Source of the DNA: a candidate division FCPU426 bacterium
Lineage (GTDB): Bacteria; Oederibacteriota; Muellerivitia; Muellerivitales; Muellerivitaceae
DNA: 64,000 nucleotides
Assembly: GCA_027452205.1 (NCBI GenBank)
Contig: DAIDGV010000015.1
Location: forward strand, 11,111-75,110
Reading direction: 5' to 3'
Shown here: piece by piece, positions 1-64,000 of the stretch
How the letters are laid out: each line of letters starts with the position of its first letter
How positions within the stretch are numbered: the first letter of the stretch is position 1
Translations under genes and position numbers: made by a program
The notes under the pieces: generated by a model
Seen by the model: only the letters and a program-made list of their open reading frames with translations
Told to the model about the DNA's origin: nothing
Databases searched by the model: none

Positions 1-1188
1 TTTTTTTTGACCAACCGGTTGGACACGGTCATTCGAGTTATCGGCATACCAAGCGTAATCCTTCAATTGCCCCGGATCCTCCCCAAAAAAATAACTCGTG
101 TCCGTGCCGCCTCGGGCCGCTTTTTCCCATTCCGCTTCGGTCGGCAGTCGTTTTCCAGCCCAGCGGCAGTAAGCATCCGCATCACCCCATTTGATGTTGA
201 TCACGGGATTCTTTCCCCTGCCCCAGCCGTTATCCTGCGCTGGATCACGGCCTGTGGCTTCACAGAACTTATCATATTGGTCAAAGGTGACCAGATATTT
301 ATCCATGTAAAAAGCGCTCACCCAAACCTTGTGTTGGGGATGTTCATCCGAATTGCCTTTGCCCGATGGCGAACCCATCATGAAATCACCTGCCGGGATC
401 AATGCCATTTGGGAAAGATCTGTATCTTTATCTTTCTTTTGGTCAGGCGTTTCCGCTGGCATAGGTTTGTTGGCCTCCTTATCGACTGGTTCAGGCGATG
501 GTGTCTCTTTGACCACATCATCCGGGTTTGCGGACGATGCCGACGGGCTTGAAGCCGAAGAAAACGAAGGCAATTGGATGACCTTGATCCCCTGGGAATT
601 AGCGGGCATTTGCAAAACGATGATATTGCTTCCCGAAGGCAAGGGTATCATTTGCACCCCCGAGGAAGCCGAGACTTCCTGGACAACTTTTAGTCCGCTA
701 TTGGCTCCTTGTTGAATAAATTCCAGACCTTTGCCGCCAGGCATTTCTTCAATAAAGGTCAAACCCGACTGGGAACTCGGCAGTTTTTGTAAGGTTTTCA
801 AGCCCGAAGAAGGTGCGGGTATCTGCGTTTGCAACTGCGGTTTTCCCATAGGCGGAGGCGGTGATTGGACCAGCTTCAATCCCGAAGCGGTCACAAGAGA
901 CCCATCTGACGGCTTTACGGACGGCGACCCCATTTCCGCAGGCGGAGCACCTCGCGGAATCCTTTGCTCATTTGACGAATTGAACTCGGATCCAGCCCGA
1001 TTGGATGACCAGTTCAACTTGGGTCCACAAGAGCGGAAGAACAACCAGACAAGCCCAACGATCAAAATCAGGATAATGAACGAACGACCGGGGCGCTTTT
1101 TGTTCTTTTTCTGGAAGTTATAACTGCATTGATAACAAAAATGAGCGTCGCGACGGTTCTCGGTTTGGCATCGAGGGCAATAGATCAA
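1..1188 (-). CDS. Zn-ribbon / single-TM / SUMF1-EgtB-PvdO (FGE-sulfatase) family domain protein; 3' end lies beyond window start; start probably TTG near 1186-1188
   Basis: Manual minus-strand translation is stop-free from ~1305 down to position 1. The N-terminus is LIYCPRCQTENRRDAHFCYQCSYNF (double CxxC zinc ribbon), followed by the hydrophobic helix FIILILIVGLVWLFF and then a Ser/Pro-rich linker. The FGE-type domain follows: MALIPAGDFMMGSP...HPQHKVWVSAFYMDKYLVTFDQYDKFCEATG...RLPTEAEWEKAARGG. It is missing from the ORF track because it runs off the edge. There is no ATG upstream; TTG at 1186-1188 is the candidate start. Confidence 0.6.
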   Translation of the reverse strand, partial: MIYCPRCQTENRRDAHFCYQCSYNFQKKNKKRPGRSFIILILIVGLVWLFFRSCGPKLNWSSNRAGSEFNSSNEQRIPRGAPPAEMGSPSVKPSDGSLVTASGLKLVQSPPPPMGKPQLQTQIPAPSSGLKTLQKLPSSQSGLTFIEEMPGGKGLEFIQQGANSGLKVVQEVSASSGVQMIPLPSGSNIIVLQMPANSQGIKVIQLPSFSSASSPSASSANPDDVVKETPSPEPVDKEANKPMPAETPDQKKDKDTDLSQMALIPAGDFMMGSPSGKGNSDEHPQHKVWVSAFYMDKYLVTFDQYDKFCEATGRDPAQDNGWGRGKNPVINIKWGDADAYCRWAGKRLPTEAEWEKAARGGTDTSYFFGEDPGQLKDYAWYADNSNDRVQPVGQKK

Positions 1189-1370
1189 GCCATTAACCTT
1201 TGGACAGGGGTGGAGAGGACTTACTGGATCGAACGAAACCCTGATCAGGAGGCTCAAAACAAGGTAAACCTTTAAATCCAGGACCCAATTATAAAAACCC
1301 CTTATTTATTATCAACCTCTATCCACCAAGACCGAGATAACCCTATCTTCGGTCATCGGTTCAGTCCAAA

Positions 1371-1410
1371 TCAAAAAGGCCCGGCTCCCCAAGGAGTCGG
1401 GCCTTTTTTG
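1371..1410. terminator. bidirectional rho-independent terminator downstream of pilT
   Basis: AAAAAGGCCCGGCTCC-ccaa-GGAGTCGGGCCTTTTTTG: an 11-bp GC stem with an A-run 5' and a T-run 3', lying immediately after the pilT stop on the minus strand. Confidence 0.6.
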
Positions 1411-1419
1411 CAGACTAGC

Positions 1420-2535
1420 TCAGTCAAAGGGTGATTTTTGCTTTTCACGTAGGGCCGCCAGCTTCACGGCCGCCTCTTCTTGGTCTACTAAAGGTTGGAA
1501 CTTCTTCTTTTCATTGGACTTCATATAGGCTTCGTGAGCGGTGATCTTGCCCTCTTCATAGAAATTCATCAGGCACTGATCCATGGTCTGCATCCCCTGC
1601 TTGGCGCCCAACTCGATAAGTGAATTAAGACCGGACACCTTACCGGTTCTTATCAAGTTGGGAAGGCTTTTGTTATAGGTCAAAACCTCGATAGCGGCAC
1701 AACGACCCTTCCCGTCCTTGGTCGGACAAAGCTGTTGGGCCACGATGCCCTTGGTGCTGGAAGCCAGGGCCCCGCGGGCCTTTTCCCGTTCATCCGAAGG
1801 GAAAACATTAATGACGCGGTCAATGGTCTTGGCGGCGGAATTGGTGTGCAGGGTCCCAAAGACCAGAATGCCCATTTCCGCGGCGGCAATGGCCAAGGAG
1901 ATGGTTTCATAATCGCGCATTTCACCGACCAGGATGATATCCGGGTCTTGGCGCATGGAAGAACGCAGCGCCGCCTTGAACGAATGGGTGTCCCGATGCA
2001 CTTCCCGCTGGGTTATCTTGCACTTTTTGACCGGATGAACGAATTCGATCGGGTCCTCGATGGTTAGGATGTTCCCTTCCCGGTTATCATTGATCTCGTC
2101 GATCATGGCCGCCAAGGTCGTGGATTTACCCGAGCCAGTGGGGCCGGTAACGAGGATCAATCCCCGCTTTACTTTACAAAGTTCCCGGACCACCGGTGGC
2201 ATCCCTAGCTGTTCAAGGGTCAGGATCTTGGTCGGAATGGTACGGAAAACCGCGGCAATACCTTGTTGGTTGAAAAAGACATTGCAACGGAAACGGGCAA
2301 CCCCCGGCACCTCATAGGCATAGTCGTAATCATGCCTTTGCCAGCACAACTGCCATTGTTCCGGGCTCATGGTTTCATACAACAGCCCTTGCAGCATTTC
2401 TTCCGTTAGGACCCAGTCTGCCAGGGGCACCAATTCCCCTTTGGCACGCAAAAGAGGTTGATTACCTACCGTTAAATGCATATCGGAGGCTTTGCGTTCC
2501 ACCATCGTGCGGAAGAGGTCGTCAATGGCCGCCAT
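1420..2535 (-). CDS. pilT: type IV pilus twitching-motility (retraction) ATPase PilT
   Basis: Walker A GPTGSGKSTT, TIEDPIEF, and a GEMRD...TLHT signature typical of PilT/PilU secretion-family ATPases. 371 aa. Confidence 0.85.
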   Translation of the reverse strand: MAAIDDLFRTMVERKASDMHLTVGNQPLLRAKGELVPLADWVLTEEMLQGLLYETMSPEQWQLCWQRHDYDYAYEVPGVARFRCNVFFNQQGIAAVFRTIPTKILTLEQLGMPPVVRELCKVKRGLILVTGPTGSGKSTTLAAMIDEINDNREGNILTIEDPIEFVHPVKKCKITQREVHRDTHSFKAALRSSMRQDPDIILVGEMRDYETISLAIAAAEMGILVFGTLHTNSAAKTIDRVINVFPSDEREKARGALASSTKGIVAQQLCPTKDGKGRCAAIEVLTYNKSLPNLIRTGKVSGLNSLIELGAKQGMQTMDQCLMNFYEEGKITAHEAYMKSNEKKKFQPLVDQEEAAVKLAALREKQKSPFD

Positions 2536-3569
2536 TAGCTTTCCTCCGCCAAAATTTCATCCGCTTGGACCTGGGTGATCTTTTTGGCCGCCACCAGTTC
2601 TTTGAGGGCAGTTTCCATGGTCTGCATGCCGATCGCGCCGCCAGTGGAGATCATTGAGGGTATCTTGAAATAATCCCCTTCCCGGATCACATTGGCCATG
2701 GCCAGGGTGTTCACCAATATTTCAAAGGCCGGGACCATCGCAGTTCCTTCGGAATTGATGAGAAGACGCTGAGAAACAATACCCACTAAGCTTTCCGAAA
2801 GACTGGCCACCGCTTGGGATTGCTCCGATGCCGGGAACAGATTGACCACCCGGGAGATAGTCGCCGCCGCCGACCCCGTGTGCAAGGTGCCGATGACCAA
2901 GTGGCCCGTTTCTGCCGCGGTCAGGGCCAGACTCATGGTCTCATAATCGCGCATTTCCCCCACCATAATGATGTCCGGGTCCTCGCGCAAAGCGCTTCGC
3001 AAGGCCGAAGCGAAGGTTTCCGTATGCGGGCCCACGCTGCGTTGGTTGACCAGTGATTTTTTTCGTTTGTGGAGGAACTCGATCGGATCCTCGATGGTGA
3101 TGATATGTTCTTCGCTTTCATCATTCATATAATCGACCAGTGCCGCGCAGGTGGTTGACTTGCCCGACCGTCCCGGGCCCGTGATGAGGATCAGTCCTTG
3201 ATTGGCGTCGGAGAATCTTTTTAGGATGGGTGGCAATCCCATCTCGTCGATGGACATCACCCTGGAACTAAAATGACGGAAAACCGCGTCCAGGCCCTTC
3301 CGCTGGCGGTAAATGTTCACACGGAAGCGTTCCCCATTTTCCATGGCATAGGCCGTATCCAGTTCCCAATCCTGGGCCAGTTTGGCCTTCATGTTATCGT
3401 CGAGTATCTCCATGATGAGCTTGTCGCATTCGGTCGCGGAAAGGGGTTGGGGTGTAATGGGTTGCAAACGGCCCAATTGACGCACGAAAACCGGCGCTTC
3501 GGAAGCGATGTGAAGGTCCGAACCCTTACGGGAAATACAAGCTTGGAGGTATTTATCGATCTGGGCCAT
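2535..3569 (-). CDS. pilU: second PilT/PilU-family retraction ATPase (PilU-like paralogue)
   Basis: GPGRSGKSTT, TIEDPIEF and GEMRDYETM..TGHLV..TLHT motifs. It overlaps the pilT start by 1 nt, indicating translational coupling. Confidence 0.75.
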   Translation of the reverse strand: MAQIDKYLQACISRKGSDLHIASEAPVFVRQLGRLQPITPQPLSATECDKLIMEILDDNMKAKLAQDWELDTAYAMENGERFRVNIYRQRKGLDAVFRHFSSRVMSIDEMGLPPILKRFSDANQGLILITGPGRSGKSTTCAALVDYMNDESEEHIITIEDPIEFLHKRKKSLVNQRSVGPHTETFASALRSALREDPDIIMVGEMRDYETMSLALTAAETGHLVIGTLHTGSAAATISRVVNLFPASEQSQAVASLSESLVGIVSQRLLINSEGTAMVPAFEILVNTLAMANVIREGDYFKIPSMISTGGAIGMQTMETALKELVAAKKITQVQADEILAEES

Positions 3570-3673
3570 GGCTCTTTCGAACCGCCGAAGGATGAAGTGA
3601 ACTTAGGAAGGATTATAAAGTAAAAAGGCCGGCAACACTGGAGAATTTGTCGTTTTAGTACCGGAATAGATGA

Positions 3674-4060
3674 TCAGCGCTTGGGGCCCTTTTTGCGCAT
3701 GCTCTCAAACACCTGCTTCATGATAACGTCTTGGACCTCTTTGTCCATATCTACGAATGAGATCCGGTCATAGTGGTGGGTAATACCGTTGATGACCACG
3801 TCCTCACCGCCGACCACTTTGCCAATAACATAGGCTGGCATTCCGTCCGGCAACTCGATCTCCATGTCCAACTTGGAATCGAGTGGGCTATGTTTGCTGA
3901 CGCTGAACTTGAGACCACCTACCGATATATCCCGGCTGCGGCCAACATTGAAATTGCTGCGGAAGATGGAATCGTTCCTGAAGTTGCGGTATTTAACAGG
4001 AACCGTCAGTTCTACGCGGACAAAACGGCGTTTTTCCTGCCTCTTCGGTTGTTCTTCCAT
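3674..4060 (-). CDS. PilZ-domain c-di-GMP-binding protein
   Basis: Canonical PilZ motifs are present: RRFVR (RxxxR) near the N-terminus and DISVGG (DxSxxG). The gene lies 104 bp upstream of, and co-directional with, pilU-pilT. Confidence 0.8.
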   Translation of the reverse strand: MEEQPKRQEKRRFVRVELTVPVKYRNFRNDSIFRSNFNVGRSRDISVGGLKFSVSKHSPLDSKLDMEIELPDGMPAYVIGKVVGGEDVVINGITHHYDRISFVDMDKEVQDVIMKQVFESMRKKGPKR

Positions 4061-4165
4061 GACATTTCCTTATTCATACAACGCTGCGACCATTTAACTG
4101 ACATTTTACAAAATACAGCCTAGTTCGGCCACTTATATGGGCAAATAAGATAAAGGCAAGCGTTG

Positions 4166-5998
4166 TTACTGACCTTTGAATTCGACCGTACGGCTATTTC
4201 CATAATCGCTGACAAAAACGTTGGGCGGAACGGCATTATCCACCGCGATACCAATGGGCACATTGGCATTGAATGAGAAAGAACTGATGTTCGAGGAAGG
4301 ACTTGCACCCCACTCCGCCACATAGGACGGCGATGTTAGGTTGGAAATGTTCCACTCAACCACGCTGAACGAAGAGGACATATTAGCGATAAAAAGCTTT
4401 CCATTTCCGTTCAAAGCGATGCCCGAGGGCGAGACAAACAAGTTGCCCGAATTAAGCTTGTCATAACTCCAAGAGCCCAGCGTGCTACCCGTGCTGTTGA
4501 ACAAAGAAACCTTGTTCGCACTTGTATCCGCGACATAAAGATAGGTCACACCGCCCGACAAAGTAACAGCGATGCCATAGGCCGTGCAACCCGCTGTTGT
4601 TAACAGACCAGCCCCTGGCACAGAGTATGATCCACCCACAAACCCCATGACGTTATCAGTACAGACCGTTGTTCCCACAATATCGGTACCAAACACATCA
4701 TTGCTACTGTCCGAGGCCATGCCATAGGGAAAAATCCAATCCCCACTTGGAGCATAAGAAGAATAATACGAGGGCGAATTGTAACCTGATGGATAAGCAC
4801 TCGCGGAACTCCCGATATAGGCACTACCAGGCACACCACTGCTAGGAAAAGCCAAGACCAACCCCGGTGTCGGAAAGGACTTAACGATCGTGGCCCCGCC
4901 ATTCATCACCGCCAAACCACCCCCAAAAGAATAACTTGGTGTAGAAGCTATGAGTTCTAACCCAGCCGTGGCCACCGGCGATGGAGTCGGACTCATATTG
5001 AAACCTTCGATCCAGCTATTCGTGGCATTGTTGTAATTCGTGTAAAGGATCGTCGCCGCACCGTTCGCAGGACCCGAGACCGCCAAACCGCTTGAAGGGG
5101 TCGCATTCGGAAGGACAAAGATGGACAGAACATTGCTAGCCAAGTCCGCCGTGGTCTGTTCATAAGCGCAGTAAGACAAAGTTGTGTTCACCCGGAAAGT
5201 GAAACTGGGCCCTGTAGTGGAACCATTCCCCACGCTGGTTACCTGTAGCCAGGCATATCCCACTCCATGGAGCTTGCAGCAATAAACATCGTTCAAGGCC
5301 AAGGGATAACTGCTTGCCGAAGCACCACTTCCGGTCAAGACAAAGGATTTCGAGGTGCTGGAATTGATCTCAAAATTGTTCGTCGGTGGCACCGTCAAAT
5401 AGTTGGCCATCACCCCCGTGCCCATGTAAGCGATTCCCACAACGCCGCTGGCGTTCGCTAATTGATAACCCTGCGCACCCATATAGAGGCATTCAATATC
5501 ATTGCTTGCGGCGGTCGAGCTGACAGTATTGGTCTCAAAGTTGTAATAATTATTCTGGGGCAAGGCAGTCACTTCATAACAACCTTTATTCAAAGGTCCC
5601 AACTCCATGGAAAGAACGCCGGAATTAAGCGGTGCCGCAGCCACGGCCAAGGCCTGTCCACTGCTGGTATCGGCTATTTCCACGGAAATGGTTTGATAGG
5701 TCACATGGCTTCCCAAGCTGACGGGAAAGCTGAACGTTCCACTGACACCGGAGGCTGAAAGCGGCCCATAGCTGCCCGTTACCGAGGTGCCCGCGCCGCT
5801 GACGTTGTAATAGATCGTGTTTTGAGAAGCGCCCACGAACTGCACGCCTGAGTGATTATTGGAAGAAAGCTGGACATTCAAGACCCCCGACCCTGCGGGA
5901 GCGCTTGGTTGGGTTCCTTTACCGCATCCCCAAAAGAGGATCGCCGGGGTCACTGTCAGAAAAAACACTGCCAAAACCAATTTGGTCTTCATAGGCAC
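4166..5998 (-). CDS. NHL-repeat lipoprotein, Ser/Gly/Thr-rich
   Basis: Signal peptide with Cys lipobox (AILFWGC). The C-terminal half carries NHL-like repeats (YLYVADTSANKVSLFNSTG, IGIAVD...VFVSDYGNSRTVEF). Low-complexity S/G/T composition. Confidence 0.55.
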   Translation of the reverse strand: MPMKTKLVLAVFFLTVTPAILFWGCGKGTQPSAPAGSGVLNVQLSSNNHSGVQFVGASQNTIYYNVSGAGTSVTGSYGPLSASGVSGTFSFPVSLGSHVTYQTISVEIADTSSGQALAVAAAPLNSGVLSMELGPLNKGCYEVTALPQNNYYNFETNTVSSTAASNDIECLYMGAQGYQLANASGVVGIAYMGTGVMANYLTVPPTNNFEINSSTSKSFVLTGSGASASSYPLALNDVYCCKLHGVGYAWLQVTSVGNGSTTGPSFTFRVNTTLSYCAYEQTTADLASNVLSIFVLPNATPSSGLAVSGPANGAATILYTNYNNATNSWIEGFNMSPTPSPVATAGLELIASTPSYSFGGGLAVMNGGATIVKSFPTPGLVLAFPSSGVPGSAYIGSSASAYPSGYNSPSYYSSYAPSGDWIFPYGMASDSSNDVFGTDIVGTTVCTDNVMGFVGGSYSVPGAGLLTTAGCTAYGIAVTLSGGVTYLYVADTSANKVSLFNSTGSTLGSWSYDKLNSGNLFVSPSGIALNGNGKLFIANMSSSFSVVEWNISNLTSPSYVAEWGASPSSNISSFSFNANVPIGIAVDNAVPPNVFVSDYGNSRTVEFKGQ

Positions 5999-6139
5999 CT
6001 TGGAGAAATGGTCTGTAGAACGTTCGAAGGCAATTCTATCGCTCCTCTATTCCCCGTCAATGAGAAAGGCCCACGGAAAACCCCGGGAAGGAAAGGATTT
6101 ACCCGCCTTTTACCTGTTTTGAGGTCTTATCTAGATTCT

Positions 6140-8176
6140 TTATTTCAAAACCGGGAAGGCGGTGATCCTCAGGCGTGTCGATCCATAAGGTACCAACGTC
6201 AGCTTTTCCAACGGAGCCATGCTTTGGACCGGGCTTTGAGGCGGGGGAGCCGCAGCGCCTTGGGATGCCTGCCAATCCTGTAGCAATTTTCCTTGGACTG
6301 ACACCTGCAAAGGTTCATTCCCAGGTTCGAAAGGATTCCCTTTCAAGGATTTTTGGGTCAATTGCAGGGATCTTTTCAAATTTCCAGTATCAATGGATAA
6401 GGCATAGTTCCAAGGACTTTCGGGGCCCGCCGACAGATCGTATTTTTTCTGTCCTTTTGGCTCGTAAGGAAAGGGTTCGAAATTCATCCAACGGGTCTTG
6501 ATACCTAAGCTATAGATCAGCGGTCCCCTTTCGATACTGATCGAATCCTGATACCACTTTCGAACATGAAAAGACATCGGCAGTCGAAGGGTCACCGTTT
6601 GCGTATCGTTCCATTGACGGTTCAGTTTGTAAAAGGTACCCGGGGCCAAGGACCCCTGACTGGCTTCCGGCAGTTTTATAGAAGCGTCTTTCGTCCACTC
6701 CGGTATCCGGAAATAGATGGGAAAGGTCACAGCCCGTTGGGTCGTTATCCGAAAGGTGATCGTATCGTCGAAAGGATAATCGGTCACTTCCTCGATCTTG
6801 ACCGGCACTCCACTTACCCGGGTCTCCACCACATTAGGCGCGTAAACCACCGCCGCCAATCCTCCATCGGGCGAGGCCATCCATAAGTGGGATGTCAGTT
6901 TGGGCCAGCCCTGGTGCATATTCGCGGTACAGCATCCGTAGTGAGGCTCCAGTCCGAAAAGATTGCCGCCGCTAGAAACCGTGGCGTAAATGGGGTGGTC
7001 AATAAAAGCACTGATCACCTGGTTGGATTGTTCCACATACTGATGCTGCCAATAATCCGGGGTGCAAGCGGCAGGCAAGGAGTTGTAGGCTACTTTTTCT
7101 AGTCGATCCGCATAGCGCACATCCCCGGTAATGGAAAGGTCGTTTTCTAACGAGAACATCATTTCAACAATGGCGCAAAGTTCCGTACCCTGGGATGGAT
7201 TCACCCCCGCCAAACATTCATCGCCGCTGAAAAGTTCATTCGGCTCGCCATGGTAACGATCCAATTGTTCAATGGCCCGCCAAGCTAGTTTTTTATACCT
7301 TTCATCCCCCGTCAGCCGATAAAGCAAGGCGGGCACTTTCAGACCCATGGCATTGTTCACCACATGCCCACCCCAGGTCCAACCTTCCGATTTGTGCTTG
7401 ACCGGCAGGTCCCAAAAGTGATGGGTCCAGTCATAGCCTTGATTGGCGGCCTTTACCGCCGCGTCCAACAGCCAAGGTTCCTTGGTATGGTCATAAAGCC
7501 AATAAAGGGTCATCACATAATCGCCCCAGCGGAAATAATTCCATGAGAACAAATGACGTTGATCCAATTGAACATCGATGTTGCGGGCGGACCGTTCCAT
7601 CGCCGGCAAGACCCTCGGGTCTTGGGTGGCTTCCTGATATTGGGCGAGCACTTTGAGGATGATGAATTCGGGCCAGGGATCCCGTGGCGCGTTGGGGGGC
7701 GCGTGGGTTCCGGTCGCTGGCTGCCCGACCTGGGGCCCTAACCACCCATCGGCCGTTTGGTGGGCCAAGATATAATCGACCCAGCGTTTCACTTTAGCTT
7801 TCAGTTTGGCGTCATCGATCAGGTAAGCCATAGGCACCAAACCGTCCAACCAATAAGGCGCCCTTTCCCATCCCTCCGCCTTACCGCCGATCCAACCGCT
7901 ATCCTTCACGTCAGGCCAAAATTCATCCAAGTGTCCGGTCAACCCGGAGGCTTGAAGTCTCAACTGTCCCAAAAGCCAGCCTTGCGGCTTCACCTCCCCC
8001 AAAGGCAGGGTGGAAAAAGCGGGTGGCACCAAGCTTTCCAACCGAGAGTCTTTGCCCGGCATCCCTTCGTAATGATCATAAAGCCACCATCCCAACGTCC
8101 CGAACAGGACCAGGGCAAAGACCGACAGGAACCAAAACCATTTTGGTTTATGGGAGGGCGGGGGATTTTCAACCAT
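6140..8176 (-). CDS. glycoside hydrolase family 127 / DUF1680 (beta-L-arabinofuranosidase-like) protein with N-terminal TM anchor
   Basis: 678 aa. An adjacent Cys pair HYGCCTANMHQGW and an upstream TELCA motif resemble the Zn/Cys catalytic signature of GH127. N-terminal hydrophobic helix WFWFLSVFALVLFGTLGWWL. Confidence 0.55.
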   Translation of the reverse strand: MVENPPPSHKPKWFWFLSVFALVLFGTLGWWLYDHYEGMPGKDSRLESLVPPAFSTLPLGEVKPQGWLLGQLRLQASGLTGHLDEFWPDVKDSGWIGGKAEGWERAPYWLDGLVPMAYLIDDAKLKAKVKRWVDYILAHQTADGWLGPQVGQPATGTHAPPNAPRDPWPEFIILKVLAQYQEATQDPRVLPAMERSARNIDVQLDQRHLFSWNYFRWGDYVMTLYWLYDHTKEPWLLDAAVKAANQGYDWTHHFWDLPVKHKSEGWTWGGHVVNNAMGLKVPALLYRLTGDERYKKLAWRAIEQLDRYHGEPNELFSGDECLAGVNPSQGTELCAIVEMMFSLENDLSITGDVRYADRLEKVAYNSLPAACTPDYWQHQYVEQSNQVISAFIDHPIYATVSSGGNLFGLEPHYGCCTANMHQGWPKLTSHLWMASPDGGLAAVVYAPNVVETRVSGVPVKIEEVTDYPFDDTITFRITTQRAVTFPIYFRIPEWTKDASIKLPEASQGSLAPGTFYKLNRQWNDTQTVTLRLPMSFHVRKWYQDSISIERGPLIYSLGIKTRWMNFEPFPYEPKGQKKYDLSAGPESPWNYALSIDTGNLKRSLQLTQKSLKGNPFEPGNEPLQVSVQGKLLQDWQASQGAAAPPPQSPVQSMAPLEKLTLVPYGSTRLRITAFPVLK

Positions 8177-8254
8177 GTCGAGAGGACCTCAAACCGTTAT
8201 GGAAAGCGCACCATTAAAGCACTTTTGAGGCACATCCGGGTAGGGGCTCCAATA

Positions 8255-8293
8255 AAAAACCCCTGGAGTCCTGTGGGCACCAAGGGTTTTTGT
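8255..8293. terminator. orphan terminator-like hairpin in divergent intergenic region
   Basis: AAAAAACCCCTGG...CCAAGGGTTTTTGTGTT: a 9-bp stem (one mismatch) flanked by an A-run and a T-run. No ORF ends nearby on either strand. Confidence 0.3.
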
Positions 8294-8537
8294 GTTCAGC
8301 TTCACATCTATTCAATTGTCCCTACTTTTAGACTCCTCAACTGAATAATAAGCCCAAACAACTCTTCAGCCTCATCACAACTTTGAAAAGCGACCCTTTT
8401 CTGGTTGCCGGACCCATGCCGGCTAACGCCCTGTGTGGCGCCGTCTGAAGGATCCCCCTCTTCATATCAAGATAGACAGCGGGCTCTATTTTGTTTATGA
8501 CCATGGTCAGGATTCAGCAATTTTTTATCGGGGTCTT

Positions 8538-8765
8538 ATGAGCGAATACGTCTGTCTTCAGTGTGGAAAAGAATTGGAATACGATTGGGCCCCTTGCCCG
8601 AACTGCGGGTGGAAACCGCCCGAACCTTGGGAAATCACCCAAGAAGACGAAGAGTTTTACGAAGAAAAGATCACTCTCGATAAACCCCGGCCCTGGGTCC
8701 AAATAACCACCTGGCTCCTTTTAGCACTTGGTCTTTTAGGGTTGATCCTCTTTTTGGCCCGGTAA
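8538..8765 (+). CDS. small zinc-ribbon protein with C-terminal TM anchor (ORF track gives 8433 as start)
   Basis: CLQCG...CPNCG zinc ribbon, an acidic linker, and the C-terminal helix WLLLALGLLGLILFLA. ATG at 8538. Confidence 0.35.
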   Translation: MSEYVCLQCGKELEYDWAPCPNCGWKPPEPWEITQEDEEFYEEKITLDKPRPWVQITTWLLLALGLLGLILFLAR

Positions 8766-8842
8766 GAAGAACAAAACCCGGTTATAATGCGTGCCATCTC
8801 TTAGCTTTTTGGCCTCAAATCCCTATTTATAGGTCGGCTAAA

Positions 8843-10840
8843 TTGAATTCTTTCCGTCGTTTATCTAAAAAAACCGTCATGCTTATCCTTTCGTCCCTTC
8901 TCTTGTCCCCTCCAGCCACTTGGGCCCTGAGACCCATCGAACATTATCACGATCTGATCGCGGGTGAACCTGAACCCGGATACCGGGATGGTTCCTTCGA
9001 ATCAGCCCTTTTTAACGGTCCTCAAGGACTCGCTCTGAACGGGGATGGCACCCGGCTCTACGTTGCCGATAAGAACAATAATTGTATTCGGGTCATCTTC
9101 AGGGATCAGAACAACCGGGTCGAAACCTTGGCCGGATCCTCAAAACCCGGGGATTCCAATGGTTCCCTTAAAGAGGCTTCCTTCAATAAGCCAACCTTAT
9201 TGACCTACATTGGTAATGACCAGTTGATCGTTTATGATTCGGGCAATTTTAAGTTCCGCTCGATCGATCTGGCAAAAGGACAGGTCACTGATCTGGCTGG
9301 CAATGGCAAACAAGGCGATGTGGATGGAAAACCCGCCGAGTGTTCCCTCAATGATATTTGGAACATGGTCTATCTAGCCACCGACAACGCGATCTTTTTT
9401 TCTGAGCCGAACAACTATCGTTTAAGGAAGCTCGACTTGGTCGACGACTCGGTCTCTTCGGTTCTCTTGAACGACACCAAGATCCTGAGGCCCGGGGCTC
9501 TTTGCCTTTATCAAGGCAGCCTCTGCATCGTTGATTCCGCAAGTTCCAACGTATTCAAGGCCGATATCGTCAAAAAAGTTTTTGATCCGATCGGCAATTT
9601 TGACGCCGGCGACAAAACCCTTTCAACAGTCACTGCCATCGCCGCCTCTGGCAAAGACCTTTACGGCGCCAGGCTAGGAGTGGCTCAGCCTTGGGTTCGT
9701 CTGCCAGGCAACATACCAGTTCGTTTTTTCGATATTTGGGGTCATGAACTCTCCCCCAAACTGGCTCCCGCAGCCTTCGTGAACCGCCAAGTCTTGGGCC
9801 TGCTTCCGGATCCAAACCATGAGAAAAAATTCATTTTCACGGGCAAATCCCTGTCTTGCGTCTCTTCTTTCAAGGACTATAACTTCGCCCCCGGCGAGGA
9901 CATTGGCACCTATAACGCTTCCGGGATGAGCGAATTCGATTACCCGGATAAAAAGCCTCCCAAAACCTTCCGCATCCTTATCGTGGGCAATTCCCTTTCT
10001 TATTCCATGACCTTCGCCGATCAACGGGCGGGCACCTGGAACCGCAGCCGGTCTTTTCCCAAAGAACTTGAACTGTTCCTGAACACCAAGGCGGCCCTGG
10101 AGGATAACCCGCTTAATTACGAGATCCTTTCCATCGGACACCCTGAAGCGAACGTCTCTTGTTTCATTTGGCCCTATTACGAAGTTCCGGACTTGGTCAA
10201 AAAATTCGACATCGACTTCGTGCTTTTCATCATGCCTACCCAGACCTCTTATTCCTGCAACTTCTATTTCCAGAACCCAATCACCGCCGAGGGCATTCCT
10301 TCCGCCAAGAGCGATCCTGAATACTTGCTAAAACCCTGGAAAGACAAGATCCCCGAGGGCATCCCTAAGGATTTCTACGAAAAATGCCTGACCCATAATT
10401 GGGTCAAACCGGCCTCAAAAACCCAGTTGGATTTCCAGCCGACCCAAGTCACTTTGACCGATCCCGCGGTCAAAGAAGATGTGCTCGAGTTATTGAGCAA
10501 GCCGATCAAGATGCTGGCGGACAAATTGAAGGTCTTGAAGAACAGCGAAGGAAAACCCGTGGACTACCATATGTTCTTGATCTTCAGGGACGAAGTGAAC
10601 CCGGCGACCGAGCTCCAGCGCAGCTTTTGGAAAGACATGGCTAAAAGGGACGATTTCCCTTTATATGACATGGTGGGCGATTTTTTAGCCTTCAAACCGA
10701 CCTACGAGGGAATGTATTCTTATGAGGATTGGCATTACAACGCCAATGGAACCCCACTTTATGTCCAATTAGTGGCTCACGAATTGCTGCGCCAGCACCT
10801 AATCCCTTTCCCCACACCCAAACCGGAGCCTTCCAAGTAA
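8843..10840 (+). CDS. secreted NHL-repeat protein with C-terminal SGNH/GDSL-like hydrolase-fold domain (paralogue of 30046..32031)
   Basis: Signal peptide. NHL repeats (GPQGLALNGDGTRLYVADKNNNCIRVI). C-terminal FRILIVGNSLSYSM (GDS-like block) and an ...EDWHYNANG (DxH-like) block. TTG start. Confidence 0.55.
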   Translation: MNSFRRLSKKTVMLILSSLLLSPPATWALRPIEHYHDLIAGEPEPGYRDGSFESALFNGPQGLALNGDGTRLYVADKNNNCIRVIFRDQNNRVETLAGSSKPGDSNGSLKEASFNKPTLLTYIGNDQLIVYDSGNFKFRSIDLAKGQVTDLAGNGKQGDVDGKPAECSLNDIWNMVYLATDNAIFFSEPNNYRLRKLDLVDDSVSSVLLNDTKILRPGALCLYQGSLCIVDSASSNVFKADIVKKVFDPIGNFDAGDKTLSTVTAIAASGKDLYGARLGVAQPWVRLPGNIPVRFFDIWGHELSPKLAPAAFVNRQVLGLLPDPNHEKKFIFTGKSLSCVSSFKDYNFAPGEDIGTYNASGMSEFDYPDKKPPKTFRILIVGNSLSYSMTFADQRAGTWNRSRSFPKELELFLNTKAALEDNPLNYEILSIGHPEANVSCFIWPYYEVPDLVKKFDIDFVLFIMPTQTSYSCNFYFQNPITAEGIPSAKSDPEYLLKPWKDKIPEGIPKDFYEKCLTHNWVKPASKTQLDFQPTQVTLTDPAVKEDVLELLSKPIKMLADKLKVLKNSEGKPVDYHMFLIFRDEVNPATELQRSFWKDMAKRDDFPLYDMVGDFLAFKPTYEGMYSYEDWHYNANGTPLYVQLVAHELLRQHLIPFPTPKPEPSK

Positions 10841-10856
10841 GGGTTCAAAAGCACTT

Positions 10857-11618
10857 TCAATGGCCCTTGCGGGCCGCCTTCTGATGGAAAACGAAGATAC
10901 ACCCCAGTATGAAAACCATTAGGGCGGCGCTGGCCGAATAACGGTCAAGGTTTAGCCCTCCATGGTCGACCGGCTTGTCCAAAAAATCGCCCAAGACCGC
11001 GCCCAAGGGCCGGGTCAGGATGAAGGCCGCCCAAAAAAGAAGGGTTCGGGAAACCTCAGTAAAGTAGTAAAGACTGGCGACGACACCTAAAAGCACCACA
11101 AAAACCCCAATACCGCCCAAGTAACCCATTTTTTCCGTGTCCGCCGTCCAATCGCCCAGGGCAGTTCCCAAGGTTTGGGAGAACATGATGGTCATCCAAT
11201 AGAAGATCTCGGTCTTTGGTGAACTAACGGTATTGATGGCAACCGATCCCAAGGTGAGATACCAAAGGGCCAAGGATCCCAAAAGCAAACTTAACAACAA
11301 GGTACTCCCTCCGGGATAACCAATACCGAGAGACCTATCGGCAAAATCGGCCATGGTAGTGCCGACCGTGGTCGTGGCGATAATCGTGAACCAATATATG
11401 ACCGGATGAAATCTTTTGGCCTTGATCTGGATCACTACCGTGATCAGGAAGATCGCCGCGAAGATGATCGTCCCCACCAAATAACCCAGGTTCATGGACA
11501 TGGTGACTGCGTCGCCCGCGGTCTCTCCTAAAGTGGTAGCGGCGATCTTGATGGCCCAAAAAAGCAGGGTCAATTCGGGAACTTTACTCAACACGTTATC
11601 GCTCTTGGTCTCGGCCAT
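10857..11618 (-). CDS. DUF347 / COG4705-family membrane protein (four tandem 2-TM repeats)
   Basis: Four internal repeats, each with a conserved Trp and an LGxxxGD motif: LLFWAIKIAATTLGETAGD, IYWFTIIATTTVGTTMADF, IFYWMTIMFSQTLGTALGDW, LLFWAAFILTRPLGAVLGDF. Confidence 0.55.
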   Translation of the reverse strand: MAETKSDNVLSKVPELTLLFWAIKIAATTLGETAGDAVTMSMNLGYLVGTIIFAAIFLITVVIQIKAKRFHPVIYWFTIIATTTVGTTMADFADRSLGIGYPGGSTLLLSLLLGSLALWYLTLGSVAINTVSSPKTEIFYWMTIMFSQTLGTALGDWTADTEKMGYLGGIGVFVVLLGVVASLYYFTEVSRTLLFWAAFILTRPLGAVLGDFLDKPVDHGGLNLDRYSASAALMVFILGCIFVFHQKAARKGH

Positions 11619-11639
11619 TCCTTCTCCAGTACCGGATCC

Positions 11640-12674
11640 TTATTGTCCCAACACCAGCAATCGGAACGTTCCGGGAATGACCTTGCGATGGGGTTTTCCT
11701 TTGGTTTTCGAGTCTTGGTGTTGTTCCACGGTCTTGGCTGTCGGCAAGAATATATGCCCTGTCTTCGCGTCAAAAGCCAAGGTGCGAGCCCCCGGTTCGG
11801 TCGTAACATTGCCGACCAAGGTGAAATGATCCGGCGCGTCTTCATGAACAACGGTCAAAGTTCCATCCCCATTGGAAACGAATACATTAGCTAAAGCGGG
11901 GTCAAAACAGGTTCCGTCGACATGTTCACCGATGGGAAAGGTCTGTATCACTTTTCCGTTTAAAGCACTCATGATTACCAAGGTCTTGTTACGGCATCCA
12001 CTAAAGAGCAGGTTGTTCTGAATGTCCATCGACAGCCCTGAGGGTGAATCCCCGGGAGCCAAGGGCCAACGGGCAAGGACCTTCAGGGTCTTAGCGTCAA
12101 GCTTGATGATCTCACTGGAACTTTCCAAATTGTCATAAAGGACACCCTGTCCGTCACTAACCGCCACTTCGGGCGCGGCCTTCAGGTCGATGGTCTTGAC
12201 CAGTTCGTCCTTTTTCGGATCGATGATCGTCGCGTTCTTGCTGTCACCATCGAAAGTAAGGACCATACCTGTGGACTTGTCATAAAGGATGACATCCGTA
12301 TCCGCATAGGTCTTGATCTCGGCCAAACGTTTGAACGTCTTCAGGTCGAAGACCACCACGCTACCCGGGTCACCGCTGGTGGCGTAACCCTTCCCCAGTT
12401 CGGACAGGACCACTACTCCATGGGGACGGGGTACATTCTCAACGGCTCCAATGAGTTTGTAAGTGTCCGCGTCGATCACTTGGACGCTGTTGTTATGTGT
12501 CAGATAGACCCGTCGTGCGTCGCTATCGACCGTTAAAAAGTCCCAACCATCATCCCCAGGCAAGGCCACCTTTTGAATGATCTTATAAGTCCCAGTCGTG
12601 TTTTGGGCCTGGCAATAACCGGTCAAGATCATCAAGAACAGCGATAAAACTTGGGCGTACCGATTCATGAACAA
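11640..12674 (-). CDS. secreted YVTN-family beta-propeller repeat protein
   Basis: Signal peptide, then repeated ~40-aa blades (RVYLTHNNSVQVIDADTYKLIGAV; VVVFDLKTFKRLAEI; LVIMSALNGKVIQTF). Confidence 0.6.
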   Translation of the reverse strand: MFMNRYAQVLSLFLMILTGYCQAQNTTGTYKIIQKVALPGDDGWDFLTVDSDARRVYLTHNNSVQVIDADTYKLIGAVENVPRPHGVVVLSELGKGYATSGDPGSVVVFDLKTFKRLAEIKTYADTDVILYDKSTGMVLTFDGDSKNATIIDPKKDELVKTIDLKAAPEVAVSDGQGVLYDNLESSSEIIKLDAKTLKVLARWPLAPGDSPSGLSMDIQNNLLFSGCRNKTLVIMSALNGKVIQTFPIGEHVDGTCFDPALANVFVSNGDGTLTVVHEDAPDHFTLVGNVTTEPGARTLAFDAKTGHIFLPTAKTVEQHQDSKTKGKPHRKVIPGTFRLLVLGQ

Positions 12675-12780
12675 CCTTTCCGGAACTGTTGTGTGATTCT
12701 ACGCATTTTAGACGCAAGGAGCCTTGCTTCGGGCTGGCCAAAGTTCGATAAATGGCATGTAAATGCAGAACAACAAAAAA

Positions 12781-12810
12781 GCCTGTCAGCGAAAGCTGAC
12801 AGGCTTTTGA
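12781..12810 (-). terminator. rho-independent terminator downstream of tRNA-Asp
   Basis: GCCTGTCAGC-gaaa-GCTGACAGGC, a 10-bp perfect stem. On the minus strand it is followed by TTTTTTGTTGTT. Confidence 0.6.
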
Positions 12811-12816
12811 TCTAAA

Positions 12817-12894
12817 TGGCGGGGTTGACGGGGCTCGAACCCGCGACCTCCTGCGTGACAGGCAGGCGCTCTAACCAAGCTGAGCTACAACCCC
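12817..12894 (-). tRNA. tRNA-Asp (anticodon GTC), CCA encoded
   Basis: The reverse complement is GGGGTTGTAGCTCAGC...CCTGCCTGTCACGCAGG...GGTTCGAGCCCCGTCAACCCCGCCA. It folds as a cloverleaf with anticodon loop CTGTCAC and closely resembles canonical bacterial tRNA-Asp. Confidence 0.9.
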
Positions 12895-13004
12895 TTGCAG
12901 GAGACGGAAAATGAAGGAAGGAACTTCCATCGCTTTGTCACGCCCTTGTAAGGGAAGCGAAACGAGGGCGTATAGTACCCACCCTTGTGGTTTTCGTCAA
13001 TACT

Positions 13005-13031
13005 TCAAGGGCCCTGAAGCTGGCCCTTTTT
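13005..13031. terminator. hairpin plus T-run abutting the stop codon of the giant gene (strong on the plus strand, weak on the minus strand)
   Basis: AAGGGCC-ctgaagct-GGCCCTTTTTCTT. Confidence 0.35.
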
Positions 13032-13032
13032 C

Positions 13033-16000
13033 TTAGGAAACCGGCTGGGGTTCCAACTCACCCGCTGGTTTTTCAAGTTTGAATTTCTTTACCGCGAAAC
13101 GGGACATAGTGTTCTTGAGGACACTCTTTGCCGAAATTTTGTACAAGTATTCGCCCACCGGCATCTTGGTAGCGTCCCAAATAGTGACAGCGTAGGCGCC
13201 GCCTTCTTTCTTTTCTTCTAATTTGGCCGCCAACCCGCCGGTCGCGTCGAAGATCTCCAGGGTGACGTTGCAGTCTTCCTTGAGGAAATAATAAAAACGC
13301 ACCGGGCCCGGCTGAGGTGGATTGGGCAAGATACCCAGGTCCTCAACGAAGGTAGCGTCGATCAAACCCTGATCAACGGTGACATTGATATCTTTCACTT
13401 TCAGCACCGGGAACTGATCACTGTGCAACCGGATCTCGTACTTACCCTCTTTGAGCATCGAAAAATTAAACTTACCTTCTACATCCGTCGCGCAGGAAGC
13501 GACCACTTTGTCGCCCTGGGCCATTTCAACTTTTGTCCCCTCGATGGGCGTCTTTCCATCCTTGCGGAGGAAATGACCGAAGACTTTACCCAGACGGTCG
13601 ATGATGATCTTACGGCTGGCGGCCAAAGCGCCGGGCTTCCCTTTTTTACTGACCGCCGCTACGTGAAAATACCAGGTACCTTGCGCGACATCTTTGAGGG
13701 TCACCATACGTTCAGTGGTAAAAGTGTCCTGGGGTGTCAGTGTTTCGACCGGATTCGCGCTTATCTTGTAGAAATAGCCTTTAGGCGTGAAGGATCCGTC
13801 ATGGCGGTCCTCCCAGGTAAAGACCGGCGATTGGTCATTGATGGCTTCCCCTTCGCGCGGGTGGGTGGGGCTGGCGATGACCGGTGGCGGCATCTCGCCC
13901 GCCGCGATCAGCACCAGGAAATGGGTCGGCGCGGAAAGATTGCCCGCTTTGTCCCGGGCGGTCACATGGAAGTACCAAGTACCCGGTTCATCGGCCTTCA
14001 CTTCTACCGAGGAACCCATCAGTTTGAGGGCGTTATCCGGCATAGGCACCGTGTCCGGCTTTTTATCGAACGAATGGTAGTAGCAATCGATGCCTGACAG
14101 TTTGGGAGCCGAATCGATCTTGATCTCGACCTGGGTCTCCGAATACCAGCGTTCCCGGTCCGGATGGCTGGTCGAAGCCACATGGGGCGCCTCGGGCTTT
14201 TGTACGTCGATCTTCACCTTGTAATGGGCCGTTTGTTCGCTGATATTTCCCGCCCGGTCCTTGGCGACCAAATGAAAGTACCAGACACCGCTTTCCTGTT
14301 TGGGGAGTTCCAGACGGGTTTTGTTGAGGAATATGCCGTTCTCACCGTTAAGCTTGGTATTGGGACTCAGGTCAAAGGCGTAGTAATAGCCCACAATACC
14401 CGTCGCGTCCGAGGGGGGCAGCCAAGTAAGCACCGGCAAGGGATTGGAGCTCCAATCGTCGCTGGAGTGCGTCGGGCTGGAAACCTGGGGTGTGCCTACG
14501 CTTGCGTCAGACAAACAGGCCGCCGTGGCATTACCCTCGAACTGCTCGTTCCCCATTTTGTCGACGGCGTGTACGGAATAATAGTAGACGGTGTTTTCTT
14601 GAAGCTGAGAGCCTTTGTCGATGTAAGAGATCTCTTTGACCTCGCCATCGGTCGAGACCAGCTTGGGTTTTTGGCTTTCGATCCAGCGATAGACCCGGTA
14701 AAAGTTCAAGCCGGACACCCGGTCTTCCGCCGGGGACCACTTGAGTTCAATATCCCCGCCCGCCAAGGGAGTCGCCTTCAGCTGGACCACCGGGGTTGGG
14801 GGCGCGATGTCGATGGAAACGGCCACCATCTCGGTTTCCGGATATTCTTCCACGTTGCCCGCGGCGTCCTTGGCCCGGCAACGGAAAGCGTAACGCATAC
14901 CATCCTGGCCCTGATAAGCAGCATTCTTGTTGTTCACATTGACCAGCCAATCAGTCCAAGCACCTGTCTCGCCCACCTTGACCTGCACGTCAAAAGCCAC
15001 CACTTCGCCGCTGGCGTCGGTAGCGTCCCAGTTCAGGGCCAGTTGGGTCTTATCCATCAGGGCCGGTAAACGAACCATGGTGGATTTGGGCGGGGTCATA
15101 TCGACCCAAATGGGGTAATGGGTGGCTTCTTTACTGACATTGCCCGCCTTATCCTTGGCGGCGATGTGGAAGTACCACTTTCCGTCCTTCAAGGCCGGAG
15201 CGGTCATAAAGGTGCGGTTGACCCATTCGCCGTTGCCCGGGCCAGGAATGGTATGTGGATGCTGGTCGATGACCACGTAATAGCCGTCGATGCCCGCCAT
15301 GTCCTGGGGCACTTCCCAGGTCAATTTGGGCGCGGCGGACTTGACCCAGCGATGAACCGGGTGGGTCAGGCACTTCACCACCGGGGCAACAGCGTTGGAA
15401 TCGATCATCATTTTGAAATGAGCCAAGGCGCCGATATTTTGGGCCTTGTCCTTCGCGCAAACATGGGCATACCAAGTGCCGTCTTCCGGCAGATTAAAGG
15501 TGACGCTCCGGCTAGTGGTCCAGGCCATCTCTTTAAGCGACGGCATCCAGTTCTCTTCCCGATTGAAGATCGTGTAATAGCCTTCGATGCCCGAAAGATC
15601 AATGGGATCTTTCCAGGTCAGTTCCACATGACGGCCCGCGAACCAGCGGTTCGGGTCCGGATGGGTGGGCGAGGTCAATTCAGGCGCTTCGACATGGGTA
15701 TCCAGGCGAACGGTGTAAACGGTCGACTCTTCACTGATGTTGCCTGCCTTATCGGCGCAAAGGACCGACAGGTAATGCTCGCCATCTCGGGGAATATCCA
15801 GATTGATCTCGCCCTTTTCGATATAGCTAGAGCCCTGAGCCGCCGGTTTCACCCGCGGATCGTCCGTAAAGGTGTAGTAATAACCTGCCACACCCGAAAG
15901 GTCGCTGGGCGATGTCAGTTGGAAGACCGCCTTGGTCTTGGAATACCACTCGTTCTGGTCCGGATGGGTAGAAGAAGTGATCGTCGGCTGGGACACTTTG

Positions 16001-18603
16001 GTGTCGATATGCAGGGCATAGTGTCCAGCTTTTTTGGAGAGATTACCGGCCTTGTCCTTGGCGGTGATATGGAAATACCAAAGACCGTCCTCGGTCAATT
16101 CAAAGGTGAGGCTCTTTTGTTGGGTGAAAAGCGCCGTCTCCGGCTCAGGGATCGTATCCACCCGGCGGTCGATGCTGTAGTAATAACCGTCGATACCCGA
16201 AAGGTCTTCCGGTTCTTCCCAGGTCAGGGTCACCGCCCGGGCCCGGTACCACTTCTTCTCGTCGGGATGGGTGAAAGAATTGACTACTGGGGTCTTAGCT
16301 TCGGTATCTATACAGATCTTAAAATGGGTCGCTTGAGAGGAAAGATTCTCCGCCCGGTCTTTCGTGCGCACATGGAAATAGGAAACACCATCTTTGAGCT
16401 TGTCGACATTGATCTTGGTCTTGGTCGTCCAACGGGCATCCTCGGGCAGGGGCATCGCATTGGGGTCTTCATTGAGCAAGTAATAGAATCCATCAGTGCC
16501 CGACAGGTCCTGGGTCGGCACCAAGGTTAGTTCCAGCTTGCTCTTGGAATACCATTCGTCGCTCTCGGGATGTGTGGGCGAGGAAACCGCCGGGGCTTGT
16601 GCTTTGGTATCGATGCGGATGGGATAATGGGCCGCTTGAAGACCCACATTGCCAACCGCGTCCAGGGTAGAGATATGGATAAACCAAATATCGTCGTCCA
16701 GGGGCCCCAGGGTAATGCGGTTCTCCTTGGTCAGGTCCCCTTTGCTCGGTCCCGGCACCGTGTCGGGCACTTTGTCGGCCTTCACGTAATAACCCACCAC
16801 ACCGGACAGATCATCGGGCGTTTCCCAAGCGATGACTGGCGTCGGGTTCGGGACCCACTTGTCCGGATCAGGATGAGTGGAGCTGAATACCTTCACTGGC
16901 GGCAAAGCCTCGGTATCGATGTTCACCCGGTAATGGGCCGCTTCCATTCCGATATTGCCGGCCTCATCCACACCCGCCACATGGATATGCCAAATGCCCT
17001 GGGAAAGGCCCTGCAGGACAATGCGGTTCGAATCCGTATAAGTGGCCGCGGCTGGATCGGGGACCGAATCCGCTTTTCGATCGAGAACATAGTAATAACC
17101 GGTCAAATGAGCCGGGGCGGCCAAGTGCAATTCGACCATATCGCTCTTTTCCCACTTGTCCTGCTGGGGGTGGCTGGTCGAGGTGACTACCGGTTTATGC
17201 ACCACCGGGGTTCGCAAAGACAGGGTCTCGGTGACCGCCAAAGAAGAGGACCGATGGGCGCTGATAACTTTAAATTCATACTCCGTATCAGCCTTGAGAC
17301 CGGTCAAAAAGACCCGGTGTTTCGTGCGGTGGGCCTTGTCCTGAAAGGTTAAATTCAGTGCTGGGGCATCTTCCTTCACCCCGTAATGCACCTCGGAAGT
17401 GGCGGCAATATCCGTGTTCCAGGAAAGCACCACACTTTGGGAAGTGATCCTTTCGATGTGAAGTTCCGAGATGACCGGCATCCGGGCCATATCAAAGGTG
17501 GACCGAAGCAAGGAGGCGTGGTTCTCGCTGCCGGCGTAAAGATAGTCATAGAACACGCAGAAAGACCGGACGCCTTCCATATCTCCCGCGTAAGAGGTTT
17601 TCCACTCCACACCATCGAGGGTCTTTAAGACCCGGCCCGAATTACCCGTTCCCACGAAGAGGGTGTTCTCGAAAACTTCCATGCAATAACAATTCATTTC
17701 CCGGGCGCTTTCGTAAGCCACCAGCCAGTCCCGGCCATTGTTCGTACGGTAGATACGCACACCCTTCGATCCCGAGGTGCCCGCATAAAGAGCGCCGTCG
17801 AATTCCTTCAGGCATTGAATGAAACTTTGTCCGGTAGAAGCCACCTCTTCCCAGTTCAGGCCGTCCTCAGTGCAGAAGATCAACCCGCTGGGATAGGTGC
17901 CCACATAGAGCTTGTTCTTGAAAACACCCATGGCGGTCACTGCCGCCTCACTCAAGTTTGCCACCGCGTTCCAGTGAAGGCCGTCATAGGCGTAGATCTT
18001 CCCCTGGGAACTGGTGCCGGCATAAAGGCGGTTCTTGAACTCGATCAGGGTATGGATACGGTCTTCGCCGGTAGCGAAGGATTCCCGCCAGCTTTCACCG
18101 TCAGTCGTGTAGTAAATGGAACCGTTCAGATTGGTCCCCGCGAAGAGGACCTTTTCCTTGCCGGGCGTGCCATAGGCAGTCAGGCAATAGATCTGGGTGG
18201 AATAATCACCGCCGTCCTTGACCCGGGGGTCCGGCGTGAAGAACTTGGTATCGGTCTTGGTAACTAAATTGGACTTCCAAGAACCTGCCGTACCGCTATT
18301 GGAGTAGAAGACCTTGTCTCGGCCTGTGGCCGCGAAGATCTTCCCTTTGAACTCCGCCAGGGAATAGAACATGGAAATCTCTCTAAAATCCTCCACCGTC
18401 TCGAAATAAGCGGGGGCGGCTGTGGAGAAATAAAGGTCAATGGCGTTCTTGAGATTATCGAGGGCTTCTTTGGGATTACGGCCTTGGGCCTGGCAACCCG
18501 GTAAAGCGACACAGCGCGCCAACACATGGCTCGCCCGGGTCTCCAATTCGATCTGGAACTCGTAGAGGAAAGTTCTATTTTGAGCGTTGTCGTCTTTTTT
18601 CAC
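13033..18603 (-). CDS. giant (1856 aa) multidomain surface-type protein. Domains in order: N-terminal HicB/UPF0150-like domain, ~6-bladed beta-propeller, Fn3-like domains, ten tandem ~100-aa beta-sandwich modules, carboxypeptidase-regulatory-like domain, and a T9SS/FlgD-Ig-like C-terminal sorting domain
   Basis: GTG start at 18601-18603. The N-terminus is YEFQIELETRASHVLARCVALPGCQAQGRNPKEALDNLKNAIDLY, matching the HicB/UPF0150 signature. Propeller blades end in ..LYAGT/..LYVGT. Ten modules begin S[ST]THP and contain GYYY, WYFH and DKAGN. The C-terminus PVRFYYFLKEDCNVTLEIFDATGG...YAVTIWDATKMPVGEYLYKISA follows the T9SS-CTD/FlgD-Ig pattern. No N-terminal signal peptide. Confidence 0.8.
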   Translation of the reverse strand: MKKDDNAQNRTFLYEFQIELETRASHVLARCVALPGCQAQGRNPKEALDNLKNAIDLYFSTAAPAYFETVEDFREISMFYSLAEFKGKIFAATGRDKVFYSNSGTAGSWKSNLVTKTDTKFFTPDPRVKDGGDYSTQIYCLTAYGTPGKEKVLFAGTNLNGSIYYTTDGESWRESFATGEDRIHTLIEFKNRLYAGTSSQGKIYAYDGLHWNAVANLSEAAVTAMGVFKNKLYVGTYPSGLIFCTEDGLNWEEVASTGQSFIQCLKEFDGALYAGTSGSKGVRIYRTNNGRDWLVAYESAREMNCYCMEVFENTLFVGTGNSGRVLKTLDGVEWKTSYAGDMEGVRSFCVFYDYLYAGSENHASLLRSTFDMARMPVISELHIERITSQSVVLSWNTDIAATSEVHYGVKEDAPALNLTFQDKAHRTKHRVFLTGLKADTEYEFKVISAHRSSSLAVTETLSLRTPVVHKPVVTSTSHPQQDKWEKSDMVELHLAAPAHLTGYYYVLDRKADSVPDPAAATYTDSNRIVLQGLSQGIWHIHVAGVDEAGNIGMEAAHYRVNIDTEALPPVKVFSSTHPDPDKWVPNPTPVIAWETPDDLSGVVGYYVKADKVPDTVPGPSKGDLTKENRITLGPLDDDIWFIHISTLDAVGNVGLQAAHYPIRIDTKAQAPAVSSPTHPESDEWYSKSKLELTLVPTQDLSGTDGFYYLLNEDPNAMPLPEDARWTTKTKINVDKLKDGVSYFHVRTKDRAENLSSQATHFKICIDTEAKTPVVNSFTHPDEKKWYRARAVTLTWEEPEDLSGIDGYYYSIDRRVDTIPEPETALFTQQKSLTFELTEDGLWYFHITAKDKAGNLSKKAGHYALHIDTKVSQPTITSSTHPDQNEWYSKTKAVFQLTSPSDLSGVAGYYYTFTDDPRVKPAAQGSSYIEKGEINLDIPRDGEHYLSVLCADKAGNISEESTVYTVRLDTHVEAPELTSPTHPDPNRWFAGRHVELTWKDPIDLSGIEGYYTIFNREENWMPSLKEMAWTTSRSVTFNLPEDGTWYAHVCAKDKAQNIGALAHFKMMIDSNAVAPVVKCLTHPVHRWVKSAAPKLTWEVPQDMAGIDGYYVVIDQHPHTIPGPGNGEWVNRTFMTAPALKDGKWYFHIAAKDKAGNVSKEATHYPIWVDMTPPKSTMVRLPALMDKTQLALNWDATDASGEVVAFDVQVKVGETGAWTDWLVNVNNKNAAYQGQDGMRYAFRCRAKDAAGNVEEYPETEMVAVSIDIAPPTPVVQLKATPLAGGDIELKWSPAEDRVSGLNFYRVYRWIESQKPKLVSTDGEVKEISYIDKGSQLQENTVYYYSVHAVDKMGNEQFEGNATAACLSDASVGTPQVSSPTHSSDDWSSNPLPVLTWLPPSDATGIVGYYYAFDLSPNTKLNGENGIFLNKTRLELPKQESGVWYFHLVAKDRAGNISEQTAHYKVKIDVQKPEAPHVASTSHPDRERWYSETQVEIKIDSAPKLSGIDCYYHSFDKKPDTVPMPDNALKLMGSSVEVKADEPGTWYFHVTARDKAGNLSAPTHFLVLIAAGEMPPPVIASPTHPREGEAINDQSPVFTWEDRHDGSFTPKGYFYKISANPVETLTPQDTFTTERMVTLKDVAQGTWYFHVAAVSKKGKPGALAASRKIIIDRLGKVFGHFLRKDGKTPIEGTKVEMAQGDKVVASCATDVEGKFNFSMLKEGKYEIRLHSDQFPVLKVKDINVTVDQGLIDATFVEDLGILPNPPQPGPVRFYYFLKEDCNVTLEIFDATGGLAAKLEEKKEGGAYAVTIWDATKMPVGEYLYKISAKSVLKNTMSRFAVKKFKLEKPAGELEPQPVS
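13594..17208 (-). repeat. intragenic tandem array of ~10 diverged ~300-bp coding repeats (protein modules of ~100 aa), interrupted by an Fn3-like insert at ~14494-15093
   Basis: Module starts map to roughly 17178, 16884, 16581, 16275, 15975, 15672, 15372, 14478, 14175 and 13872. The repeats are diverged; nucleotide-level self-similarity is expected but was not computed. Confidence 0.55.
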
Positions 18604-18733
18604 GGTGGACCCTGGTGCGAATTACCCGCGGCGCGCCTGATTTGCGGCTTCTTGCCGAAAATCACGGCTTGGCAGTGCCAGTTTCTGAACGAGAAACTGG
18701 CATGGGTCGGTTATTTTAGACCAATTAGCAGAA

Positions 18734-18756
18734 GGTTGATAACAACATTATCAACC
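18734..18756 (-). terminator. candidate mutS terminator hairpin
   Basis: GGTTGATAA-caaca-TTATCAACC, a perfect 9-bp stem ~45 nt past the mutS stop. The minus-strand tail TTCTGCTAATT is only moderately U-rich. Confidence 0.3.
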
Positions 18757-18802
18757 TCACCAATCTGGATTTAGAGTGGAAATAAAGGGATTTGAAGCCG
18801 AA

Positions 18803-21442
18803 TTATTCCTGGATCTTCTTTTTCCATTCGGCCAAAAGATTCAAGGCATCCCGGGGAGTCAGGTCGTCCAATTCCAGGCTTTTAAGCTCTTCCAAAATGG
18901 GGTGGCTGGTCCCCGCCCCACCGAAGAAAGTGAGCTGATTGAGCCCTTCCGTGGAGGGGACTTGCGGTTGAGGCTCATCGGTTTCGGAGGCCTTTTCTTT
19001 TTTGACCGTGAAAGGATTGCCGGTCTCCAAGCTGGCCAGTATCTTCTTGGACCTTTCGACCACCGACTTGGGCACTCCCGCCAAACGGGCCACCTGGATG
19101 CCATAGCTCTTGTCCGTGCCGCCTTCCACGATCTTGCGTAGGAAAAGGATCTGCTCGTTCCATTCCCGCACCGCGATATTGAAGTTCTTCACGTTCGGGA
19201 AGGAGGAGGCCAAACGGGTCAGTTCGTGATAATGGGTAGCAAAGAGGGTGCGGGCCTTTAGCTTTTGGGCGATATGTTCCACCACCGCCCAAGCGATGGA
19301 GACTCCGTCAAAGGTGGATGTTCCCCGGCCAACCTCATCCAAGATAAGAAGGCTTCGGTTGGTGGCGTGATTGAGGATATTGGCGGTCTCGACCATTTCC
19401 ACCATGAAGGTACTTTGGCCCTGGGTAAGGGCATCCGAAGCGCCAACTCGGGAGAAAATACGGTCTACAATGCCGATCTTCATCTTCTTCGCGGGCACAT
19501 AGAACCCGACCTGGGCCATCAGCGCAAGCAGGGCCACCTGGCGGATATAGGTACTCTTCCCCGCCATATTAGGACCGGTCAAGACCACCACTTCGACCCC
19601 ATCCACTCCTAAGTGAGTGTCATTGGGCACGAATTGGTCCGAGGAAAGAATGCGGTCCAACACTGGGTGGCGGCCATCCACAATGGCGAGCTCAGAAGAA
19701 TCATCCACTTCAGGCCGCACATGACGGCCTGCGTCGGCCACTGTGGCCATACAACCGAATACGTCCAACTCGGCGATAATGCGGGCCACCCGTTGGAGCC
19801 GGTGCAGTTCCTTGGCCACTTGCGAGCGAATCGCGTCAAAAAGTTCATACTCGGTCCGGTCAGCCTTGTCCTGTGCCCCCAGTATCTTGCCTTCCATGTC
19901 TTTCAATTCTTGGGTGATGAAGCGCTCCGCATTCACCAGGGTCTGCTTGCGGTGGTAATCCTTGGGCACCTTGTCCAGGTTTGCTTTTGAGACCTCGATG
20001 TAATAACCGAAGACCGAGGTGTAACGCACTTTGAGGGAACTGATACCGGTCTTTTTCTTTTCCTTCTCTTCCAGGTTCGCGATCCATTGTTTGCCCTCAA
20101 TGGAGGCGCTTTTGAACTCGTCCAATTCAGCGTTATAGCCGGCCTTGATAAGCCCGCCTTCTTTTAAGGCTAGGGGCGGTTCATCGGCGATGGATTTCTC
20201 CAAAAGGTGGTGGATCTCTTTGAGGTTGTCCCACCCTTCCACCTTTTCGCGCAGCCATTCAGCCTTAAAACCTGAAAGAACTTGGTGGATCTTGGGCAAA
20301 AGGGCCAGGGTATTGCGTAAAGCCACCATATCCCGGGCATTGGCGGTACCACAGCCGATACGGCCCGAAAGACGTTCTAGGTCGGAAACTTCCCTGAAGA
20401 AATCCCTCAAATTTTCCAGGTCGCCCTTGCGGGATAAAAGCTCTTCCACCGCGTCCTGTCGGTGTTTGATCTGGGAAACCGAAGTCAGGGGCGTGACCAA
20501 CCATTGACGCAAGAGCCGCCCGCCCATCGAAGTGACCGTTTCATCCAACACCGATAGCAGTGTTCCTTCTTTGCCGCCATCCCTCATGGATTTGACCACT
20601 TCCAAATTGCGTTGGGTGGCTGCGTCCAGGACCATCCCCTCACCCACTTGGAAGGTCGAAAGGGTCACTAAGTGGGAAAGAACGCTATGAGTGGTCTCTT
20701 TGAGATATTGGATGATGGCCCCCGCCGAACAGATAGCCTGGTTCTGGTCTGACAGACCGAATCCATCCAGGGACTTCACTTGAAAATGTTCCAGCAGGAC
20801 TTCTTTGCATTCGTCCCCGGAGAATTTCCAGTCTTCCATGTGGGACTTCTTGGTGTCATTGAGGGACTTGATGACCTCCGCCCATTCCGATACGTCGGGC
20901 TGGGTATTGGCGACGAGTATCTCAGAGGGATTGAACTTTGATAGTTCATTCGTCGCTACGGAGAACCGGTCTGAACCATGCAATTCGCAGGTCTTGAACT
21001 CACCCGTGGTCACATCCACGATGGCTAGACCTAAAGCCTGGGTGGAATAAGAAAGGGCGGCTAGATAATTGTTGGATTTCTCATCCAGCATAGCGGCGGA
21101 AAGCACCGTGCCCGGGGTGATGACCCGGGTAACCTCGCGTTTGACCAAACCCTTGGCCTGGGCCGGGTCTTCGGTCTGTTCACAGATGGCAATGGAAAAA
21201 CCCGCCTTGACCAAGCGGGCAATATAGTTCTCGGAGGCGTGGTAAGGGATACCCGCCATTGGCACCCGGGTAGCGCCAGCACCCCGGGCGGTCAGGGTCA
21301 GGTTCAGGACCCGGGCCGCTGTCTTGGCGTCCTCGAAGAACATCTCGTAAAAATCGCCAAGACGGAAAAAGAGCATCTCGTCCTTATGGACGCGTTTCAT
21401 TTCCAGATATTGCCGCATCATCGGCGTTAATTCTTCGGACAT
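18803..21442 (-). CDS. mutS: DNA mismatch repair protein MutS
   Basis: 879 aa. N-terminus MTPMMRQYLEMK, Walker A GPNMAGKST, and TFATHYHELT motifs. Confidence 0.9.
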   Translation of the reverse strand: MSEELTPMMRQYLEMKRVHKDEMLFFRLGDFYEMFFEDAKTAARVLNLTLTARGAGATRVPMAGIPYHASENYIARLVKAGFSIAICEQTEDPAQAKGLVKREVTRVITPGTVLSAAMLDEKSNNYLAALSYSTQALGLAIVDVTTGEFKTCELHGSDRFSVATNELSKFNPSEILVANTQPDVSEWAEVIKSLNDTKKSHMEDWKFSGDECKEVLLEHFQVKSLDGFGLSDQNQAICSAGAIIQYLKETTHSVLSHLVTLSTFQVGEGMVLDAATQRNLEVVKSMRDGGKEGTLLSVLDETVTSMGGRLLRQWLVTPLTSVSQIKHRQDAVEELLSRKGDLENLRDFFREVSDLERLSGRIGCGTANARDMVALRNTLALLPKIHQVLSGFKAEWLREKVEGWDNLKEIHHLLEKSIADEPPLALKEGGLIKAGYNAELDEFKSASIEGKQWIANLEEKEKKKTGISSLKVRYTSVFGYYIEVSKANLDKVPKDYHRKQTLVNAERFITQELKDMEGKILGAQDKADRTEYELFDAIRSQVAKELHRLQRVARIIAELDVFGCMATVADAGRHVRPEVDDSSELAIVDGRHPVLDRILSSDQFVPNDTHLGVDGVEVVVLTGPNMAGKSTYIRQVALLALMAQVGFYVPAKKMKIGIVDRIFSRVGASDALTQGQSTFMVEMVETANILNHATNRSLLILDEVGRGTSTFDGVSIAWAVVEHIAQKLKARTLFATHYHELTRLASSFPNVKNFNIAVREWNEQILFLRKIVEGGTDKSYGIQVARLAGVPKSVVERSKKILASLETGNPFTVKKEKASETDEPQPQVPSTEGLNQLTFFGGAGTSHPILEELKSLELDDLTPRDALNLLAEWKKKIQE

Positions 21443-21482
21443 AAAAACCTTTGAACCACAGAGTACACAGAGTTCACAGAGT
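21443..21482. repeat. inverted-repeat arm (CACAGAG family), right flank of the GxxExxY gene
   Basis: AAAAACCTTTGAACCACAGAGTACACAGAGTTCACAGAGT. It is the reverse complement of the arm at 21892-21930 and is also found at 25668-25717 and 63782-63820. Confidence 0.7.
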
Positions 21483-21491
21483 AAATCAAAA

Positions 21492-21887
21492 TCAGAGGAC
21501 TATTCTTTTAACGCCATTTTTCATCGAAGCAACATTGAAATTGAGAAGTAATCCAATTCTTTTTTCCGTTAATTTCAAATACGTCAAAAGTTGAGCCTCA
21601 TGGACAGGTTTAACTTCTTCTACGGCTTTCAGCTCAACAATAACCTGATCCTCGACCAAAAGATCAATCCTAAAACCAGCGTCTAACTCAACTTCTTTAT
21701 ATCGAACAGGGACCGGCACTTGCTGTTCAACCTTCAAAGCTCGTGATTTCAACTCATACAACAAACAATGTTCATAGGCACTTTCCAACAACCCGGGGCC
21801 CAATTGAGTATGAACCGCATAAGCCGAATCCACGACCGCACCAGATATCTTATTCGTTTCTTCAGAAATCAAATTTTGGTTTTTCAT
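21492..21887 (-). CDS. GxxExxY-family protein (PD-(D/E)xK nuclease-like fold)
   Basis: 131 aa with the motif GLLESAYE and family-typical layout (DSAYAVHTQLGPGLLESAYEHCL...RIDLLVEDQVIVELKA). The CDS is bracketed within 5-9 nt on each side by inverted-repeat arms. Confidence 0.7.
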   Translation of the reverse strand: MKNQNLISEETNKISGAVVDSAYAVHTQLGPGLLESAYEHCLLYELKSRALKVEQQVPVPVRYKEVELDAGFRIDLLVEDQVIVELKAVEEVKPVHEAQLLTYLKLTEKRIGLLLNFNVASMKNGVKRIVL

Positions 21888-21891
21888 TTTA

Positions 21892-21930
21892 ACTCTGTGT
21901 ACTCTGTGTACTCTGTGGTTAAAGTGTTTT
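21892..21930. repeat. inverted-repeat arm (CACAGAG family), left flank of the GxxExxY gene
   Basis: ACTCTGTGTACTCTGTGTACTCTGTGGTTAAAGTGTTTT. It is the reverse complement of 21443-21482 with ~2 mismatches over ~38 nt. Confidence 0.7.
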
Positions 21931-23200
21931 AATCCTCAACAACGATGGCTTTTTCTTTGATCCGCTTCGACAACTTGTTGGCCAGCTTCTGGGCGGCGGT
22001 GCGGGTGGCAAAATGCCCGGTGCGCAGCTTATAAAGAACATAAGTTCCATCCGCCGCGTTCACCGTGACCACGTAATATTTATATCCTGCTTTGCGCAAG
22101 CCTTTTTCAGTCAGAAGAAGGTTGGCCTTCTTGGAATAGACCCCGATCTGCACATGGTAAGGGGTGGATTTGAGCACCGGTTGATCCACCGTCGCTTCTT
22201 GTTCCGCCTCTTCGGGCGTAGCGGCCTCTTCGATTGGCGTCGCCTCTTCGGTCTCGACCACGGTCGGGGTCACTCCTACTGTTGCAAAAGGCGGCACCAG
22301 GGCCGGAGTGGCCGTAACAGCAACCGTCACGGTCGGTGTAGGAACGATCGTGACGGAGGCTTGCAACGCAGGGTGCGTTTTAAGTAGTTCCGCCATACGC
22401 GTCTGGGCCTCGCCCACTTCGATCGCTTTAGGGTAATTGCTGACCAGCGTTTGATAGGCGGCGAAAGCTTGCTTCCATTTTTTCTCCATCTCATAGGTCT
22501 CACCCAACTTCAGATAGACCAGATTCAATTCGTCGTAAGTGGCATATTGATCCAGGATGCGTAAATAGCGATTCTCGGCATCGGAGAACTTTTGGGTCTT
22601 GAAGTAAGCGTTCCCCATGCCCAACAAAGCCTTGGGCGCCCAATTAGTTTGTTTCCCTTGATCCATGACCTTTTCGAACTCTTTGATGGCCAACTCGGTC
22701 TGTTCCGCCGCCAAATAGGAAGATCCCAACCAGTAGTGCACTTCCACCGCCATCGGGCTTTTTTCATAATGGTCTAGGAACTCTTTATAGGCCGAAGCCG
22801 CGTCCTCGTATTTGTCGGCCAAATAATATCGGTCGGCCAATTCCTTCTGGGCTTCCATTCCCTCGGGCTGGTCCTCGTATTCGGCGGCCACTTCCTGCAA
22901 CTGGGCCACCGACACTTCGAAATCCTCTTGCACTTTGGCCAGCATCAAGCGAGCCTGAGGAATGATACTGTCCATCGGGTGCTCCGCCACCAGGGGAGCC
23001 AGGATATCCTTGCAGTCTTTATAATCCTTATCGGCGAAATACTTCTTGGCCTTTTCGAAAAGTTCTTTCGTTTCGCCCGCCACCGGGGTAACCACGGAAT
23101 CTATCTCTTTTTTTTGGGCCGCCTCATCCGCCGCGATATCCGCCAATGCGGCCGATGTGACCATAAAACAGAGGAAAAGAAACCAAAGGGATCGACGCAT
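21929..23200 (-). CDS. secreted TPR-repeat protein with C-terminal SPOR (peptidoglycan-binding) domain
   Basis: Signal peptide, TPR-like helical repeats, then the C-terminal SPOR-like segment YHVQIGVYSKKANLL...AGYKYYVVTV...YKLRTGHFATRTAAQ. Confidence 0.6.
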   Translation of the reverse strand: MRRSLWFLFLCFMVTSAALADIAADEAAQKKEIDSVVTPVAGETKELFEKAKKYFADKDYKDCKDILAPLVAEHPMDSIIPQARLMLAKVQEDFEVSVAQLQEVAAEYEDQPEGMEAQKELADRYYLADKYEDAASAYKEFLDHYEKSPMAVEVHYWLGSSYLAAEQTELAIKEFEKVMDQGKQTNWAPKALLGMGNAYFKTQKFSDAENRYLRILDQYATYDELNLVYLKLGETYEMEKKWKQAFAAYQTLVSNYPKAIEVGEAQTRMAELLKTHPALQASVTIVPTPTVTVAVTATPALVPPFATVGVTPTVVETEEATPIEEAATPEEAEQEATVDQPVLKSTPYHVQIGVYSKKANLLLTEKGLRKAGYKYYVVTVNAADGTYVLYKLRTGHFATRTAAQKLANKLSKRIKEKAIVVED

Positions 23201-23217
23201 AGAACCTCGCTTGGAAA

Positions 23218-24567
23218 TTAGGATTGGACCGTACCGTACAGATTGGCCACCTTATGGCGGTCAATTTTCACTTTAACCATATCCCCCGTCCGATAACCAT
23301 CGCCCAAAAAGACCACCGTTCGGTTCTGTCGGCTTTTGCCATAGAACCCGCCAGGGGTCTTATCCGCCGGGCCATCCACCAGCACTTCTTCGACCTTGCC
23401 CAAACGGGTTTCACAGGCTTGAGCGGCATGTTTCCAGGCTAATTCGTTCAACCGGGCAAGGCGCTCATCCTTCACTTCTTCCGGCACTTGGTCCAGCATT
23501 CGGGCGGCCACCGTGCCGATACGGGGCGAGTATTTAAAACTATAAACCGCGTCATAACGGATCTGTTCGAGTAGGTCCATCGTGCCTTGGAAATCCTCGT
23601 CGGTCTCGCCGGGAAAACCCACGATCAGGTCCGTGGTCATGAAGAGGTCCTTGATGGAGGACCGCAGTTTTTGGACCCGCTCCAGATAATGCTCCACCGT
23701 GTATTTACGGCTCATGCGTTTCAGTATACGGTCCGACCCGCATTGAACGGGCAAATGGATGGATTCACAGACCGAAGACTCGCTGGCCATGACCTCGACC
23801 AGATCATCCGGCAAGTCCAAAGGATGGGAAGTCATGAAGCGAACACGCTCAATACCCTTCACCCGAGCCACTTCACGAAGCAATTCTGAAAAGGTAATGG
23901 TCTTGCCCCGAGACTTGAGCCCCAAGCCATAGGAATTGACGTTCTGTCCTAAAAGCATCACTTCCTTGACACCCGCTTGGGCTAGCTTTTGGGTTTCAAA
24001 CACAATATCTTCGGAGGGGCGGGATATCTCGCGGCCCCGGGTAAAAGGCACCACGCAGAAGGTGCAAAACTTATCGCAACCTTTCATGATCTCAATGAAG
24101 GCTTTGTGTGGTTGGGAAAGTCGGTTGACGTCATTCTCAGGGAAATAGATGGGATCGAAGTCCGCCAGGACCTGGCTCTTGCCGGTTTGCGACGCTTCTC
24201 GGATAACTTGGGGCACTTTTAAATATTGGTCTGGGCCAACCACCATATCCAGGTGTGGCGCCCTTTCGAGCAGTTGGTCTTTATAGCTGGTCGCCATGCA
24301 ACCCATGACCCCGACGACCCGACCCTCTTTTTGCTTTTTCCACTCGCCCAGTTGCCCTAAGCGGGAAAACACCTTGTCCTCGGCGTGGGCGCGGATAGAA
24401 CAGGTATTAAAAAGGATCACATCAGCGTCATTGATCTCGTTGGTGAAAGAAAAATGGTCTTTGACCAAAAGGCTGGAAACGTGATCCGACTCAAGCACGT
24501 TGGACTGGCAGCCGAAGGTTTCCATGAAAACCTTCTTTTCGGTTGTGGGGTTCATCGATGTTTCCAT
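23218..24567 (-). CDS. miaB: tRNA-2-methylthio-N6-dimethylallyladenosine synthase MiaB
   Basis: METFGCQSN in the N-terminal MTTase domain, a radical-SAM motif CDKFCTFCVVP, and a C-terminal TRAM domain. Confidence 0.9.
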   Translation of the reverse strand: METSMNPTTEKKVFMETFGCQSNVLESDHVSSLLVKDHFSFTNEINDADVILFNTCSIRAHAEDKVFSRLGQLGEWKKQKEGRVVGVMGCMATSYKDQLLERAPHLDMVVGPDQYLKVPQVIREASQTGKSQVLADFDPIYFPENDVNRLSQPHKAFIEIMKGCDKFCTFCVVPFTRGREISRPSEDIVFETQKLAQAGVKEVMLLGQNVNSYGLGLKSRGKTITFSELLREVARVKGIERVRFMTSHPLDLPDDLVEVMASESSVCESIHLPVQCGSDRILKRMSRKYTVEHYLERVQKLRSSIKDLFMTTDLIVGFPGETDEDFQGTMDLLEQIRYDAVYSFKYSPRIGTVAARMLDQVPEEVKDERLARLNELAWKHAAQACETRLGKVEEVLVDGPADKTPGGFYGKSRQNRTVVFLGDGYRTGDMVKVKIDRHKVANLYGTVQS

Positions 24568-24656
24568 GCGGGATAGCGGCCTTTAGAAGAATGAAGAGGG
24601 TGGATTTTAGTTTGTTTTAAGGGCGATGACAACCCGCCCCGGGGCTTCAAAGGGCC

Positions 24657-24956
24657 CTATTTGCGGGCGTTCATGATGAAAAGAGCGATGAAGAAGGCGA
24701 TAAGAAGGATCGCGCCACGGAGAAGCCAGCGCGTGCGGTTGACCGAAAATCCCTTCCGGCCAGGTTCGGGCATTTTCATGAGCCCTTCAAAACCCTGGGC
24801 TTCTTCCCAGTTAAAAACCTTGCCTTCCGAATCATAGACCACCGGCAAGCTTGCGCCACAACGTCCACAAATGTGGTTCTCCGCAACGTTAAAAGCCCCG
24901 CACTTGAAGCACTTGACGTCCTTGTTCTTCGGCGTGGGGGTCAACGGTTGTGGCAT
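24657..24956 (-). CDS. small zinc-ribbon protein with C-terminal TM anchor
   Basis: CFKCG...CGRCG zinc ribbon plus the C-terminal helix AILLIAFFIALFIM. The ATG lies 6 bp after the scpB stop. Confidence 0.45.
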   Translation of the reverse strand: MPQPLTPTPKNKDVKCFKCGAFNVAENHICGRCGASLPVVYDSEGKVFNWEEAQGFEGLMKMPEPGRKGFSVNRTRWLLRGAILLIAFFIALFIMNARK

Positions 24957-24962
24957 GGATGC

Positions 24963-25643
24963 TTAGTTGGATTGTTCGGGGGTCGGTTCAGCCGCAGGGG
25001 TCTCGGCTTCGCCCATAGGGGTCTCGGCCTGTTCCATCGGCGTCAAACCCATCTTGGTCTCACGACGACGCAACTCCCCTTCCATTTCCTTGAGGAAACC
25101 CGGCGAGGGACGGTCCCCTGCCAATTCTTGGATCTCGGAGACCTTCGGCAGGTCGGCCAGATCTTTCAAACCAAAGTGGATCAAGAACTCGGTGGTGGTT
25201 CCATAAAGCAAAGGACGACCTGGGGTTTCGGCACGGCCCAGGATACGGATCATGCGCTTTTCAAGCAGGGACTGCACGAGGTTGCTCACCTCGACCCCGC
25301 GGATCGCTTCAACTTCCGCCCGGGTAACGGGCTGTTTATAGGCGATGATGGCCAGTGCCTCTAATGAGGCTTTGGACAAGCGGGTCTTGGAAATGACTTT
25401 GTAAAGTTCTTTGGCCCAGCGGTGATATTCGGGCCGCGTGACCAATTGATAACCCTCGGCGACCTGCACCAATTGAAAGCTGCGGTCCAGTTGATTGATA
25501 TCTTCCCTCAAAGAAGCGAAGGCCTGTTCGACTTCTTCTAATGATCCATCCTTCAAGAACGCAGCGACCTTTTTGGCCGGCAGGGGCGAGTCGCTGACGA
25601 ACAGAAGGCTTTCCAGGACTTTTTTGAGCTTATCGATTTCCAT
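24963..25643 (-). CDS. scpB: segregation and condensation protein B
   Basis: ScpB winged-helix regions (LLFVSDSPL..., VTRAEVEAIRGV). Confidence 0.85.
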   Translation of the reverse strand: MEIDKLKKVLESLLFVSDSPLPAKKVAAFLKDGSLEEVEQAFASLREDINQLDRSFQLVQVAEGYQLVTRPEYHRWAKELYKVISKTRLSKASLEALAIIAYKQPVTRAEVEAIRGVEVSNLVQSLLEKRMIRILGRAETPGRPLLYGTTTEFLIHFGLKDLADLPKVSEIQELAGDRPSPGFLKEMEGELRRRETKMGLTPMEQAETPMGEAETPAAEPTPEQSN

Positions 25644-25667
25644 GAACTTCCTCTTAAATTCTAAAGA

Positions 25668-25790
25668 TCAAACCTTGAACCACAGGCTGCCTCCGGCAGC
25701 CACAGAGTACACAGAGTTTGGATTTTTACCAAAACCTTAATTCTTTGTCTCACTCTGAGCACTCTGTGTACTCTGTAGTTAGATTGTTTT
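25668..25790. repeat. 'empty' palindromic repeat unit of the CACAGAG family, exactly filling the scpA-scpB spacer
   Basis: Left arm: CAAACCTTGAACCACAG[GCTGCCTCCGGCAGC]CACAGAGTACACAGAGT. A 33-nt AT-rich loop follows. Right arm: CACTCTGAGCACTCTGTGTACTCTGTAGTTAGATTGTTTT. The right arm ends 1 nt into the scpA stop codon. Confidence 0.7.
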
Positions 25791-26641
25791 CAAATCGTTT
25801 CCGGCGAATTGGCCGGCATCTCAGCTTGCAACAAGTGAACTTCGATCTCCCCAAAGATCTTGTTCTGTACCACCCGGACCAGCTTTAGGCGCACCAACTC
25901 GAGCAAGGCCAATAAGGCCACTACCTTTTCCATCTTGGTGCGGCAAGCCGTCAAGATAGGACGGAAGACGATACGTCGGTCGCTTTGTTGCAGCAGATCC
26001 ATCAGGTCGTTGATCTTCTGGCTGACGGTGATCTCAGGACGCACCAATTCGGCGGTGACATCCTCTTGGGTATGGATGAGCACGTCCTTGAAGGCCGCCA
26101 AGAGACCGAACAAAGTGACCTCTTCCAAATGTTCCTCTTCACCCACTTCTTTCATGTCACTCGGCACGTTACGGGGGAAAAGATGGGCCCGACCCTTTTC
26201 CATCTCTTGCAACTGGTCGGCGGCATCCTTGAACTTCTTATATTCAACCAGTCGGCGCATCAACTCCAACCGCGGGTCCTCTTCCGGCTCGTCAGGCGAA
26301 GGATCGATGGGCAGCAACATGCGGCTCTTGATCTGCATCAGGGTAGCCGCCATCACCAAAAAGTCCCCGGCGATCTCCAGGTTCAGGGACCGCATGACCT
26401 CGAGATAATCGAGGTATTCCCGGGTGATCTTGGAGATATGGATGTCGTAGATGTCCAGCTCATGCTCCCGGATGAGGTGGAGCAAAAGGTCCATTGGTCC
26501 GTCAAAGAGCGGGATGGTGATCTGGTAGGTCGGACGCGAGTCTTCCTGGTTGATGATCTCACGGATCATTACCGTAGCCACGTCCTTGGACAGAGCGACG
26601 CTAACGGGTTCGGTCGGGGTTTCGGGTGTTTGATCGGTCAT
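25790..26641 (-). CDS. scpA: segregation and condensation protein A
   Basis: ScpA family similarity across 283 aa. It lies adjacent to and upstream of scpB. Confidence 0.85.
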   Translation of the reverse strand: MTDQTPETPTEPVSVALSKDVATVMIREIINQEDSRPTYQITIPLFDGPMDLLLHLIREHELDIYDIHISKITREYLDYLEVMRSLNLEIAGDFLVMAATLMQIKSRMLLPIDPSPDEPEEDPRLELMRRLVEYKKFKDAADQLQEMEKGRAHLFPRNVPSDMKEVGEEEHLEEVTLFGLLAAFKDVLIHTQEDVTAELVRPEITVSQKINDLMDLLQQSDRRIVFRPILTACRTKMEKVVALLALLELVRLKLVRVVQNKIFGEIEVHLLQAEMPANSPETI

Positions 26642-26645
26642 GAAC

Positions 26646-27668
26646 TTAGTCGAGAAGCCTTTTTTTGATCTGGGAGGACGGGATGCCGACGGCCTCGTAA
26701 ACCTGTTCCATGGTAGGGGCGACGATCTTCCTTACTTTCTTGGCACCTTCGATGAGCACATCTTCCACCAGTTCCGGCTTTTCATCCATCTTTTTCCGTT
26801 TTTCGCGCCGTTCCCCGCCGAAAGTTTCCTCTAATTTTGCCAATAAAAGTTTCTTGGCGTCGCCATAACCCATGCCACCCTGACGGAAAGCGTTGTCCAT
26901 GACCTGGAATTCGGCTTCAGTGGCCAACAATTTATAGAGCTGGCAAATAATACTATTATCCGGGTCTTTCGGTTCGGCCACGCCTTTGGAGTCCGTCACG
27001 ATACCCATGACCTTTTTCTTGATCTCGGAGGGCTCCCCGAAGATAGGGATGACACTGGCTTCATCGCTCTTGCTCATCTTGCCGCCGGTCAAGCCCATCA
27101 CCTTGGGGGCTGTTCCCAGAACGCCCTCGGGCAATTTGAAAACGTCCTTCTTGAAGGTGTGGTTGAAATAGCCAGCCATGTCCCGGCACATTTCGATATG
27201 TTGGATCTGGTCCTGCCCCACCGGCACCTTGTCACTTTGGTAAATGAGGATATCCGCCGCCATCAAAGTTGGGTAATAGAACAATCCCAAGGTAGGCGCG
27301 ATACCCTTGGCCACTTTGTCTTTATAAGAGTGGGCCCGTTCCATCAATCCCATGCCAGTCACGGTGCTGAGAATCCAAGAAAGTTCGGTCACTTCGGGCA
27401 CATCGCTTTGACGGAACAAGAGGGCTTTTTGCGGGTCAAGCCCTAAGGCCAAGTAGTCCGCCGCGGCGTCAAAGGTATATTTCGCCAAAAGTCTGGCATC
27501 TTGAAGGGTCGTGAGGGAATGATAATTGGCAACGAAATAGAGGCACTCTCCCTGGTCTTGGAGCCGGATGTGGTTCTGGATCGCGCCAAAGTAGTTGCCC
27601 AAATGCAAACGACCGCTGGGCTGGACACCGGATAAATAACGAACGGGCTTTTGGGGTTCGGGTGACAT
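26646..27668 (-). CDS. trpS: tryptophan--tRNA ligase (start re-placed at ATG 27668; ORF track extends to 27758)
   Basis: The N-terminus MSPEPQKPVRYLSGVQPSGRLHLGNY carries the class I HIGH-like motif, and KMSKS is present. Confidence 0.9.
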   Translation of the reverse strand: MSPEPQKPVRYLSGVQPSGRLHLGNYFGAIQNHIRLQDQGECLYFVANYHSLTTLQDARLLAKYTFDAAADYLALGLDPQKALLFRQSDVPEVTELSWILSTVTGMGLMERAHSYKDKVAKGIAPTLGLFYYPTLMAADILIYQSDKVPVGQDQIQHIEMCRDMAGYFNHTFKKDVFKLPEGVLGTAPKVMGLTGGKMSKSDEASVIPIFGEPSEIKKKVMGIVTDSKGVAEPKDPDNSIICQLYKLLATEAEFQVMDNAFRQGGMGYGDAKKLLLAKLEETFGGERREKRKKMDEKPELVEDVLIEGAKKVRKIVAPTMEQVYEAVGIPSSQIKKRLLD

Positions 27669-27676
27669 AGGACCTC

Positions 27677-28327
27677 TTATAACCAGCGCAATAAGATGAA
27701 GATACCGAACAAGATAAGGAATCCGTAAGGGTCCAACCGCGAGACCTGATAGGACCACTTGGGCGGCAGGATAGCCTTCAAGACCCAGGACCCATCCAAG
27801 GGATAGAGCGGAATCAGGTTAAAGACCGCCAGGACCACGTTGAGCCACACGAAGAACTGAAGGAACTGCATGACCACATCGATCATGACCTCATCCAAGG
27901 AAAAGTAATTCGACCCTTGAAAGACCAGGATGGCGATGAAGGAAACGATCGCCAGGATCAGGTTCATTATCGGGCCCGCCAAAGCGACCAGCGCGCCGTC
28001 CCGGCGGGGATGCTTGAAGTTCTGCGTCGTAATAGGCACCGGCTTGGCCCAGCCGAACAAAAAGGAACCCGGGGCCATGAACATAATGAAGGGAAACAAC
28101 AAAGTGCCGATCAGATCCACATGGGGCCGGGGGTCCATGGTCAAACGGCCCAGCATTCGGGGCGTGGGGTCGCCCAAGCGGGTGGCGGCTAAAGCGTGGC
28201 CGTATTCATGGAAACAAAGGGAGAACACCAACACTCCCAATTCCATCAAAGCCATAGCTATCTTGGATTCGATCATTGCGTTTACTTTCGTTGGATTCGG
28301 CGGGACAAAGGCCCAAAAGAGGCACAA
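27677..28327 (-). CDS. site-2 protease (M50) family zinc metalloprotease, membrane
   Basis: HEYGHAL (HExxH) within a TM helix and multiple hydrophobic helices. The start is uncertain; an alternative Met lies at ~28277. Confidence 0.6.
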   Translation of the reverse strand: MCLFWAFVPPNPTKVNAMIESKIAMALMELGVLVFSLCFHEYGHALAATRLGDPTPRMLGRLTMDPRPHVDLIGTLLFPFIMFMAPGSFLFGWAKPVPITTQNFKHPRRDGALVALAGPIMNLILAIVSFIAILVFQGSNYFSLDEVMIDVVMQFLQFFVWLNVVLAVFNLIPLYPLDGSWVLKAILPPKWSYQVSRLDPYGFLILFGIFILLRWL

Positions 28328-28356
28328 CTTTAGCCGATTCGCCGGGTTCCTTCAAC

Positions 28357-29667
28357 CTATCCGGCTGGCGCGAAAGCCTGCTTGACCCATTGGATCACTT
28401 CTTTTCGGGACTTAAAACGCCCGTCCAATTGGCCGTTCAAGGCCTCCAACAGGATATAGGAATAACGGAAACCCGGTGGAATACCGAATTCTTTCAGGTC
28501 CCTTCCCCGTAGCCAGGGTTTGAGATTCTTCATTTTCAGGAAATAATCGGTCATCTTCTTTCGCACAGCCTTGGGCGCGGCGGCCAATAAAAAACATTGG
28601 ACCTCAGGATGCAAAGGCGAAAGCAAGCGATAGATCCGGCTGGGCGTGGTCTTTTTCGAGGCGATCTCTTTTAAAAGCGCGGGATAAGCCTTGGCGTGTT
28701 GAACAACGATCTTTTGCTCGTCCCGGGACAGCATCAAACGCTTGGCCAGGGCCTCTGCCTGAACAGGAGTAGGCGTTAGCAGCATGGCTTGGAACCAAAC
28801 CATTCCAGGCGAATCCAGATGTATCTTGTGATCATGAAAGAAGCCAAGGGCTTTGGTGATCTCGGGCAATAACCGGCGCTTCGAAGCGGAAAGACCCAAC
28901 GCGGGATGGACCATAGGTAAGACTCCTAACTTTCCCAGCCGGGCAATCGCCCTTTCGGGATGTTCTTCTTTGAAAATAAGCAAAAATTCGTTCCGGAGTC
29001 TTTCCCCGGAAACGGTGTTCATGGACTTTTGACCGATAGAGTCTATCAGCCATTTTTGTGTTTCGGCCTCGATGCGCTTATTAAATCTTTGCTCGAACCG
29101 TACCGCGCGAAAAACCCTTGTCGGATCGTCCACAAAACTCAAAGGATGAAGGGCTTTTACCCTCCCCTTCTTAAGGTCATTCAAGCCCTGATAGGGGTCC
29201 AAAAGCAAGAGAAAGGACTTGGGCGAAAGGTCTAAAGCCATGGCGTTGATCGTGAAATCCCGGCGGAAAAGGTCCTGGTTAATACCGCTCTTCTCTACAT
29301 CCGGCAGGGCGCCGGGCTGGGCATAGGTCTCGGTGCGGGCGGTGGCGATATCCAACTTGCCAAAACCCGAAATGATGACGATAGAGGTACCAAAACGGGT
29401 GAAAGCTTCGACCTTGGAACCGGTCTTGGCCGCCAGGGCTTGGGCAAAGGCCAGACCATCTCCCTCGATAGTGATGTCGATGTCAGGGCTGGTCTTTTTC
29501 AGGAAGAGGTCGCGAACAAAGCCTCCCACCGCATAGGCCTTCTCATTCCGGGACTCGGCCAAATAGCCGATCTGCCGAAAGAGTTTGAGCGTTTTGGGTG
29601 GAATAGCGAATGAATATTTTTTCATCTCAGACATTAAAAACCCCATCAACCGAAAAGGCATTCTCAA
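28357..29667 (-). CDS. cca: CCA-adding tRNA nucleotidyltransferase / poly(A) polymerase family protein
   Basis: Pol-beta-type head motif GGFVRDLFL...DIDI. Confidence 0.7.
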   Translation of the reverse strand: MRMPFRLMGFLMSEMKKYSFAIPPKTLKLFRQIGYLAESRNEKAYAVGGFVRDLFLKKTSPDIDITIEGDGLAFAQALAAKTGSKVEAFTRFGTSIVIISGFGKLDIATARTETYAQPGALPDVEKSGINQDLFRRDFTINAMALDLSPKSFLLLLDPYQGLNDLKKGRVKALHPLSFVDDPTRVFRAVRFEQRFNKRIEAETQKWLIDSIGQKSMNTVSGERLRNEFLLIFKEEHPERAIARLGKLGVLPMVHPALGLSASKRRLLPEITKALGFFHDHKIHLDSPGMVWFQAMLLTPTPVQAEALAKRLMLSRDEQKIVVQHAKAYPALLKEIASKKTTPSRIYRLLSPLHPEVQCFLLAAAPKAVRKKMTDYFLKMKNLKPWLRGRDLKEFGIPPGFRYSYILLEALNGQLDGRFKSRKEVIQWVKQAFAPAG

Positions 29668-30022
29668 AATGATGAACCTTCAGGAATCCCAAGAAATTCT
29701 TATCTGGGCCCACCGCGATGATGTCGAACCGGCAAGTGTTATAGGGTTGTTCATAGTTGGATAAAAAGACCGCCGCGGCCGCCGAAACCCTTTTCACCTT
29801 TTGAGGCGAGACTGCTTCAATAGGTGTGCCGTGAGAATCATCCTTACGGGCCTTCACCTCAATGAAGACCAGGGTCTCCCTCTTTCGGGCGATCAGGTCG
29901 ATCTCACCCTGGGGCACCCGGTAATTTCGCTCCAGAACTTGATAACCCCGCAGGCGCAGGTAAGCTGCCGCGCGGCGTTCCCCCATTTGACCTTTTTGAT
30001 AGGCACTGAGACTTTTTTTCAT
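29627..30022 (-). CDS. yraN: YraN-family (UPF0102) endonuclease
   Basis: GERRAAAYLRLRGYQVLERNYR..GEIDLIARKRETLVFIEVKAR, the family-typical PD-(D/E)xK core. Confidence 0.75.
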   Translation of the reverse strand: MKKSLSAYQKGQMGERRAAAYLRLRGYQVLERNYRVPQGEIDLIARKRETLVFIEVKARKDDSHGTPIEAVSPQKVKRVSAAAAVFLSNYEQPYNTCRFDIIAVGPDKNFLGFLKVHHFENAFSVDGVFNV

Positions 30023-30045
30023 TGGGGGGTCACCAACAAAATAAA

Positions 30046-32031
30046 TTACTCATCGCCGAAACCTTTCCTACCTTCTGGAACGTTCCGTGAAAAGGGCACA
30101 TATTTATTCTGGATCAAATAGTGGAAAAGGATCTCCGCGATCAATCGGTTGCCATAGAGACTATAGTGCGCCGCATTCGCCGGATAATAAACAACCTTTA
30201 ATGCGTTATAGGTATCCGAAAAGTCCACGAAAGGTAAATGATAGTAATCACCCAGGGCCTTCCAAAAGGTCACACAACATTCGTTCGGAAACAAGTCGGT
30301 CGGGACATAGTAGAGCAAGAATTGAGGCGCCTTTCCCGAGGAAGTCCTTATTTTTTTCAGTTTGGCATTCATCATATCCAGCCTTTGGCCGGTCAATTGG
30401 ATCAAGTCCTTCTCGATCTGCGCGTCGCCTGTGCAAAAAAGGCTCCACAACCCGTCGCCTGGGGAGTCTTGTTTCTCGGACACGGGTATCTTGAGGGCTT
30501 TACAGCGTTTTAAAAGGTCCGATGCGGGTCCGGTTGTGGCCCTTTGAGACAATGGTTTCAACAGATAATCCTGGTTGATCGTGCGGGAAGGGATGCCTTC
30601 CGATGTCAAGGGCTTATCATAATAGTCCTGGTAACCACTTCCTTCGGTCATACCAATGACTAGGTCAATATCGTACTTTTTGACGAAATCCGGTATGTCC
30701 TCATAAACCCAGGAACTTAGCGATTTTCCCCGACGTGAAAAATTGAGCACTTCATAGTGGAGCTTGTTGTCCTGAAACGAGGCCTCCAGGTTCAACTTGA
30801 ATTCCAACTGTTTACAGAATGTCTTCTGCATTGTGTTCCCTCCGGGGACTAGGTCCTCATCCAAGTGCTTTGCCGGATCGTCTGGGATGGGATAGACCAC
30901 GCAATTACGGGACCCGCCAATGGCCAAGATTCGGAAAGTGTTCTTGGGTTTCTTCACGGGATAATCGAAATCCATGTCGAATACATTCTCGACATGAAGG
31001 TCCCGTACGCTATCGATCTGTTGGTTGGAAACGATAAAGAACTTACGGGTATCTGCGGATGCTGTAGCAAACCCAGCTTTGGGGCCAAAACTAGGTTGGA
31101 TAAAAGACATCCCGTGATCCTGGTTGTCGAACGGGGTCCCCCATGGAGTGATGAAATGGACCTGCCGGGAAGGATTTCCGACCTCGACCAACGAACCCGT
31201 CTTATCAATACAGTAAAGCTTATCTCCCGTAACCGCTAAGGAGAGGACCGAGCTGACCGTCCCCAAAAGGGAAAAAGACCCTTTTCCGATCGGGCTTGAG
31301 GCTGGCGTCACCCACTCAAGGATAGAACCAAGGTCCCTGTCCGCCAAACATAGATTCCCATGAAGAACTGCCAGCTCCTTGGGATGAGGCATGTTAGCGT
31401 TATTTTGCAATACCACCGACAGAAGATTGCTTCTCAGGTCGAATCTTTCGACCTTACCATTGTCCGGCTCGGCTAGATAAAGGCTGTCATCCGTTGGAAT
31501 GTAGACCATGTCGGATACGCCGCCCACTTTGGTCAAAGTAGATACTTTGCCACCCTTGAGATCGACCATACGTATGGCCATGGATTTGTCGTCATAGACC
31601 ACAAGTCGGGTTGGTGATAATAAAGTCAAGAGCACTGGGTATTCAAAGGTCGCTAGGCTGACAGGTCCATCCTGGGTACCCGCGATATCGTTACCCGCGA
31701 TGGTCTCCACCCGGTTCATTTCATCCAATCGGACCACGCGGATCCGGTGATTGCCCGAATCGGCAACATAAAGAGATTCATTCTCTTCGTCATAGGCCAG
31801 GCCCTGGGGATCATGAAAACGGGCCCGATCGAAAGCTCCATCGGCGAACCCCGAACTGACCCCACCCGCCACAAAAGTTTGGTAAAAATCCATCGGTGCC
31901 TGGGCGTTTGCCATTCCCGAGAAGGGTCCATAGGCGGCACAAAAGGTCATCCAGATCATGGTTAGCCTGAAGGCTATCCGTTTTTTCATGTCATTCACCT
32001 TGGATTTAGACTGGGGGCTAGGCCGGCTCAC
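30046..32031 (-). CDS. secreted NHL-repeat protein with C-terminal SGNH-like domain (paralogue of 8843..10840); true start probably Met-15 (~31989)
   Basis: Signal peptide MKKRIAFRLTMIWMTFCAAYG, NHL repeats (LYVADSGNHRIRVV), FRILAIGGSRN, and a C-terminus ...NAAHYSLYGNRLIAEIL. The paralogue at 8843..10840 has the same architecture. Confidence 0.55.
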   Translation of the reverse strand: MSRPSPQSKSKVNDMKKRIAFRLTMIWMTFCAAYGPFSGMANAQAPMDFYQTFVAGGVSSGFADGAFDRARFHDPQGLAYDEENESLYVADSGNHRIRVVRLDEMNRVETIAGNDIAGTQDGPVSLATFEYPVLLTLLSPTRLVVYDDKSMAIRMVDLKGGKVSTLTKVGGVSDMVYIPTDDSLYLAEPDNGKVERFDLRSNLLSVVLQNNANMPHPKELAVLHGNLCLADRDLGSILEWVTPASSPIGKGSFSLLGTVSSVLSLAVTGDKLYCIDKTGSLVEVGNPSRQVHFITPWGTPFDNQDHGMSFIQPSFGPKAGFATASADTRKFFIVSNQQIDSVRDLHVENVFDMDFDYPVKKPKNTFRILAIGGSRNCVVYPIPDDPAKHLDEDLVPGGNTMQKTFCKQLEFKLNLEASFQDNKLHYEVLNFSRRGKSLSSWVYEDIPDFVKKYDIDLVIGMTEGSGYQDYYDKPLTSEGIPSRTINQDYLLKPLSQRATTGPASDLLKRCKALKIPVSEKQDSPGDGLWSLFCTGDAQIEKDLIQLTGQRLDMMNAKLKKIRTSSGKAPQFLLYYVPTDLFPNECCVTFWKALGDYYHLPFVDFSDTYNALKVVYYPANAAHYSLYGNRLIAEILFHYLIQNKYVPFSRNVPEGRKGFGDE

Positions 32032-32489
32032 TGCTGATCGGTGATCGAAATGGGGACCTTATCAAACTCGTCCTCAGCCTCATCCCAGACCTTCAGGACG
32101 AAACTGTCCTTCACATCATCCACCGTCCCAGACCATACCTTGCCCGGCGAGGTGGCTTCAAGGACTTCCATACCAAAGGCCGTGTTACGTACAGGGTCTA
32201 GAACAACCGTTTTACCGGTGGTCACGTCCTTGATGGCAAACTTGAGCTTGTGGATCTCATAGCTACGGTTCGAAAATTGGAGGCCGATAACATAAGGAGG
32301 TTGGCTGTTCCAGCCAAAACGAAAGACCACATCGGCAAAATGCTGCTTATCATCGTCCGGAACGGAATAAAAGACTGAAACTGTCTGGAATTTTTTCGAC
32401 AGATCATCCCCAGCTTGGTCCTGAGCCAGTAAGGGAACAGAGAGTGACCATAAGACACAAAGAATATAGCCCCACATTTCATTCTTCAT
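32028..32489 (-). CDS. small secreted protein, hypothetical; upstream of and abutting the NHL-SGNH paralogue
   Basis: Signal peptide MKNEMWGYILCVLWSLSVPLLAQ. It overlaps the downstream ORF by 4 nt (or lies 39 nt from its alternative start). Confidence 0.45.
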   Translation of the reverse strand: MKNEMWGYILCVLWSLSVPLLAQDQAGDDLSKKFQTVSVFYSVPDDDKQHFADVVFRFGWNSQPPYVIGLQFSNRSYEIHKLKFAIKDVTTGKTVVLDPVRNTAFGMEVLEATSPGKVWSGTVDDVKDSFVLKVWDEAEDEFDKVPISITDQQ

Positions 32490-32617
32490 ACTTTCAACCT
32501 CATCCGGCGAATAAATCCACGTTAAATTCTAACCTTTTTTCGTTCTTTAAACCATTTTCCATTGGCATTGGGAGAACAAAACAAGACACTCGGGCCCATT
32601 CAGGCACCGATCCCGCT

Positions 32618-33592
32618 TTAGACCCGCAAACGGTCCCGTATCGCCCTGAAGACATCTCTCAATTTCCCCACTTCATTTTGGGTCAAGGCTTCCAACCCGG
32701 CCCGTTTGATCTGAAGCCCGGCTTGGTTCAATTCGCTCATGCTTTTCGCGGTTTCCAATTTGACCTTCCAGAATTCAAAAGGACCACCGTTGCTGCTTTG
32801 GGCCAGCACTTCCATCACCGGCGCGAAGGTCCGCCGGTGCTCCGGGCAGGGTCCATGTTCCTTAATAGCTTGAATGTGGATCTCGGTGCCATAGCCTTTG
32901 TGGCCATCAAAGCCATAGACCGGGTATTTCTGATGAAGTTCTTCCATGAGGCGGTCCCGAGTCACCTTGGCAAGAATGGACGCTGCCGCGATGCTGGACG
33001 ATAAAGCATCGCCATGGATGAGAGGTTTTTGGGAGATATGAGAGAGGGACGGCAGCGGCATGGCATCGGTTAAAAGGAAATCAGGCGAAGGTTTTAGGGC
33101 CTCAATAGCCCGCTTCATCGCCAATTGGGTGGCTTTATAGATATTGAGCTCGTCGATTTCTTGAACGCTGGCTTGGCCCACGCCGTAACTGACCGCTGTA
33201 GAGCGAACCAATTCAAAAAGTTCATCCCTTTTAGCGGGGGTCAGCTTTTTAGAATCATCGACACCCTTCAAAGCGCCCGTGGGCGGCAAAATAACCGCGG
33301 CGGCCACCACCGGCCCCGCCAAAGGGCCCCGGCCCGCTTCATCCACGCCCGCGACAGCCTTGTGACCTTTCAAGAAAGCCTCTTTTTCATAACGCCAAAG
33401 GGTCTCTAATTTTTCATTTTCTTTGTCGGCTCGAGTGGCTTTCTTTTCGAACTTCTCGATGAGCTTTTGCGCGCCCGGACGGGTGTCCTGGGAAAGAGCT
33501 TTCCTGACCCAGGTCAAGGCCTCTTGGACATCATTGATCTGAAGGGCTTTTGATTCAATTTCCGCTAGCGGTTGGTTTGGCAACAGGGGCAC
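32618..33592 (-). CDS. rnhB: ribonuclease HII with ~85-aa N-terminal extension (start uncertain)
   Basis: GVDEAGRGPLAGPVVAAAVIL catalytic motif and the RNase HII core across the C-terminal ~220 aa. Confidence 0.85.
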   Translation of the reverse strand: MPLLPNQPLAEIESKALQINDVQEALTWVRKALSQDTRPGAQKLIEKFEKKATRADKENEKLETLWRYEKEAFLKGHKAVAGVDEAGRGPLAGPVVAAAVILPPTGALKGVDDSKKLTPAKRDELFELVRSTAVSYGVGQASVQEIDELNIYKATQLAMKRAIEALKPSPDFLLTDAMPLPSLSHISQKPLIHGDALSSSIAAASILAKVTRDRLMEELHQKYPVYGFDGHKGYGTEIHIQAIKEHGPCPEHRRTFAPVMEVLAQSSNGGPFEFWKVKLETAKSMSELNQAGLQIKRAGLEALTQNEVGKLRDVFRAIRDRLRV

Positions 33593-35165
33593 CCTCGGTC
33601 GAATTAGCGCTCGGTATCGCGGCGGAAGATGTCGTATTCGGGGCGGCGGTCGGTACGATCGTCGGCTCAGCGGCCAAAAGCGTGACCGGAAGGGCGTCAG
33701 CGACGGTCCGGTCCACGGTCTTGAGTGAGGCGTTCAGAACGACCGGGTATTCTTTTTTCTCACCTTTTTTTGACGAAAGCTGGACGGTGATGGTCTTAAG
33801 CGCCGAGGCGGGCAAGGACCCTAATTCCCAATCCATAGCGCCATCCTTCATTTCCCAATTGCCGCTAGGGGCGGAGGCGGTGAGCGCCGAGGCCGAACTG
33901 GATGTGGTCGTGGCGACAGCGGTGGTTGATATTGTCGGAGTCGCTGTCACGATCGCGGAAGCGGCGCTTTCCGTGGCTGGCCCGCTTGGCACAGGGGTAC
34001 CTTTAGGCTTGTAAGGTTCCAACCCCTTTGGCATTGGCAGGATAAAATCGATGGGCACCGTAGCCTTGGGGCTTTGATTGAGCAAGGTAAAAGTTACCGT
34101 CCAAAAAGGATGGCTTTTGGACGGTTTTTCGGCCACTGTTCCCTTGAAAGTGAAATCATATTTGGTCGGAGCGCCGCCAACTTGGAACTTCAGGATGGTC
34201 CCATTCTCTCCGACCATGAAACCCGTGTCTTTATAGAAGGCCATGGCATTCAAGGAAGGTTTGCTATCGGGCTTCACGTGGGATATCCAACGGGTACCAT
34301 CGTAAAAAGAGATGGTGCCGTCCTGGCCGCACAGCCAACCGTCACTGTCATCTTTCATATAAATGTTATAAAGATCGAAGCCGGAAAAGGCGCTGCCCAT
34401 CTTGCTCCATGTCGTGCCGTTGAAATTGAGGATGGTCCCGAAAGCCCCCACTGCCCAGGCCTGCACATCGCTGAGGACCGACACCGAATTGAGCCTTTCG
34501 GTAGTGGGGCTGATGGCGCTGGTCCATTTTTGTCCATCGAACTTGAGCAGGAAACCCAGGTTGCCCACCGCCCATCCATTGTTCTGGTCCGAAAGGCTGA
34601 TGCTGTAAATATCGTTCGTAAAGGTCGTCGAGCTGGAAGGCCCCCCGATGGTCACCGGCGCCCAGGTAATACCGTTATAGTTCAGGACCGTGCCCGTGGA
34701 CCCCACCGCCCAGATGGTGCGGGACCGGGTGACCGCCATACCGTAAAGGATCTCGGTGGTCGGAGAGAGATCCTGGGTCCATTTGCCGTTGTTGTAATGA
34801 AGAATGATGCCGTGGGTACCGCCGATCCAACCCTCGTTCTCGTTATAGAACCCGATACTCATGAAGTTCTCGTTCTGTCCCAGCCCCACTTGGACCTTGT
34901 TCCAGGTCTCCCCGTCATATTGCAGGACCAATCCATTGTTGCCGCAGGCCCAGCCATTCTTCTTATTGAGCAAATAGACCGCGTTGATGGAATCGGATAC
35001 TGGGTTTTGCAGTGGGAAATTGGACCAGTAAATGACAGTGGAATCGGCGTTATCGGCGGAATCGACCTTGGAGGCGTTCGCCGGGGAAAGGGGGCTGACC
35101 GCCCCGCTGCCGTTGCAGCCGGCCAGGGGAAGGGCCATAAGGAATAGGAGTAGCAAACGTTTCAT
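33555..35165 (-). CDS. Ycf48/BNR-like beta-propeller lipoprotein with long Ser/Thr/Ala-rich C-terminal tail (ORF track start 35222 is an upstream TTG)
   Basis: Lipoprotein signal MKRLLLLFLMALPLAGC. Repeated W/G-containing blades follow (NGWACGNNGLVLQYDGETW; EGWIGGTHGIILHYNNGKW). The C-terminal ~170 aa are low complexity. Confidence 0.55.
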   Translation of the reverse strand: MKRLLLLFLMALPLAGCNGSGAVSPLSPANASKVDSADNADSTVIYWSNFPLQNPVSDSINAVYLLNKKNGWACGNNGLVLQYDGETWNKVQVGLGQNENFMSIGFYNENEGWIGGTHGIILHYNNGKWTQDLSPTTEILYGMAVTRSRTIWAVGSTGTVLNYNGITWAPVTIGGPSSSTTFTNDIYSISLSDQNNGWAVGNLGFLLKFDGQKWTSAISPTTERLNSVSVLSDVQAWAVGAFGTILNFNGTTWSKMGSAFSGFDLYNIYMKDDSDGWLCGQDGTISFYDGTRWISHVKPDSKPSLNAMAFYKDTGFMVGENGTILKFQVGGAPTKYDFTFKGTVAEKPSKSHPFWTVTFTLLNQSPKATVPIDFILPMPKGLEPYKPKGTPVPSGPATESAASAIVTATPTISTTAVATTTSSSASALTASAPSGNWEMKDGAMDWELGSLPASALKTITVQLSSKKGEKKEYPVVLNASLKTVDRTVADALPVTLLAAEPTIVPTAAPNTTSSAAIPSANSTEGAPVAKPTASGN

Positions 35166-35220
35166 GGCGCATATCCTACCCTCACCTACCCGAAGTCGCA
35201 AGAATGGCAGGAGCTGAAAC

Positions 35221-35257
35221 AAAAAAACCGCCCCAGGAAACTGGGGCGGTTTGATTT
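35221..35257 (-). terminator. rho-independent terminator after rplS
   Basis: AAAAAAACCGCCCCAG-gaaa-CTGGGGCGGTTTGATTT, a 10-bp stem. On the minus strand it is followed by TTTTTTTGTTT. Confidence 0.6.
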
Positions 35258-35277
35258 ATAAAACAAATTCCGGCTGA

Positions 35278-35712
35278 TTAGGCCTTGGTTTCCTCGGCAG
35301 CAGCGGCCGGAGCTTCGGCTTGAGCCGATTCCACGGCGCCTTCTTGAGGAACCTTCGCGCCCTTCTTGTTTTCTTGGATGCGGGCATCCTTCTTGTTGAG
35401 CTTGCCGCGCAGGTAGAACAACTTGGCCCGGCGGACTTTACCCGAACGGGTCACCTTGACTTCTTTGACCATCGGCGATTGATAGTAGAAGGTCTTCTCG
35501 ACGCCGACGCCGTAAGAGATCTTGCGAACGGTGAACTTCATCTTCGCGCCCTTGTTCTGGATGGCCGTGACCACGCCTTCATAGGCCTGGATACGTTCCT
35601 TCTCGCCTTCCTTGATGCGGAGGGACACCTTCACGGTATCGCCCACGCGGAAAGGGGCCGCGCCTTTGCGGATAATTTGGCTTTCTTCGATTTTCTTGAT
35701 AATTGCGTTCAT
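35278..35712 (-). CDS. rplS: 50S ribosomal protein L19 with C-terminal extension
   Basis: [12 protein letters not shown]...FRVGDTVKV...RIQAYEGVV, a classic L19. Confidence 0.9.
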
Positions 35713-35774
35713 CTTCGTCTCCTGCTTCTTTCAACTGCCAAGGTCATTGGCAAAATTTAACGGAACATTTCGGG

Positions 35775-36524
35775 CTATTCGCCCTTTTGGATCTCTTTTT
35801 CGATCTCGATCAAGAGCTTCCGGTCCCCCTCCGTCAGGGTGACCTTTTGTAAAAGGTCGGGTCTTTTCAGAAGCGTGTTCTTTAAAGACTCTTTTCGGCG
35901 CCACCGCTCGATATGAGCATGGTTTCCGTTCATCAACACATCCGGTACGTCCATCCCCCGGTAAGAGCGGGGACGAGTATAGTGCGGATAGTCCAACAAT
36001 CCATTAAAAAAGCTGTCCTTCTCAACGGATTCCTGGTCTCCCACAACGCCCGGTAGGAACCGCACCAGGGCGTCCACAATCACCGCTGCGGCGGATTCCC
36101 CGCCGGTAAGGACAAAATCCCCGAGACTGATCTCCTCGTCGATCTTCCCCATCACCCTTTCGTCCAGGCCCTCATAGTGGCCGCACACGAAAAGGAGCGA
36201 CTTCTCTTTAGCCAGTCGCTGGGCTACGGCTTGGTCAAACTTCTTTCCCTGGGGGGAAAGGAAAATCGTCCTTACCTTCTTGCGCCCCTTCTTGATGTCG
36301 GCCATGGCCTTCAACAAGGGTTCGGGCTTCATCACCATCCCGGCGCCGCCCCCATAGGGCACGTCGTCGGTGGTGCGGTGCTTATCGTTCGCCCAATCGC
36401 GAAGCTGATGCAGCCGGATGTCCAGCGCCTTCTTCGCCACCGCGCGTTTGACCATGCTGACCGTAAAAGGCCCCTCGAAGTACTCGGGAAACAGCGTCAG
36501 GATGTCAATCCGCGGTTTGTTCAT
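35775..36524 (-). CDS. trmD: tRNA (guanine37-N1)-methyltransferase
   Basis: TrmD SPOUT fold motifs (IDILTLFPE, VPYGGGAGMV, CGHYEGLDERV). Confidence 0.9.
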   Translation of the reverse strand: MNKPRIDILTLFPEYFEGPFTVSMVKRAVAKKALDIRLHQLRDWANDKHRTTDDVPYGGGAGMVMKPEPLLKAMADIKKGRKKVRTIFLSPQGKKFDQAVAQRLAKEKSLLFVCGHYEGLDERVMGKIDEEISLGDFVLTGGESAAAVIVDALVRFLPGVVGDQESVEKDSFFNGLLDYPHYTRPRSYRGMDVPDVLMNGNHAHIERWRRKESLKNTLLKRPDLLQKVTLTEGDRKLLIEIEKEIQKGE

Positions 36525-37065
36525 CGATCTCTTCCGGCAGATCCACCACTAGTTTCCGGGCCTTCAGATCGATCTTCCCGATGATCGATTTCAAAGCCGG
36601 GATCAAAACTTCCCTTCCATTGGCCCGCACAACCAGCACCGCGTTGGCCACGCCTTCCATCACTTCTTCAACCTTGCCCAAAGAACGACCGTCAGTGTTC
36701 TCCACCGTCATGTCCAGCAGATCATCGATATAGAAGTGATCCTCGGGCAGTTCTTCTCGTTCCGCCGAGGGAATCGCGACAACTACACCTCGAAGGGATT
36801 CCGCTTCTTCGGTTCCCTGCACTTCTTTGAATCGGACCACCACATCACCATCGTTATGCACGAAGCCCCGCATGACCGAGACCCGTTTCAATTCTTTTCC
36901 GTTCTTCACCAACCTCAAACTCTTGCAAGAGGTCAATCGTTCCAACCCAGAGCAGGTAAGGTTGATCTTCACCTCGCCCTTAAGCCCGTGGGGCCGGACA
37001 ATGGTCCCCAGCACGATGAAATCACCGGCGGGGCTGACGTTTGAAGGTTCGGGAGTGTTACTCAA
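36505..37065 (-). CDS. rimM: 16S rRNA processing protein RimM
   Basis: A RimM N-terminal barrel (LGTIVRPHGLKGEVK) plus a PRC barrel. It sits in the conserved position of the operon. Confidence 0.85.
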   Translation of the reverse strand: MSNTPEPSNVSPAGDFIVLGTIVRPHGLKGEVKINLTCSGLERLTSCKSLRLVKNGKELKRVSVMRGFVHNDGDVVVRFKEVQGTEEAESLRGVVVAIPSAEREELPEDHFYIDDLLDMTVENTDGRSLGKVEEVMEGVANAVLVVRANGREVLIPALKSIIGKIDLKARKLVVDLPEEIDEQTAD

Positions 37066-37303
37066 CGACTTCGAGAGAGTACTTCAAACCATGCTTGGCG
37101 CAGGAAGCCGAGACCAAGGTGCGGAGCGCCTTGATGGTACGGCCTTGCTTGCCGATGATCTTGCCGTAATCTTCCTTGGACACACGCAGTTCCAAGACCG
37201 TCAAATTACCTTCCAACCTTTGCTCGATGCCCACGTTCTCCGGCTTATCGACCAGCGACTTGGCCACGAACTCGATCAATTCTTTCATTCTGAACCTCGC
37301 CAA
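37058..37303 (-). CDS. KH-domain RNA-binding protein (UPF0109/YlqC-like)
   Basis: 81 aa, KELIEFVAKSLVD...IGKIIGKQGRTIKALRTL, with the GxxG of a KH fold. Confidence 0.75.
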   Translation of the reverse strand: MARFRMKELIEFVAKSLVDKPENVGIEQRLEGNLTVLELRVSKEDYGKIIGKQGRTIKALRTLVSASCAKHGLKYSLEVVE

Positions 37304-37451
37304 GAGCCCAAAGCCCTTGCTTGTATTTGCTAGTTAACAGTGTGCTAAAAATTGCCTTTCACACTGTCGACGGCCATGAGTTAGGAGCAAATCTTTAAAT
37401 TTGCGACACATATACGAAAAAGTCCGCTCCTTAGACTTTTTCACCCTTCCG

Positions 37452-37703
37452 TCAGAGAGCGACGCCAGCTTTGGTCAAGATGGTTTGAACGGAGTCCGTC
37501 GGGACCGCACCCTTCTTCACCCATTCAGCGATAGCTTCTTTTTTCAGGTTGAGAACTTGGTTCTCTTCTTTAGCGCGCGGGTTGTAAGTACCCAGATCTT
37601 GGATACGACGGCCTTTGCCCGAGAATTGGGAATCTAAAACCACGATGCGATACGTCGGTTTCTTATTGCTGCCCATGCGTTTTAAACGGATCTTCAGTGC
37701 CAC
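37452..37703 (-). CDS. rpsP: 30S ribosomal protein S16 (GTG start; ORF track over-extends to 37790)
   Basis: (V)ALKIRLKRMGSNKKPTYRIVV. GTG at 37701-37703 with GGAGG 5 nt upstream. Confidence 0.9.
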   Translation of the reverse strand: MALKIRLKRMGSNKKPTYRIVVLDSQFSGKGRRIQDLGTYNPRAKEENQVLNLKKEAIAEWVKKGAVPTDSVQTILTKAGVAL

Positions 37704-37884
37704 ATTTCCTCCTAAAGGAAAACAAACTAATGATTTGGTGCTTTCACGGGACTTCAATGGAGCCGCGCGCCTGGTCCACCTGGGACACAAGGGAGCAAAT
37801 TCTAGAAATAGGCCCCTGCTTTGTCAAGAAAATAGGCCTAAATCAAGGGTTTTGGGAGCTTTGGGAATGAAAACGAAGGAAAAA

Positions 37885-37960
37885 TGGAGCTGGGGACCGG
37901 GAACGATCCGGCGACCTACTGTTTACGAAACAGTTGCTCTACCAACTGAGCTACCCCAGC
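37885..37960 (-). tRNA. tRNA-Thr (anticodon CGT), CCA encoded
   Basis: The reverse complement is GCTGGGGTAGCTCAGTTGGTAGAGCAACTGTTTCGTAAACAGTAGGTCGCCGGATCGTTCCCGGTCCCCAGCTCCA, with anticodon loop TTCGTAA. Confidence 0.9.
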
Positions 37961-38102
37961 CCGAGGTGAAGGCCCGTTTTTAATGGGCCGCCCTACACCG
38001 AGCCCACCAGGCGAGGCGTGGGACTTGGTCACGCCATTCCAACGGAAATGGTGTTTCAAGGGAGAGGAATCTTACTCACCCTCGCCCTGCCCGTCAATCC
38101 GC

Positions 38103-38300
38103 TTACTTCGACACATCCTCGATCAGGCCTAAACAGACCAATTCGACCGCCAGCCAGACCGTGGCATAAATGATGAAATCCGAGATCAAATGACGGCCCG
38201 CGCCCAAAGCATAGCTGAACAGGGAGAAAACCGTGTAATTCAAGAACCACAGCACGATCGCCAACCGGGGTAAACTGAAATTCTTCATCGAACCCTCCAT
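38103..38300 (-). CDS. small membrane protein, hypothetical (65 aa)
   Basis: Two hydrophobic helices, 10 bp downstream of ruvA. Coding status is uncertain. Confidence 0.3.
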   Translation of the reverse strand: MEGSMKNFSLPRLAIVLWFLNYTVFSLFSYALGAGRHLISDFIIYATVWLAVELVCLGLIEDVSK

Positions 38301-38310
38301 CTGGATCGGA

Positions 38311-38946
38311 TCAACCGACCACTGATTTTAAACTAGCCCTAAGGACTTCCTCAACCGTCGCTTTATCGCCTAAAGCCTGCATCGAGGACAAGACCGCCCG
38401 GCGAGATTCCACCGCCGAATAGCCCAGGGCCATCATGGCCTGCAGCGCGTCGGATAGGGCCTTGGACTCGGACCCTAAAACGCTCTCCTCGTTCAATACT
38501 CCCGCCCCCATCATTTTGGTTACCTTGTCCTTCAGCTCCAGAACCAAATGCTGGGCCGTTTTTTGACCGATACCGGGGATGGACTTGAGTCCCCCCAGGT
38601 CATTGCGTAGGATCGCCTCAAAAAAAGCTTCCGGTGAATAGGTGGACAGCATGTTCATCGCCGCCTTGGGCCCCACCCCGGACACCGACAAAGCCATCAA
38701 GAAGGCCTGCTTCTCCGAGTCTTTCAAAAAACCGAACAACTGTTGCGTGTCTTCCCTCACATGCAGATAGGTCTTGAGCGTCACGCCCTTCCCCACCGCC
38801 GGGACCGCTTGGAGCGTCTTTTGGGAAACGAAGATCTCATAACCCACGCCATTCACATCCACTTCGACCCGGTCCGCCAGTTTCGCGGCCAACACACCCT
38901 GCAAAAAGGCGATCACAAGCCCTCCAAAAACCATCGGAAATTTCAA
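38311..38946 (-). CDS. ruvA: Holliday junction branch migration complex subunit RuvA
   Basis: VEVDVNGVGYEIFVS, tandem HhH motifs, and the C-terminal domain III. Confidence 0.85.
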   Translation of the reverse strand: MKFPMVFGGLVIAFLQGVLAAKLADRVEVDVNGVGYEIFVSQKTLQAVPAVGKGVTLKTYLHVREDTQQLFGFLKDSEKQAFLMALSVSGVGPKAAMNMLSTYSPEAFFEAILRNDLGGLKSIPGIGQKTAQHLVLELKDKVTKMMGAGVLNEESVLGSESKALSDALQAMMALGYSAVESRRAVLSSMQALGDKATVEEVLRASLKSVVG

Positions 38947-38999
38947 ATCTTAAATTTTTAATTCTTAATTTAAAACTCAAAATTCCGCCCTTTGGGCGA
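38941..38999. repeat. AT-rich intergenic repeat (AATTCTTAATT family) between the Zn-ribbon gene and ruvA
   Basis: AAATCTTAAATTTTTAATTCTTAATTTAAAACTCAAAATTCC, closely similar to 58936-58965 and 59011-59045. Confidence 0.4.
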
Positions 39000-39572
39000 T
39001 TAATCTTCCAAGAACTTCAAATGCACCAAGATATGCAGCAGTTCTTCCACCTGGGTCAGGGCCGGCACGTCCTTGTTCTGGGTGGCCGCGTACCAGAAGG
39101 ACACGACGTTGGAATCCAACCAGATGCCCTTGGTCTCGAAATCCTCGTCGATAACTAAAGCTTTATAGAAATGCTCGTCCAACTCATTAGGCGAAATAGG
39201 GCTAGTCAAGCCCGAGGAACGCAGCTTGATATGTTCTTTGGCTTGGTTGAAATAACGTTGGTCCTCTTCGTTCAGGTTCTCGAAGACCACCTGGGCCGCT
39301 TCGCGGTCGATGCCCTCCAGGATGCTCTTATCGACCCACACACCCATATTCTGATCGTCCCACAGGTACTCATGACCTTGGTGTTCCAAAAGGACCATGG
39401 GTTGGCCGCTATCCGGGCTGATCTTGTCGGTCTTGCCCTTGTTCTCGGTATCTTTCAAGAAATCCTCAGCGGTGACATTGAACTTTTCATCCACCGGGTA
39501 TCCGCATTCGGCGCAATAACGGGCGTTATCGGCCAGCTTAACATGGCAATTTTTGCATTTCGCTAAAGACAT
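39000..39572 (-). CDS. zinc-ribbon domain protein, hypothetical (190 aa), inserted between ruvC and ruvA
   Basis: An N-terminal CKNCH...CAECG zinc ribbon; the remainder is acidic with no recognisable family. Confidence 0.5.
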   Translation of the reverse strand: MSLAKCKNCHVKLADNARYCAECGYPVDEKFNVTAEDFLKDTENKGKTDKISPDSGQPMVLLEHQGHEYLWDDQNMGVWVDKSILEGIDREAAQVVFENLNEEDQRYFNQAKEHIKLRSSGLTSPISPNELDEHFYKALVIDEDFETKGIWLDSNVVSFWYAATQNKDVPALTQVEELLHILVHLKFLED

Positions 39573-39580
39573 AGATTCTC

Positions 39581-40150
39581 CTATCGTTTCAAAAACGTCG
39601 AGTTCACTGGGCTCTTCGAGAGCCGTTTCACCGCTTCCGACAACTGAGTTCCCGAACTTTGCGCGTGCGCGATGGCAATGGCCAAGGCGTCCGCCGTGTC
39701 GTCAGGCTTTGGGACCTCTTGAAGACCCAACAACAACTTCACCATCTTCTGCACTTGCTGCTTATCCGCGGCACCGAATCCGGCCACCGCTTGTTTGACT
39801 TCCGACGGCTTGTACTCAAAAATCGGCACCTTCGCTAAACCGCAGGCCAATAGGGCCACACCCCGGGCCTGCCCCACCGCGATCGCCGTTTTGACGTTGC
39901 GGGAAAAAAACAACTCTTCCATCGCCACCACATCCGGCTTGGCCTTTTTCAGGACCCGTTGGACCTTTTCGAACATCACCGCCAGCCGTTCTTCCAGCGG
40001 CGTATGGGCTTCCGTCGTCAAGGTACCGTAATCCAACGCCTTGAGCTGGCTACCCTTCTGTGTCACCACCCCATAACCCATCCGAGCCAACCCTGGATCG
40101 ATCCCGAGAACGATCTTGGGCACAAAGGCCTGGAGTTTCTTATCGATCAA
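39581..40150 (-). CDS. ruvC: crossover junction endodeoxyribonuclease RuvC
   Basis: ILGIDPGLARMGYGVV in the RNase H-like fold, plus a conserved acidic catalytic residue context. Confidence 0.85.
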   Translation of the reverse strand: MIDKKLQAFVPKIVLGIDPGLARMGYGVVTQKGSQLKALDYGTLTTEAHTPLEERLAVMFEKVQRVLKKAKPDVVAMEELFFSRNVKTAIAVGQARGVALLACGLAKVPIFEYKPSEVKQAVAGFGAADKQQVQKMVKLLLGLQEVPKPDDTADALAIAIAHAQSSGTQLSEAVKRLSKSPVNSTFLKR

Positions 40151-40889
40151 GCTTCGCCATGATCTCGTCGCTCACCTCGAAATTCGCGTAGACGTTCTGC
40201 ACATCCTCGTAATCGTCCAACGCGTCATAGAGATTCAAGACCGACGAGGCCTTTTTTTCGTCCAAGACCACGGTGGTCTTGGGAATGAACGTCACTTCCG
40301 CGCTTTCGGCGGCGATCTTTTTGTCCTCGATCGCCTTCTTCACCTGGTCGAAAGCTTCCGGCGGGGTAAGGATTTCATATACATCCGCCTTGTCCGTTTT
40401 CAGGTCTTCCGCGCCGGCTTCCAATACCAAACCCATCAGGTCATCTTCGCCGATGGCGTCTTTCTTCACGATCAACTGTCCCTTCTTTTCAAAGAGAAAC
40501 GACACTGAGCCGGAAGCACCCATGTTGCCGCCATTCTTGTCGAAAATGGAACGGATATCCGCCGCGGTCCGGTTGCGATTGTCCGTCACCGCTTCGACTA
40601 GAACAGCCACACCGGCAGGGGCGTAACCTTCATAGACGACTTCTTCGATGGCCGCCGACGCTTCGGCGCCCGTCCCCTTATTGATCGCCCTTTTGACCGT
40701 ATCCATGGGCATGCTGACTTCTTTAGCTTTTAAAAGGATCGCGCGCAACCGAACATTGGAATCCGGGTCACCGCCAGACTTAGCGGCCAATTGAATCTCC
40801 TTGGACAAACGGGAAAAGATCTTTCCGCGCTTTTCATCCAAGGCGCCCTTGTATCTTTTGACCTTCGACCACTTACTATGTCCGCTCAT
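40140..40889 (-). CDS. yebC: YebC/PmpR-family transcriptional regulator
   Basis: MSGHSKWSKVKRYKGALDEKRGKIFSRLSKEI, the canonical YebC N-terminus. Confidence 0.9.
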   Translation of the reverse strand: MSGHSKWSKVKRYKGALDEKRGKIFSRLSKEIQLAAKSGGDPDSNVRLRAILLKAKEVSMPMDTVKRAINKGTGAEASAAIEEVVYEGYAPAGVAVLVEAVTDNRNRTAADIRSIFDKNGGNMGASGSVSFLFEKKGQLIVKKDAIGEDDLMGLVLEAGAEDLKTDKADVYEILTPPEAFDQVKKAIEDKKIAAESAEVTFIPKTTVVLDEKKASSVLNLYDALDDYEDVQNVYANFEVSDEIMAKLDR

Positions 40890-41154
40890 GCCTAGCCTCT
40901 AATTTTCTAAGTAAAAAGTTCACAAACTTCGCTTTTTCCGACCGAACTGCCTTTGAGCTTTTTTTTCCCGTCGAAAAATAAAGGTTTTCGATGAAAAAAA
41001 AGTGCCCTTAAACGACAAAAGGCCGCTTTCTTGACGGGAAAACCCAAGAAAGCGAACCTTTGTTGAGAGGAATTATATCGTAGGGTAATTGGCGATAGCC
41101 AGAGAAAAGGCATTAAGAAAGAGGCAAAACCACGAATTTAGAGGGATTTTACCG

Positions 41155-42399
41155 CTATTGCGAAACGATCTTGAGGAAAACCTTACCCGCCCGGATCAGT
41201 CCGGCCTCACCGGCGGTCAAGTCAATCGCTTCGCTGAAGGACACGACCTTCCGTTTTTCTTGGGCACCGTTCACCCATTCCACCGCGCCTTGTTCGATGA
41301 GACGCTTTGCGTCGCTCTTGGATTTGACGATACCGACGGCCACCATGAAATCCGCGGCTTTATAGGAACCGGGCGCCATCGGGACTTGTTTGTAATCGAC
41401 CGATTGATCCAAGTTGTGGCGGTTCTCGAAATAGTTCCAAGCTTCTTGGGCTTTGGTCTCGTCATAGAAACGGCGGGTGATTTCCTTAGCGAGCTCTTGT
41501 TTGGCTTGCTTCGGATGATAAGACCCATTGGCCACTTCGGTCTTGCGGGCCTGCCAGGCAGCCGCTGGCATATCGGACAACAGTTCGTAATATTTCCACA
41601 TTAGCTCATCCGAAACGCTCATCAGCTTAGCGAACATTTGGTTCGGCTCTTCGGTCACACCCACATAATTGCCCAGGCTCTTGGACATTTTCTTGACCCC
41701 GTCCAATCCTTCCAAGATCGGCATAGCGATGATGACCTCTGCTTTTTGACCCGCTTCTTCCTGCAGAGCCCGGCCGACCAGGCAGTTGAACTTTTGGTCG
41801 GTGCCGCACATTTCGATATCGGACTCCAAGGCCACCGAATCGTAACCCTGGATGAGCGGATACAAAAGCTCATGCATGCTGATGGGTTTTTGTTCTTTCA
41901 TGCGGTTGGTGAAGTCATCCCTTTCCAGGATGCGGGCAACCGTGTATTTGGATGTGAGGCGGATGACATCCTCAAAGGACATGGGCCGACACCATTCGCT
42001 GTTGTAGCGGATCTCGATCTTGGCTGGGTCCTTGTCCAAGATCTTGAAGATCTGTTCTTGGTAGGTCTTGGCATTCGATTCCACTTCTTCGCGGGTCAGG
42101 GGCTTGCGAGTGACCGACTTGCCCGTTGGGTCGCCGATCATGGCGGTAAAATCGCCCATGAGGAATTGAACTTTGTGCCCAAGGTCCTGGAATTGACGAA
42201 GCTTACGAAGGACTACCGTATGGCCCAGATGGATATCCGGCGCAGTGGGGTCCGCCCCCATCTTCACCTTCAGGGGCCGACCCTCTTTGTAGGACTCTTT
42301 AAGCTTCTCGAGCAATTCATGCTTCGAGATGACTTCGGCGACGCCTTGAAGGAGCAACTCCAACTGTTGTTCCGGGGTATGGGTAAAAGTGGTTTTCAT
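41155..42399 (-). CDS. tyrS: tyrosine--tRNA ligase with C-terminal S4 domain (start re-placed at ATG 42399; ORF track begins at TTG 42453)
   Basis: [19 protein letters not shown] (HIGH), KMSKSLGN, and a C-terminal S4-like domain. Confidence 0.9.
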
Positions 42400-42491
42400 A
42401 GGGGCGTCATCATAACAAAAGAGCGCAGGTTTTTGGCCTTCCACCAACGCCAAAAGAAGCCTAACCCGCTGGTCAAAACAGGGCCGAAAGC

Positions 42492-42497
42492 TATAAT
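42492..42497 (+). promoter_or_regulatory. candidate -10 hexamer (TATAAT) upstream of the PBP1A gene
   Basis: A perfect TATAAT lies 27 nt upstream of the ATG at 42525, with only a weak -35 (TGGTCA) at 16-bp spacing. Confidence 0.2.
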
Positions 42498-42524
42498 GAA
42501 CCCCTCCAAAAGCCTTTTCATTCC

Positions 42525-44768
42525 ATGGTCCGAGGAACTCTTTTGCCTATCGAAAAACCCGCCAAGTCCGTTGGGAATACGCTGAAAAATCTTTTCTTCA
42601 TCGCCTTCGCCCTGCTGGGTGTGGTGGGCGGTGTGCTCTATGCCCAATTACAAGAACTGCCCGACATCGCCAACTTGAACGACTTCAAGACCTCGGAAGC
42701 CACCCATATTTACGATATCAATGGCAATCTCATCAGCCAGCTCTGGCTGGAACAACGAACCATCGTCAACCTGGACCAGATCCCTCAAACCCTTCAGAAC
42801 GCCGTCATCGCCACCGAAGACGAGCGCTTTTACGAGCACTGGGGTATCGACCTGGTCGGTGTGGCCCGGGCCTTTATGGTCAATTTGACCTCCGGCGGCC
42901 TTCGCGAAGGTGCCAGCACCATCACCCAACAATTGGCCCGGACCCTCTTCCTGACCCAAGAAAAGACCCTCAGCCGTAAAATTCGCGAGGCCCTTCTTTC
43001 GGTCCAGATCGAAAAGAACTATTCGAAAAAACAGATACTCGAGATGTACCTGAATGACATTTATTACGGCGAGGGCGCCTATGGCGTTGAATCCGCTTCC
43101 CGAACTTATTTCGGCAAACATCTCGCCGACCTGACCCTGCCCGAATGCGCCATGCTGGCGGGCCTGCCCAAATCCCCCAATCATTTCGACCCCTATAAGT
43201 TCCCGCTTGAGGCCCTCAAGCGTCGCAACCTGGTCTTGGACCGAATGGTGGCTACCAACTTCATTAGCCAGCAAGAAGCCACCGATGCCAAGAACACCCC
43301 CATCGAGCTTAAGAAGATCGAGGTGCAGAACGCTCCTTATTTTGTGGAATATGTCCGCCAGCAACTGGAGGCCCGTTACGGATCCAACGCCGTTTATAAG
43401 GGCGGCCTGTCGGTTTACACCACCTTGGATATGAAGCTTCAGGAAGCCGCCCAAAGGGCACTGGCCCACGGGTTGGAGAATGCCGAGATCACCGCTCGCA
43501 AGAACCGCCTGACCAACATTCCCGTGGATCAGCCGATCCAAGGCGCCCTCTTGGCCATGGACCCGCACACCGGGGCAATCCGCGCCATGATCGGCGGGGT
43601 CGATTATCATAAGAGCGTGTTTAACCGGGCCATCCAGGCCCGCCGCCAACCCGGCTCGGCTTTCAAACCCATCATCTACACCGCCGCCATCGAGAACGGC
43701 TACACCATGGCGGATGTTTTCTTGGACGCCCCCATCGTTTATCCCGATCCGGTCACCGGAAAGCCCTGGAGACCTTTGAACTTTTCTGACAAGTTCCGCG
43801 GCCCGACCACCCTTCATACCGCTTTGATGTATTCCATTAACGTGGTCACCATCAAGCTTTTGGACAAATTGGGCATCCAGCCCGTCGTCAGCGTGGCCCG
43901 CCGTTTGGGTATCACTACCCCTATCAAACCCAATCTTTCCTTGGGTTTAGGCACTTCCGAAGTTTCCTTGGTGGAAATGGTGCAAGCCTTCTCGGTTTTC
44001 CCCAACCAGGGCGTGCGGGTCGAACCTTTCGCCATCCTCACCGTCAAGGATTCGAGCGGTCATGTATTGGAAAACAATACACCGGTCGGCGAAAGCGTTC
44101 TGGATCCTATGGTGGCCTACATCATGGTCCACACCATGAAAGACGTCATCGATAACGGTACCGGCCGCATCATCCGCCGTTTAGGGTTCGAATATCCCGC
44201 CGCGGGCAAGACAGGCACGACCAACGACAACGTGGACGCCTGGTTCATCGGTTACACGCCGGACCTGACCTGTGGGGTTTGGGTGGGTTATGACGAACGT
44301 CAAAGTTTGGGAAGGAAACAGACGGGCGGTGAGACCGCCGCTCCGATCTGGGCGGAGTTCATGAAAGCCGCCACCGCCGGCCAGCCCATCAAGGATTTCG
44401 AGCCTCCCAAGGGCGCCGATAGCGAATTGGTGACCAAGAAGATCTGTTTGACCAGCGGTCTTTTGGCTGGACCCGACTGCCCGGGTGTGCGGGATGAAAT
44501 ATTCAGGAAAGAAACCGCCCCGACCAAGTATTGCAATATTCATGTGGCTGGAAGCGGGGTCTTGACCACCGGGGATAGCACCAATGGTTCTTCCAACTCT
44601 CCTTCGGCCAGCGGCGACATTTTAGAGATGGGTTCCCAGCCCGTGGTGAAAGCGGAAGCGACTGTTCCTGCGACCGCCAGCGTGACTGAAGCGGTGGAAA
44701 CCCCCACCCCTGTGGTAGGCACTAAAAAAGCTAGCGGCGAACAAGCCTATCCGGACGAAGGTTTCTAA
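42525..44768 (+). CDS. mrcA: penicillin-binding protein 1A (bifunctional transglycosylase/transpeptidase)
   Basis: GT51 motifs ([21 protein letters not shown]), the transpeptidase SAFKP and KTGTT motifs, and an N-terminal TM. Confidence 0.9.
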
Positions 44769-44789
44769 TAATTTTAGGTTCAAGACCGC

Positions 44790-45383
44790 TTAAGCGGTCT
44801 CGATGATCGGATAATCTCGGCGGATCTCATCTTCCGGCAGCGCGTTGTAATGCCACCACTCATGGGGCAACTGTAGGAATCCCCCGCCCGTCATCGCCTT
44901 TCTTAAGACCATCCGATTCTCCATTTGTTTGGCGGACAATTTTCCTTCTTGGATAAATCGCTCCTCGAACCGGGGTTCGGATATATCCCTGAAGTCATCG
45001 AAGCCCGCGCCCATATCGACCGTTTTTCCGTTCCCATCCAGCAAACCCAGGTCCAAGGCCATCCCAAAATTGTGCGGCGATCCCTTTTCCGGGTTCGCGA
45101 TATAGTTCTGGTCGTTGGTACCTTTCACCTTGGCCCACATCTTCCATTGGACCGACCGGGGACGCAGGGCGTCGTAAATGATGAAAGACCAATCCGGCCT
45201 TTGGTGTCGAAGGAATTCGATCGCGAGGGAGTATTTGATCGCGGCATCTTTATGCAAATAAGCCTGGGTGAAGGAACCATAAAGGTTCTCTTTCATGAAA
45301 TTGTCGGTAGAGGCGTATTTCAGATCGATAACAGTGGCTGGAAAGGCTGCCAGACCGACATAGAGCGGATTGGTTTCCAGCAA
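44790..45383 (-). CDS. M15-family D-Ala-D-Ala dipeptidase (VanX/DdpX-like)
   Basis: YASTDNFMKENLYG, SPHNFGMALD (SxHxxGxAxD zinc motif) and EWWHY. Confidence 0.7.
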   Translation of the reverse strand: MLETNPLYVGLAAFPATVIDLKYASTDNFMKENLYGSFTQAYLHKDAAIKYSLAIEFLRHQRPDWSFIIYDALRPRSVQWKMWAKVKGTNDQNYIANPEKGSPHNFGMALDLGLLDGNGKTVDMGAGFDDFRDISEPRFEERFIQEGKLSAKQMENRMVLRKAMTGGGFLQLPHEWWHYNALPEDEIRRDYPIIETA

Positions 45384-45406
45384 GGGGGCCTCAGACGAAG
45401 AAAGAC

Positions 45407-47485
45407 TTACTTTTTAGGAGCGGCAAAATCCAGGCCCGAATCCATTGGGGGCGCCTGCATCCCATCCACGTCCAGGTCCTGTTTCGGGGCCGGGGCTGAG
45501 GTTTGGGATTGAAGCGGAGCGGGTGCTGCGTTGTTGACCGGTACCATCGGGGCTTGAATATTGGAATTAGCAGAGTTATCGCCAAAATCAGGCGGCGGAG
45601 GGACTGCACCTGTTAAAGAAGCGCCGGGCGCGGCGGGAGCCGCCAGGGGCGCAGAAGCGCCAGTTGGAGCGGAAACAGTCGCGACCAAAGCCGGGGCGGA
45701 AGAAGCCGAACTGGCTGCGGGTGCCGCTGAACCGACCGCCGGAGCGCTTATTCCACCCATTGGAGCGGAGGTCATCGGAGGAGGAGGCGGAACGACCGCT
45801 GAGCCGCTGTTGGATGGCAGTGGGGTCATGGTTGGAACAACTACTGTGGGTGTATCGGTATAAGTATTGGTGTAGACCGTCGTAAAGGTATAGGTCGGGG
45901 TCATGGTAAAAGTGGCCGTGATCGCCGGGGTATCGGTCGAGGTATTGACCGGGGTATCCGTAAAAGTCGCAGCGACCGACGAAGTATTCGAGCTGACCGT
46001 CGGAACGGCTGTGGCGACCATGGCTTGGATATTCGCATTGGGCGAACCAGCCGAGGTCAGGTCCGGTGGCATGGGAGGAGCGGGTACCGCTTCTGAAGGA
46101 GCGCTCGGCGTGGTTGCGGTCGAGGCTGCTTGAGCGGTCGCCACGATCGAGGCCAGGTCGTCCGAGGTCATGCCGTTCCCGCCCAAAGCGAAGGTCGCAG
46201 TGGCGGTAGGGACGGTCGCGCCTTGAGAGGTCGGGATCGAGACTGGCGCGTTCGGGGTTTCGGCGGGCGTCACATTGGCGGCCATTTGACCTAAAGCCGG
46301 AGGCTCGGGAGCAGAAGGAGACAGCATCGGGGGCGCGGGAATACCGGAAGTGACCGGTTCTGGTGCGGCGGGAGCAGCGGATACCGCCGGGGCAGCAGCC
46401 GGAGCAACGGGAGCGGCCTGGGCGGCAGCAGCAGGGGCAGCCGAGACCGAAGCGGTCATCGCTGGAGGGGCGGCAAGTTCACTCGACATGGCCAAGGTCG
46501 GTGTCGGCATCGGCGGGACCGGCGTATTCGTCGGAGCCGGCATGGTCGGTGTCATCGTTGGAGGCGGGGTCATGGTCTTCATTTTGGCTTCCATGGCCAG
46601 CACATCTGACTCGCTTTGCTTTTGACGATAAGCCTTCAAAGCGGCCTTGGCCGCGGCATCCGCTCGGCGATCCTCGGCTTCCGCTTGATCGGACATGGAT
46701 TTGGTAATGACCGGTAGTTCACTGCGCAAATAGGACCGGAGGATATCTTTTAAGTCCTTCATCGGGCTGATAGAAACAGTACCCCTGATCTTGTTCTTGA
46801 CGCTTGTCGGGCTCATGGTGCCCCAATAGTTGCCGCCCAACTTGGCTTTGGTGGCGTTGTTCACCACTTCCGAATCGTTATCGTGAATGCTGTTATTCAG
46901 GAAGACCAACTTGGCAAAATCCTTCAAATAAAGACCGTAAGTATTCTGGACCAGAGTATTGAACTGGATGTCGGCTTCCACCGGACCATCCAACACGACG
47001 CCCGTCGCGTTGCCATAGAATTTGTTGTTCTTGAGATGGGCCACCGTCGTGCCCTTGAGATAAAGACCCGAGCCCTTGGTCACTTCGGAAGCGTCCATAC
47101 GGATGGTCGCGTCCTGGACCAGGAAGACCCCGTCCGTCACTTTGATGTTGGTCAAGAAAGCCTCGCCGCCATCGATAAAGAGGGCGCTTTGAAGACCGCC
47201 ATCGGTCATGTTGAAGACCGCCGGAGCCGCCGCCGAAGCTGCCACTTTCAAGTCGCCTCCTATTTCCAGGGTGGCAGGACCTTGAAAAACCACTTGGACG
47301 CCCGGGCCGATCTTGAGGGTCACACCGGGAGGCACGAGAACACGGCTTTGGATGATATAAGGGCTACCGCTTTGGTCCCATTGTGTATCGGTGCTCAAGG
47401 TGGCCCCCACATTGGTGGAAGCGCTCAGTTGGGAGGAAGCCCCTAACAGGATAAGTAAGGCAAAGATGGAAGAAATGCGCTTCAT
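45407..47485 (-). CDS. secreted right-handed parallel beta-helix protein with ~400-aa Ala/Pro/Thr/Ser-rich low-complexity C-terminal region
   Basis: Signal peptide. Beta-helix-type repeats (NTYGLYLKDFAKLVFLNNSIHDND). The C-terminal half is extremely low complexity (PAPT..., AAPAAAAQAAP...). Confidence 0.55.
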   Translation of the reverse strand: MKRISSIFALLILLGASSQLSASTNVGATLSTDTQWDQSGSPYIIQSRVLVPPGVTLKIGPGVQVVFQGPATLEIGGDLKVAASAAAPAVFNMTDGGLQSALFIDGGEAFLTNIKVTDGVFLVQDATIRMDASEVTKGSGLYLKGTTVAHLKNNKFYGNATGVVLDGPVEADIQFNTLVQNTYGLYLKDFAKLVFLNNSIHDNDSEVVNNATKAKLGGNYWGTMSPTSVKNKIRGTVSISPMKDLKDILRSYLRSELPVITKSMSDQAEAEDRRADAAAKAALKAYRQKQSESDVLAMEAKMKTMTPPPTMTPTMPAPTNTPVPPMPTPTLAMSSELAAPPAMTASVSAAPAAAAQAAPVAPAAAPAVSAAPAAPEPVTSGIPAPPMLSPSAPEPPALGQMAANVTPAETPNAPVSIPTSQGATVPTATATFALGGNGMTSDDLASIVATAQAASTATTPSAPSEAVPAPPMPPDLTSAGSPNANIQAMVATAVPTVSSNTSSVAATFTDTPVNTSTDTPAITATFTMTPTYTFTTVYTNTYTDTPTVVVPTMTPLPSNSGSAVVPPPPPMTSAPMGGISAPAVGSAAPAASSASSAPALVATVSAPTGASAPLAAPAAPGASLTGAVPPPPDFGDNSANSNIQAPMVPVNNAAPAPLQSQTSAPAPKQDLDVDGMQAPPMDSGLDFAAPKK

Positions 47486-47659
47486 AAAAGGGTAGCGGCC
47501 TCGAATAGAGTTTTAGATCAACGAAGCTGAACGACCAGTCTTACAAGCACGGCTTTTGGCCGAAAAAGTTCGGTTACTATAACACAAAACGTTATCACTC
47601 AAACCATAAAGCGGCTTCTGACGGGGCTCAAAAACCCATGTTTGCCAAGGTCCTTCCGG

Positions 47660-47695
47660 GCAAAAAAGAAGGGGACGGCCCGAAAGCCGTCCCCT
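47660..47695 (-). terminator. rho-independent terminator after ppdK
   Basis: GGGGACGGC-ccgaaa-GCCGTCCCC, a 9-bp stem. On the minus strand it is followed by TTCTTTTTTG. Confidence 0.6.
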
Positions 47696-47714
47696 AGGAA
47701 AACCTATAAAGGCC

Positions 47715-50489
47715 TTATTTAGATGAGTATTCTTTACCCTTGCCCGAATGCTTTAAAGCGGCTTGAGCGGCGGCCAAACGGGCGATAGGCACCCGGTAAG
47801 GCGAGCAAGAGACATAGTTGAGACCCACGATATGACAGAATTCCACCGAATTCGGGTCCCCGCCATGCTCACCGCAGATACCCACCTTGAGCTTGGGCTT
47901 CACCGAGCGGCCCTTTTCCACGCCCATACGGACCAATTGGCCGACGCCATTGCGGTCCAGGACCTGGAAAGGATCCTTCTCGTAGATACCGTTGTCTTGG
48001 TAGTGGCGGATGATCTTCGCGGTATCGTCGCGGGAGAATCCGAAAGTGGTCTGGGTCAGGTCATTGGTCCCAAAGCTGAAGAAGTCGGCTTCGGCGCCGA
48101 TCTTATCCGCCGTGACCGCCGCGCGGGGCAGCTCGATCATGGTCCCAATGGTGTATTCCAGTTTCACACCGTACTTCTTGATGGTCTCTTCGGCGGTCTT
48201 GATGACCACCGCTTTTTGGTTCTTCAATTCCGTCACGTCCCCGACCAGGGGGATCATGATCTCGGGGACGATCTTCTTCCCCTTCTTGACCAATTCGCAG
48301 GCGGCGCTAATGACGGCCTCGGTCTGCATCTCGGTGATCTCCGGATAGGTGATCCCTAAGCGGCAACCGCGGTGACCCAGCATCGGGTTGAACTCATGCA
48401 GTTCTTCCACGCGGTGTAAAAGCTTCTTGGCTTTTTGCAGATCGGTGCCCTCTTCCTTCACCAAAAGAAGGGCTTTTTTAATGACTTCGTTCGAGGTGGT
48501 CGTCTTGCCGGCGGCTTCCATGCGGGCCACTTCCACCATCAGCTCTTCCCGCTTCGGAAGGAATTCATGCAAGGGCGGGTCCAAGAAACGCACCGTGACC
48601 GGGAACCCGGCCATGGCTTCAAAGAGACCCATAAAGTCGGCCTTTTGCATCGGCAACAAGGCTTTCAAGGCTTCCCGGCGGGAAGCCTCGTCGGTGGCCA
48701 AGATCATCGCCTGCATGTGGGGTAAACGGTCTTCATCGAAGAACATGTGCTCGGTCCGGCAAAGGCCGATACCTTCCGCGCCGAAAGCGCGGGCCACTTT
48801 AGCGTCGCGTGGAATGTCAGCGTTCGCACGCACCTTCAGGGTGCGGGCGGCATCCGCCCAGCCCATGAGGGTGGCGAAATCGCCGGAAAGCTCCGCGTCC
48901 ATGGTAGGCACTTTGCCGTGAATGACCTCACCGGTCGAGCCGTTCAAGGAGATCCAGTCCCCTTCTTTAATGACCACGCTGCCGACGGAGAACTTTTTAC
49001 CGTGCTCGTCGACCTTGATGGATTCACAACCCGCCACACAGGTCTTGCCCATGCCGCGGGCCACGACAGCCGCGTGGCTGGTCATCCCGCCGCGGGCGGT
49101 CAAGATACCTTCCGAGGCGTCCATGCCATGGATATCGTCCGGAGAGGTCTCCAAACGCACCAGGATGGTCTTCTTGCCTTCGCTGCGCCAATCCACGGCA
49201 TCCTCAGCGGTGAACACCGCTTGGCCCGAAGCTGCGCCCGGGGAGGCCGGCAAACCCTTGGTAATGACGTCTTTCTTGGCCTTCGGATCGAAGACCGGGT
49301 GGAGCAATTGATCCAATTGGATGGGATCAATGCGGGAAATGGCTTCTTCCTTGGTGATGAGCTTCTCGGCCACCATGTCGACTGCAATCTTCACCGCCGC
49401 GGCGGCCGTACGCTTGCCCGCGCGGGTCTGGAGCATGAACAACTTGCCCTTTTCGATGGTGAATTCGAAGTCTTGGATATCGCGATAGTGCTTCTCCAGT
49501 TTCTTGGTGGTGTCATAGAGCTGCTTGAACACCTTGGGCATGTCCTTTTCCAAGTGCAGGATCGGTTGGGGGGTACGGATACCCGCCACCACATCCTCCC
49601 CTTGGGCATTGAGCAGATATTCCCCGTAGAACTTCTTTTCGCCGGTAGCCGGGTTGCGGGTAAATCCCACGCCCGTTCCGGAGTCGTCGCCCATGTTACC
49701 GAACACCATGGATTGGACGTTCACGGCGGTACCGATATCGTGAGGGATGTCGTTCTGCTTACGGTAGAAGTTCGCGCGGTCGTTCATCCAAGAACGGAAC
49801 ACCGCGTCACGCGAACCGCGTAACTGGGCCAGAACGTCTTGCGGGAATTCTTTACCGGTCTTTTCCTTGATGAGTTTCTTGAATTTCTCGACCAGATCCT
49901 TCAGGTCCGTGGCGGACAATTCGGTGTCCAGCTTCACGCCCAGGTCTTCCTTCATTTTGTCGAGAACACGTTCGAACACTTCTTTACCCATTTCCATCAC
50001 CACGTTGCCGTACATCTGGACGAAACGGCGGTAGCTGTCATAGGCGAAACGTTCGTTATTGGTCGAGGCGATGAGACCTTTCACCGTGGTGTCGTTCAGA
50101 CCCAGGTTGAGGATGGTGTCCATCATGCCCGGCATGGAGAACTTGGCTCCCGAGCGGACCGAGACCAGGAGGGGGTTATTGCGGTCGCCGAACTTCTTGC
50201 CCAGGGCCTTTTCCAGCTTGGCCAAATGCTGTTGCATTTCCTTGTCGATGGACTCGGGGGTCTTCTTGCCGTGTTCGTAATAAAGACGGCAGACCTCGGT
50301 AACGATGGTGAACCCCGGAGGGACCGGCACGCCCGAATTGGTCATTTCGGCCAATCCCGCGCCCTTCCCACCCAGGACATCCTTCATGGTCCCGTGGCCT
50401 TCGGCTTTACCGTTGCCGAAGAAGTAAACGAACTTCTTGGTAGCGGTTTTCTTGGACGGCTTGGAAGACTTCTTCGCGGCTTTCGGCAT
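47715..50489 (-). CDS. ppdK: pyruvate, phosphate dikinase
   Basis: 924 aa, with the phosphohistidine region GGMTSHAAVVARG and the PEP-utilising C-terminal domain. The SD GAGGAGGA lies upstream. Confidence 0.9.
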   Translation of the reverse strand: MPKAAKKSSKPSKKTATKKFVYFFGNGKAEGHGTMKDVLGGKGAGLAEMTNSGVPVPPGFTIVTEVCRLYYEHGKKTPESIDKEMQQHLAKLEKALGKKFGDRNNPLLVSVRSGAKFSMPGMMDTILNLGLNDTTVKGLIASTNNERFAYDSYRRFVQMYGNVVMEMGKEVFERVLDKMKEDLGVKLDTELSATDLKDLVEKFKKLIKEKTGKEFPQDVLAQLRGSRDAVFRSWMNDRANFYRKQNDIPHDIGTAVNVQSMVFGNMGDDSGTGVGFTRNPATGEKKFYGEYLLNAQGEDVVAGIRTPQPILHLEKDMPKVFKQLYDTTKKLEKHYRDIQDFEFTIEKGKLFMLQTRAGKRTAAAAVKIAVDMVAEKLITKEEAISRIDPIQLDQLLHPVFDPKAKKDVITKGLPASPGAASGQAVFTAEDAVDWRSEGKKTILVRLETSPDDIHGMDASEGILTARGGMTSHAAVVARGMGKTCVAGCESIKVDEHGKKFSVGSVVIKEGDWISLNGSTGEVIHGKVPTMDAELSGDFATLMGWADAARTLKVRANADIPRDAKVARAFGAEGIGLCRTEHMFFDEDRLPHMQAMILATDEASRREALKALLPMQKADFMGLFEAMAGFPVTVRFLDPPLHEFLPKREELMVEVARMEAAGKTTTSNEVIKKALLLVKEEGTDLQKAKKLLHRVEELHEFNPMLGHRGCRLGITYPEITEMQTEAVISAACELVKKGKKIVPEIMIPLVGDVTELKNQKAVVIKTAEETIKKYGVKLEYTIGTMIELPRAAVTADKIGAEADFFSFGTNDLTQTTFGFSRDDTAKIIRHYQDNGIYEKDPFQVLDRNGVGQLVRMGVEKGRSVKPKLKVGICGEHGGDPNSVEFCHIVGLNYVSCSPYRVPIARLAAAQAALKHSGKGKEYSSK

Positions 50490-50649
50490 GGTGCATCCTC
50501 CTCGAGATTAAAAACATGAATGTCGAACGGAACGATGAGACTGGCTAGAAAAGGCCGTCATTGTAGCAAACCCCGTTTTGAATTCAACGGAAGCCGTCAG
50601 TCTGGACCGTTAAAAAATAAAGGCTTTTGGGGTCTTTTGAACGAAGAAG

Positions 50650-52770
50650 TTAGGCGGAAGGAGCGGATTCGGAGGTATAGACCAGCTTGCGGAAGTCCCC
50701 CGAGAGCAGGAACAGGTCACCCGCCTGGCGTAGCATGGCCAGCCGGTTATTGCGGATCTTGGCGTTCTTGTCCATCACCATGACCTTTTCGAAGAAGGCG
50801 TGGATGGGAGCCACCATCGTTTCTAAATGGCCCACCACATCCTCGTAATAATCGGCGCTCGACCGGTCCTCATCGGCGATATAACCCTTGGCGGTCTGGA
50901 TGGCTTCGTAAAGGTCTTTCTCTTCCTGTAGCTTCAAGAGAGGTTTGGCGACCCGGTCCGAGATCTTTTTGTCCGGAAGGATACGGAGCACCCGTCCCGC
51001 CGCCGTGACCAATTTTTGAAAATCTTGGTCATTCTTGTTCTTTTGAAGGGTCTCGGCCTTGGTCACCATATCGATCAACGAGGGCGCTTCGGTGGCGACC
51101 GCGGCATTGATCACATCGTAAGAAAGCCCCCGGGCTTCGAGCACCGTTTGAAGACGGCCCTTCAGGAACTCGGCGATCTCTTTGGTCTCAGCGGGTTTGG
51201 ACTTGCCCACATAGACCTTTTGGACCGTCAGGACCAACTCTTCTAAAGAGATGCTATAGCGGTTTTCCAGGATCATCTGCAGTACGCCCAAAGCTTGGCG
51301 ACGCAAAGCGAAAGGATCTTGGGAACCAGTGGGAATGATACGGGCCTTGAAACAACCAACGATGGTGTCCATTTTGTCCGCCAAACTAAGCAAGGAGGAT
51401 TCCTTCGTCGGCGGCAGTTGATCCCCGGAGAAGCGGGGGTAATAGTGATATTGAATGGCCGCGCCGGTTTCCACTTCGCCCTGCCGGGCCACATAAATAC
51501 CGCCCATCACGCCTTGCAGGCTGTTGAATTCTTTTTCGCGGATGATATTGGTGACCAGGTCCGCTTTGCAAAGCAGGGCCGCGCTTTGGGCCGTTTTAAT
51601 GGCATCCTTCGGGACTTCGAAAACCTCGCCGATCTTACCCACCAACTTGGACAAACGATGGGACTTGTCCAACATGCTGCCCATACCCTCCAGCCAAGTA
51701 AGACCCGAAAGCTTTTGCGCCCATTCTTCCATGGGCACTTTAAGGTCCTCTTGCACGAAGAATTTGGCGTCTTCCAACCGGGCTTTCAGGACCGCTTCAT
51801 TGGAACGGATGACCACTTGTTTGTCTTTGGGTGTGCCATTGATGACCCCAATGAAGTAAGGCAAAAGCTTGCCTTCCCCGTCCCGAACGGCGAAATATTT
51901 TTGGTGTTCTCGCATGGCGGTCACAATGACCTGGTCTGGCAATTCAAGATATTTAGGATCGAAAGAACCCATAATGACATCGGGCGATTCGATAAGATTG
52001 TTCACGTCGTCCAAAAGGTCGGGGTCGGCAGGGACCACCGCGCCCTTTTCGGCGGCGGCTTGCTGTACTTTGTTCCAGATAATGGCTTTTCGTTCCGCCG
52101 GATCGGCAATGACCCCGTTCTCACGCAGGACATCCAGATAATCCCCGGCTTCCATCACATCCAAAGCGCCCTTTTTGAGGGCCCTCAAACCACGGGTTTC
52201 CCGGTTGCTGTAAATACCGGCGATCTCGAAAGGAATGACCGTACGGGAGAAAACGCCACAAACCCAACGAATGGGCCGGGCGAAAAGAAAGTCGCCATTC
52301 CCCCAGCGCTGCACCTTGGGGAACCGGAGCTTCTTGATGACCTCGGGGAATATCTCGCCCATGATCTCGCTGGTCAGACGGCCGCCACCCTTCTTAATAA
52401 CAACGACCACTTCCCCTTTGGGGGTCATCTTGCGCTTCAAGGCGGCCGCTGAAACACCCTGGGCCTTGGCAAAACCCTCGCCCGCGCGGGTCGGCAAGCC
52501 GTGCTCGTCAAAAGCCACCGACACCAAGGGGCCGGTCACTTCTTTGGCGGAGTCTTCCTGCATTTCGGGTAAACCCTTGAAGAACAGGGTCAAACGACGG
52601 GGCGTGTAATAGGTGTAAAGGTTCTGATACGTGATCTTGTGTTCTTTCAAAGAAGCTTCCGCCGCGGCCACCATTTGGTCGATGGCCGGTCTTATATAAG
52701 AGGATGGCAATTCTTCGCAGCCGATCTCAAGGACAGCGTCTTTAAGGGGGGTCAGGTGTTCGATGGCCAT
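50650..52770 (-). CDS. glyS: glycine--tRNA ligase beta subunit
   Basis: 706 aa, with GlyS family similarity along the whole length. Confidence 0.9.
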   Translation of the reverse strand: MAIEHLTPLKDAVLEIGCEELPSSYIRPAIDQMVAAAEASLKEHKITYQNLYTYYTPRRLTLFFKGLPEMQEDSAKEVTGPLVSVAFDEHGLPTRAGEGFAKAQGVSAAALKRKMTPKGEVVVVIKKGGGRLTSEIMGEIFPEVIKKLRFPKVQRWGNGDFLFARPIRWVCGVFSRTVIPFEIAGIYSNRETRGLRALKKGALDVMEAGDYLDVLRENGVIADPAERKAIIWNKVQQAAAEKGAVVPADPDLLDDVNNLIESPDVIMGSFDPKYLELPDQVIVTAMREHQKYFAVRDGEGKLLPYFIGVINGTPKDKQVVIRSNEAVLKARLEDAKFFVQEDLKVPMEEWAQKLSGLTWLEGMGSMLDKSHRLSKLVGKIGEVFEVPKDAIKTAQSAALLCKADLVTNIIREKEFNSLQGVMGGIYVARQGEVETGAAIQYHYYPRFSGDQLPPTKESSLLSLADKMDTIVGCFKARIIPTGSQDPFALRRQALGVLQMILENRYSISLEELVLTVQKVYVGKSKPAETKEIAEFLKGRLQTVLEARGLSYDVINAAVATEAPSLIDMVTKAETLQKNKNDQDFQKLVTAAGRVLRILPDKKISDRVAKPLLKLQEEKDLYEAIQTAKGYIADEDRSSADYYEDVVGHLETMVAPIHAFFEKVMVMDKNAKIRNNRLAMLRQAGDLFLLSGDFRKLVYTSESAPSA

Positions 52771-52771
52771 A

Positions 52772-53653
52772 TCAAACCTTCTTGAGCAGGGGGTAACCCA
52801 GCTCTTCCCGTTGTTTCACATAAGCGGTCGCGACCGCCTTGGCCATGCCCCGGACCCGGGCGATATATTGGGTGCGTTCCGCCACCGAAATGGCCCCCCG
52901 GGCATCGAGCAAGTTAAAGGTGTGCGAGGCTTTCATGACGTAGTCATAAGCGGGGGCCACCAGGCCCAATTCCAATAAACGGCGTTCTTCCGCTTCGTAG
53001 TCCTTAAAGCTGCGTAAAAGCATCTTGGTATTGGCCTGCTCAAAATTGAAGGCCGAGAATTCTTTCTCGCTTTGCAGGAAAATATCCCGGTAAGTGATGT
53101 TCTTGCCGCCATAGTGCAGGTCCCAAACGCTATCGACCCCCTGGATGACGGTGGCGATACGTTCCAATCCGAAGGTGATCTCGCCCGAAACGGGCTTGAG
53201 TTCGAGCCCGCCGGTCACTTGGAAAAAAGTGAACTGGGTGATCTCGATACCGTCCATCCAAACCTGCCATCCCAGACCCGAAGCGCCCAAAGTGGGCGAT
53301 TCCCAATCGTCTTCCACGAAACGGATATCATGCTCGTCCTGGCGGATACCGATCTCTTCCAGGCAACCCAGGTAAAGTTCGATCATGTTCTCGGGGGAGG
53401 GTTTGAGGATGATCTGGTACTGGTAGTAATGCTGCATGCGGTTGGGGTTCTCGCCGTAACGGCCATCTTTGGGTCGGCGACAAGGGTCCACATAGGCGAC
53501 ATGGTAAGGTTCAGGGCCAAGAACGCGGAAGAAAGTAGCCGGATTAAAGGTGCCTGCGCCCTTTTCCAGGTCGTAAGGCTGTTGGATGACACAGCCCTGG
53601 CGGCTCCAATACTGGTTCAGCGTCATGATGAGTTCTTGGAACGACAGCGCCAT
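52772..53653 (-). CDS. glyQ: glycine--tRNA ligase alpha subunit
   Basis: [12 protein letters not shown] and the class II core. It lies immediately upstream of glyS. Confidence 0.9.
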
Positions 53654-53812
53654 AGCGACCTCAAGGTGAAGTTAAAGCCATCCACAAGATTCTTTATGAA
53701 AAATAGGGGATTTAGCCTTAATCCGCAAGCTAAAAACCCTGACCTCGTTTGGACAAAAGAACGAAAACCAATGCTCAAAATGTCCGGAAGGTAAACTTCT
53801 ACCTCCGACCCT

Positions 53813-54346
53813 TTAGTGGATCGTCCAGGCCAGCAAGAAAAATTCGAACATCACTAAGCCGATTATGAGGAAGAAGATGGCCACTATCCAGCCCCGGCCT
53901 GTCATTTCCAGGGCGGCCACATAAGGCCGCTGGGTGGGCCAAACCTTAATCGCTTGGCCATAATCGGGGCTCGCTTGGCTGGGCCAGGCGGGATAGACGT
54001 AATAGATGTGATCGTACACCTTGCCGTCTTTATCCACGGCGCCTTGATAGACACCCGCGCCTTCATAAACCAGGCGGTATTTCCCCACCGGTGTGTTGGG
54101 CAAGCTGGAAAGATCGGAAACGGTGGCGTCCACGCCCATGCTATTGGTCAGGATCTGGACCCCGGAATAACCCAGGAAGAGTAGGCTGATCGCCAGGAAA
54201 AGCAGAGAAAGGATAAGGGCTAAAAGCTTACGAAGGATCATCCGAGGCAGGGACTTCCACGGGAAAGCGCGCAACCGGGCCAAAAAGGTCCATTTGGGCC
54301 AGGTGATGGAGATGGGTTTGAGTTTGAGCTTCAAGGAGAAAGCCAT
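53813..54346 (-). CDS. membrane protein, hypothetical (two TM helices flanking a soluble domain; DUF3592-like topology)
   Basis: A TM at ~aa 40-60 and another at ~aa 150-170. The family assignment is tentative. Confidence 0.45.
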   Translation of the reverse strand: MAFSLKLKLKPISITWPKWTFLARLRAFPWKSLPRMILRKLLALILSLLFLAISLLFLGYSGVQILTNSMGVDATVSDLSSLPNTPVGKYRLVYEGAGVYQGAVDKDGKVYDHIYYVYPAWPSQASPDYGQAIKVWPTQRPYVAALEMTGRGWIVAIFFLIIGLVMFEFFLLAWTIH

Positions 54347-54451
54347 AAAAACCCCGGAGGTCCGAAATAGCGTCGAAGGGCCTTTATTTTATCGGCGAAA
54401 GGTAAAACTGCCAGGATATAAATGGACGAAATGACCTGGCAAAGCGGGAAT

Positions 54452-55018
54452 TTACATCATTCCCAATTGAAGCCGGGCGGCTTCCGTCATCAGGCTTTGG
54501 TTCCAGGGGGGCTCAAAAGTGACTTCCACAAGAGCCTCACGGACACCCTTGATGCGTTTGAGCTTTTCCTCGATCTCGTTCTTGAGGACGGTCGACATCC
54601 CGCAGCCCGGGGCCGTCAGGGTCATGACCACCTCGACTCGCTTCCCGCCTTCGGGGATGGCTTTGATGACACAGCCGTAGATCAGGCCCAATTCCACGAT
54701 ATTGACCGGGATCTCCGGGTCAAAACAGGTCTTGAGTTGTTCCCAAACGTTCTGTTCCACGGTCTTTTCATCGACCGGTTCGTCGTCATACTCCATCTTG
54801 AACACTTTGGCTTCGTCAGGCACCGGCTTGCCCAACGCGTCGGCGTCTTGACCGCTGACCCGGCACAACTGTCCGTTATCACGCTGAACGGTGAAACTTC
54901 CGCCCAGTGTTTGGGTGATATAGACCTTCTCGTCTTGGAACAGAAGGCTCTCGGTACCATAAGGAATGGTAATGACCTTACAGTCGCGGGTAACGGTGAC
55001 TAATTCGTAGTTGCTCAT
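54452..55018 (-). CDS. sufT: SUF system Fe-S assembly protein SufT (DUF59/MIP18 family) with N-terminal domain
   Basis: C-terminal DUF59 core ...FDPEIPVNIVELGLIY...LTAPGCGM... It is the last gene of the suf operon. Confidence 0.7.
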   Translation of the reverse strand: MSNYELVTVTRDCKVITIPYGTESLLFQDEKVYITQTLGGSFTVQRDNGQLCRVSGQDADALGKPVPDEAKVFKMEYDDEPVDEKTVEQNVWEQLKTCFDPEIPVNIVELGLIYGCVIKAIPEGGKRVEVVMTLTAPGCGMSTVLKNEIEEKLKRIKGVREALVEVTFEPPWNQSLMTEAARLQLGMM

Positions 55019-55497
55019 CCTTCACTTCCCTTGCCGTCATCGGTCGAGATGACGTCTTTTTCGTTCTTTAAAGCGGCGTCCATGGTGTGCCAAGCCAGGC
55101 TGGCGCATTTCACCCGGGCCGGATATTCCTTCACACCCTCAAAGACCTTCAATTTGCCCAGGTCCTCAGGGGCTTTGTCGATCTTGCCCATGACCATGTC
55201 ATGGAACTCATGAAAGAGATGTTCGGCTTCTTCTACCTTTTTACCCTTCAAAACCGTTGTCATCATCGAGGCCGAGGCCTTGGAGATAGCGCAGCCCGAA
55301 CCCTTGAAGTGGATGTCTTGAATGACACCCTTATCGTCCAATTTCATGTCGAGCGAGATCTTGTCGCCGCACAAGGGATTGAACCCGTCGGCGTGATGGT
55401 TCGCGTCGGGCAAGGACCCGAAATTGCGCGGGTTCTTTTGGTGGTCGAGGATCAGGTCTTGGTAGAGGTCGCTGAAGTCGGACATCAAAAACTCCAA
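55015..55497 (-). CDS. sufU: Fe-S cluster scaffold/sulfur-transfer protein SufU (NifU-N-like)
   Basis: Conserved cysteines in ...NPLCGDKISL..., ...FKGSGCAISKAS... and ...CASLAW. Confidence 0.8.
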   Translation of the reverse strand: MEFLMSDFSDLYQDLILDHQKNPRNFGSLPDANHHADGFNPLCGDKISLDMKLDDKGVIQDIHFKGSGCAISKASASMMTTVLKGKKVEEAEHLFHEFHDMVMGKIDKAPEDLGKLKVFEGVKEYPARVKCASLAWHTMDAALKNEKDVISTDDGKGSEG

Positions 55498-55597
55498 TTT
55501 TGAATTTTGAATGTTGAATTAAAAATTAAGGTCACCTTTCGACGGGATTCCCGTCGAAAGTTACCAAAATTCATAATTGAAAATTCATAATTCATAA
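55498..55597. repeat. AT-rich spacer between sufS and sufU with a perfect palindrome and AATTCATAATT direct repeats
   Basis: The palindrome is CTTTCGACGGGATTCCCGTCGAAAG (11-bp stem). The direct repeat is AAAATTCATAATTGAAAATTCATAATTCATAATT. Confidence 0.4.
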
Positions 55598-56842
55598 TTA
55601 TTTGAAAACCTCCAACACCTTATGAACTGCCGCTACTAAAAGATCCACTTCCGGCTTGGTGTTATAAAGCGCGAAAGAAGCCCGGGCCGTCGCCGGGATA
55701 TTGAACCGGTCCATCACCGGCTGCGCGCAATGATGGCCCGCCCGCACCGCCACACCCTGACGGTCCAAAATAGTGCCGATGTCATGGGGATGGATCTCGC
55801 CTAAGGTGAAAGAAAGGACTCCCGCTTTCATGGCTGCGGTCCCAATGATGCGAACTTGCTTGATCTGGGACAAGGCCTGGGTGCCGTAAACAAGAAGTTC
55901 ATGCTCATGGGCGGCAATGGCGTCAAGCCCGACCGCTGTGACGTAATCAAGCGCTTTGCCTAAGCCAATGACCCCGGCGATATGGGGTGTGCCCGCTTCG
56001 AACTTGTGCGGCGGCTTGGCATAAAGGGTCTTTTCAAAGGTGACCGAGGCGATCATGTCGCCCCCACCCTGGTAAGGCGGCATAGCGTTAAGCAGGGCCA
56101 ATTTGCCGTAAAGAACACCGATACCGGTAGGGCCATAAATTTTATGGCCGGAAAAAGCGTAAAAGTCGCAATCCAGCTTCTGGACATCCACCTTCAGGTG
56201 GGCCACCGATTGGGCCCCATCGATGAGCACCAAAGCCCCATGTTCATGGGCATAATGGATGATATCGGCGATGGGATTAATGGTACCCAAGGCATTGGAA
56301 ACGTGACCCACCGATACCAATTTAGTCTTGGAGGTCACGAGTTTCTTGAACTCGTCCATCAGCAGTTCGCCCCTGTCGTTGATGGGGATCACCTTCAATT
56401 TGGCGCCCTTTTCCTCGCAAAGCATCTGCCAGGGCACGATGTTGGAATGATGCTCCAGATGCGAAATGAGGATCTCATCCCCCGCCTGGATATTCTTCCG
56501 CCCCCAGGTTTGGGCTACCAGGTTGATACTTTCGGTCGTGCCCCGAGTGTAGATGATCTCGCTGGAAGAGGCGGCATTGATGAACTTTTGGATGGTCACC
56601 CGGGCGTCTTCGTAAGCTTTAGTGGATTCTTGGCTGAGCAGGTGAACACCCCGGTGGATATTGGCGTTCATTTCACGGTAATAGCGGTCTTCCATTTCAA
56701 TGACCGACAAGGGCTTCTGTGTGGTCGCCGCGTTATCCAGATAGACTAATGGCTTCCCATGGACCTGACGGTTCAGGATCGGAAAATCCTTACGGATTTT
56801 CTCCACATCGTAAGCGGTCTTTATAGAAGCCGGAGCGGTCAT
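55598..56842 (-). CDS. sufS: cysteine desulfurase SufS
   Basis: A class V aminotransferase with a PLP-lysine region SGHKIYGPTGIGVLYG and the active-site loop RAGHHCAQP. Confidence 0.9.
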   Translation of the reverse strand: MTAPASIKTAYDVEKIRKDFPILNRQVHGKPLVYLDNAATTQKPLSVIEMEDRYYREMNANIHRGVHLLSQESTKAYEDARVTIQKFINAASSSEIIYTRGTTESINLVAQTWGRKNIQAGDEILISHLEHHSNIVPWQMLCEEKGAKLKVIPINDRGELLMDEFKKLVTSKTKLVSVGHVSNALGTINPIADIIHYAHEHGALVLIDGAQSVAHLKVDVQKLDCDFYAFSGHKIYGPTGIGVLYGKLALLNAMPPYQGGGDMIASVTFEKTLYAKPPHKFEAGTPHIAGVIGLGKALDYVTAVGLDAIAAHEHELLVYGTQALSQIKQVRIIGTAAMKAGVLSFTLGEIHPHDIGTILDRQGVAVRAGHHCAQPVMDRFNIPATARASFALYNTKPEVDLLVAAVHKVLEVFK

Positions 56843-58161
56843 GATGCCCCTCCCATCCAGTCTTGGACGAACTTTGTCAAAGCTGGTTTCAAGTACTCAC
56901 TGGGGACCCGTTCCACCATCTCGCCGGCAAAAGCATAGACCAAAGCTTTCTTCGCGTCGGCCCGGCTGATACCTCGGGATTGAAAATAGAACAAAGCCTC
57001 TTCATCCATCTGGCCCGTGGCGCTGCCATGGGAACACTTCACGTCATCGGCGTAAATTTGAAGCTGGGGCTTGGAATAAACCTTCGCCGTATTGGACAGT
57101 TGTAGGTTCTTGTTGGACTGACGCGCGTCGGTCTTTTGGGCATTCTCGCGAACGAGGATAAAACCGTCAAAGATAGCGGTCGATTCGCCGTCAAGCACAC
57201 CCTTGAAGGTCTCATGGCTATTGCAGTTAGGCGACAAGTGGTCGATGAAAGTGCGGGTATCCACATGCTGCTGGCCTTTGGAAAGATACAGGCCGTCCAT
57301 GACGCTTTCGGCTTTCTTTTGCGCCAAGGTGGTGTCGATCTCATTACGGGTCAAAGCGCCGCCCACCGAGAAAGTACGGGAGATGAATTGGCTGGCCTCG
57401 TTCTGTTTCGCTTCTATGGACCCGACATGAAAACCCTTCAGGTCTTCTTGGCCGATCTTGGTATGGTCCAATACCGATCCTTGCGAAAGGACCACTTCGG
57501 TAACGGCATTGGTCAAATAAGCGCTGACATTCTCGCCCCAGTAATGCTCGATCACTTGGGCACGGCTGTCATTGCCCAACACGATCAAATTGCGCAAATG
57601 GGATTGGGTAGTTTGGCTGGCGTTCGCCGAGAGATAGACCACGTGGATCGGCCATTCCAACAGTTGGCCCGCGGCTAAGTTCAGGAACAGCCCATCGGTA
57701 AAATAAGCCATATTTAAGGCGGTAAAAGCTTTCTTTTGGGCCGAAGCCACCTGGCCCAAATAGGTTTTTACCGTTTCATGGGCCAAAGCGCTCGCCAGGT
57801 TCTGGATGACCACGCCCTTGGGCAAGGTTTTCAGGGAAGACAATTCCGCCGAATAAGCACCGTTCACGAAAACCATCACATGGGCCTTTTCCACTTCAAA
57901 GCCCCGCTTCTTCAATTGGGCCGTCACCGCCGAAGGGGTCACCTTGGGCAATTCAAAAGAGAGGCTCATCTTCAACAGGTTGTTCGCCAAGTTGGTGTAT
58001 TTCCAGGACTCCAGCTTGTCCGTGGGAAATCCCGCTTGTTTAAAATGCTCCAACGCCTTAAGACGCAGGTCTTTCAGCCAAGCCTGGTCCTGGCCGGGCA
58101 AGAAAGCTTGCCGGGCGGTAAAAGCCGATAAGTAAAGGTCTTGGGTCATTAAGTTCGACAT
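56839..58161 (-). CDS. sufD: Fe-S cluster assembly protein SufD
   Basis: SufB/SufD-family beta-helix. It overlaps sufS (ATGA) and sufC. Confidence 0.85.
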   Translation of the reverse strand: MSNLMTQDLYLSAFTARQAFLPGQDQAWLKDLRLKALEHFKQAGFPTDKLESWKYTNLANNLLKMSLSFELPKVTPSAVTAQLKKRGFEVEKAHVMVFVNGAYSAELSSLKTLPKGVVIQNLASALAHETVKTYLGQVASAQKKAFTALNMAYFTDGLFLNLAAGQLLEWPIHVVYLSANASQTTQSHLRNLIVLGNDSRAQVIEHYWGENVSAYLTNAVTEVVLSQGSVLDHTKIGQEDLKGFHVGSIEAKQNEASQFISRTFSVGGALTRNEIDTTLAQKKAESVMDGLYLSKGQQHVDTRTFIDHLSPNCNSHETFKGVLDGESTAIFDGFILVRENAQKTDARQSNKNLQLSNTAKVYSKPQLQIYADDVKCSHGSATGQMDEEALFYFQSRGISRADAKKALVYAFAGEMVERVPSEYLKPALTKFVQDWMGGAS

Positions 58162-58922
58162 TAGCGTTTCGCCTCTTCCTTTTCGCCGGTCAACCAGCCG
58201 TAGCCCTTCTCTTCCAGTTCCAGCGCCAGTTCCTTGCCGCCGGTCTTGATGATCTTGCCCTTGGCCAAGACATGCACTTGGTCCGGCACGATGTAGTCGA
58301 GCAACCGTTGATAGTGGGTGACCACCAAGAAAGAACGGTTCTTGCTGCGCAAAGCGTTCACGCCGTCCGCGACCACTTTAAGGGCGTCGATGTCCAGGCC
58401 CGAATCGGTCTCGTCCAGGATGCCCAACTTGGGTTCCAGGACCGCCATTTGAAGGATCTCGTTCTTTTTCTTTTCCCCGCCCGAGAAACCCTCGTTCACC
58501 GCGCGTTGCAACATAGCTTCATCCATCTTGAGGGGTTTGAGTTTGGCCTTGACCAGTTCGAGAAAGTCCATGGCGTCGAGTTCTTCCTCGCCCTTGGATT
58601 TACGCACCGCGTTCAAAGCCGCCTTCAGGAAGTAGGTGTTATTGACGCCGGGAATTTCCACCGGATATTGGAAAGCCAAAAAGACACCGGCCCGGGCCCG
58701 GTCTTCGGGCGAGAGCGACAAAAGATCTTTACCATCCAGGGTCACTTCCCCGCCGGTGATCTCATAACCCGGGCGGCCCGACAACACATGGGCCAAGGTG
58801 CTCTTGCCGGAGCCGTTCGGGCCCATAATGGCGTGCACCTCTCCCGAACGGATCTCCAGGTCGATGCCGTTCAAGATCTGCTTATCTTCAACTTTAGCTT
58901 TCAGTCCTTTGATAACTAACAT
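58161..58922 (-). CDS. sufC: Fe-S cluster assembly ATPase SufC
   Basis: ABC ATPase with Walker A GPNGSGKST, the signature LSGGEKK, and the Walker B ILDETDSGLD. Confidence 0.9.
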   Translation of the reverse strand: MLVIKGLKAKVEDKQILNGIDLEIRSGEVHAIMGPNGSGKSTLAHVLSGRPGYEITGGEVTLDGKDLLSLSPEDRARAGVFLAFQYPVEIPGVNNTYFLKAALNAVRKSKGEEELDAMDFLELVKAKLKPLKMDEAMLQRAVNEGFSGGEKKKNEILQMAVLEPKLGILDETDSGLDIDALKVVADGVNALRSKNRSFLVVTHYQRLLDYIVPDQVHVLAKGKIIKTGGKELALELEEKGYGWLTGEKEEAKR

Positions 58923-59049
58923 TCGCGCTCCGTTCGAATTTTAAATTCTCAATTCTTAATTATGAATTTTTGAAAATTTCAATCCGTTTTTTGGATTGAA
59001 ATTCACCCTAATTTAAAATTCAAAACTCATAATTCAAAATTGTCTTTCC
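58923..59049. repeat. AT-rich spacer between sufB and sufC (AATTCTTAATT family) with a small hairpin
   Basis: ...TTTAAATTCTCAATTCTTAATTATGAATTTTTG...CAATCC-gtttttt-GGATTG...TAATTTAAAATTCAAAACTCATAATTCAAAATTG. Confidence 0.4.
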
Positions 59050-60495
59050 TTACCCCACCGACCCTTCAAGACTTACGCTCAAAAGCTTCTGGGCTTCCAC
59101 TGCGAATTCCATCGGCAATTTACGGAACACTTCTTTGCAGAACCCATTGACGATCAGGTTGACCGCGTCTTCTTTGGATAAACCACGCTGTTGGCAATAG
59201 AAGATCTGGTCCTCGCCAATTTTGGAGGTGGAGGCTTCATGCCCCACCTTGGCGCTGTTGTTCTTCACTTCGATATAAGGCACCGTGTGGGCCCCGCACT
59301 TGTCGCCCATCAACAACGAGTCGCACTGGGTAAAGTTATGGGCGTTTTCCGCCGCCGGCTGGATACGAACCAGGCCGCGATAGGTGTTTTGGCCTTTTCC
59401 GGCCGAAATACCCTTGGAAACAATGGTGCTTTTGGTGTTCTTACCCAAGTGGATCATCTTGGTGCCGGTATCGGCTTGCTGCATGTTGTTGACCACCGCC
59501 ACCGAATAGAACTCGCCGACCGAGTTGTCGCCCTGCAGGATACAGCTGGGGTATTTCCAGGTAATGGCCGAACCGGTCTCGACTTGGGTCCAGGAGATCT
59601 TGGAATTCTCACCCCGGCAAGCGCCGCGCTTGGTCACGAAGTTATAGATACCACCCTTGCCTTCTTTGTCACCGGGATACCAATTTTGTACCGTGGAATA
59701 TTTGATCTCCGCGTTCTTCATGGCGACCAGTTCCACCACCGCCGCGTGCAACTGATTCTCGTCCCGCATCGGGGCCGTACAGCCTTCGAGATAGCTGACG
59801 TAAGCGCCTTCATCGGCGATCAGGAGCGTGCGTTCGAACTGTCCAGTTTTAGCCGCGTTGATACGGAAGTAGGTCGACAGTTCCATCGGGCAGCGGACGC
59901 CCTTAGGAATGTAACAAAAAGACCCGTCCGTAAAGACCGCGCTATTCAAAGTCGCGTAGAAGTTGTCGTTATAAGGCACTACCGAGCCCAGGTATTGTTC
60001 GATGAGTTCCGGATGTTCCTGCACCGCTTCGGAGAAAGAGCAAAAGATCACGCCCATTTCGCCCAATTTCTTTTTAAAGGTCGTACCCACCGAAACGCTA
60101 TCGAACACCGCGTCCACCGCCACACCCGCCAGCATGGCCCGCTCTTCCATCGGCACGCCAAGTTTTTCGAATGTCTTCAGAACTTCCGGATCCACTTCCG
60201 CCAGGCTCTTGGGACCGGCTTTGGGGGCCGAGTAATAGACGATATCTTGATAATCGATGGGAGGATATTGGACGAAAGCCCACTCCGGGGTCTTCATCTT
60301 CAACCATTGCCCGTAAGCCTTCAAACGCCAATTGAGAAGGAACTGGGGTTCTTTTTTCTTGTGCGAGATAAAGCGAATGATATCTTCGTTCAGCCCCGCC
60401 GGGGCGGAATCCGCTTCGATGTCGGTCACGAAGCCGTACTTGTACTCTTCGGAGGTGACCTTTTCGACTGGCTCTTCTTGGGTTTTAGCTTTCAT
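59050..60495 (-). CDS. sufB: Fe-S cluster assembly protein SufB
   Basis: 481 aa, with typical SufB N-terminal and beta-helix regions. Confidence 0.9.
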
Positions 60496-60510
60496 GTCTC
60501 TCTCGTCTTC

Positions 60511-60999
60511 TCAGCGTTTTTCAGCCGGCACCCCGGGCTTCGGGGTCGCCTGGGCCAACCACTGCTGCATCTCCGGCTCGGTCTTCACCAAGTCGGACAA
60601 TCGGCACTTCTTCAAATAACTCGACATGGCCAATTCCAGCCCCGTCCAAACCGACCGGATCGCGCAATCCATGGAATGGACACAGGCCATATGGTCCGTG
60701 GTCGTCGCGCAATACTCTTCCTTGGAGAAGAAACTGCCGCTCATCGCCTGCATCACATCGTTCACATTGATCTCATTGGCGGGGCGGGCTAACTGATAAC
60801 CGCCGCTTTGCCCTCGGATACTCTTGACCAAGCCGCCCTTACGCAAGGCTCCCATGATCTTGGCCACATAAGCGCTGGTCAGCTGTTCCTTTTGGGACAG
60901 CTCCACGATCGTGGTGGTGCCTTCGAGGCCTTTTTTGGCCATCTGCAACATGCAGCGCAGACCGTATTCTTCGGTGGATGAGAATTTCATTTGAAACAC
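60511..60999 (-). CDS. Rrf2-family transcriptional regulator (IscR/SufR-like, 3-Cys cluster ligands)
   Basis: Winged-helix region YGLRCMLQMAKKG...TIVELSQKEQLTSAYVAKIMGALRKGGLV, with Cys ligands in CATTTDHMACVHSMDC. Confidence 0.8.
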   Translation of the reverse strand: MFQMKFSSTEEYGLRCMLQMAKKGLEGTTTIVELSQKEQLTSAYVAKIMGALRKGGLVKSIRGQSGGYQLARPANEINVNDVMQAMSGSFFSKEEYCATTTDHMACVHSMDCAIRSVWTGLELAMSSYLKKCRLSDLVKTEPEMQQWLAQATPKPGVPAEKR

Positions 61000-61010
61000 T
61001 CCTAAACAGT

Positions 61011-61028
61011 GCCTAAACCCAATCTGCT
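61011..61028 (-). promoter_or_regulatory. candidate operator: direct repeat CCTAAAC-n4-CCTAAAC in the 5' region of the rrf2-suf operon
   Basis: CCTAAACAGTGCCTAAAC lies 12-30 nt upstream of the rrf2 ATG, with the SD GGAG at 61008-61012. Confidence 0.2.
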
Positions 61029-61106
61029 GAATGTGGAAAAGAAAGTCAAGTATAGGCAGGGAGCTTTTGAAATCAAGAAATAATGGGGAAATTTTCGACT
61101 TCAGCG

Positions 61107-61589
61107 TTAGGCCCGAAAATGGCCTAAAAGCGTGAAAACAAGGGATTCGGGGCTTTCGAAAACATCCAAAACTAAGGCTTTTTTAGGCTCTTCCAAAGCC
61201 TCGAATTGGCTGTTTAAAAGGGCTTCGGACACAAAGTGACCTTTCCGGGCCTTAAGCCTTTCGGCAATAAGGGTCTTATCCCCTTTCAAGTAAACCCATT
61301 CTATCGGGGCAGCCTGATTTAATAAGTCCCGGTACTTTTGCTTCAAGGCGGAGCAGGCGACAACCGTCCGGGGGCTTTCCACGTTCCACACCTTTAAACA
61401 CTGGGCCAGTTCCTCCAGCCAAGGTTTTCGGTCCTCATCGGTCAATCCGATTCCCTGGGCCATTTTGTTTTTCGCCTCTGGGGTATGAAGATCGTCCGAG
61501 TCATAGAAAGGACAGCCCAAGGCTTGGGCCAAGGCCTTCCCTACCGTAGTCTTGCCCGACCCGGCCACGCCCATGAGCAGGATGATCAT
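61107..61589 (-). CDS. gntK: gluconokinase (shikimate-kinase-like fold)
   Basis: MIILLMGVAGSGKTTVGKALAQALGCPFYDSDDLH, the classic thermoresistant gluconokinase N-terminus. Confidence 0.7.
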   Translation of the reverse strand: MIILLMGVAGSGKTTVGKALAQALGCPFYDSDDLHTPEAKNKMAQGIGLTDEDRKPWLEELAQCLKVWNVESPRTVVACSALKQKYRDLLNQAAPIEWVYLKGDKTLIAERLKARKGHFVSEALLNSQFEALEEPKKALVLDVFESPESLVFTLLGHFRA

Positions 61590-62353
61590 CGCGTCTCCAG
61601 GGGAAGTACCTTTGCGTAATACTCCAGGCTTCGGAAGGGTTTCTCAAGGGTGCGTTCTAAATAACCCATGACCGTCATGAAGATCTGCCGGGACAGGACC
61701 GGCTGTAGCTTGAGCACATGCACTCTTTCCGCCGGCGTGCGGCGCAGTTTTTTGAGGATCTCCAGGGCCATCTTGTTCACTTGGAACTTGGCGGCCGTCG
61801 AGCCATGGCAGGATTCGCAAAGGGCCCCACCCCGGTGCGGGATGAGATAGACCCTTTGGGCCACGATCGTCTCGCCGCATTCAGCGCAATTTTCCAATTC
61901 AAGGGGATAGCCCAGGTCTTCCATCAGTTTCAGGACAAAAGCCGTCAAAAGCAGTTCCGAGGACCTCGGTTCTTTTTCTAAGGCAACCAAGGTTTCTTTG
62001 AGCAGTTCATAGATCTCCGGATGGGGTTCGCCTTCGGGGGTCGCTTGGGTCACCGTTTCGGACAGAACTTGAAGACAGGTAATGACCTGAAAATCGTTCT
62101 TAAGGGCAGAGTTGTCATTGAGCACCTTCGCTTGGCCCAGGACATAAAGAGAAGCAGTGCTTTTTTTAAAAAGCGAGAAAGAAGACTCGGTGAAAAGATC
62201 GATGGAAGAGGCCAGCTTGCTCTTGGGTTTGCGGATACCCTTGACCATCGCCTTCACCCGGCCTAGCTGAAGGGTATAAAGCTGGGCGATCTTATCGGCC
62301 TCGGCATAGTTCGTGGTGCCTAAGACCCATCCCCGGGCGGCGGTAGGGATCAA
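61586..62353 (-). CDS. recO: DNA repair protein RecO (start re-placed at TTG 62353, overlapping the upstream stop)
   Basis: GWVLGTTNYAEADKIAQLYTLQLGRVKAMVKG in the OB fold, and a C-terminal CAECG...CESCHG zinc finger. The ORF-track N-terminal extension overlaps the upstream gene. Confidence 0.8.
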   Translation of the reverse strand: MIPTAARGWVLGTTNYAEADKIAQLYTLQLGRVKAMVKGIRKPKSKLASSIDLFTESSFSLFKKSTASLYVLGQAKVLNDNSALKNDFQVITCLQVLSETVTQATPEGEPHPEIYELLKETLVALEKEPRSSELLLTAFVLKLMEDLGYPLELENCAECGETIVAQRVYLIPHRGGALCESCHGSTAAKFQVNKMALEILKKLRRTPAERVHVLKLQPVLSRQIFMTVMGYLERTLEKPFRSLEYYAKVLPLETR

Positions 62354-63261
62354 CGGGCCGCTTTCGCTTCGAGTTGAAGGGTCACGGCCAGCGATGCCGC
62401 GTAAAGACTGAACCCGATGGTCAGAATCGAATTGACCGCTGCCTTGACCAGGGTGAAAAGGATGCCCAGCAAGGGAATGAATGAAAGGCCCGTAAAGACC
62501 ACATTGAAAGCGATGTAGAAAACGCAGGCAACAAGGATGATGAGAAGGACCGTCCAAAGGGTGCGGCCTTTATCCCGCCAGACTTGGGCGATACTTTCCC
62601 CAACCGAAGCCCAAATGCCATGGCCGTCCACCAAATAAGCCCCCGCCAACAAACCTGCCACGGCAAAACCCAGAAAGAACAACAAACCGACCACACCCGC
62701 AGGAACGGCCAATGTCCCTCCGATCCACCAAGGCAGGAAATTGAAAACAAGCGCGCCCAATCCAAAGACGAGCAGGACACCCAAAAGGAATCCAAAAAAG
62801 ACCAATATCCAAGCTACTTGCAAGCCCATCATGGGCAAGGTGTAACGCAGACCTTCCGAAAAGAAAACTTTCAACGAGAAGTTCTCCCCGTCCTTTTGGA
62901 AACGGTTCATTTGGCTGTAGAGGGCGCCGTCAAAAAGCGCCATAAAAAAACTGACCGCGGTGATGTAAAAAGCCACGACCAAGGCCATCATACCCAGCGA
63001 ACCCCAATCAGTGAAATAACTCATCCAGTCGAAATTTTGAAAGAAGCTGCGGGCATTCCCGCTGGTCAATTCATCGGCGTGGCCGATCAAAGCTTGGACC
63101 AAAGGCCAAAAGCCGATGAAAAGGCATAGCACGATCAGGAAAAAGTTAACAAAAAGGAACCCGATCCGGATGAGGAACAGCGGCCAAAGCGCGGCGCAAG
63201 CGTCCCAGGCCCGGTGATAGAGGTCCGAAAGTTCGGCAGGAGCGGCGGTCTTACGGGCCAT
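62350..63261 (-). CDS. polytopic membrane protein, hypothetical
   Basis: 303 aa with at least 6 predicted TM helices and no recognisable motif. Confidence 0.5.
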   Translation of the reverse strand: MARKTAAPAELSDLYHRAWDACAALWPLFLIRIGFLFVNFFLIVLCLFIGFWPLVQALIGHADELTSGNARSFFQNFDWMSYFTDWGSLGMMALVVAFYITAVSFFMALFDGALYSQMNRFQKDGENFSLKVFFSEGLRYTLPMMGLQVAWILVFFGFLLGVLLVFGLGALVFNFLPWWIGGTLAVPAGVVGLLFFLGFAVAGLLAGAYLVDGHGIWASVGESIAQVWRDKGRTLWTVLLIILVACVFYIAFNVVFTGLSFIPLLGILFTLVKAAVNSILTIGFSLYAASLAVTLQLEAKAAR

Positions 63262-63269
63262 AGGTCCCC

Positions 63270-63767
63270 TTAGCGGAAATTGTTGAACTGAACGGCGACC
63301 TTCAAATCCGCGGTGCGGATCATTTGCATGGCTTCTTGAAGATCGTCCTTCGACTTGCCCGTCACCCGCACCTTCTCATCGGTGATGGAGGCTTGGACCT
63401 TCAACTTGGAATCCTTGATCAACTTCACGATCTCTTTGCAGTTCTCCATGGGCATGCCGCTGACGATCTTCACTTTTTGGGTGACCGTTCCGCCGAAAGC
63501 GGGTTCGATCTTTTGGAAATCCAGGGCCTTGGGGGAAATATTCCGCTTGATGAACTTGCCGCGCAGGATATCGACCACCGCCGTCAGGCGGGATTCGTTG
63601 TCCGAGGCCAGATCGATCTCTTTGGTGGCTTTTTTGAGCTCGATCTTGCTGATGCTGCCCTTGAAGTCGTAACGCTGGCTCATCTCTTTAACGGCCTGGT
63701 TGACCGCGTTGTCCACTTCTTGCATATCGACTTCCGAAACCACGTCAAAGGAATAGGTATCCGCCAT
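63270..63767 (-). CDS. yajQ: YajQ-family (UPF0234) nucleotide/c-di-GMP-binding protein
   Basis: MADTYSFDVVSEVDMQEVDNAVNQAVKEMSQRYDFKGS..., the canonical YajQ. Confidence 0.85.
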   Translation of the reverse strand: MADTYSFDVVSEVDMQEVDNAVNQAVKEMSQRYDFKGSISKIELKKATKEIDLASDNESRLTAVVDILRGKFIKRNISPKALDFQKIEPAFGGTVTQKVKIVSGMPMENCKEIVKLIKDSKLKVQASITDEKVRVTGKSKDDLQEAMQMIRTADLKVAVQFNNFR

Positions 63768-63781
63768 ATTTCCCTCATTTC

Positions 63782-63917
63782 AAACATTTTCACCACAGAG
63801 TACACGGAGTACACAGGGTGAAGATTGATTTTAAATCCAAAATTTCGAATTCTTAACAGCCGTACTCTGTGAACTCTGTGGCCGCCAAAGGCGGCCTGTG
63901 GTTCATGATGTTCAGCC
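63782..63917. repeat. 'empty' palindromic repeat unit of the CACAGAG family upstream of yajQ
   Basis: Left arm: AAACATTTTCACCACAGAGTACACGGAGTACACAGGGTG. An AT-rich loop follows (TTTTAAATCCAAAATTTCGAATTCTTAAC). Right arm: CCGTACTCTGTGAACTCTGTGG[CCGCCAAAGGCGGC]CTGTGGTTCATGATGTTC. Confidence 0.65.
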
Positions 63918-64000
63918 TTTGTCCGCCGCGCCCTCGGCCGTATCCGACTCGGGCAGATCGATCTCCACCACTTGGCCCGTCACGCCCAAAACTCCCAGGG
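63912..64000 (-). CDS. C-terminal fragment of an unidentified gene (start beyond window end)
   Basis: The minus-strand frame reads ...LGVLGVTGQVVEIDLPESDTAEGAADKG*. It is open to the window edge. Confidence 0.3.
   Translation of the reverse strand, partial: LGVLGVTGQVVEIDLPESDTAEGAADKG

What the first reader, a model, noticed from the sequence alone, without database searches (positions are those of the whole stretch)
18370..18603. HicB/UPF0150-like antitoxin-fold domain fused to the N-terminus of the giant secreted-type protein, with no signal peptide and no HicA partner
Residues ~12-60 (YEFQIELETRASHVLARCVALPGCQAQGRNPKEALDNLKNAIDLY) match the HicB/UPF0150 signature (LPGC.[ST]QG...EAL.N...AI.LY). 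The ORF begins at GTG 18601-18603 with an in-frame stop upstream, so there is no room for a signal peptide. The rest of the protein (C-terminal sorting domain, adhesin-like repeats) looks extracytoplasmic. No HicA-like ORF is present in the 199-bp upstream gap. This is either an unusual domain recruitment, for example a non-classical export or tethering signal, or a remnant of a HicB gene fused by loss of its stop.
Basis: partly seen in the sequence, partly recalled or inferred. Interest (0 to 1): 0.6.

Follow-up and report, generated by a model that had tools for sequence, protein, structure and literature searches.

The report
HicB-fold head on conserved giant protein
A small domain normally found in a toxin-neutralising protein (HicB) is permanently built into the front end of a 1,856-residue surface-type protein that all sampled members of the candidate phylum FCPU426 carry, and the protein has no export signal, so how it reaches its place of action is unknown.

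Summary
ORF 13033-18603 (-) starts at GTG 18601-18603, with an in-frame TAA six codons upstream. Residues ~12-62 form a HicB/UPF0150-type beta-beta-beta-alpha domain. Single Pfam hits are below threshold. Support comes from an exhaustive HMMER search, consistent weak hits in all seven N-termini scanned, and a predicted structure whose best PDB matches are HicB and UPF0150 proteins.

It is not an error or a recent stop-loss fusion. The same N-terminus, joined directly to a BNR-type beta-propeller, occurs in 21 species-level genomes (labelled FCPU426, Firestonebacteria or unclassified) and in deeper clades. Complete copies in those genomes are 1847-1877 aa. dN/dS is 0.08-0.25. The conserved locus is mutS - giant gene - tRNA-Asp.

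No member has a signal peptide or transmembrane segment. No HicA and no DNA-binding domain was found. The C-terminal ~90 residues resemble a T9SS type A / PorU-like sorting domain, below curated cut-offs.

Best reading: an anciently recruited HicB fold serves as a protein-docking or capping module of the propeller head, not as an antitoxin. Where the protein sits and how it gets there are unresolved. This is a new architecture of a known fold. Interest is moderate.

The parts
13033..18603 (-). Giant gene, 1856 aa, intact ORF. It is a core gene of FCPU426-type genomes.
   Evidence: Orthologues occur in 21 species genomes; the complete copies are 1847-1877 aa. Deeper clades: P0023, P0027, P0029, P0030.
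18601..18603 (-). GTG start codon. An in-frame TAA lies at 18622-18624, and an SD-like AGGG lies ~8 nt upstream.
   Evidence: 21 of 22 related loci also start at TTG or GTG, most with AGG(G/T) 6-10 nt upstream.
18571..18603 (-). Residues 1-11: a Lys-rich, A-rich-codon leader predicted to be disordered (MKKDDNAQNRT).
   Evidence: pLDDT <50 for residues 1-12. Mean identity 0.35 across the family, but the K/QKK pattern recurs.
18418..18570 (-). Residues 12-62: HicB/UPF0150-fold domain (three strands, LPGC turn, long helix).
18373..18417 (-). Residues 63-77: connector. Residues 67-72 form a strand only when the propeller is present in the model, so this stretch probably packs against or completes the propeller (inferred).
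   Evidence: DSSP shows strand E67-72 in the 375-residue model. The same stretch is coil with pLDDT ~60 in the 78-residue model.
17494..18372 (-). Residues 78-370: beta-propeller with Asp-box/BNR-like 'DG..W' and 'LYAGT' repeats.
   Evidence: AF2 pLDDT >90 and generic propeller matches. Pfam DUF6242 and weak NCBIfam BamI / F510_1955 hits.
17209..17478 (-). Residues 376-465: fibronectin type III domain.
   Evidence: Pfam fn3, E=9.9e-19 for the whole protein, best stretch residues 379-448.
13579..17196 (-). Residues 470-1675: rod region. It holds 7 + 3 repeats of ~100 aa ('THP..W...GYYY...DG.WYFH..A.D.AGN', Big_13 / OmpL47-type), interrupted by two fn3-like domains at residues 1171-1370.
   Evidence: The seventh repeat (~residue 1079) was placed by eye, not by the regex.
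13339..13578 (-). Residues 1676-1755: carboxypeptidase-regulatory-like (transthyretin-type) domain.
   Evidence: Pfam CarboxypepD_reg E=3.7e-6, below the cut-off. Precomputed hits on orthologue fragments agree.
13075..13338 (-). Residues 1756-1843: C-terminal Ig-like domain resembling a T9SS type A / PorU C-terminal domain. It is the most conserved part of the protein.
   Evidence: The family profile hits the PorU CTD (6za2_A residues 1057-1146, E=2.3e-4) and FlgD (E=0.05). TIGR04183 matches 8 of 10 members, best E 4.3e-5; the window copy scores 13.9 bits against a cut-off of 23. Mean identity 0.67.
18734..18756 (-). Conserved imperfect palindrome GGTTGATAATGTTGTTATCAACC. A TAAAAT (18713-18718) lies 15 nt downstream. 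Probably an operator plus promoter of the giant gene.
   Evidence: It occurs once in the window, with 0 expected by chance. It occurs once in each of 10 related loci, always upstream of the giant gene, and looser versions occur in further loci.

Best explanation
The N-terminal ~75 residues are a genuine HicB/UPF0150-fold domain. It was recruited long ago into a single giant protein family and has been kept by selection since. It no longer works as an antitoxin.

Shown:
- The fold and the homology.
- The fusion is present in every orthologue across several deep clades.
- The family lacks the C-terminal RHH/HTH DNA-binding domain of HicB, a neighbouring hicA, and any signal peptide or transmembrane segment.
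- The two ends of the protein (HicB core plus propeller, and the C-terminal Ig-like domain) are more conserved than the ~1,200-residue rod of Ig-like repeats between them.

Inferred:
- The domain has kept the generic job of the HicB N-domain, which is to bind another protein or itself. It now does this as a docking, capping or oligomerising module fixed to the BNR-type propeller 'head'.
- The head sits at one end of a rod of constant domain count. The other end is a PorU/T9SS-like Ig domain that could dock onto a PorV/PorQ-type barrel.
- Because there is no Sec or Tat signal, the polypeptide is not a classical T9SS cargo. Either it acts inside the cell or it leaves by a route that does not use an N-terminal signal peptide. 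This step is open.
For: - Homology and fold.
- Conserved fusion and start.
- Purifying selection on the domain: dN/dS 0.08-0.25, similar to the propeller. Mean identity is 0.62 for the HicB core, against 0.53 for the repeats and 0.67 for the C-terminal domain.
- Vertical inheritance in a housekeeping locus, miaB - TPR/SPOR - mutS - giant - tRNA-Asp.
- No signal peptide or TM segment in the seven members scored, while five neighbouring exported proteins have classic signal peptides.
- No HicA and no other conserved partner gene.
- Connector strand 67-72 is predicted only in the presence of the propeller.
- The C-terminal domain is PorU / T9SS type A-like.
- In one deep clade the gene always follows a PorV/PorQ-family gene.
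Against: - No direct evidence shows what the domain binds, or whether it oligomerises.
- Model coordinates could not be inspected, so contact between the HicB domain and the propeller is inferred from secondary structure only.
- Every domain other than the HicB-like one (BNR propeller, fn3, Big_13/OmpL47-type, CarboxypepD_reg, T9SS-like C-terminal domain) is of a type usually found outside the cytoplasm. That clashes with the missing signal peptide and is left unexplained.
- The PorV/Q synteny is weak evidence. The whole region is syntenic in that clade, and an intrinsic terminator separates the two genes in L023.
- The HicA search was a crude motif scan of ~480 kb, not of whole genomes.
Confidence: 0.5

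Rival explanations
1. Export or tethering element. The leader plus the fast-folding HicB-like domain is the recognition or retention element of a Sec-independent route that puts the giant protein on the cell surface. It would be analogous to the N-terminal retention module of LapA-type T1SS adhesins, with the C-terminal Ig domain docking on a PorV/Q-type barrel.
For: - No signal peptide in any member, although the rest of the protein is made of extracytoplasmic-type domains.
- The C-terminal domain is T9SS/PorU-like.
- A PorV/Q-family gene lies next to the gene throughout one clade.
- PorV-family genes exist in two lineages that carry the family.
Against: - The exhaustive search found this domain on only one family of large proteins, not on a set of cargoes.
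- No RTX repeats and no conserved LapG-type dialanine site (one chance match in 18 members); no T1SS genes nearby.
- The known T9SS takes its cargo from the periplasm after Sec export (established knowledge; see abstracts listed).
- The C-terminal tail after the Ig domain is variable or absent.
- Conserved cysteines are isolated and often replaced by S, A or V, so there is no sign of structural disulfides.
Confidence: 0.2
2. Antitoxin in trans. The domain still binds and neutralises a HicA-type toxin encoded elsewhere in the genome, either sequestering it on a large scaffold or sensing it.
For: The HicB N-domain is the HicA-binding part of HicB (established from the HicAB structures matched). 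The signature residues (LPGC..G...EA) are retained.
Against: - No hicA in the window, in 420 kb of related loci, or among the tested upstream genes.
- No DNA-binding domain.
- The gene is a vertically inherited core gene in a housekeeping locus, unlike mobile toxin-antitoxin modules.
- No PADLOC match.
Confidence: 0.08
3. Nucleic-acid-binding domain. The fold is dsRBD- and RNase-H-like, and the domain would bind RNA, for example the protein's own long 5' leader, to limit synthesis of a very costly protein.
For: - Fold neighbours include dsRBDs and a 'putative RNA-binding protein', 3kwr.
- The start codon is conserved as non-ATG.
- The promoter and leader region is conserved and carries a palindrome.
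Against: - dsRBD matches have low probability (0.1-0.4), against mostly 0.9-1.0 for HicB/UPF0150.
- The 5' leader downstream of the TAAAAT is poorly conserved, and its length varies by ~100 nt.
- No Rfam match.
- The palindrome lies upstream of the -10 element, so it is DNA, not mRNA.
Confidence: 0.07
4. Artefact: a wrong start, an assembly or frameshift error, or a recent fusion of a hicB gene to the downstream gene by loss of its stop codon.
For: Two related contigs do carry disrupted copies (L016 and L017), and one short contig has a frameshift (L001). These show that such errors occur in this kind of data.
Against: The same in-frame junction occurs in 21 species-level genomes and in deep clades with only 27-33% identity in the domain. 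An in-frame stop lies 0-27 codons upstream of the aligned start wherever this was examined, and dN/dS is well below 1.
Confidence: 0.02

Closest known systems
HicB antitoxin N-terminal domain and stand-alone UPF0150 proteins (Pfam PF15919, PF21748; PDB 6hpb, 6g26, 4p78, 2dsy, 1wv8)
   Same: Same beta-beta-beta-alpha core, the same 'LPGC..G.t..EA...(a)i' signature and a similar size (~50-60 residues). These are the best sequence and fold matches.
   Different: No RHH or HTH DNA-binding domain follows it, and no hicA lies next to it. It is fused to ~1,780 further residues, it sits on a vertically inherited core gene, and the window copy scores below the Pfam gathering scores.
T9SS proteins with a type A C-terminal domain, in particular components that keep it (PorU, PorZ)
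   Same: The C-terminal Ig-like domain has the PNP...V.L.I.D..G....G.Y...WD....G.Y.Y pattern, and the family profile hits the PorU CTD. The protein combines a propeller with Ig-like domains. In one clade a PorV/PorQ-family gene is its neighbour.
   Different: There is no Sec signal peptide in any member, whereas the neighbouring CTD protein and the PorV/Q protein of L023 both have one. TIGR04183 scores 13.9 bits for the window copy against a cut-off of 23, with a best E of 4.3e-5 among members. In FCPU426 members a 10-20-residue tail follows the domain.
LapA / MpIBP-type giant T1SS adhesins with an N-terminal retention module
   Same: A giant protein rich in Ig-like repeats, with no signal peptide and a small folded domain at the extreme N-terminus.
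   Different: No RTX repeats, no C-terminal T1SS signal, no conserved LapG dialanine site, and no ABC/MFP/TolC genes nearby. The domain fold is different. The length and sequence are unusually conserved for an adhesin.

Membership tests
HicB / UPF0150 fold superfamily (domain level) | Significant sequence-profile similarity to family members | tested here: met
   An exhaustive HMMER search gave ~125 small proteins at E 1e-8 to 1e-3 for a 1.84e9-protein library. All 10 sampled hit both Pfam HicB_lk_antitox and UPF0150; seven reach a gathering score. All 7 N-termini scanned hit both Pfam models, best E 1.7e-4. The window copy alone is below the gathering score, 17.6 against 27 bits.
HicB / UPF0150 fold superfamily (domain level) | Three-stranded sheet plus long helix, with the LPGC turn | tested here: met
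   AF2 predicts strands 18-22, 27-31 and 38-41 and helix 44-61, pLDDT 81-96. The top PDB and viral fold matches are HicB and UPF0150 proteins, mostly probability 0.9-1.0. This rests on a predicted structure, not a solved one.
HicAB type II toxin-antitoxin system (functional antitoxin) | C-terminal RHH or HTH DNA-binding and dimerisation domain | tested here: not met
   The domain is followed directly by a beta-propeller. No RHH or HTH hit anywhere in the 1856 aa.
HicAB type II toxin-antitoxin system (functional antitoxin) | Adjacent hicA toxin gene | tested here: not met
   The 199-bp upstream gap has no such ORF. The 82-aa antisense ORF has no Pfam hit. The upstream genes tested in four orthologous loci are TPR-like (weak), rhomboid, OmpH and DUF4136. 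No HicA motif in the window or in 420 kb of loci. A hicA elsewhere in the genome is not excluded.
T9SS cargo or component with a type A C-terminal domain | C-terminal domain matching TIGR04183 / PF18962 | tested here: inconclusive
   TIGR04183 matches 8 of 10 members (best E 4.3e-5; window copy 13.9 bits against a cut-off of 23). The family profile hits the PorU CTD at E=2.3e-4. There is no PF18962 hit.
T9SS cargo or component with a type A C-terminal domain | N-terminal Sec signal peptide for entry into the periplasm | tested here: not met
   No hydrophobic N-terminal stretch in the seven members scored, and an in-frame stop lies 0-27 codons upstream of the aligned start where examined.
T9SS cargo or component with a type A C-terminal domain | T9SS core genes present in the same genome | not testable with these tools
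   Only 64 kb of this genome and about +/-10 kb of relatives are held. PorV-family genes were seen in two deep clades, but none in the FCPU426 loci held.
LapA-type T1SS adhesin with retention module | RTX nonapeptide repeats, a C-terminal T1SS signal and a LapG dialanine site | tested here: not met
   No GGxGxD motif in any of 18 members. [TAP]AA[GV] occurs in the first 200 residues of only 1 of 18 members. 'FAATG' belongs to blade 1 of the propeller.

The most novel reading that the evidence does not exclude
The family marks an export logic that has not been described. A giant protein with a T9SS/PorU-type C-terminal domain reaches the outer membrane or cell surface without Sec or Tat. Its HicB-fold N-terminal module, with the Lys-rich leader, would act as the cytoplasmic recognition or retention element of a dedicated, single-substrate route.
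Probability: 0.1. Interest if true: 0.85.

Novelty: new variant of a known kind. Interest (0 to 1): 0.5.

Why it matters
The result shows that the HicB antitoxin fold can be taken out of toxin-antitoxin biology and fixed as a structural or docking module of a phylum-wide core protein.

It also defines a well-conserved giant protein family with a fixed locus, a fixed domain order and its own promoter motif. That family can serve as a marker for an almost unstudied candidate phylum.

Its make-up is contradictory: extracytoplasmic-type domains and a T9SS-like C-terminal domain, but no signal peptide in any member. If the protein is on the surface, the way it gets there is new. If it is cytoplasmic, it is a rare case of a long Ig-domain rod working inside a bacterial cell. 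Either answer would be informative, and localisation experiments can reach it.

Tried and rejected
- A PDB sequence-profile search with the seven N-termini found only pyruvate-kinase noise.
- The word-indexed homologue search with the N-terminal 95 aa found a single orthologue fragment. The exhaustive search was needed to see the HicB relatives.
- The third homologue search, with the C-terminal domain profile, returned only orthologue fragments. It therefore gave no paralogues whose N-termini could be compared.
- The 'FAATG' at residues 90-94 was considered as a LapG-type cleavage site and rejected. It is the LYAGT-type strand of propeller blade 1 and is not conserved as dialanine in deep clades.
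- 'ALPGC' was considered as a lipobox and rejected. There is no hydrophobic h-region, and it is the canonical HicB LPGC turn.
- The flagellar gene cluster upstream of the P0029-clade copy suggested flagellar type III export. This was not pursued as an explanation: the cluster ends at flgK, a signal-peptide-bearing CTD protein and a PorV/Q gene lie in between, and FCPU426 loci show no such link.
- Small ORFs conserved downstream of the gene ('cl8') turned out to be antisense translations of tRNA-Asp.
- Rfam found nothing in the 5' region. PADLOC found nothing.


Full report
**What is at the coordinates.** The finding lies at the 5' end of a 1856-codon ORF on the minus strand (13033-18603). Translation starts at GTG 18601-18603. 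The in-frame codons upstream read TAA (18622-18624) TTC GCA CCA GGG TCC ACC, so no other ATG, GTG or TTG can precede the domain. There is also no room for a signal peptide. mutS ends 199 bp upstream, at 18803. Residues 12-62 read FLYEFQIELETRASHVLARCVALPGCQAQGRNPKEALDNLKNAIDLYFST. A regex for the HicB-type signature hits only this place in the six-frame translation of the window.

**Is the HicB/UPF0150 similarity real?** On its own the window protein is below Pfam's thresholds: HicB_lk_antitox E=0.0045, 17.6 bits against a cut-off of 27, and UPF0150 E=0.17. A profile search of PDB sequences found nothing. Four other lines of evidence agree with each other:
- All seven N-termini scanned (window plus six orthologues) hit both Pfam models independently, best E 1.7e-4 and 3e-4.
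- A two-sequence profile was searched exhaustively against 1.84 billion representative proteins and gave 141 hits at E<=1e-3 for the whole library. Apart from family members and fragments, most are 60-130-residue proteins aligned to query residues ~16-60. All ten sampled hit both HicB_lk_antitox and UPF0150, and seven reach a gathering score.
- PHROG 497 ('HicB-like') matches at E=0.0022.
- AlphaFold2 predicts strands 18-22, 27-31 and 38-41 and helix 44-61, with pLDDT 81-96 over residues 11-60. The same elements appear in the 375-residue model. Foldseek against the PDB ranks TTHA0281 (UPF0150), E. coli HicB, the B. pseudomallei HicB N-domain, 3kwr, Y. pestis HicB3 and TTHA1013 at the top. Probabilities are mostly 0.9-1.0 and rmsd 0.9-2.6 A over 38-53 columns. 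E-values are only 0.05-2.3 because the domain is short. The named top hits in the viral structure library are also HicB proteins.

I therefore accept the domain as a member of the HicB/UPF0150 fold superfamily.

**Is the fusion real and old?** Yes.
- The closest database relative is a 1.2-kb ENA contig. It has the same N-terminus at 72% identity, a TTG start, an in-frame stop upstream and the same junction into the propeller.
- Five more orthologue fragments with intact 5' ends show the same N-terminus.
- A scan of one genome per GTDB species found the gene in 21 genomes. These are labelled candidate division FCPU426, Ca. Firestonebacteria or unclassified. A few carry Proteobacteria or Acidobacteriaceae labels, which I take to be loose labels (inference).
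- In every one of these genomes the protein begins with the domain. In 20 of the 21 the aligned TTG/GTG/ATG start is preceded by an in-frame stop with no other start codon between; in L011 an upstream in-frame ATG exists that the other orthologues do not support.
- Complete copies in these genomes are 1847-1877 aa.
- The exhaustive search added deeper branches: P0021, P0023, P0027, P0029 (2155 aa) and P0030. These have 27-46% identity in the domain and the same overall architecture.
- In the deep clades the start follows an in-frame stop by 0-27 codons, with no hydrophobic upstream peptide.
- dN/dS of the domain is 0.08-0.25, like the propeller and the repeats, with dS near saturation.
- Across 18 full-length members the mean identity to the window copy is 0.62 for the HicB core, 0.63 for the propeller, 0.67 for the C-terminal domain and 0.53 for the repeats.

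A sequencing error, a wrong start or a recent stop-loss fusion is therefore excluded.

**The protein as a whole.** The domain order is as follows:

| Residues | Domain |
|---|---|
| 1-11 | Lys-rich leader, predicted disordered |
| 12-62 | HicB-like core |
| 63-77 | Connector |
| 78-370 | Beta-propeller with Asp-box-like 'DG..W' repeats |
| 376-465 | fn3 |
| 470-1170 | Seven ~100-residue Big_13/OmpL47-type repeats |
| 1171-1370 | Two fn3-like domains |
| 1376-1675 | Three more repeats |
| 1676-1755 | CarboxypepD_reg-like domain |
| 1756-1843 | C-terminal Ig-like domain |

- The family profile of the C-terminal Ig-like domain hits the PorU CTD (6za2_A, E=2.3e-4) and FlgD (E=0.05).
- TIGR04183, the T9SS type A sorting domain, matches 8 of 10 members at up to E=4.3e-5. 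The window copy scores 13.9 bits against a cut-off of 23.
- No member scored has a hydrophobic stretch compatible with a signal peptide or a transmembrane helix: the maximum 19-residue Kyte-Doolittle mean is 1.27. Five neighbouring exported proteins of the window have textbook signal peptides.
- Conserved cysteines are isolated, about one per domain, and are often replaced by S, A or V. Structural disulfides are therefore not indicated.

**Genomic context.**
- In FCPU426 genomes the order miaB - TPR/SPOR protein - mutS - (0-6 kb of variable genes) - giant gene - tRNA-Asp(GTC) is conserved. Regions further downstream vary.
- The variable genes tested upstream in four loci are TPR-like (weak hit only), rhomboid, OmpH and DUF4136. 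None is HicA.
- No HicA-like motif was found in the window or in 420 kb of related loci. This was a crude regex scan.
- A 23-bp imperfect palindrome (GGTTGATAATGTTNYTRTCAACC), followed ~15 nt later by TAAAAT, lies upstream of the gene. It occurs once in the window, with 0 expected by chance, and once in each of ten related loci. Looser versions occur in further loci.
- In the P0029 clade the gene follows flgK, then a ~554-aa protein with a signal peptide and a T9SS-like C-terminal domain, then a PorV/PorQ-family gene (NF033709, 117 bits against a cut-off of 90). This order is kept in the four further metagenomic loci as far as each contig reaches. However, the whole region is syntenic in that clade, and a terminator separates the PorV/Q gene from the giant gene. 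The association is therefore only suggestive.
- In the P0030 lineage the gene is divergent from an MBL-fold hydrolase gene and mutL. A PorV-family gene lies 8 kb away.

**How it most likely works.**

*Shown:* a HicB-fold domain without the HicB DNA-binding domain, without an adjacent hicA, fixed at the N-terminus of a vertically inherited core protein, and selected as strongly as the propeller.

*Inferred:* it keeps the generic property of the fold, which is protein binding or self-association, and serves as a docking, capping or oligomerising module of the propeller head.
- One hint of tight coupling is that residues 67-72 form a strand only in the model that includes the propeller.
- With both termini the best conserved parts and a constant number of rod domains between them, the protein looks like a spacer or fibre of defined length. 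It would have a binding head at one end and a PorU-like Ig anchor at the other.

The unresolved step is topology. All domains other than the HicB-like one are of extracytoplasmic type, yet the family cannot use Sec or Tat. I put ~0.5 on the docking or capping reading.

The rivals and their weights are:
- **Export or retention element of a Sec-independent route (0.2).** Against it: the domain is found on only this one family of large proteins, and RTX repeats and LapG features are absent.
- **Trans-acting HicA binder (0.08).**
- **Nucleic-acid-binding autoregulator (0.07).**
- **Artefact (0.02).** This is refuted.

**Comparison with what is known, and novelty.**
- At the domain level this is a new member of the HicB/UPF0150 superfamily.
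- At the system level it fails two defining features of HicAB antitoxins, the DNA-binding domain and the neighbouring toxin gene.
- It fails one defining feature of T9SS cargo, the signal peptide.
- It fails the defining features of LapA-type T1SS adhesins.
- I found no description of such an architecture in the held literature. Published work on FCPU426/Goldbacteria is limited to surveys and cellulase studies.

I rate it a new variant of a known kind, of moderate interest. The most novel reading still open, a dedicated signal-peptide-independent route for a protein with a T9SS-type C-terminal domain, would be of high interest, but it has only about a 0.1 probability on present evidence.

Noticed in passing
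window 18601-18603; L001-L022 starts: The start codon of the giant gene is TTG or GTG in the window and in 21 of the 22 related loci. Only L019 uses ATG. Most have an SD-like AGG(G/T) 6-10 nt upstream and an A-rich Lys-codon leader. The two deepest clades (P0029, P0030) use ATG. This may be a conserved way of throttling initiation on a very costly gene.
   Followed up: partly
window 18734-18756 (-), TAAAAT at 18713-18718: A conserved 23-bp imperfect palindrome, GGTTGATAATGTTNYTRTCAACC, lies upstream of a -10-like box. It is found only in front of the giant gene, once per locus. It is a likely operator for an unknown regulator. Its 6-5-6 spacing differs from Fur-type boxes.
   Followed up: partly
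window 18677-18701 (-): A perfect 10-bp stem-loop (GCCAGTTTCT-CGTTC-AGAAACTGGC) lies just downstream of the putative -10 box, so probably at the 5' end of the mRNA. It is not conserved in L001. L007 and L011 carry a different hairpin in a ~100-nt insertion.
   Followed up: no
window 12817-12894 (-): tRNA-Asp(GTC) lies 138 nt downstream of the giant gene on the same strand. It is conserved at this position in 8 of the 9 FCPU426-type loci scanned. The DNA beyond it differs between genomes, as expected for a tRNA-linked integration hot spot. Small ORFs called there are antisense translations of the tRNA.
   Followed up: yes
window 21492-21887 (-): A PD-(D/E)XK nuclease gene (PDDEXK_3) lies between the TPR/SPOR gene and mutS. 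It occurs only in the window and in L005, so it is an accessory insertion in an otherwise conserved housekeeping block.
   Followed up: no
L023/L024 6835-9826; L028, L031, L032: In the P0029 clade a flagellar cluster (flgG-A-H-I-J...flgK) is followed by a signal-peptide-bearing protein with a T9SS type A-like C-terminal domain and by a PorV/PorQ-family barrel with a C-terminal fn3. T9SS-type parts therefore occur outside Bacteroidota, next to flagellar genes.
   Followed up: partly
L016 677-1708; L017 9998-10747: Two genomes carry disrupted copies. In L016 the copy is truncated after the propeller and followed by unrelated genes. L017 has a frameshift at ~residue 249. These are either assembly errors of long-read MAGs or real pseudogenes.
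   Followed up: no
window 1420-4060 (-): From their N-terminal sequences (read by eye, not scanned against a family library), two tandem PilT-like ATPase genes are followed by a small PilZ-like gene. This would suggest type IV pilus retraction machinery in this organism.
   Followed up: no
window 13579-17196 (-): The ten ~100-residue repeats keep very regular ~101-residue spacing and a His-rich consensus (THP..W, WYFH, AHY). Their number is constant in FCPU426 members, which is unusual for repeat-rich surface-type proteins.
   Followed up: partly

Follow-up and report, generated by a model that had tools for sequence, protein, structure and literature searches.

A GxxExxY nuclease gene between inverted heptamer arrays as a candidate compact mobile element of bacteria

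The 64-kb stretch of DNA analyzed here (the window) carries at 21441-21933 a compact insertion of ~0.5 kb, the sole gene of which encodes a GxxExxY nuclease situated between inverted arrays of a heptamer, together with two copies that derive from the same family and have no gene. Such units belong to a large and apparently undescribed family of mobile elements that is represented in many phyla of bacteria. The explanation that we favor, with somewhat more confidence than doubt, is that of a compact GxxExxY insertion element whose arrays would be bound by its own nuclease, which would promote its copying and that of gene-less derivatives; from the co-localization of gene and arrays in sequence we infer that GxxExxY is the mobilizing enzyme.

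The insertions of the window and their empty sites

The arms of the gene-bearing unit (Table 1) form a 45-nt inverted repeat that is 87% complementary, with its halves 403 nt apart, and thus bear out the initial annotation of a gene enclosed by inverted repeats that recur elsewhere as gene-less doublets. Each arm is built of three tandem CACAGAGTN units. The arm beside mutS comprises an outer segment, AAAAACCTTTGAACC, followed by three tandem CACAGAGT(A/T) units, and its outer part provides the mutS ribosome-binding site, AAAGG; the opposite arm runs over the TPR/SPOR stop codon at 21929-21931. The GxxExxY reading frame ends 9 nt inside one arm, as originally annotated, and starts 4 nt, rather than 5 nt, inside the other. 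Its assignment as a GxxExxY protein of the PD-(D/E)xK fold is upheld by matches to both PF13366 PDDEXK_3 (E=3.8e-44, 150.2 bits; cut-off 22) and TIGR04256 GxxExxY (E=8.1e-46, 155.2 bits; cut-off 35), and the protein keeps the GxxExxY motif and the catalytic residues of the fold (D...ExK), with E35, D75, E85 and K87 retained among 30 invariant columns. Besides PF13366 it gives just a weak match to Cas4, and the nearest structural neighbors of GxxExxY proteins include Cas4 and restriction-type nuclease domains. No second GxxExxY gene is present in the 64 kb, and public contigs yielded no exact match to the protein. The 18-nt core of the arms, at ≤3 mismatches, occurs 10 times in the window and at exactly three loci (0.01 expected), while 12 of the 13 occurrences of CACAGAGT (0.84 expected) fall within these same loci.

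Table 1. Coordinates of the gene-bearing unit, its host genes and the gene-less copies in the window
Feature	Position	Strand	Description
mutS, host gene	18803..21442	-	immediately downstream of gene-bearing unit
Arm at GxxExxY stop-codon side	21441..21485		directly abuts mutS start codon (21442)
GxxExxY / PDDEXK_3 gene	21492..21887	-	131 aa, intact, co-oriented with flanking genes
Arm at GxxExxY start-codon side	21889..21933		three ACTCTGTG units and GGTTAAAGTGTTTT
TPR/SPOR-domain gene, host gene	21929..23200	-	immediately upstream of gene-bearing unit
Gene-less copy, scpA/scpB spacer	25668..25790		arm 25670-25717, loop 25718-25751, arm 25752-25790
Nested GC mini-hairpin GCTGCC-TCC-GGCAGC	25686..25700		15 nt, in one arm of the 25668 copy
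Gene-less copy, rodZ-like/yajQ spacer	63781..63911		arm 63781-63819, loop 63820-63863, arm 63864-63911
Nested GC mini-hairpin GCCGCC-AAA-GGCGGC	63881..63895		15 nt, in one arm of the 63781 copy

Both of the gene-less pairs recognized initially are real; that at 25668 stands with its original limits, and the second, first placed at 63782-63917, extends from 63781 to 63911. The two copies can be aligned with one another over their full length, and the 63781 copy is oriented relative to transcription in the direction opposite to that of the 25668 copy. Overlooked at first were the nested 15-nt mini-hairpins, one in each gene-less copy. The mini-hairpin of the 25668 copy interrupts the outermost unit (CCACAG...CACAGAG), and the stems of the two hairpins differ by one compensatory pair change.

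Comparison of the mutS-TPR locus among relatives, as proposed in the initial annotation, reveals the site without the unit. Genomes with MutS orthologues that are 90% and 88% identical display the same order, trpS-scpA-scpB-x-miaB-TPR-mutS, with a TPR/mutS spacer of 27-29 nt that lacks the GxxExxY unit and a scpA/scpB spacer of 11-12 nt that lacks the gene-less copy, and no arrays occur anywhere in the 16-23 kb taken from each of these loci. Likewise, where YajQ orthologues share 97%, 91% and 85% identity, the rodZ/yajQ spacer is 21-25 nt in length compared to 144 nt in the window, and in all five contigs with a 97% identical YajQ it is 21 nt and without the gene-less copy. Because these close relatives of identical gene order lack them, the three elements are recent, lineage-specific insertions, each located after the stop codon of an operon gene and ahead of the ribosome-binding site of the gene that follows. 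The MutS of Candidatus Aureabacteria is ~51% identical to that of the window.

Arrays and GxxExxY genes across bacteria

Whether the arms accompany other GxxExxY genes was a question posed at the outset, and arrays do lie within 150 nt of the gene at 68 of 70 unrelated metagenomic GxxExxY loci, compared to 29 of 544 control windows (5.3%). The strict geometry of array, gene and inverted array is seen at 34 of the 70 loci, and ~15% of GxxExxY genes are located between two complete hairpins instead of inside one. The association spans many phyla and extends to loci P0014 and P0030 and to the cultured Bacteroides finegoldii (radA/GxxExxY) and Sphingomonas (fabD/GxxExxY/fabG). In its general form the unit reads C-R-C-N-R-A-G, preceded by TTnAC and repeated with a period of ~9 bp, each arm containing two to four tandem CRCNRAG units and usually three. 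Neighboring genes are co-oriented with the GxxExxY gene in 21 of 26 cases upstream and 17 of 22 downstream, and the upstream stop codon lies no more than ~35 nt from the array in 20 of 21 co-oriented cases. Positions R2 and R5 are mostly uniform within an element, with a weak tie to GC content (rho ~0.3). The nearest protein neighbor shares the array type in a fraction of 0.54 of cases against 0.29 when permuted (p=0.003), a comparison that host relatedness confounds. Together with one C-terminal column that tracks CGC versus CAC, this hints that protein columns may have coevolved in specificity with the array type, under the same confounding.

The initial question of whether gene-less arm pairs are the more common is answered by loci picked on the DNA motif alone, in which 59 pairs are gene-less and 3 gene-bearing (~20:1). 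Of the spacers occupied by gene-less copies, 32 are co-directional and 12 convergent, and just 2 are divergent. Those with specific loops are multicopy, such as the pair of 289-nt copies of 92.7% identity in locus L041, and gene-less copies propagate as units. Their derivation as decayed gene copies was rejected, given that 57 loops hold no credible GxxExxY remnants and the weak GxxExxY-like matches within loops are translated array sequence. Decayed GxxExxY copies between arrays do occur at loci L090 and L191. Throughout 220 loci, the only reading frames bracketed by array pairs, ordinary host genes aside, are GxxExxY genes, and no other cargo family, such as four-helix-bundle/S23p proteins, was found between arrays. 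Carriage by phage or plasmid was seen in a single viral contig and in eight records of plasmids or chromids, so that neither is a main habitat.

The genome search with CACAGAGTNCACAGAGT returned 120 matches, many of them unrelated, where ~280 would be expected by chance in 596 Gb by our own estimate, and only matches with an inverted partner were used. Among those set aside as unrelated, the matches in Ruminococcus, Streptomyces and others were tandem repeats within coding sequence, and those in Tychonema and a Planctomycetota MAG belonged to other families of repeats.

Proposed mechanism and competing explanations

In the favored explanation, the gene of a ~125-aa PD-(D/E)xK nuclease fits snugly between inverted CRCNRAG arrays that are the putative binding sites of its product. 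The nuclease would cut at or near these arrays and thereby promote the copying of units, with or without the gene, to new locations, while read-through of host-operon transcription would express its gene, for which the purine-rich units would provide the ribosome-binding site. An excess of direct repeats indicative of target-site duplication was not detected at any offset or length across 140 elements, the ends of which are approximate; copying would thus probably proceed via host repair or recombination rather than DDE-type cut-and-paste. The symmetry of the flanks within an element reaches to about -3 beyond the units. At the scpA/scpB site only, a possible duplication of ATTTAA is seen. To our knowledge, PD-(D/E)xK proteins of 125 aa are capable of DNA cutting and have no known strand-transfer activity, which leaves the insertion step lacking an explanation in such a small nuclease. 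A broader proposal, advanced tentatively and with rather more doubt than belief, is that GxxExxY genes and CRCNRAG arrays constitute a pan-bacterial, minimal and autonomous class of mobile elements of ~0.5 kb, each with one ~125-aa PD-(D/E)xK nuclease that would recognize the arrays in discrete specificity types (CAC/CGC and GAG/AAG variants). Its members would copy themselves and their abundant gene-less partners into the gaps between stop codon and ribosome-binding site in housekeeping operons, with no target duplication and by a mechanism unlike all known transposase classes.

The arrays could instead be the sites of an unlinked recombinase, contributed by the host or another mobile element, with GxxExxY as a passenger such as a defense or addiction nuclease. 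The great excess of gene-less over gene-bearing copies, a minimal nuclease without joining activity and structural neighbors that include Cas4 and restriction-type domains would all be accommodated by such a model, which we nevertheless consider unlikely. Integrons and other cassette systems carry diverse cargo, whereas a single kind is present here, dedicated cargo other than GxxExxY not having been found; integron cassettes further have a single 3' attC and an adjacent IntI, as opposed to arrays on both sides of elements scattered singly in housekeeping operons. No recombinase gene occurs near the three window elements or recurs across the fetched loci, and 97% of GxxExxY genes keep their arrays, which suggests mutual dependence.

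A second alternative, raised in part already in the initial annotation, places the function of the arms at the level of RNA, where they would pair in the operon transcript as a long stem for RNase III cutting, or for insulation or stabilization of the message, and GxxExxY would merely be enclosed, as is the S23p reading frame of 23S rRNA intervening sequences. Comparison across 134 elements detected no compensatory pairing at the free positions (N4 and spacers): the identity of N4 is 0.60 between partner units and 0.61 between non-partners, or 0.68 versus 0.67, and that of the spacers 0.48 versus 0.46 in gene-bearing elements and 0.37 versus 0.26 where the gene is absent. Nor are mismatches biased toward one strand, with 50 that would be G.U and 53 that would be A.C in the sense strand. 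The absence of both compensation and bias indicates that the conserved feature is an inverted motif array, like protein-binding sites, and not an RNA stem. Indeed, in GC-rich lineages (e.g., L175 and L164) N4 and the spacers do not match between partner arms, which can pair only in runs of 3-4 bp, and the need for a stem would not keep C1, C3, A6 and G7 constant across phyla. Pairing also leaves unit insertion without explanation and sits poorly with the two gene-less copies that are oppositely oriented with respect to transcription. No family in Rfam was matched at gathering or permissive thresholds. The alternative, so weakened, appears improbable as a general account, although strong folding of the window arms is predicted for both strands (z -3.7 to -6.5), and the 516-nt gene-bearing unit closes with a predicted stem of ~45 bp. 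Its compatibility with the distribution of the elements is also good, as all lie in transcribed spacers and avoid divergent, promoter-bearing ones, and the units are devoid of stop codons, with a purine-rich, Shine-Dalgarno-like 5' arm. Since the arms of this genome are nearly perfect and would fold, local RNA processing may occur.

Very doubtful is a domesticated REP/RAYT-like system, in which the arrays would perform a host function (DNA structure, mRNA stability or regulation) and a host-retained, vertically inherited GxxExxY would maintain or disperse them. The geometry of an inverted-repeat-flanked gene with dispersed doublets that avoid divergent spacers does match that of REPtrons (PMC3116915, PMC3733652). 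However, every element of the window is absent from relatives at 85-97% protein identity, sampled over ~50 kb, which argues for recent invasion instead of long vertical persistence; multiple horizontal transfers have been reported for the GxxExxY family (PMC3424549); and locus L191 contains two paralogues, one of which is decayed. That the elements, intergenic hairpins as they are, represent ordinary intrinsic terminators, as the initial annotation had also considered, or chance palindromes is scarcely credible, for the motif enrichment is far over chance, no terminator-like prediction or GC-rich stem followed by a U-run is found at the arms, the flanks are T-rich 5' and A-rich 3' in the reverse of a terminator, and the elements, which relatives lack, reside within operons immediately ahead of the start codon of the following gene.

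Relationship to known systems and significance

REP repeats are imperfect palindromes of 20-40 nt bearing a GTAG or CGTC tag (PMC3733652). The initial comparison of the unit with REP/RAYT systems holds for its mode of working, as does that with a MITE carrying cargo, because the geometry is general for GxxExxY genes and the insertions are absent from relatives; it does not hold as family membership, since a HUH/tyrosine transposase is lacking and neither tag is present in the arms. In common with REPtrons (REP/REPIN plus RAYT), inverted repeats enclose one small gene and also occur dispersed through the genome, chiefly as inverted doublets without a gene that are located in spacers downstream of genes and behave non-autonomously. 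RAYTs, however, are HUH/Y1 transposases rather than PD-(D/E)xK nucleases, and tandem 7-nt motif arrays take the place of a tagged 20-40-nt imperfect palindrome. Furthermore, REPs are species-specific and long-resident with their RAYTs, whereas the motif core described here is shared across phyla and the window elements, absent from close relatives, represent an apparent recent invasion.

Subterminal arrays of transposase-binding sites are a feature of transposons of the Tn7, Mu, hAT and CACTA types. MITEs and their autonomous IS or transposon partners resemble the GxxExxY units in having terminal inverted repeats built of repeated short sites, in short gene-less derivatives that exceed the coding copy, and in a presence or absence that differs among related genomes. 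They are distinguished by the target-site duplication and the DDE or serine/tyrosine transposase that the present elements lack, the sole cargo here being a PD-(D/E)xK protein, and by size, as the entire coding element is only ~0.5 kb.

Free-standing homing endonuclease genes are exemplified by the seg and mob genes of phage T4, and the PD-(D/E)xK fold is represented among homing enzymes by I-Ssp6803I. The likeness lies in a small, co-oriented nuclease gene wedged between conserved housekeeping genes, with polymorphic presence among close relatives and no target duplication; we know of no homing genes bracketed by inverted motif arrays or accompanied by abundant gene-less copies, as GxxExxY units are. 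The gene-less copies, as inverted-repeat insertions of ~125-135 nt co-transcribed with their neighbors, recall co-transcribed palindromic repeats such as the Correia elements of Neisseria. Correia elements differ from the GxxExxY family in their TA target duplication and lack of an associated coding copy. The 23S rRNA intervening sequences with an S23p reading frame (PMC4990558) also place a small gene within inverted repeats in a transcribed essential locus that is not inactivated, but GxxExxY units are found outside rRNA, encode another family, and give no indication of pairing as a selected feature.

The function of GxxExxY/PF13366 is listed as unknown in a survey of PD-(D/E)xK families (PMC3424549), and no prior description of the arrays was found in the literature on GxxExxY, PF13366, the motif strings or elements of the intervening-sequence type. 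A defined DNA motif array and insertion polymorphism now provide a concrete and testable role for this very large family, which is matched by 21,419 clusters (50% identity) at E<=1e-3. The unit may be among the smallest self-contained mobile units of bacteria, and small nucleases that are specific for a motif and come in discrete variants of specificity could serve as tools. Given how strictly the units are confined to the gap between a stop codon and the following ribosome-binding site, one may ask how essential operons (mutS, fab, sbcCD, cysS) accommodate the insertion without harm. The finding accounts for many unexplained intergenic hairpins in Bacteroidota (including the Bacteroides of the human gut), Planctomycetota, Acidobacteriota, Desulfobacterota and other phyla, and for database proteins with spurious N-terminal extensions or two-domain fusions.

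Inserts between operon genes

The arrangement reported in the initial annotation, a gene inside inverted repeats with empty pairs of the same repeats elsewhere, is real: the arms, the ORF and three loci bearing the arm core were all recovered (Table). The window has 10 occurrences of the 18-nt core with up to 3 mismatches (0.01 expected), all of them at these loci, and the enclosed ORF starts 4 nt past one arm and ends 9 nt short of the other. The two gene-less copies align end to end and have opposite genomic orientations. The host spacers of the three elements are TPR/SPOR-mutS, scpA-scpB and rodZ-like-yajQ, and the flanking operon genes are all on the minus strand. A detail overlooked in the initial annotation is the GC mini-hairpin of each gene-less copy. 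Both mini-hairpins interrupt the outermost heptamer, with CACAG on either side, and differ by a single compensatory pair change (T:A in the first, C:G in the second); the gene-bearing unit has none, and the pattern has no further occurrence in the window and none in 234 fetched loci.

Table. Features of the window elements, their host spacers and comparable GxxExxY loci
Feature	Location	Strand	Description
Arms of gene-bearing unit	21441-21485 / 21889-21933		45-nt inverted repeat, 87% complementary, 403 nt apart; in both arms an outer segment (AAAAACCTTTGAACC / GGTTAAAGTGTTTT) precedes three tandem 9-mers CACAGAGT(A/T)
GxxExxY ORF	21492-21887	minus	131 aa; sole ORF between the arms
Gene-less copy	25668-25790		arm pair, 34-nt AT-rich loop
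GC mini-hairpin	25686-25700		15 nt, GCTGCC-TCC-GGCAGC, nested in one arm of gene-less copy
Gene-less copy	63781-63911		arm pair, 44-nt AT-rich loop
GC mini-hairpin	63881-63895		15 nt, GCCGCC-AAA-GGCGGC, nested in one arm of gene-less copy
Spacer	TPR-mutS		486 nt in window; 27-29 nt in two closest relatives
Spacer	scpA-scpB		146 nt in window; 11-12 nt in two closest relatives
Spacer	rodZ-yajQ		144 nt in window; 21-25 nt in relatives, 21 nt in five contigs with 97%-identical YajQ
Locus of homologue P0014	gltX-hexapeptide transferase / GxxExxY / cysS		same arrangement
Locus of homologue P0030	sbcD / GxxExxY / sbcC		complete hairpins of CACAGAT variant on both sides
Bacteroides finegoldii locus (L235)	radA / GxxExxY		cultured organism, core operon
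Sphingomonas parapaucimobilis locus (L236)	1495-1923; fabD / GxxExxY / fabG-acpP-fabF		cultured organism, core operon

Orthologous loci were fetched via MutS (90%, 88%, 83% and 81% identity) and YajQ (97%, 91% and 85% identity). The gene order trpS-scpA-scpB-x-miaB-TPR-mutS is identical in the two closest relatives, and the 97%-identical YajQ is present on five independent contigs. The short spacers of the relatives, together with the complete lack of arrays in the MutS-anchored relative loci L221-L225 (16-23 kb each), indicate that all three window elements, with or without the gene, are recent, lineage-specific insertions. Each follows the stop codon of the preceding gene and lies ahead of the ribosome-binding site of the next one; scpB and yajQ keep an ancestral GAGG-type site immediately 3' of the insert, and at mutS an AAAGG from the element's own outer segment stands 5 nt ahead of the ATG. 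ATTTRA occurs at both junctions of the scpA-scpB insert, an isolated instance; across 140 elements surveyed, target-site duplications were absent whatever the offset or length. What inserts into these operon spacers is a compact unit that leaves no target duplication. The best MutS matches, from metagenome assemblies, have 88-90% identity, and the first lineage-labelled ones, e.g. Candidatus Aureabacteria, about 51%.

GxxExxY genes and inverted arrays across bacteria

The ORF matches PF13366 PDDEXK_3 (E=3.8e-44) and TIGR04256 'GxxExxY protein' (E=8.1e-46), and its AlphaFold model is confident (pLDDT 94.5). Across 26 homologues of 59-72% identity, 30 invariant columns are shared, among them the name-motif residues G32, E35 and Y38 and the PD-(D/E)xK catalytic set D75, E85 and K87. 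The family comprises 21,419 clusters at 50% identity with E<=1e-3 (7,859 with E<=1e-10), and a survey of PD-(D/E)xK families lists its function as unknown, with multiple horizontal transfers (PMC3424549). Members are nearly lacking on viral contigs (one locus) and rare on plasmids, with eight records, several >400 kb, all predicted to be non-mobilizable.

The association was sampled from both sides. Starting from the protein, 80 metagenomic GxxExxY loci were taken, 70 of them with sufficient flank to be counted; an array lies within 150 nt of the gene in 68 of these 70, against 29 of 544 control windows (5.3%), and the strict order of array, gene and inverted array is seen in 34. Starting from the motif, CACAGAGTNCACAGAGT was scanned in one genome per species, yielding at least 120 loci; we estimate that chance alone would give about 280 matches in 596 Gb, and unrelated coding repeats are among those obtained. 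About 60 of these loci share the architecture 5'-TTnAC-CACAGAG-n-CACAGAG-nn-CACAGAG ... CTCTGTG-nn-CTCTGTG-n-CTCTGTG-GTnAA-3', in Bacteroidota, Planctomycetota, Acidobacteriota, Desulfobacterota, Kiritimatiellia, Chloroflexota, Spirochaetota, Beggiatoa-type Gammaproteobacteria and also archaeal MAGs. This motif-selected sample holds 59 gene-less pairs (loop <=150 nt), 7 intermediate and 3 gene-enclosing, the enclosed gene being GxxExxY in all 3. The link of one nuclease family to one kind of motif array is tight and exclusive.

Neighbours are mostly co-oriented with the GxxExxY gene (upstream 21/26, downstream 17/22), in 20 of 21 co-oriented cases no more than about 35 nt separates the start of the array from the preceding stop codon, and the room between ORF and arrays has medians of 11 and 9 nt. 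Decayed GxxExxY genes at two loci (L090, L191) are still enclosed by arrays. The CACAGAT-unit variant (CCACAGATAGCACAGAT...ATCTGTGTAATCTGTGG) occurs at L131-L140, in the sbcD-sbcC setting, and at L056 7301-7411; at L131 the gene lies between two complete hairpins, not within one. Its location between the genes of SbcCD, a hairpin and palindrome nuclease, may be coincidence.

Gene-less copies and a candidate mode of spread

Gene-less copies are abundant and propagate as units. Their spacers are co-directional in 32 cases, convergent in 12 and divergent in 2, and their loops hold no GxxExxY remnants. Copies with a loop sequence of their own occur in multiples, as in the window pair and at locus L041, where two 289-nt elements (3765-4052 and 6416-6704) lie 2.6 kb from each other, face opposite ways and have 92.7% identity; each consists of arrays and a 208-nt loop with an internal GC-rich palindrome. 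The L041 pair shows directly that the loop is amplified along with the rest of a gene-less unit. Several gene-less hairpins cluster in tandem within 1-3 kb at L162, L200, L143, L064 and L039, some beside a GxxExxY gene, and such local pile-ups may be the source of the layout with a gene between two hairpins. One Planctomycetota MAG (L001, L029, L045, L073, L077) has at least 5 copies of a longer repeat containing the array (...ggatggcgaaacggcgcgcggatgg...ttttcaacCACAGAGtaCACAGAGtttCACAGAGa...), with no inverted partner nearby, which represents either a separate family of repeats or one terminus of some larger element. Four cyanobacterial loci (Tychonema / Microcoleus; L016, L025, L053, L071) share a conserved sequence of ~90 nt around two CACAGAGT units (gatttaacc...CACAGAGtaCACAGAGtccgagaatatatatctgaatcattccgatg...), with no inverted array.

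We infer that the GxxExxY nuclease would bind the heptamer arrays and that its cleavage, followed by host repair or recombination, would copy units with and without the gene to new sites. Read-through of the host operon would account for transcription of the gene, and the purine-rich units would serve as the gene's ribosome-binding site. Binding, cleavage with host-repair copying and read-through expression, taken jointly, have in our judgement a little better than an even chance of being correct. The alternative in which an unlinked enzyme moves a cassette and GxxExxY is a nuclease carried as its passenger is rather unlikely given that only one kind of cargo is found.

The element works like a REPtron with its REPINs or a MITE with its autonomous partner, and is similar in location to a free-standing homing endonuclease gene. 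Membership of the REP/RAYT systems (PMC3733652, PMC3116915) was rejected, as the elements have neither a HUH/tyrosine transposase nor a GTAG- or CGTC-tagged palindrome. A DDE-type IS or MITE was likewise rejected because transposase and target duplication are both absent, and an integron cassette was rejected as well. The original suggestion of a cognate nuclease with its repeat family, or of a MITE-like unit with protein cargo, survives in spirit but not as to family membership, nor does its RNA-stem alternative. Rfam has no family for the elements, and the literature searched, which left most subscription journals outside, contains no description of the arrays and no link to GxxExxY. With this finding, a very large family whose function was so far unassigned gains a role that can be tested, and a minimal, possibly new, mobility mechanism is indicated.

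Nature of the arms

The heptamer varies by lineage (CACAGAG, CGCAGAG, CACGGAG, CACAAAG, CGCAAAG, CACCAAG, CGCCGAG and others), with the general form C-R-C-N-R-A-G, and does so in concert, the two arms of one element altering together. Arrays usually have three units, with a period of 9 in 59%, 8 in 21% and 10 in 14% of cases, and an outer flank of consensus T-T-n-A-C. Stem covariation was rejected as a reading of this concerted change: identity at N4 (position 4) in units that would and would not pair is 0.60 vs 0.61 in gene-bearing and 0.68 vs 0.67 in gene-less elements, and spacer identity is much alike (0.48 vs 0.46 and 0.37 vs 0.26, respectively). When 44 gene-bearing units are read in the gene sense, 50 mismatches would be G.U and 53 A.C in the sense RNA, and in GC-rich lineages (e.g. 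L175, L164) the arms pair in runs of 3-4 bp at most. These equalities and short runs show the conserved property of the arms to be an inverted array of a sequence motif, of roughly helical periodicity, a signature of repeated protein-binding sites at element ends; the arms are complementary because the array is inverted.

The proposal that the arms act as an RNA stem, for processing or insulation, is improbable, since covariation and strand asymmetry are absent and the motif is conserved across phyla. Because their units are almost identical, the window arms are predicted to form strong structures in RNA or ssDNA (z -3.7 to -6.5), and an RNA effect local to these elements is conceivable. A vertically kept, domesticated REP/RAYT-like system is more doubtful still, the elements being missing from close relatives, and terminators or chance have next to no likelihood.

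Positions R2 and R5 (2 and 5 of the heptamer) are usually uniform within one element and show only a weak correlation with the GC content of the locus (rho 0.27-0.31), and a single locus can contain more than one array type, a pattern that suggests discrete recognition types. The nearest-similar GxxExxY protein shares the array type in 54% of cases vs 29% after permutation (p=0.003), which is at most suggestive of protein similarity tracking array type, since similar proteins also come from hosts of similar GC.

The heptamer units are free of stop codons in all six reading frames, and ORF callers therefore read through the arrays. N-terminal extensions such as MNHRGTEDTE in six homologues (P0052, P0071, P0085, P0088, P0076, P0103) are translated upstream arrays, with a further instance linked to such extensions around 2990-3030 of L210; the annotated Sphingomonas parapaucimobilis CDS continues through its downstream array and stops at the array's end. 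Two GxxExxY domains in 220-295 aa are found in about 20 of the 150 best representatives of the family (P0361-P0368 and similar). These may be true two-domain proteins, or tandem elements that became fused when translation ran on through arrays lacking stop codons.

What the first reader, a model, noticed from the sequence alone, without database searches (positions are those of the whole stretch)
25668..25790. Empty palindromic repeat unit fills the scpA-scpB spacer and carries a nested GC mini-hairpin flanked by a CACAG duplication
The unit occupies the intergenic spacer between scpA and scpB and ends 1 nt into the scpA stop codon. Inside the left arm, the 15-nt palindrome GCTGCCTCCGGCAGC is inserted between two copies of CACAG (aaCCACAG[gctgcctccggcagc]CACAGagtac). 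This looks like a target-site duplication or stem-extension event within the repeat arm. The loop (TTGGATTTTTACCAAAACCTTAATTCTTTG) is AT-rich in an otherwise GC-rich genome. Co-directional essential genes on either side imply the unit is transcribed within the scpAB mRNA.
Basis: seen in the sequence. Interest (0 to 1): 0.55.

Follow-up and report, generated by a model that had tools for sequence, protein, structure and literature searches.

The report
Gene-less mobile palindrome between scpA and scpB
The scpA-scpB spacer holds a gene-less copy of a mobile palindromic cassette whose complete form carries a small GxxExxY nuclease gene, and its nested GC hairpin is a rare, recurring arm variant rather than a one-off insertion; the cassette family occurs in many bacterial phyla and I found no description of it.

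Summary
A palindromic unit fills the 146-nt scpA-scpB spacer. It has a perfect 16-nt inverted repeat. A GC palindrome at 25686-25700 sits between two CACAG.

The arms are tandem CACAGAGNN nonamers. The window has three such units. One (21443-21928) carries an intact 131-aa GxxExxY (PD-(D/E)XK) nuclease gene. The other two are gene-less, with loops that look like remnants of that gene.

A sister lineage (about 88% DNA identity) lacks all three units and has 20-25 nt spacers at those sites. The units are therefore insertion polymorphisms.

Five of five GxxExxY genes chosen by protein alone, from other organisms, are flanked by the same inverted CACAGAG arrays. The array motif occurs in more than 120 species from many phyla.

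The nested hairpin is not private to this copy. The same 7-bp-stem, 3-nt-loop palindrome sits at the same position in seven arms: two in the window and five in metagenomes. All pairs are intact, and two stem positions show compensatory changes. It was never found outside an arm.

The "CACAG duplication" is most simply two consecutive repeat cores, not a target-site duplication. Mobilisation by the nuclease and any role of the hairpin are inferred, not shown.

The parts
25654..25789 (.). Gene-less palindromic unit (copy 2) filling the scpA-scpB spacer. This is the segment with no counterpart in sister genomes; the core palindrome is 25677-25782.
   Evidence: BLAST to L195 breaks at 25653 and 25787, with 8 nt in L195 against 133 nt here. 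Alignment A2 shows the same gap. Sister spacers are 20, 20, 31 and 12 nt.
25677..25685 (+). Outer terminus GAACCACAG, the outermost repeat core of the hairpin-bearing arm.
   Evidence: The family terminus logo is TTnRC|CACAGAG.
25685..25701 (.). Nested GC palindrome G-GCTGCC-TCC-GGCAGC-C: 7-bp stem, 3-nt loop.
   Evidence: Folds at -8.4 kcal/mol as ssDNA, z = -4.2. Forms a side branch in the RNA fold of the whole unit.
25701..25717 (+). Two tandem nonamers, CACAGAGTA CACAGAGT; left half of the perfect inverted repeat.
25718..25750 (.). AT-rich loop (about 27% GC), probably a remnant of the interior of a gene-bearing unit.
   Evidence: Homologous to the copy-3 loop (score 26 against a null of 14.1 +/- 2.9). 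The copy-3 loop in turn matches the 5' end of the copy-1 ORF region (score 30 against 19.6 +/- 3.0).
25751..25782 (-). Plain arm. Read on the - strand: CTAAC TACAGAGTA CACAGAGTG CTCAGAGTG, i.e. three nonamers plus the terminus.
   Evidence: alignment A4.
25790..26641 (-). scpA, the upstream gene; stop codon at 25790-25792.
   Evidence: Best NCBIfam ScpA match E 7.7e-61, 205.6 bits, below that model's curated cut-off of 315. Close homologues carry Pfam PF02616 SMC_ScpA.
24963..25643 (-). scpB, the downstream gene. Its own ribosome-binding site (GAGGAAG) is retained after the unit.
   Evidence: TIGR00281, E 4.2e-41. Alignment A2.
21443..21928 (-). Complete unit (copy 1). Arms at 21453-21483 and 21892-21920 have three nonamers each and no hairpin. 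They bracket the GxxExxY ORF 21492..21887(-). The unit fills the spacer exactly, from the stop codon of the TPR/SPOR-domain gene (21929..23200) to the mutS ATG.
   Evidence: TIGR04256, E 8.1e-46, 155 bits against a cut-off of 35. PF13366.. Sister genomes have 25-27 nt here.
63790..63906 (.). Gene-less unit (copy 3) upstream of yajQ. Plain arm 63790-63819; loop 63820-63863; hairpin-bearing arm 63864-63904, with the palindrome GCCGCCAAAGGCGGC at 63881-63895.
   Evidence: RNA fold -46.6 kcal/mol, z = -4.2, a three-way junction. Sister genomes have a 21-nt spacer here.

Best explanation
What it is. The feature is a gene-less derivative of a mobile palindromic cassette.

The complete cassette is present in the window at 21443-21928. 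It is a ~125-130-aa GxxExxY (PD-(D/E)XK fold) nuclease gene bracketed by inverted arrays of two or three tandem CACAGAGNN nonamers. Each array ends outward in TTnRC-CACAG.

The scpA-scpB copy keeps both arms but only about 33 nt of AT-rich interior.

Shown here:
- The arm family is real, and it associates with GxxExxY genes in unrelated organisms.
- All three window units are absent from a sister lineage with intact flanking genes, so they are insertion/deletion polymorphisms.
- Arm type is genome-specific and shared by complete and gene-less units.

Inferred:
- The GxxExxY nuclease recognises the nonamer arrays and mobilises both the complete and the gene-less units, in the way a RAYT is thought to act on REPINs.
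- The unit is transcribed within scpAB mRNA and folds into a long branched stem-loop of about -47 kcal/mol. The scpB ribosome-binding site remains intact.

The nested GC palindrome. It is a heritable optional module. It occupies the spacer of the outermost nonamer of one arm: CACAG-[15 nt]-CACAGAG in place of CACAG-AGNN-CACAGAG. The two flanking CACAG are consecutive repeat cores, not a target-site duplication.

Its constant size and position, and its compensatory stem changes, indicate that pairing itself is maintained, in single-stranded DNA or in RNA. My best guess is that it acts as a stable branch that marks or nucleates folding of one end of the element. That role is not shown.
For: Family and chance: the arm motif has 10 hits against 0.1 expected, and there are three units in the window.

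Cargo: TIGR04256 at E 8e-46 and PF13366. D75, E85 and K87, the residues I read as the PD-(D/E)XK catalytic triad, are invariant in 20 homologues. The structure model has pLDDT 94.5, and its best PDB matches are Cas4, lambda exonuclease and other PD-(D/E)XK nucleases.

Association independent of the DNA motif: 5 of 5 protein-selected GxxExxY loci (P0005, P0014, P0050, P0051, P0037) are flanked by inverted CACAGAG arrays and are co-directional with both neighbours. In addition, 16 of 23 homologues with a long N-terminus begin with a translated arm, MNHRDTETQR....

Empty sites in the sister lineage:
- scpA-scpB: 20, 20, 31 and 12 nt.
- TPR/SPOR-domain gene to mutS: 25-27 nt.
- rodZ-like gene to yajQ: 21 nt.
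There is no CACAGAG arm in L195, L196, L198 or L199.

Genome-specific arms shared by complete and gene-less units: the window uses CACAGAGTN at 9-nt period. L183 has one complete and four gene-less units in 20 kb, all with the same 10-nt-period arm.

Loop remnant homology.

Hairpin:
- Seven arms carry CCACAG + 15-nt palindrome + exactly two nonamers.
- All 7 pairs form in all 7 arms. C:G changes to T:A at two stem positions.
- It is absent outside arms.
- Partner arms have three cores in the three complete hairpin units. Ordinary units have equal repeat numbers on both arms in 63 of 92 cases.
- It is stable as ssDNA, -8.3 to -9.6 kcal/mol, and forms a side branch in whole-unit folds.

Read-through: no promoter-like or terminator-like site in the spacer.
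Against: - No nuclease activity, transcript or transposition event has been observed; mobilisation by GxxExxY is by analogy only.
- No clean target-site duplication or defined insertion mechanism could be read from the three filled/empty site pairs. The sister lineage is about 12% diverged, which blurs the junctions.
- Removing the hairpin plus one CACAG restores a canonical arm exactly, so an insertion with a 5-nt duplication remains formally possible.
- Relative to loop orientation, the hairpin is on the ORF-start-side arm in copy 2 and on the other arm in copy 3. Simple inheritance of one arm variant explains this only if loops can invert.
- Four of the five metagenome hairpin arms have no partner arm within the DNA available; one of them (L145) runs off the end of its contig.
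- Perfect short palindromes can also be kept perfect by template-switch repair, without selection.
- The source genome beyond this window could not be retrieved, so only six arms of this genome were seen.
Confidence: 0.6

Rival explanations
1. The nested palindrome is an independent miniature insertion. It targets CACAG and duplicates it as a 5-nt target-site duplication, and it entered different arms separately.
For: Removing the 15-nt palindrome plus one CACAG gives exactly the canonical arm in both window copies. The same palindrome core occurs in arms with different nonamer spacers (TA/TT, AG, GG) and different termini (GAACC, TCACC, TTACC). It lies on opposite arms relative to loop orientation in copies 2 and 3. 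In copy 2, the continuous 20-bp helix with a 20-nt bulge is the tidier pairing.
Against: It was never found away from an arm: there are no other exact matches in the 64-kb window or in the 120 genome loci held at the time (about 0.8 Mb). It is always followed by exactly two nonamers while the partner arms have three; under an insertion model, all three complete hairpin units would then be asymmetric, although 68% of ordinary units are symmetric. CACAG recurs every 9 nt in any arm, so flanking CACAG carries no information. A 15-nt element has no known means of moving on its own.
Confidence: 0.2
2. The palindrome is a neutral repair scar: filler made when a break after CACAG in the outermost repeat was repaired, then copied along with the unit.
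For: Other rearrangements in the family also break right after CCACAG. These are tandem duplications of the terminus with 0-4 nt of filler in L135, L148/L178 and L121. Different GC palindromes follow terminal CACAGAG in other lineages: TCCGCCACAGGCGGA in L154, L155 and L171, and TGGCGCGTCCTGCGCCA in L121.
Against: Seven arms from six contigs share one palindrome design (GYYGCC-NNN-GGCRRC, always 15 nt) and show compensatory changes. This is not what independent scars would give. A scar copied from a single ancestor would be expected to accumulate mismatches, and none is seen.
Confidence: 0.1
3. The unit is a host regulatory element of the scpAB operon (attenuator, terminator, mRNA stabiliser or processing site) rather than a mobile element.
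For: It lies inside an operon and folds strongly (-46.6 kcal/mol, z = -4.4). REP and Correia elements are known from the literature to affect mRNA stability and processing (general knowledge, not tested here).
Against: It is absent from the scpA-scpB spacer of all four related contigs examined. The same unit type sits at unrelated loci (mutS, yajQ) and in many phyla. There is no terminator-like U-tract and no Rfam family match. Any regulatory effect would be secondary to insertion.
Confidence: 0.1

Closest known systems
REPIN / REP elements with their RAYT genes (REP-associated tyrosine transposases)
   Same: Both consist of short intergenic palindromes present in several copies per genome, plus a single small nuclease-type gene that is itself flanked by the same repeats in inverted orientation. 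In both, the repeat type is genome-specific. The gene-less palindromes would be mobilised in trans (inferred here).
   Different: The associated protein here is a PD-(D/E)XK-fold GxxExxY protein, not an HUH/Y1 transposase. The arms are arrays of tandem CACAGAGNN nonamers, not a single GTAG- or CGTC-tagged 20-40 bp imperfect palindrome (PMC3733652). The same 7-nt core is shared across many phyla.
Bacterial MITEs such as Correia/NEMIS, ERIC, RUP
   Same: Both are about 100-150 bp with terminal inverted repeats. Both are gene-less derivatives of a larger element, insert in intergenic regions including inside operons, are co-transcribed, and fold into long hairpins.
   Different: The parent element is not an IS with a DDE transposase. 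No clear target-site duplication is visible. The inverted repeats are internally repetitive with roughly one-helical-turn periodicity.
23S rRNA intervening sequences that carry a small ORF (S23p / four-helix-bundle protein, TIGR02436)
   Same: Both are a small ORF enclosed by long inverted repeats that form a stem, inserted into a transcribed region. Presence varies between close relatives.
   Different: The host site is protein-gene spacers, not rRNA helices. The ORF belongs to a different family. RNase III excision is documented for intervening sequences and untested here.
Subterminal hairpins of the IS200/IS605 family, and REP hairpins
   Same: The nested element is a small, GC-rich, structure-conserved hairpin next to a fixed short motif (here CACAG) at an element end.
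   Different: No Y1 transposase is present. The hairpin is optional: it occurs on only one arm, and in a small minority of arms.

Membership tests
GxxExxY protein (TIGR04256) / PDDEXK_3 (PF13366) - ORF of the complete unit, 21492..21887(-) | Whole-protein score above the curated cut-off | tested here: met
   TIGR04256: 155.2 bits against a cut-off of 35, E 8.1e-46. PF13366: 150.2 bits against 22.
PD-(D/E)XK nuclease superfamily | Catalytic D ... (D/E)-x-K motif on the conserved alpha/beta core | tested here: met
   D75, E85 and K87 are invariant in 20 homologues; reading them as the catalytic motif is my interpretation. The model has pLDDT 94.5. The best PDB folds are Cas4 4ic1, lambda exonuclease and CinB, but only weakly (E 6.5e-3, TMq 0.53). 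Catalysis was not tested.
REPIN-RAYT system | The associated gene is an HUH/Y1 (IS200-like) transposase flanked by the repeats | tested here: not met
   The flanked gene is PF13366/TIGR04256; there is no Y1 transposase hit.
REPIN-RAYT system | The repeat is a 20-40 bp imperfect palindrome tagged by GTAG or CGTC (PMC3733652) | tested here: not met
   The arms are tandem CACAGAGNN arrays ending in CCACAG. The nested palindrome is flanked by CACAG, not by GTAG or CGTC.
MITE (miniature inverted-repeat transposable element) | Short, non-coding, with terminal inverted repeats, in several copies | tested here: met
   (95 paired units; most loops are 5-150 nt).
MITE | Target-site duplication of fixed length at the insertion | tested here: inconclusive
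   The three filled/empty comparisons show no clean duplication. Only TTTGA and TGAA fragments recur, and copy 1 replaces the whole spacer. The comparison genomes are about 12% diverged.
MITE | Derived from an IS that encodes a transposase with the same inverted repeats | tested here: not met
   The parent unit encodes a 131-aa PD-(D/E)XK protein, which belongs to no recognised transposase family.
Intrinsic (Rho-independent) terminator | GC-rich hairpin followed directly by a U-tract | tested here: not met
   No terminator-like site in 25400-26000 on either strand. The hairpin is followed by CACAGAG on one strand and CUGUGG on the other.
Any curated RNA family (Rfam 15) | Score at or above the family's gathering threshold | tested here: not met
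   Best match is 19.9 bits against a threshold of 62 (mir-785, spurious). The only hits above threshold in the window are two tRNAs.
Nested-hairpin arm variant (defined here) | CCACAG + 15-nt palindrome GYYGCC-NNN-GGCRRC + exactly two nonamers | tested here: met
   Window 25680-25717 and 63864-63901(-), plus L133, L145, L158, L163 and L182.

The most novel reading that the evidence does not exclude
GxxExxY genes with their inverted CACAGAG nonamer arrays would be a previously undescribed, cross-phylum class of selfish element. It would move using a minimal PD-(D/E)XK nuclease instead of a transposase or homing endonuclease of a known type, cutting right after CACAG in the outermost repeat. It would seed large numbers of gene-less palindromes inside operons. 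The nested GC hairpin would then be a structure-specific end marker, or a product of that cleavage chemistry.
Probability: 0.3. Interest if true: 0.85.

Novelty: new variant of a known kind. Interest (0 to 1): 0.62.

Why it matters
GxxExxY / PDDEXK_3 is a very large protein family: 34,437 clusters at 50% identity. No function is recorded for it in the literature I could search.

This work ties the family to a defined DNA partner, tandem CACAGAG nonamer arrays. It also shows presence/absence polymorphism of both complete and gene-less units inside housekeeping operons. Together these give the family a testable role as the engine of a REPIN-like repeat system built on a different enzyme fold.

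It would also explain a class of intergenic palindromes, and spurious 'MNHRDTETQR' N-termini in annotated proteins, seen across Acidobacteriota, Planctomycetota, Bacteroidota, Cyanobacteria, Proteobacteria and some archaeal genome bins.

For this locus specifically, a strongly folding 130-nt insert now separates two genes that are 12-31 nt apart in relatives. That may affect ScpA/ScpB stoichiometry.

The hairpin on its own is a minor variant. Its value is that it points to CACAG| as a recurrent breakpoint.

Tried and rejected
- Rfam, at E-value and gathering thresholds: nothing relevant.
- Promoter and terminator scan of the spacer: nothing.
- Retrieving the source contig to see more arms of this genome: exact look-ups failed for three window proteins. 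The cluster table shows only an unnamed 148,971-nt NCBI contig. The organism stays unidentified; the names that sources give its close homologues say only '[bacterium]'.
- Protein-guided search of viral contigs for GxxExxY loci: 83 pattern matches, but none confirmed.
- DNA-pattern scan of viral contigs for insert-bearing arms: 7 hits, none with this hairpin.
- Hairpin as a free dispersed mini-element: rejected, because there is no copy outside arms.
- Search for a target-site duplication at the three filled/empty sites: inconclusive.
- L154 against L155 as a with/without pair for a related palindrome (CCGCCTTCGGCGG): the alignment shows a replacement, not a clean insertion. Not pursued.
- Within-unit against between-unit arm identity at variable positions: only 0.49 against 0.37, too noisy with my arm caller. 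Not used.
- Bias of gene-less units towards operon-internal sites: 37 of 50 lie between co-directional ORFs, which I judge (general knowledge, not tested here) to be about what any bacterial intergenic region would give.
- Sequence search of PDB with the family profile: no hit.
- PADLOC and PHROGs: only weak Cas4-like hits, so there is no evidence for a known defence system.
- Literature searches for GxxExxY, PDDEXK_3, TIGR04256 and CACAGAG repeats: no description of the element.
- The matches at 4619 and 38244 are chance hits, not units.

Full report
**Observation.**
- scpA (25790..26641) and scpB (24963..25643) are both on the minus strand. Both match NCBIfam ScpA/ScpB models; ScpB passes its curated cut-off, while the ScpA matches fall below theirs. 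Close homologues carry the Pfam SMC_ScpA domain. The spacer between them is 146 nt.
- Inside it is a perfect 16-nt inverted repeat: ACAGAGTACACAGAGT at 25702-25717 and its complement at 25761-25776.
- The 15-nt palindrome GCTGCCTCCGGCAGC lies at 25686-25700, between two CACAG.
- With the adjoining G and C, the palindrome is 17 nt with a 7-bp stem.
- The arm motif is far beyond chance: 10 matches against 0.1 expected.
- One correction: the window is 50-57% GC, not GC-rich.

**The family in the window.** The arms are tandem nonamers, CACAGAGTN. There are three units.
- Copy 1 (21443-21928) fills the spacer exactly, from the stop codon of a TPR/SPOR-domain gene to the mutS start codon. Each arm has three nonamers and no hairpin. 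It encloses an intact 131-aa ORF that is a clear GxxExxY / PDDEXK_3 protein (TIGR04256, 155 bits against a cut-off of 35; PF13366).
- Copy 2 is the finding.
- Copy 3 (63790-63906, upstream of yajQ) is also gene-less. At the same position of one arm it carries a different GC palindrome: GAACCACAG[GCCGCCTTTGGCGGC]CACAGAGTT.
- The loops of copies 2 and 3 are homologous to each other. The copy-3 loop matches the first codons of the copy-1 ORF region. The gene-less units therefore look like deletion derivatives of a gene-bearing unit.

**The units are insertions.** I retrieved relatives through ScpA and YajQ homologues.

A sister lineage is represented by L195, L196 and L205-L209. Its ScpA is 99% and its YajQ 97% identical in protein, and its DNA is about 86-91% identical over the shared genes.

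| Site | Sister lineage and other relatives | Window |
|---|---|---|
| scpA to scpB | 20 nt (L195, L196); 31 nt (L199); 12 nt (L198) | 146 nt |
| TPR/SPOR-domain gene to mutS | 25-27 nt | 486 nt |
| rodZ-like gene to yajQ | 21 nt | 144 nt |

Sources. None of L195, L196, L198 or L199 contains a single CACAGAG arm.

Flanking coding sequence and the scpB ribosome-binding site are intact in the window. All three units are therefore presence/absence polymorphisms.

I could not read a clean target-site duplication. The empty sites oddly resemble the element termini: TAAACAGG against TGAACCACAGG, and GCGGTTCA..AAAGG against GTGGTTCAAAGG. I leave this unexplained.

- The loci come from Planctomycetota, Acidobacteriota, Bacteroidota, Cyanobacteria, Desulfobacterota, Gammaproteobacteria, Chloroflexota, Spirochaetota and others. 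They include two archaeal genome bins.
- Most are the same kind of object: TTnRC-CACAGAG-NN-CACAGAG..., a short loop, then the inverted array.
- A few are coincidental coding repeats.
- Across all loci the core spacing is 9 nt (357 cases), against 10 nt (40) and 8 nt (26). Arms have three (162) or two (141) repeats.
- Of the 95 paired units, most are gene-less, with loops of 5-150 nt. Those with coding-size loops mostly carry GxxExxY.

The reverse test, starting from proteins, is cleaner.
- Five GxxExxY proteins were chosen from the homologue list without reference to DNA. All five lie between inverted CACAGAG arrays and are co-directional with both neighbours.
- Their settings include cysE-cysS in peat metagenomes, RuBisCO large subunit-cbbQ in a gammaproteobacterial bin, and next to hicB in an acidobacterial bin.
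- Many database entries start MNHRDTETQR..., which is a translated arm.
- In L183, one complete and four gene-less units within 20 kb share the same 10-nt-period arm. The window units all use CACAGAGTN at 9-nt period. Arm type is thus genome-specific and shared by complete and gene-less units.

The protein family is large: 34,437 clusters at 50% identity. Its members are very similar across phyla, at 60-70% identity. It has no solved close relative. D75, E85 and K87, which I read as the catalytic D...E-x-K motif, are invariant.

I found no paper that links this family to a repeat.

**The nested hairpin.**
- It is absent from the arms of the 120 genome loci. The pattern GCYGCCNNNGGCRGC matches exactly nowhere else in the window or in those loci. 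It is therefore not a dispersed mini-element.
- A metagenome scan for CCACAG-G(12-19 nt)C-CACAGAGNNCACAGAG returned 55 loci. Five carry a palindrome of exactly 15 nt at that position: GTCGCCTTCGGCGAC (L133, L163), GCCGCCGAGGGCGGC (L145) and GCCGCCTTCGGCGGC (L158, L182).
- The arms carrying it otherwise differ in their nonamer spacers and termini.
- Across the seven arms, all seven stem pairs always form. Two stem positions switch between C:G and T:A. The loop varies.
- Each hairpin is stable on its own, -8.3 to -9.6 kcal/mol as ssDNA. It forms a side branch in the folds of the whole units.

On the proposed duplication: every hairpin is followed by exactly two nonamers. The partner arm, where present (copy 2, copy 3, L158), has three cores, like the plain arms of copy 1. 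Ordinary units have equal repeat numbers on both arms in 63 of 92 cases.

The simplest reading is that the palindrome replaces the 4-nt tail of the outermost nonamer. The two CACAG are then neighbouring repeat cores, not a target-site duplication.

The insertion-with-duplication reading is not excluded. Removing the 20 nt restores a canonical arm. The hairpin also lies on different arms relative to loop orientation in copies 2 and 3.

Other rearrangements in the family also break right after CCACAG: terminal tandem duplications in L135, L148/L178 and L121. Other GC palindromes follow terminal CACAGAG in other lineages. This hints that CACAG| is a recurrent breakpoint.

**Mechanism, with status.**
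- Shown: the family, the association with GxxExxY, the insertion polymorphism, and the recurrence and covariation of the hairpin.
- Inferred: the nuclease recognises the one-turn-spaced nonamer arrays and mobilises complete and gene-less units, as proposed for RAYTs and REPINs.
- Inferred: the scpA-scpB copy is read through, since no promoter-like or terminator-like site is present, and folds to about -47 kcal/mol (z = -4.4).
- Inferred: the hairpin is kept because its structure matters, at the DNA or RNA level.

**Comparison with known systems.** The element works most like REPIN-RAYT and like MITEs such as Correia. It fails the defining features of both: there is no Y1 transposase, no GTAG/CGTC tag, no DDE-type parent IS, and no clear target-site duplication. 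I therefore file it as a new variant of the 'palindromic repeat plus flanked nuclease gene' kind, not as a member of either family.

**Verdict.** The hairpin itself is a modest curiosity. The element family it belongs to is the more interesting result.

Noticed in passing
L001-L120 (genome scan): Two adjacent CACAGAGT nonamers occur in more than 120 species from many phyla, including Methanothrix and Nanohaloarchaeota bins. Most are gene-less palindromic units with the terminus TTnRC-CACAGAG. A few are coincidental coding repeats (Streptomyces L006, Ruminococcus L005/L046, L092).
   Followed up: partly
L183-L194, L200-L204: GxxExxY cassettes sit inside housekeeping operons, co-directional with both neighbours: cysE-[cassette]-cysS, conserved across proteins only 69% identical; RuBisCO large subunit-[cassette]-cbbQ; and a HMGL-like-domain gene-[cassette]-an aconitase-like ORF.
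   Followed up: partly
L135:389-429, L148:667-705, L178:9735-9773, L121:10535-10573: Tandem duplications of the element terminus plus its outer flank, with both copies ending in CCACAG and 0-4 nt of filler between them. This suggests a recurrent breakpoint right after CACAG.
   Followed up: no
L154, L155, L171 (hairpin TCCGCCACAGGCGGA); L121 (TGGCGCGTCCTGCGCCA, two copies): Other, unrelated GC palindromes also sit directly after a terminal CACAGAG in other lineages, including a viral contig. L155 also carries CCGCCTTCGGCGG inside a different repeat in its loop.
   Followed up: partly
window 25786-25800, 21443-21460, 21905-21928, 63896-63915 compared with L195 and L205: The unoccupied sites in the sister lineage resemble the element's own termini (CTAAAATC/TTGAAAAC; GCGGTTCA..AAAGG/GTGGTTCAAAGG; TAAACAGG/TGAACCACAGG). 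In all three window units the upstream gene's stop codon lies at most 5 nt from the unit's outer end, and in copies 1 and 2 it directly abuts or overlaps it.
   Followed up: partly
proteins P0242-P0253 and others: Many top family hits are about 270-295 aa with two GxxExxY domains. They may be tandem cassettes, or read-through across an arm that is open in frame.
   Followed up: no
L204:1470-1500, L200:1470-1500: The innermost nonamer (CACAGAGG) supplies a Shine-Dalgarno-like GAGG 6-9 nt before the GxxExxY start codon. In copy 1 of the window the arm is open in the ORF's frame (NHRVHRVHRVKM).
   Followed up: no
proteins P0090, P0103; L174: Variant repeat cores exist, for example CACGAAG, which translates as NHEGTK. 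These could be used to test co-variation with protein clades.
   Followed up: no
window 29574-32683 compared with L195: The window has about 2.7 kb (30007-32683, a 661-aa and a 153-aa ORF) where L195 has about 70 nt. It lacks the 641-aa NHL-repeat gene that L195 has between the UPF0102/NERD gene and the poly(A) polymerase-family gene.
   Followed up: no
window 18627-18703: Downstream of mutS there is a 76-nt segment with no counterpart in L195. It contains the hairpin GCCAGTTTCTGAACGAGAAACTGGC, which looks like a terminator stem. It is unrelated to the CACAGAG family.
   Followed up: no
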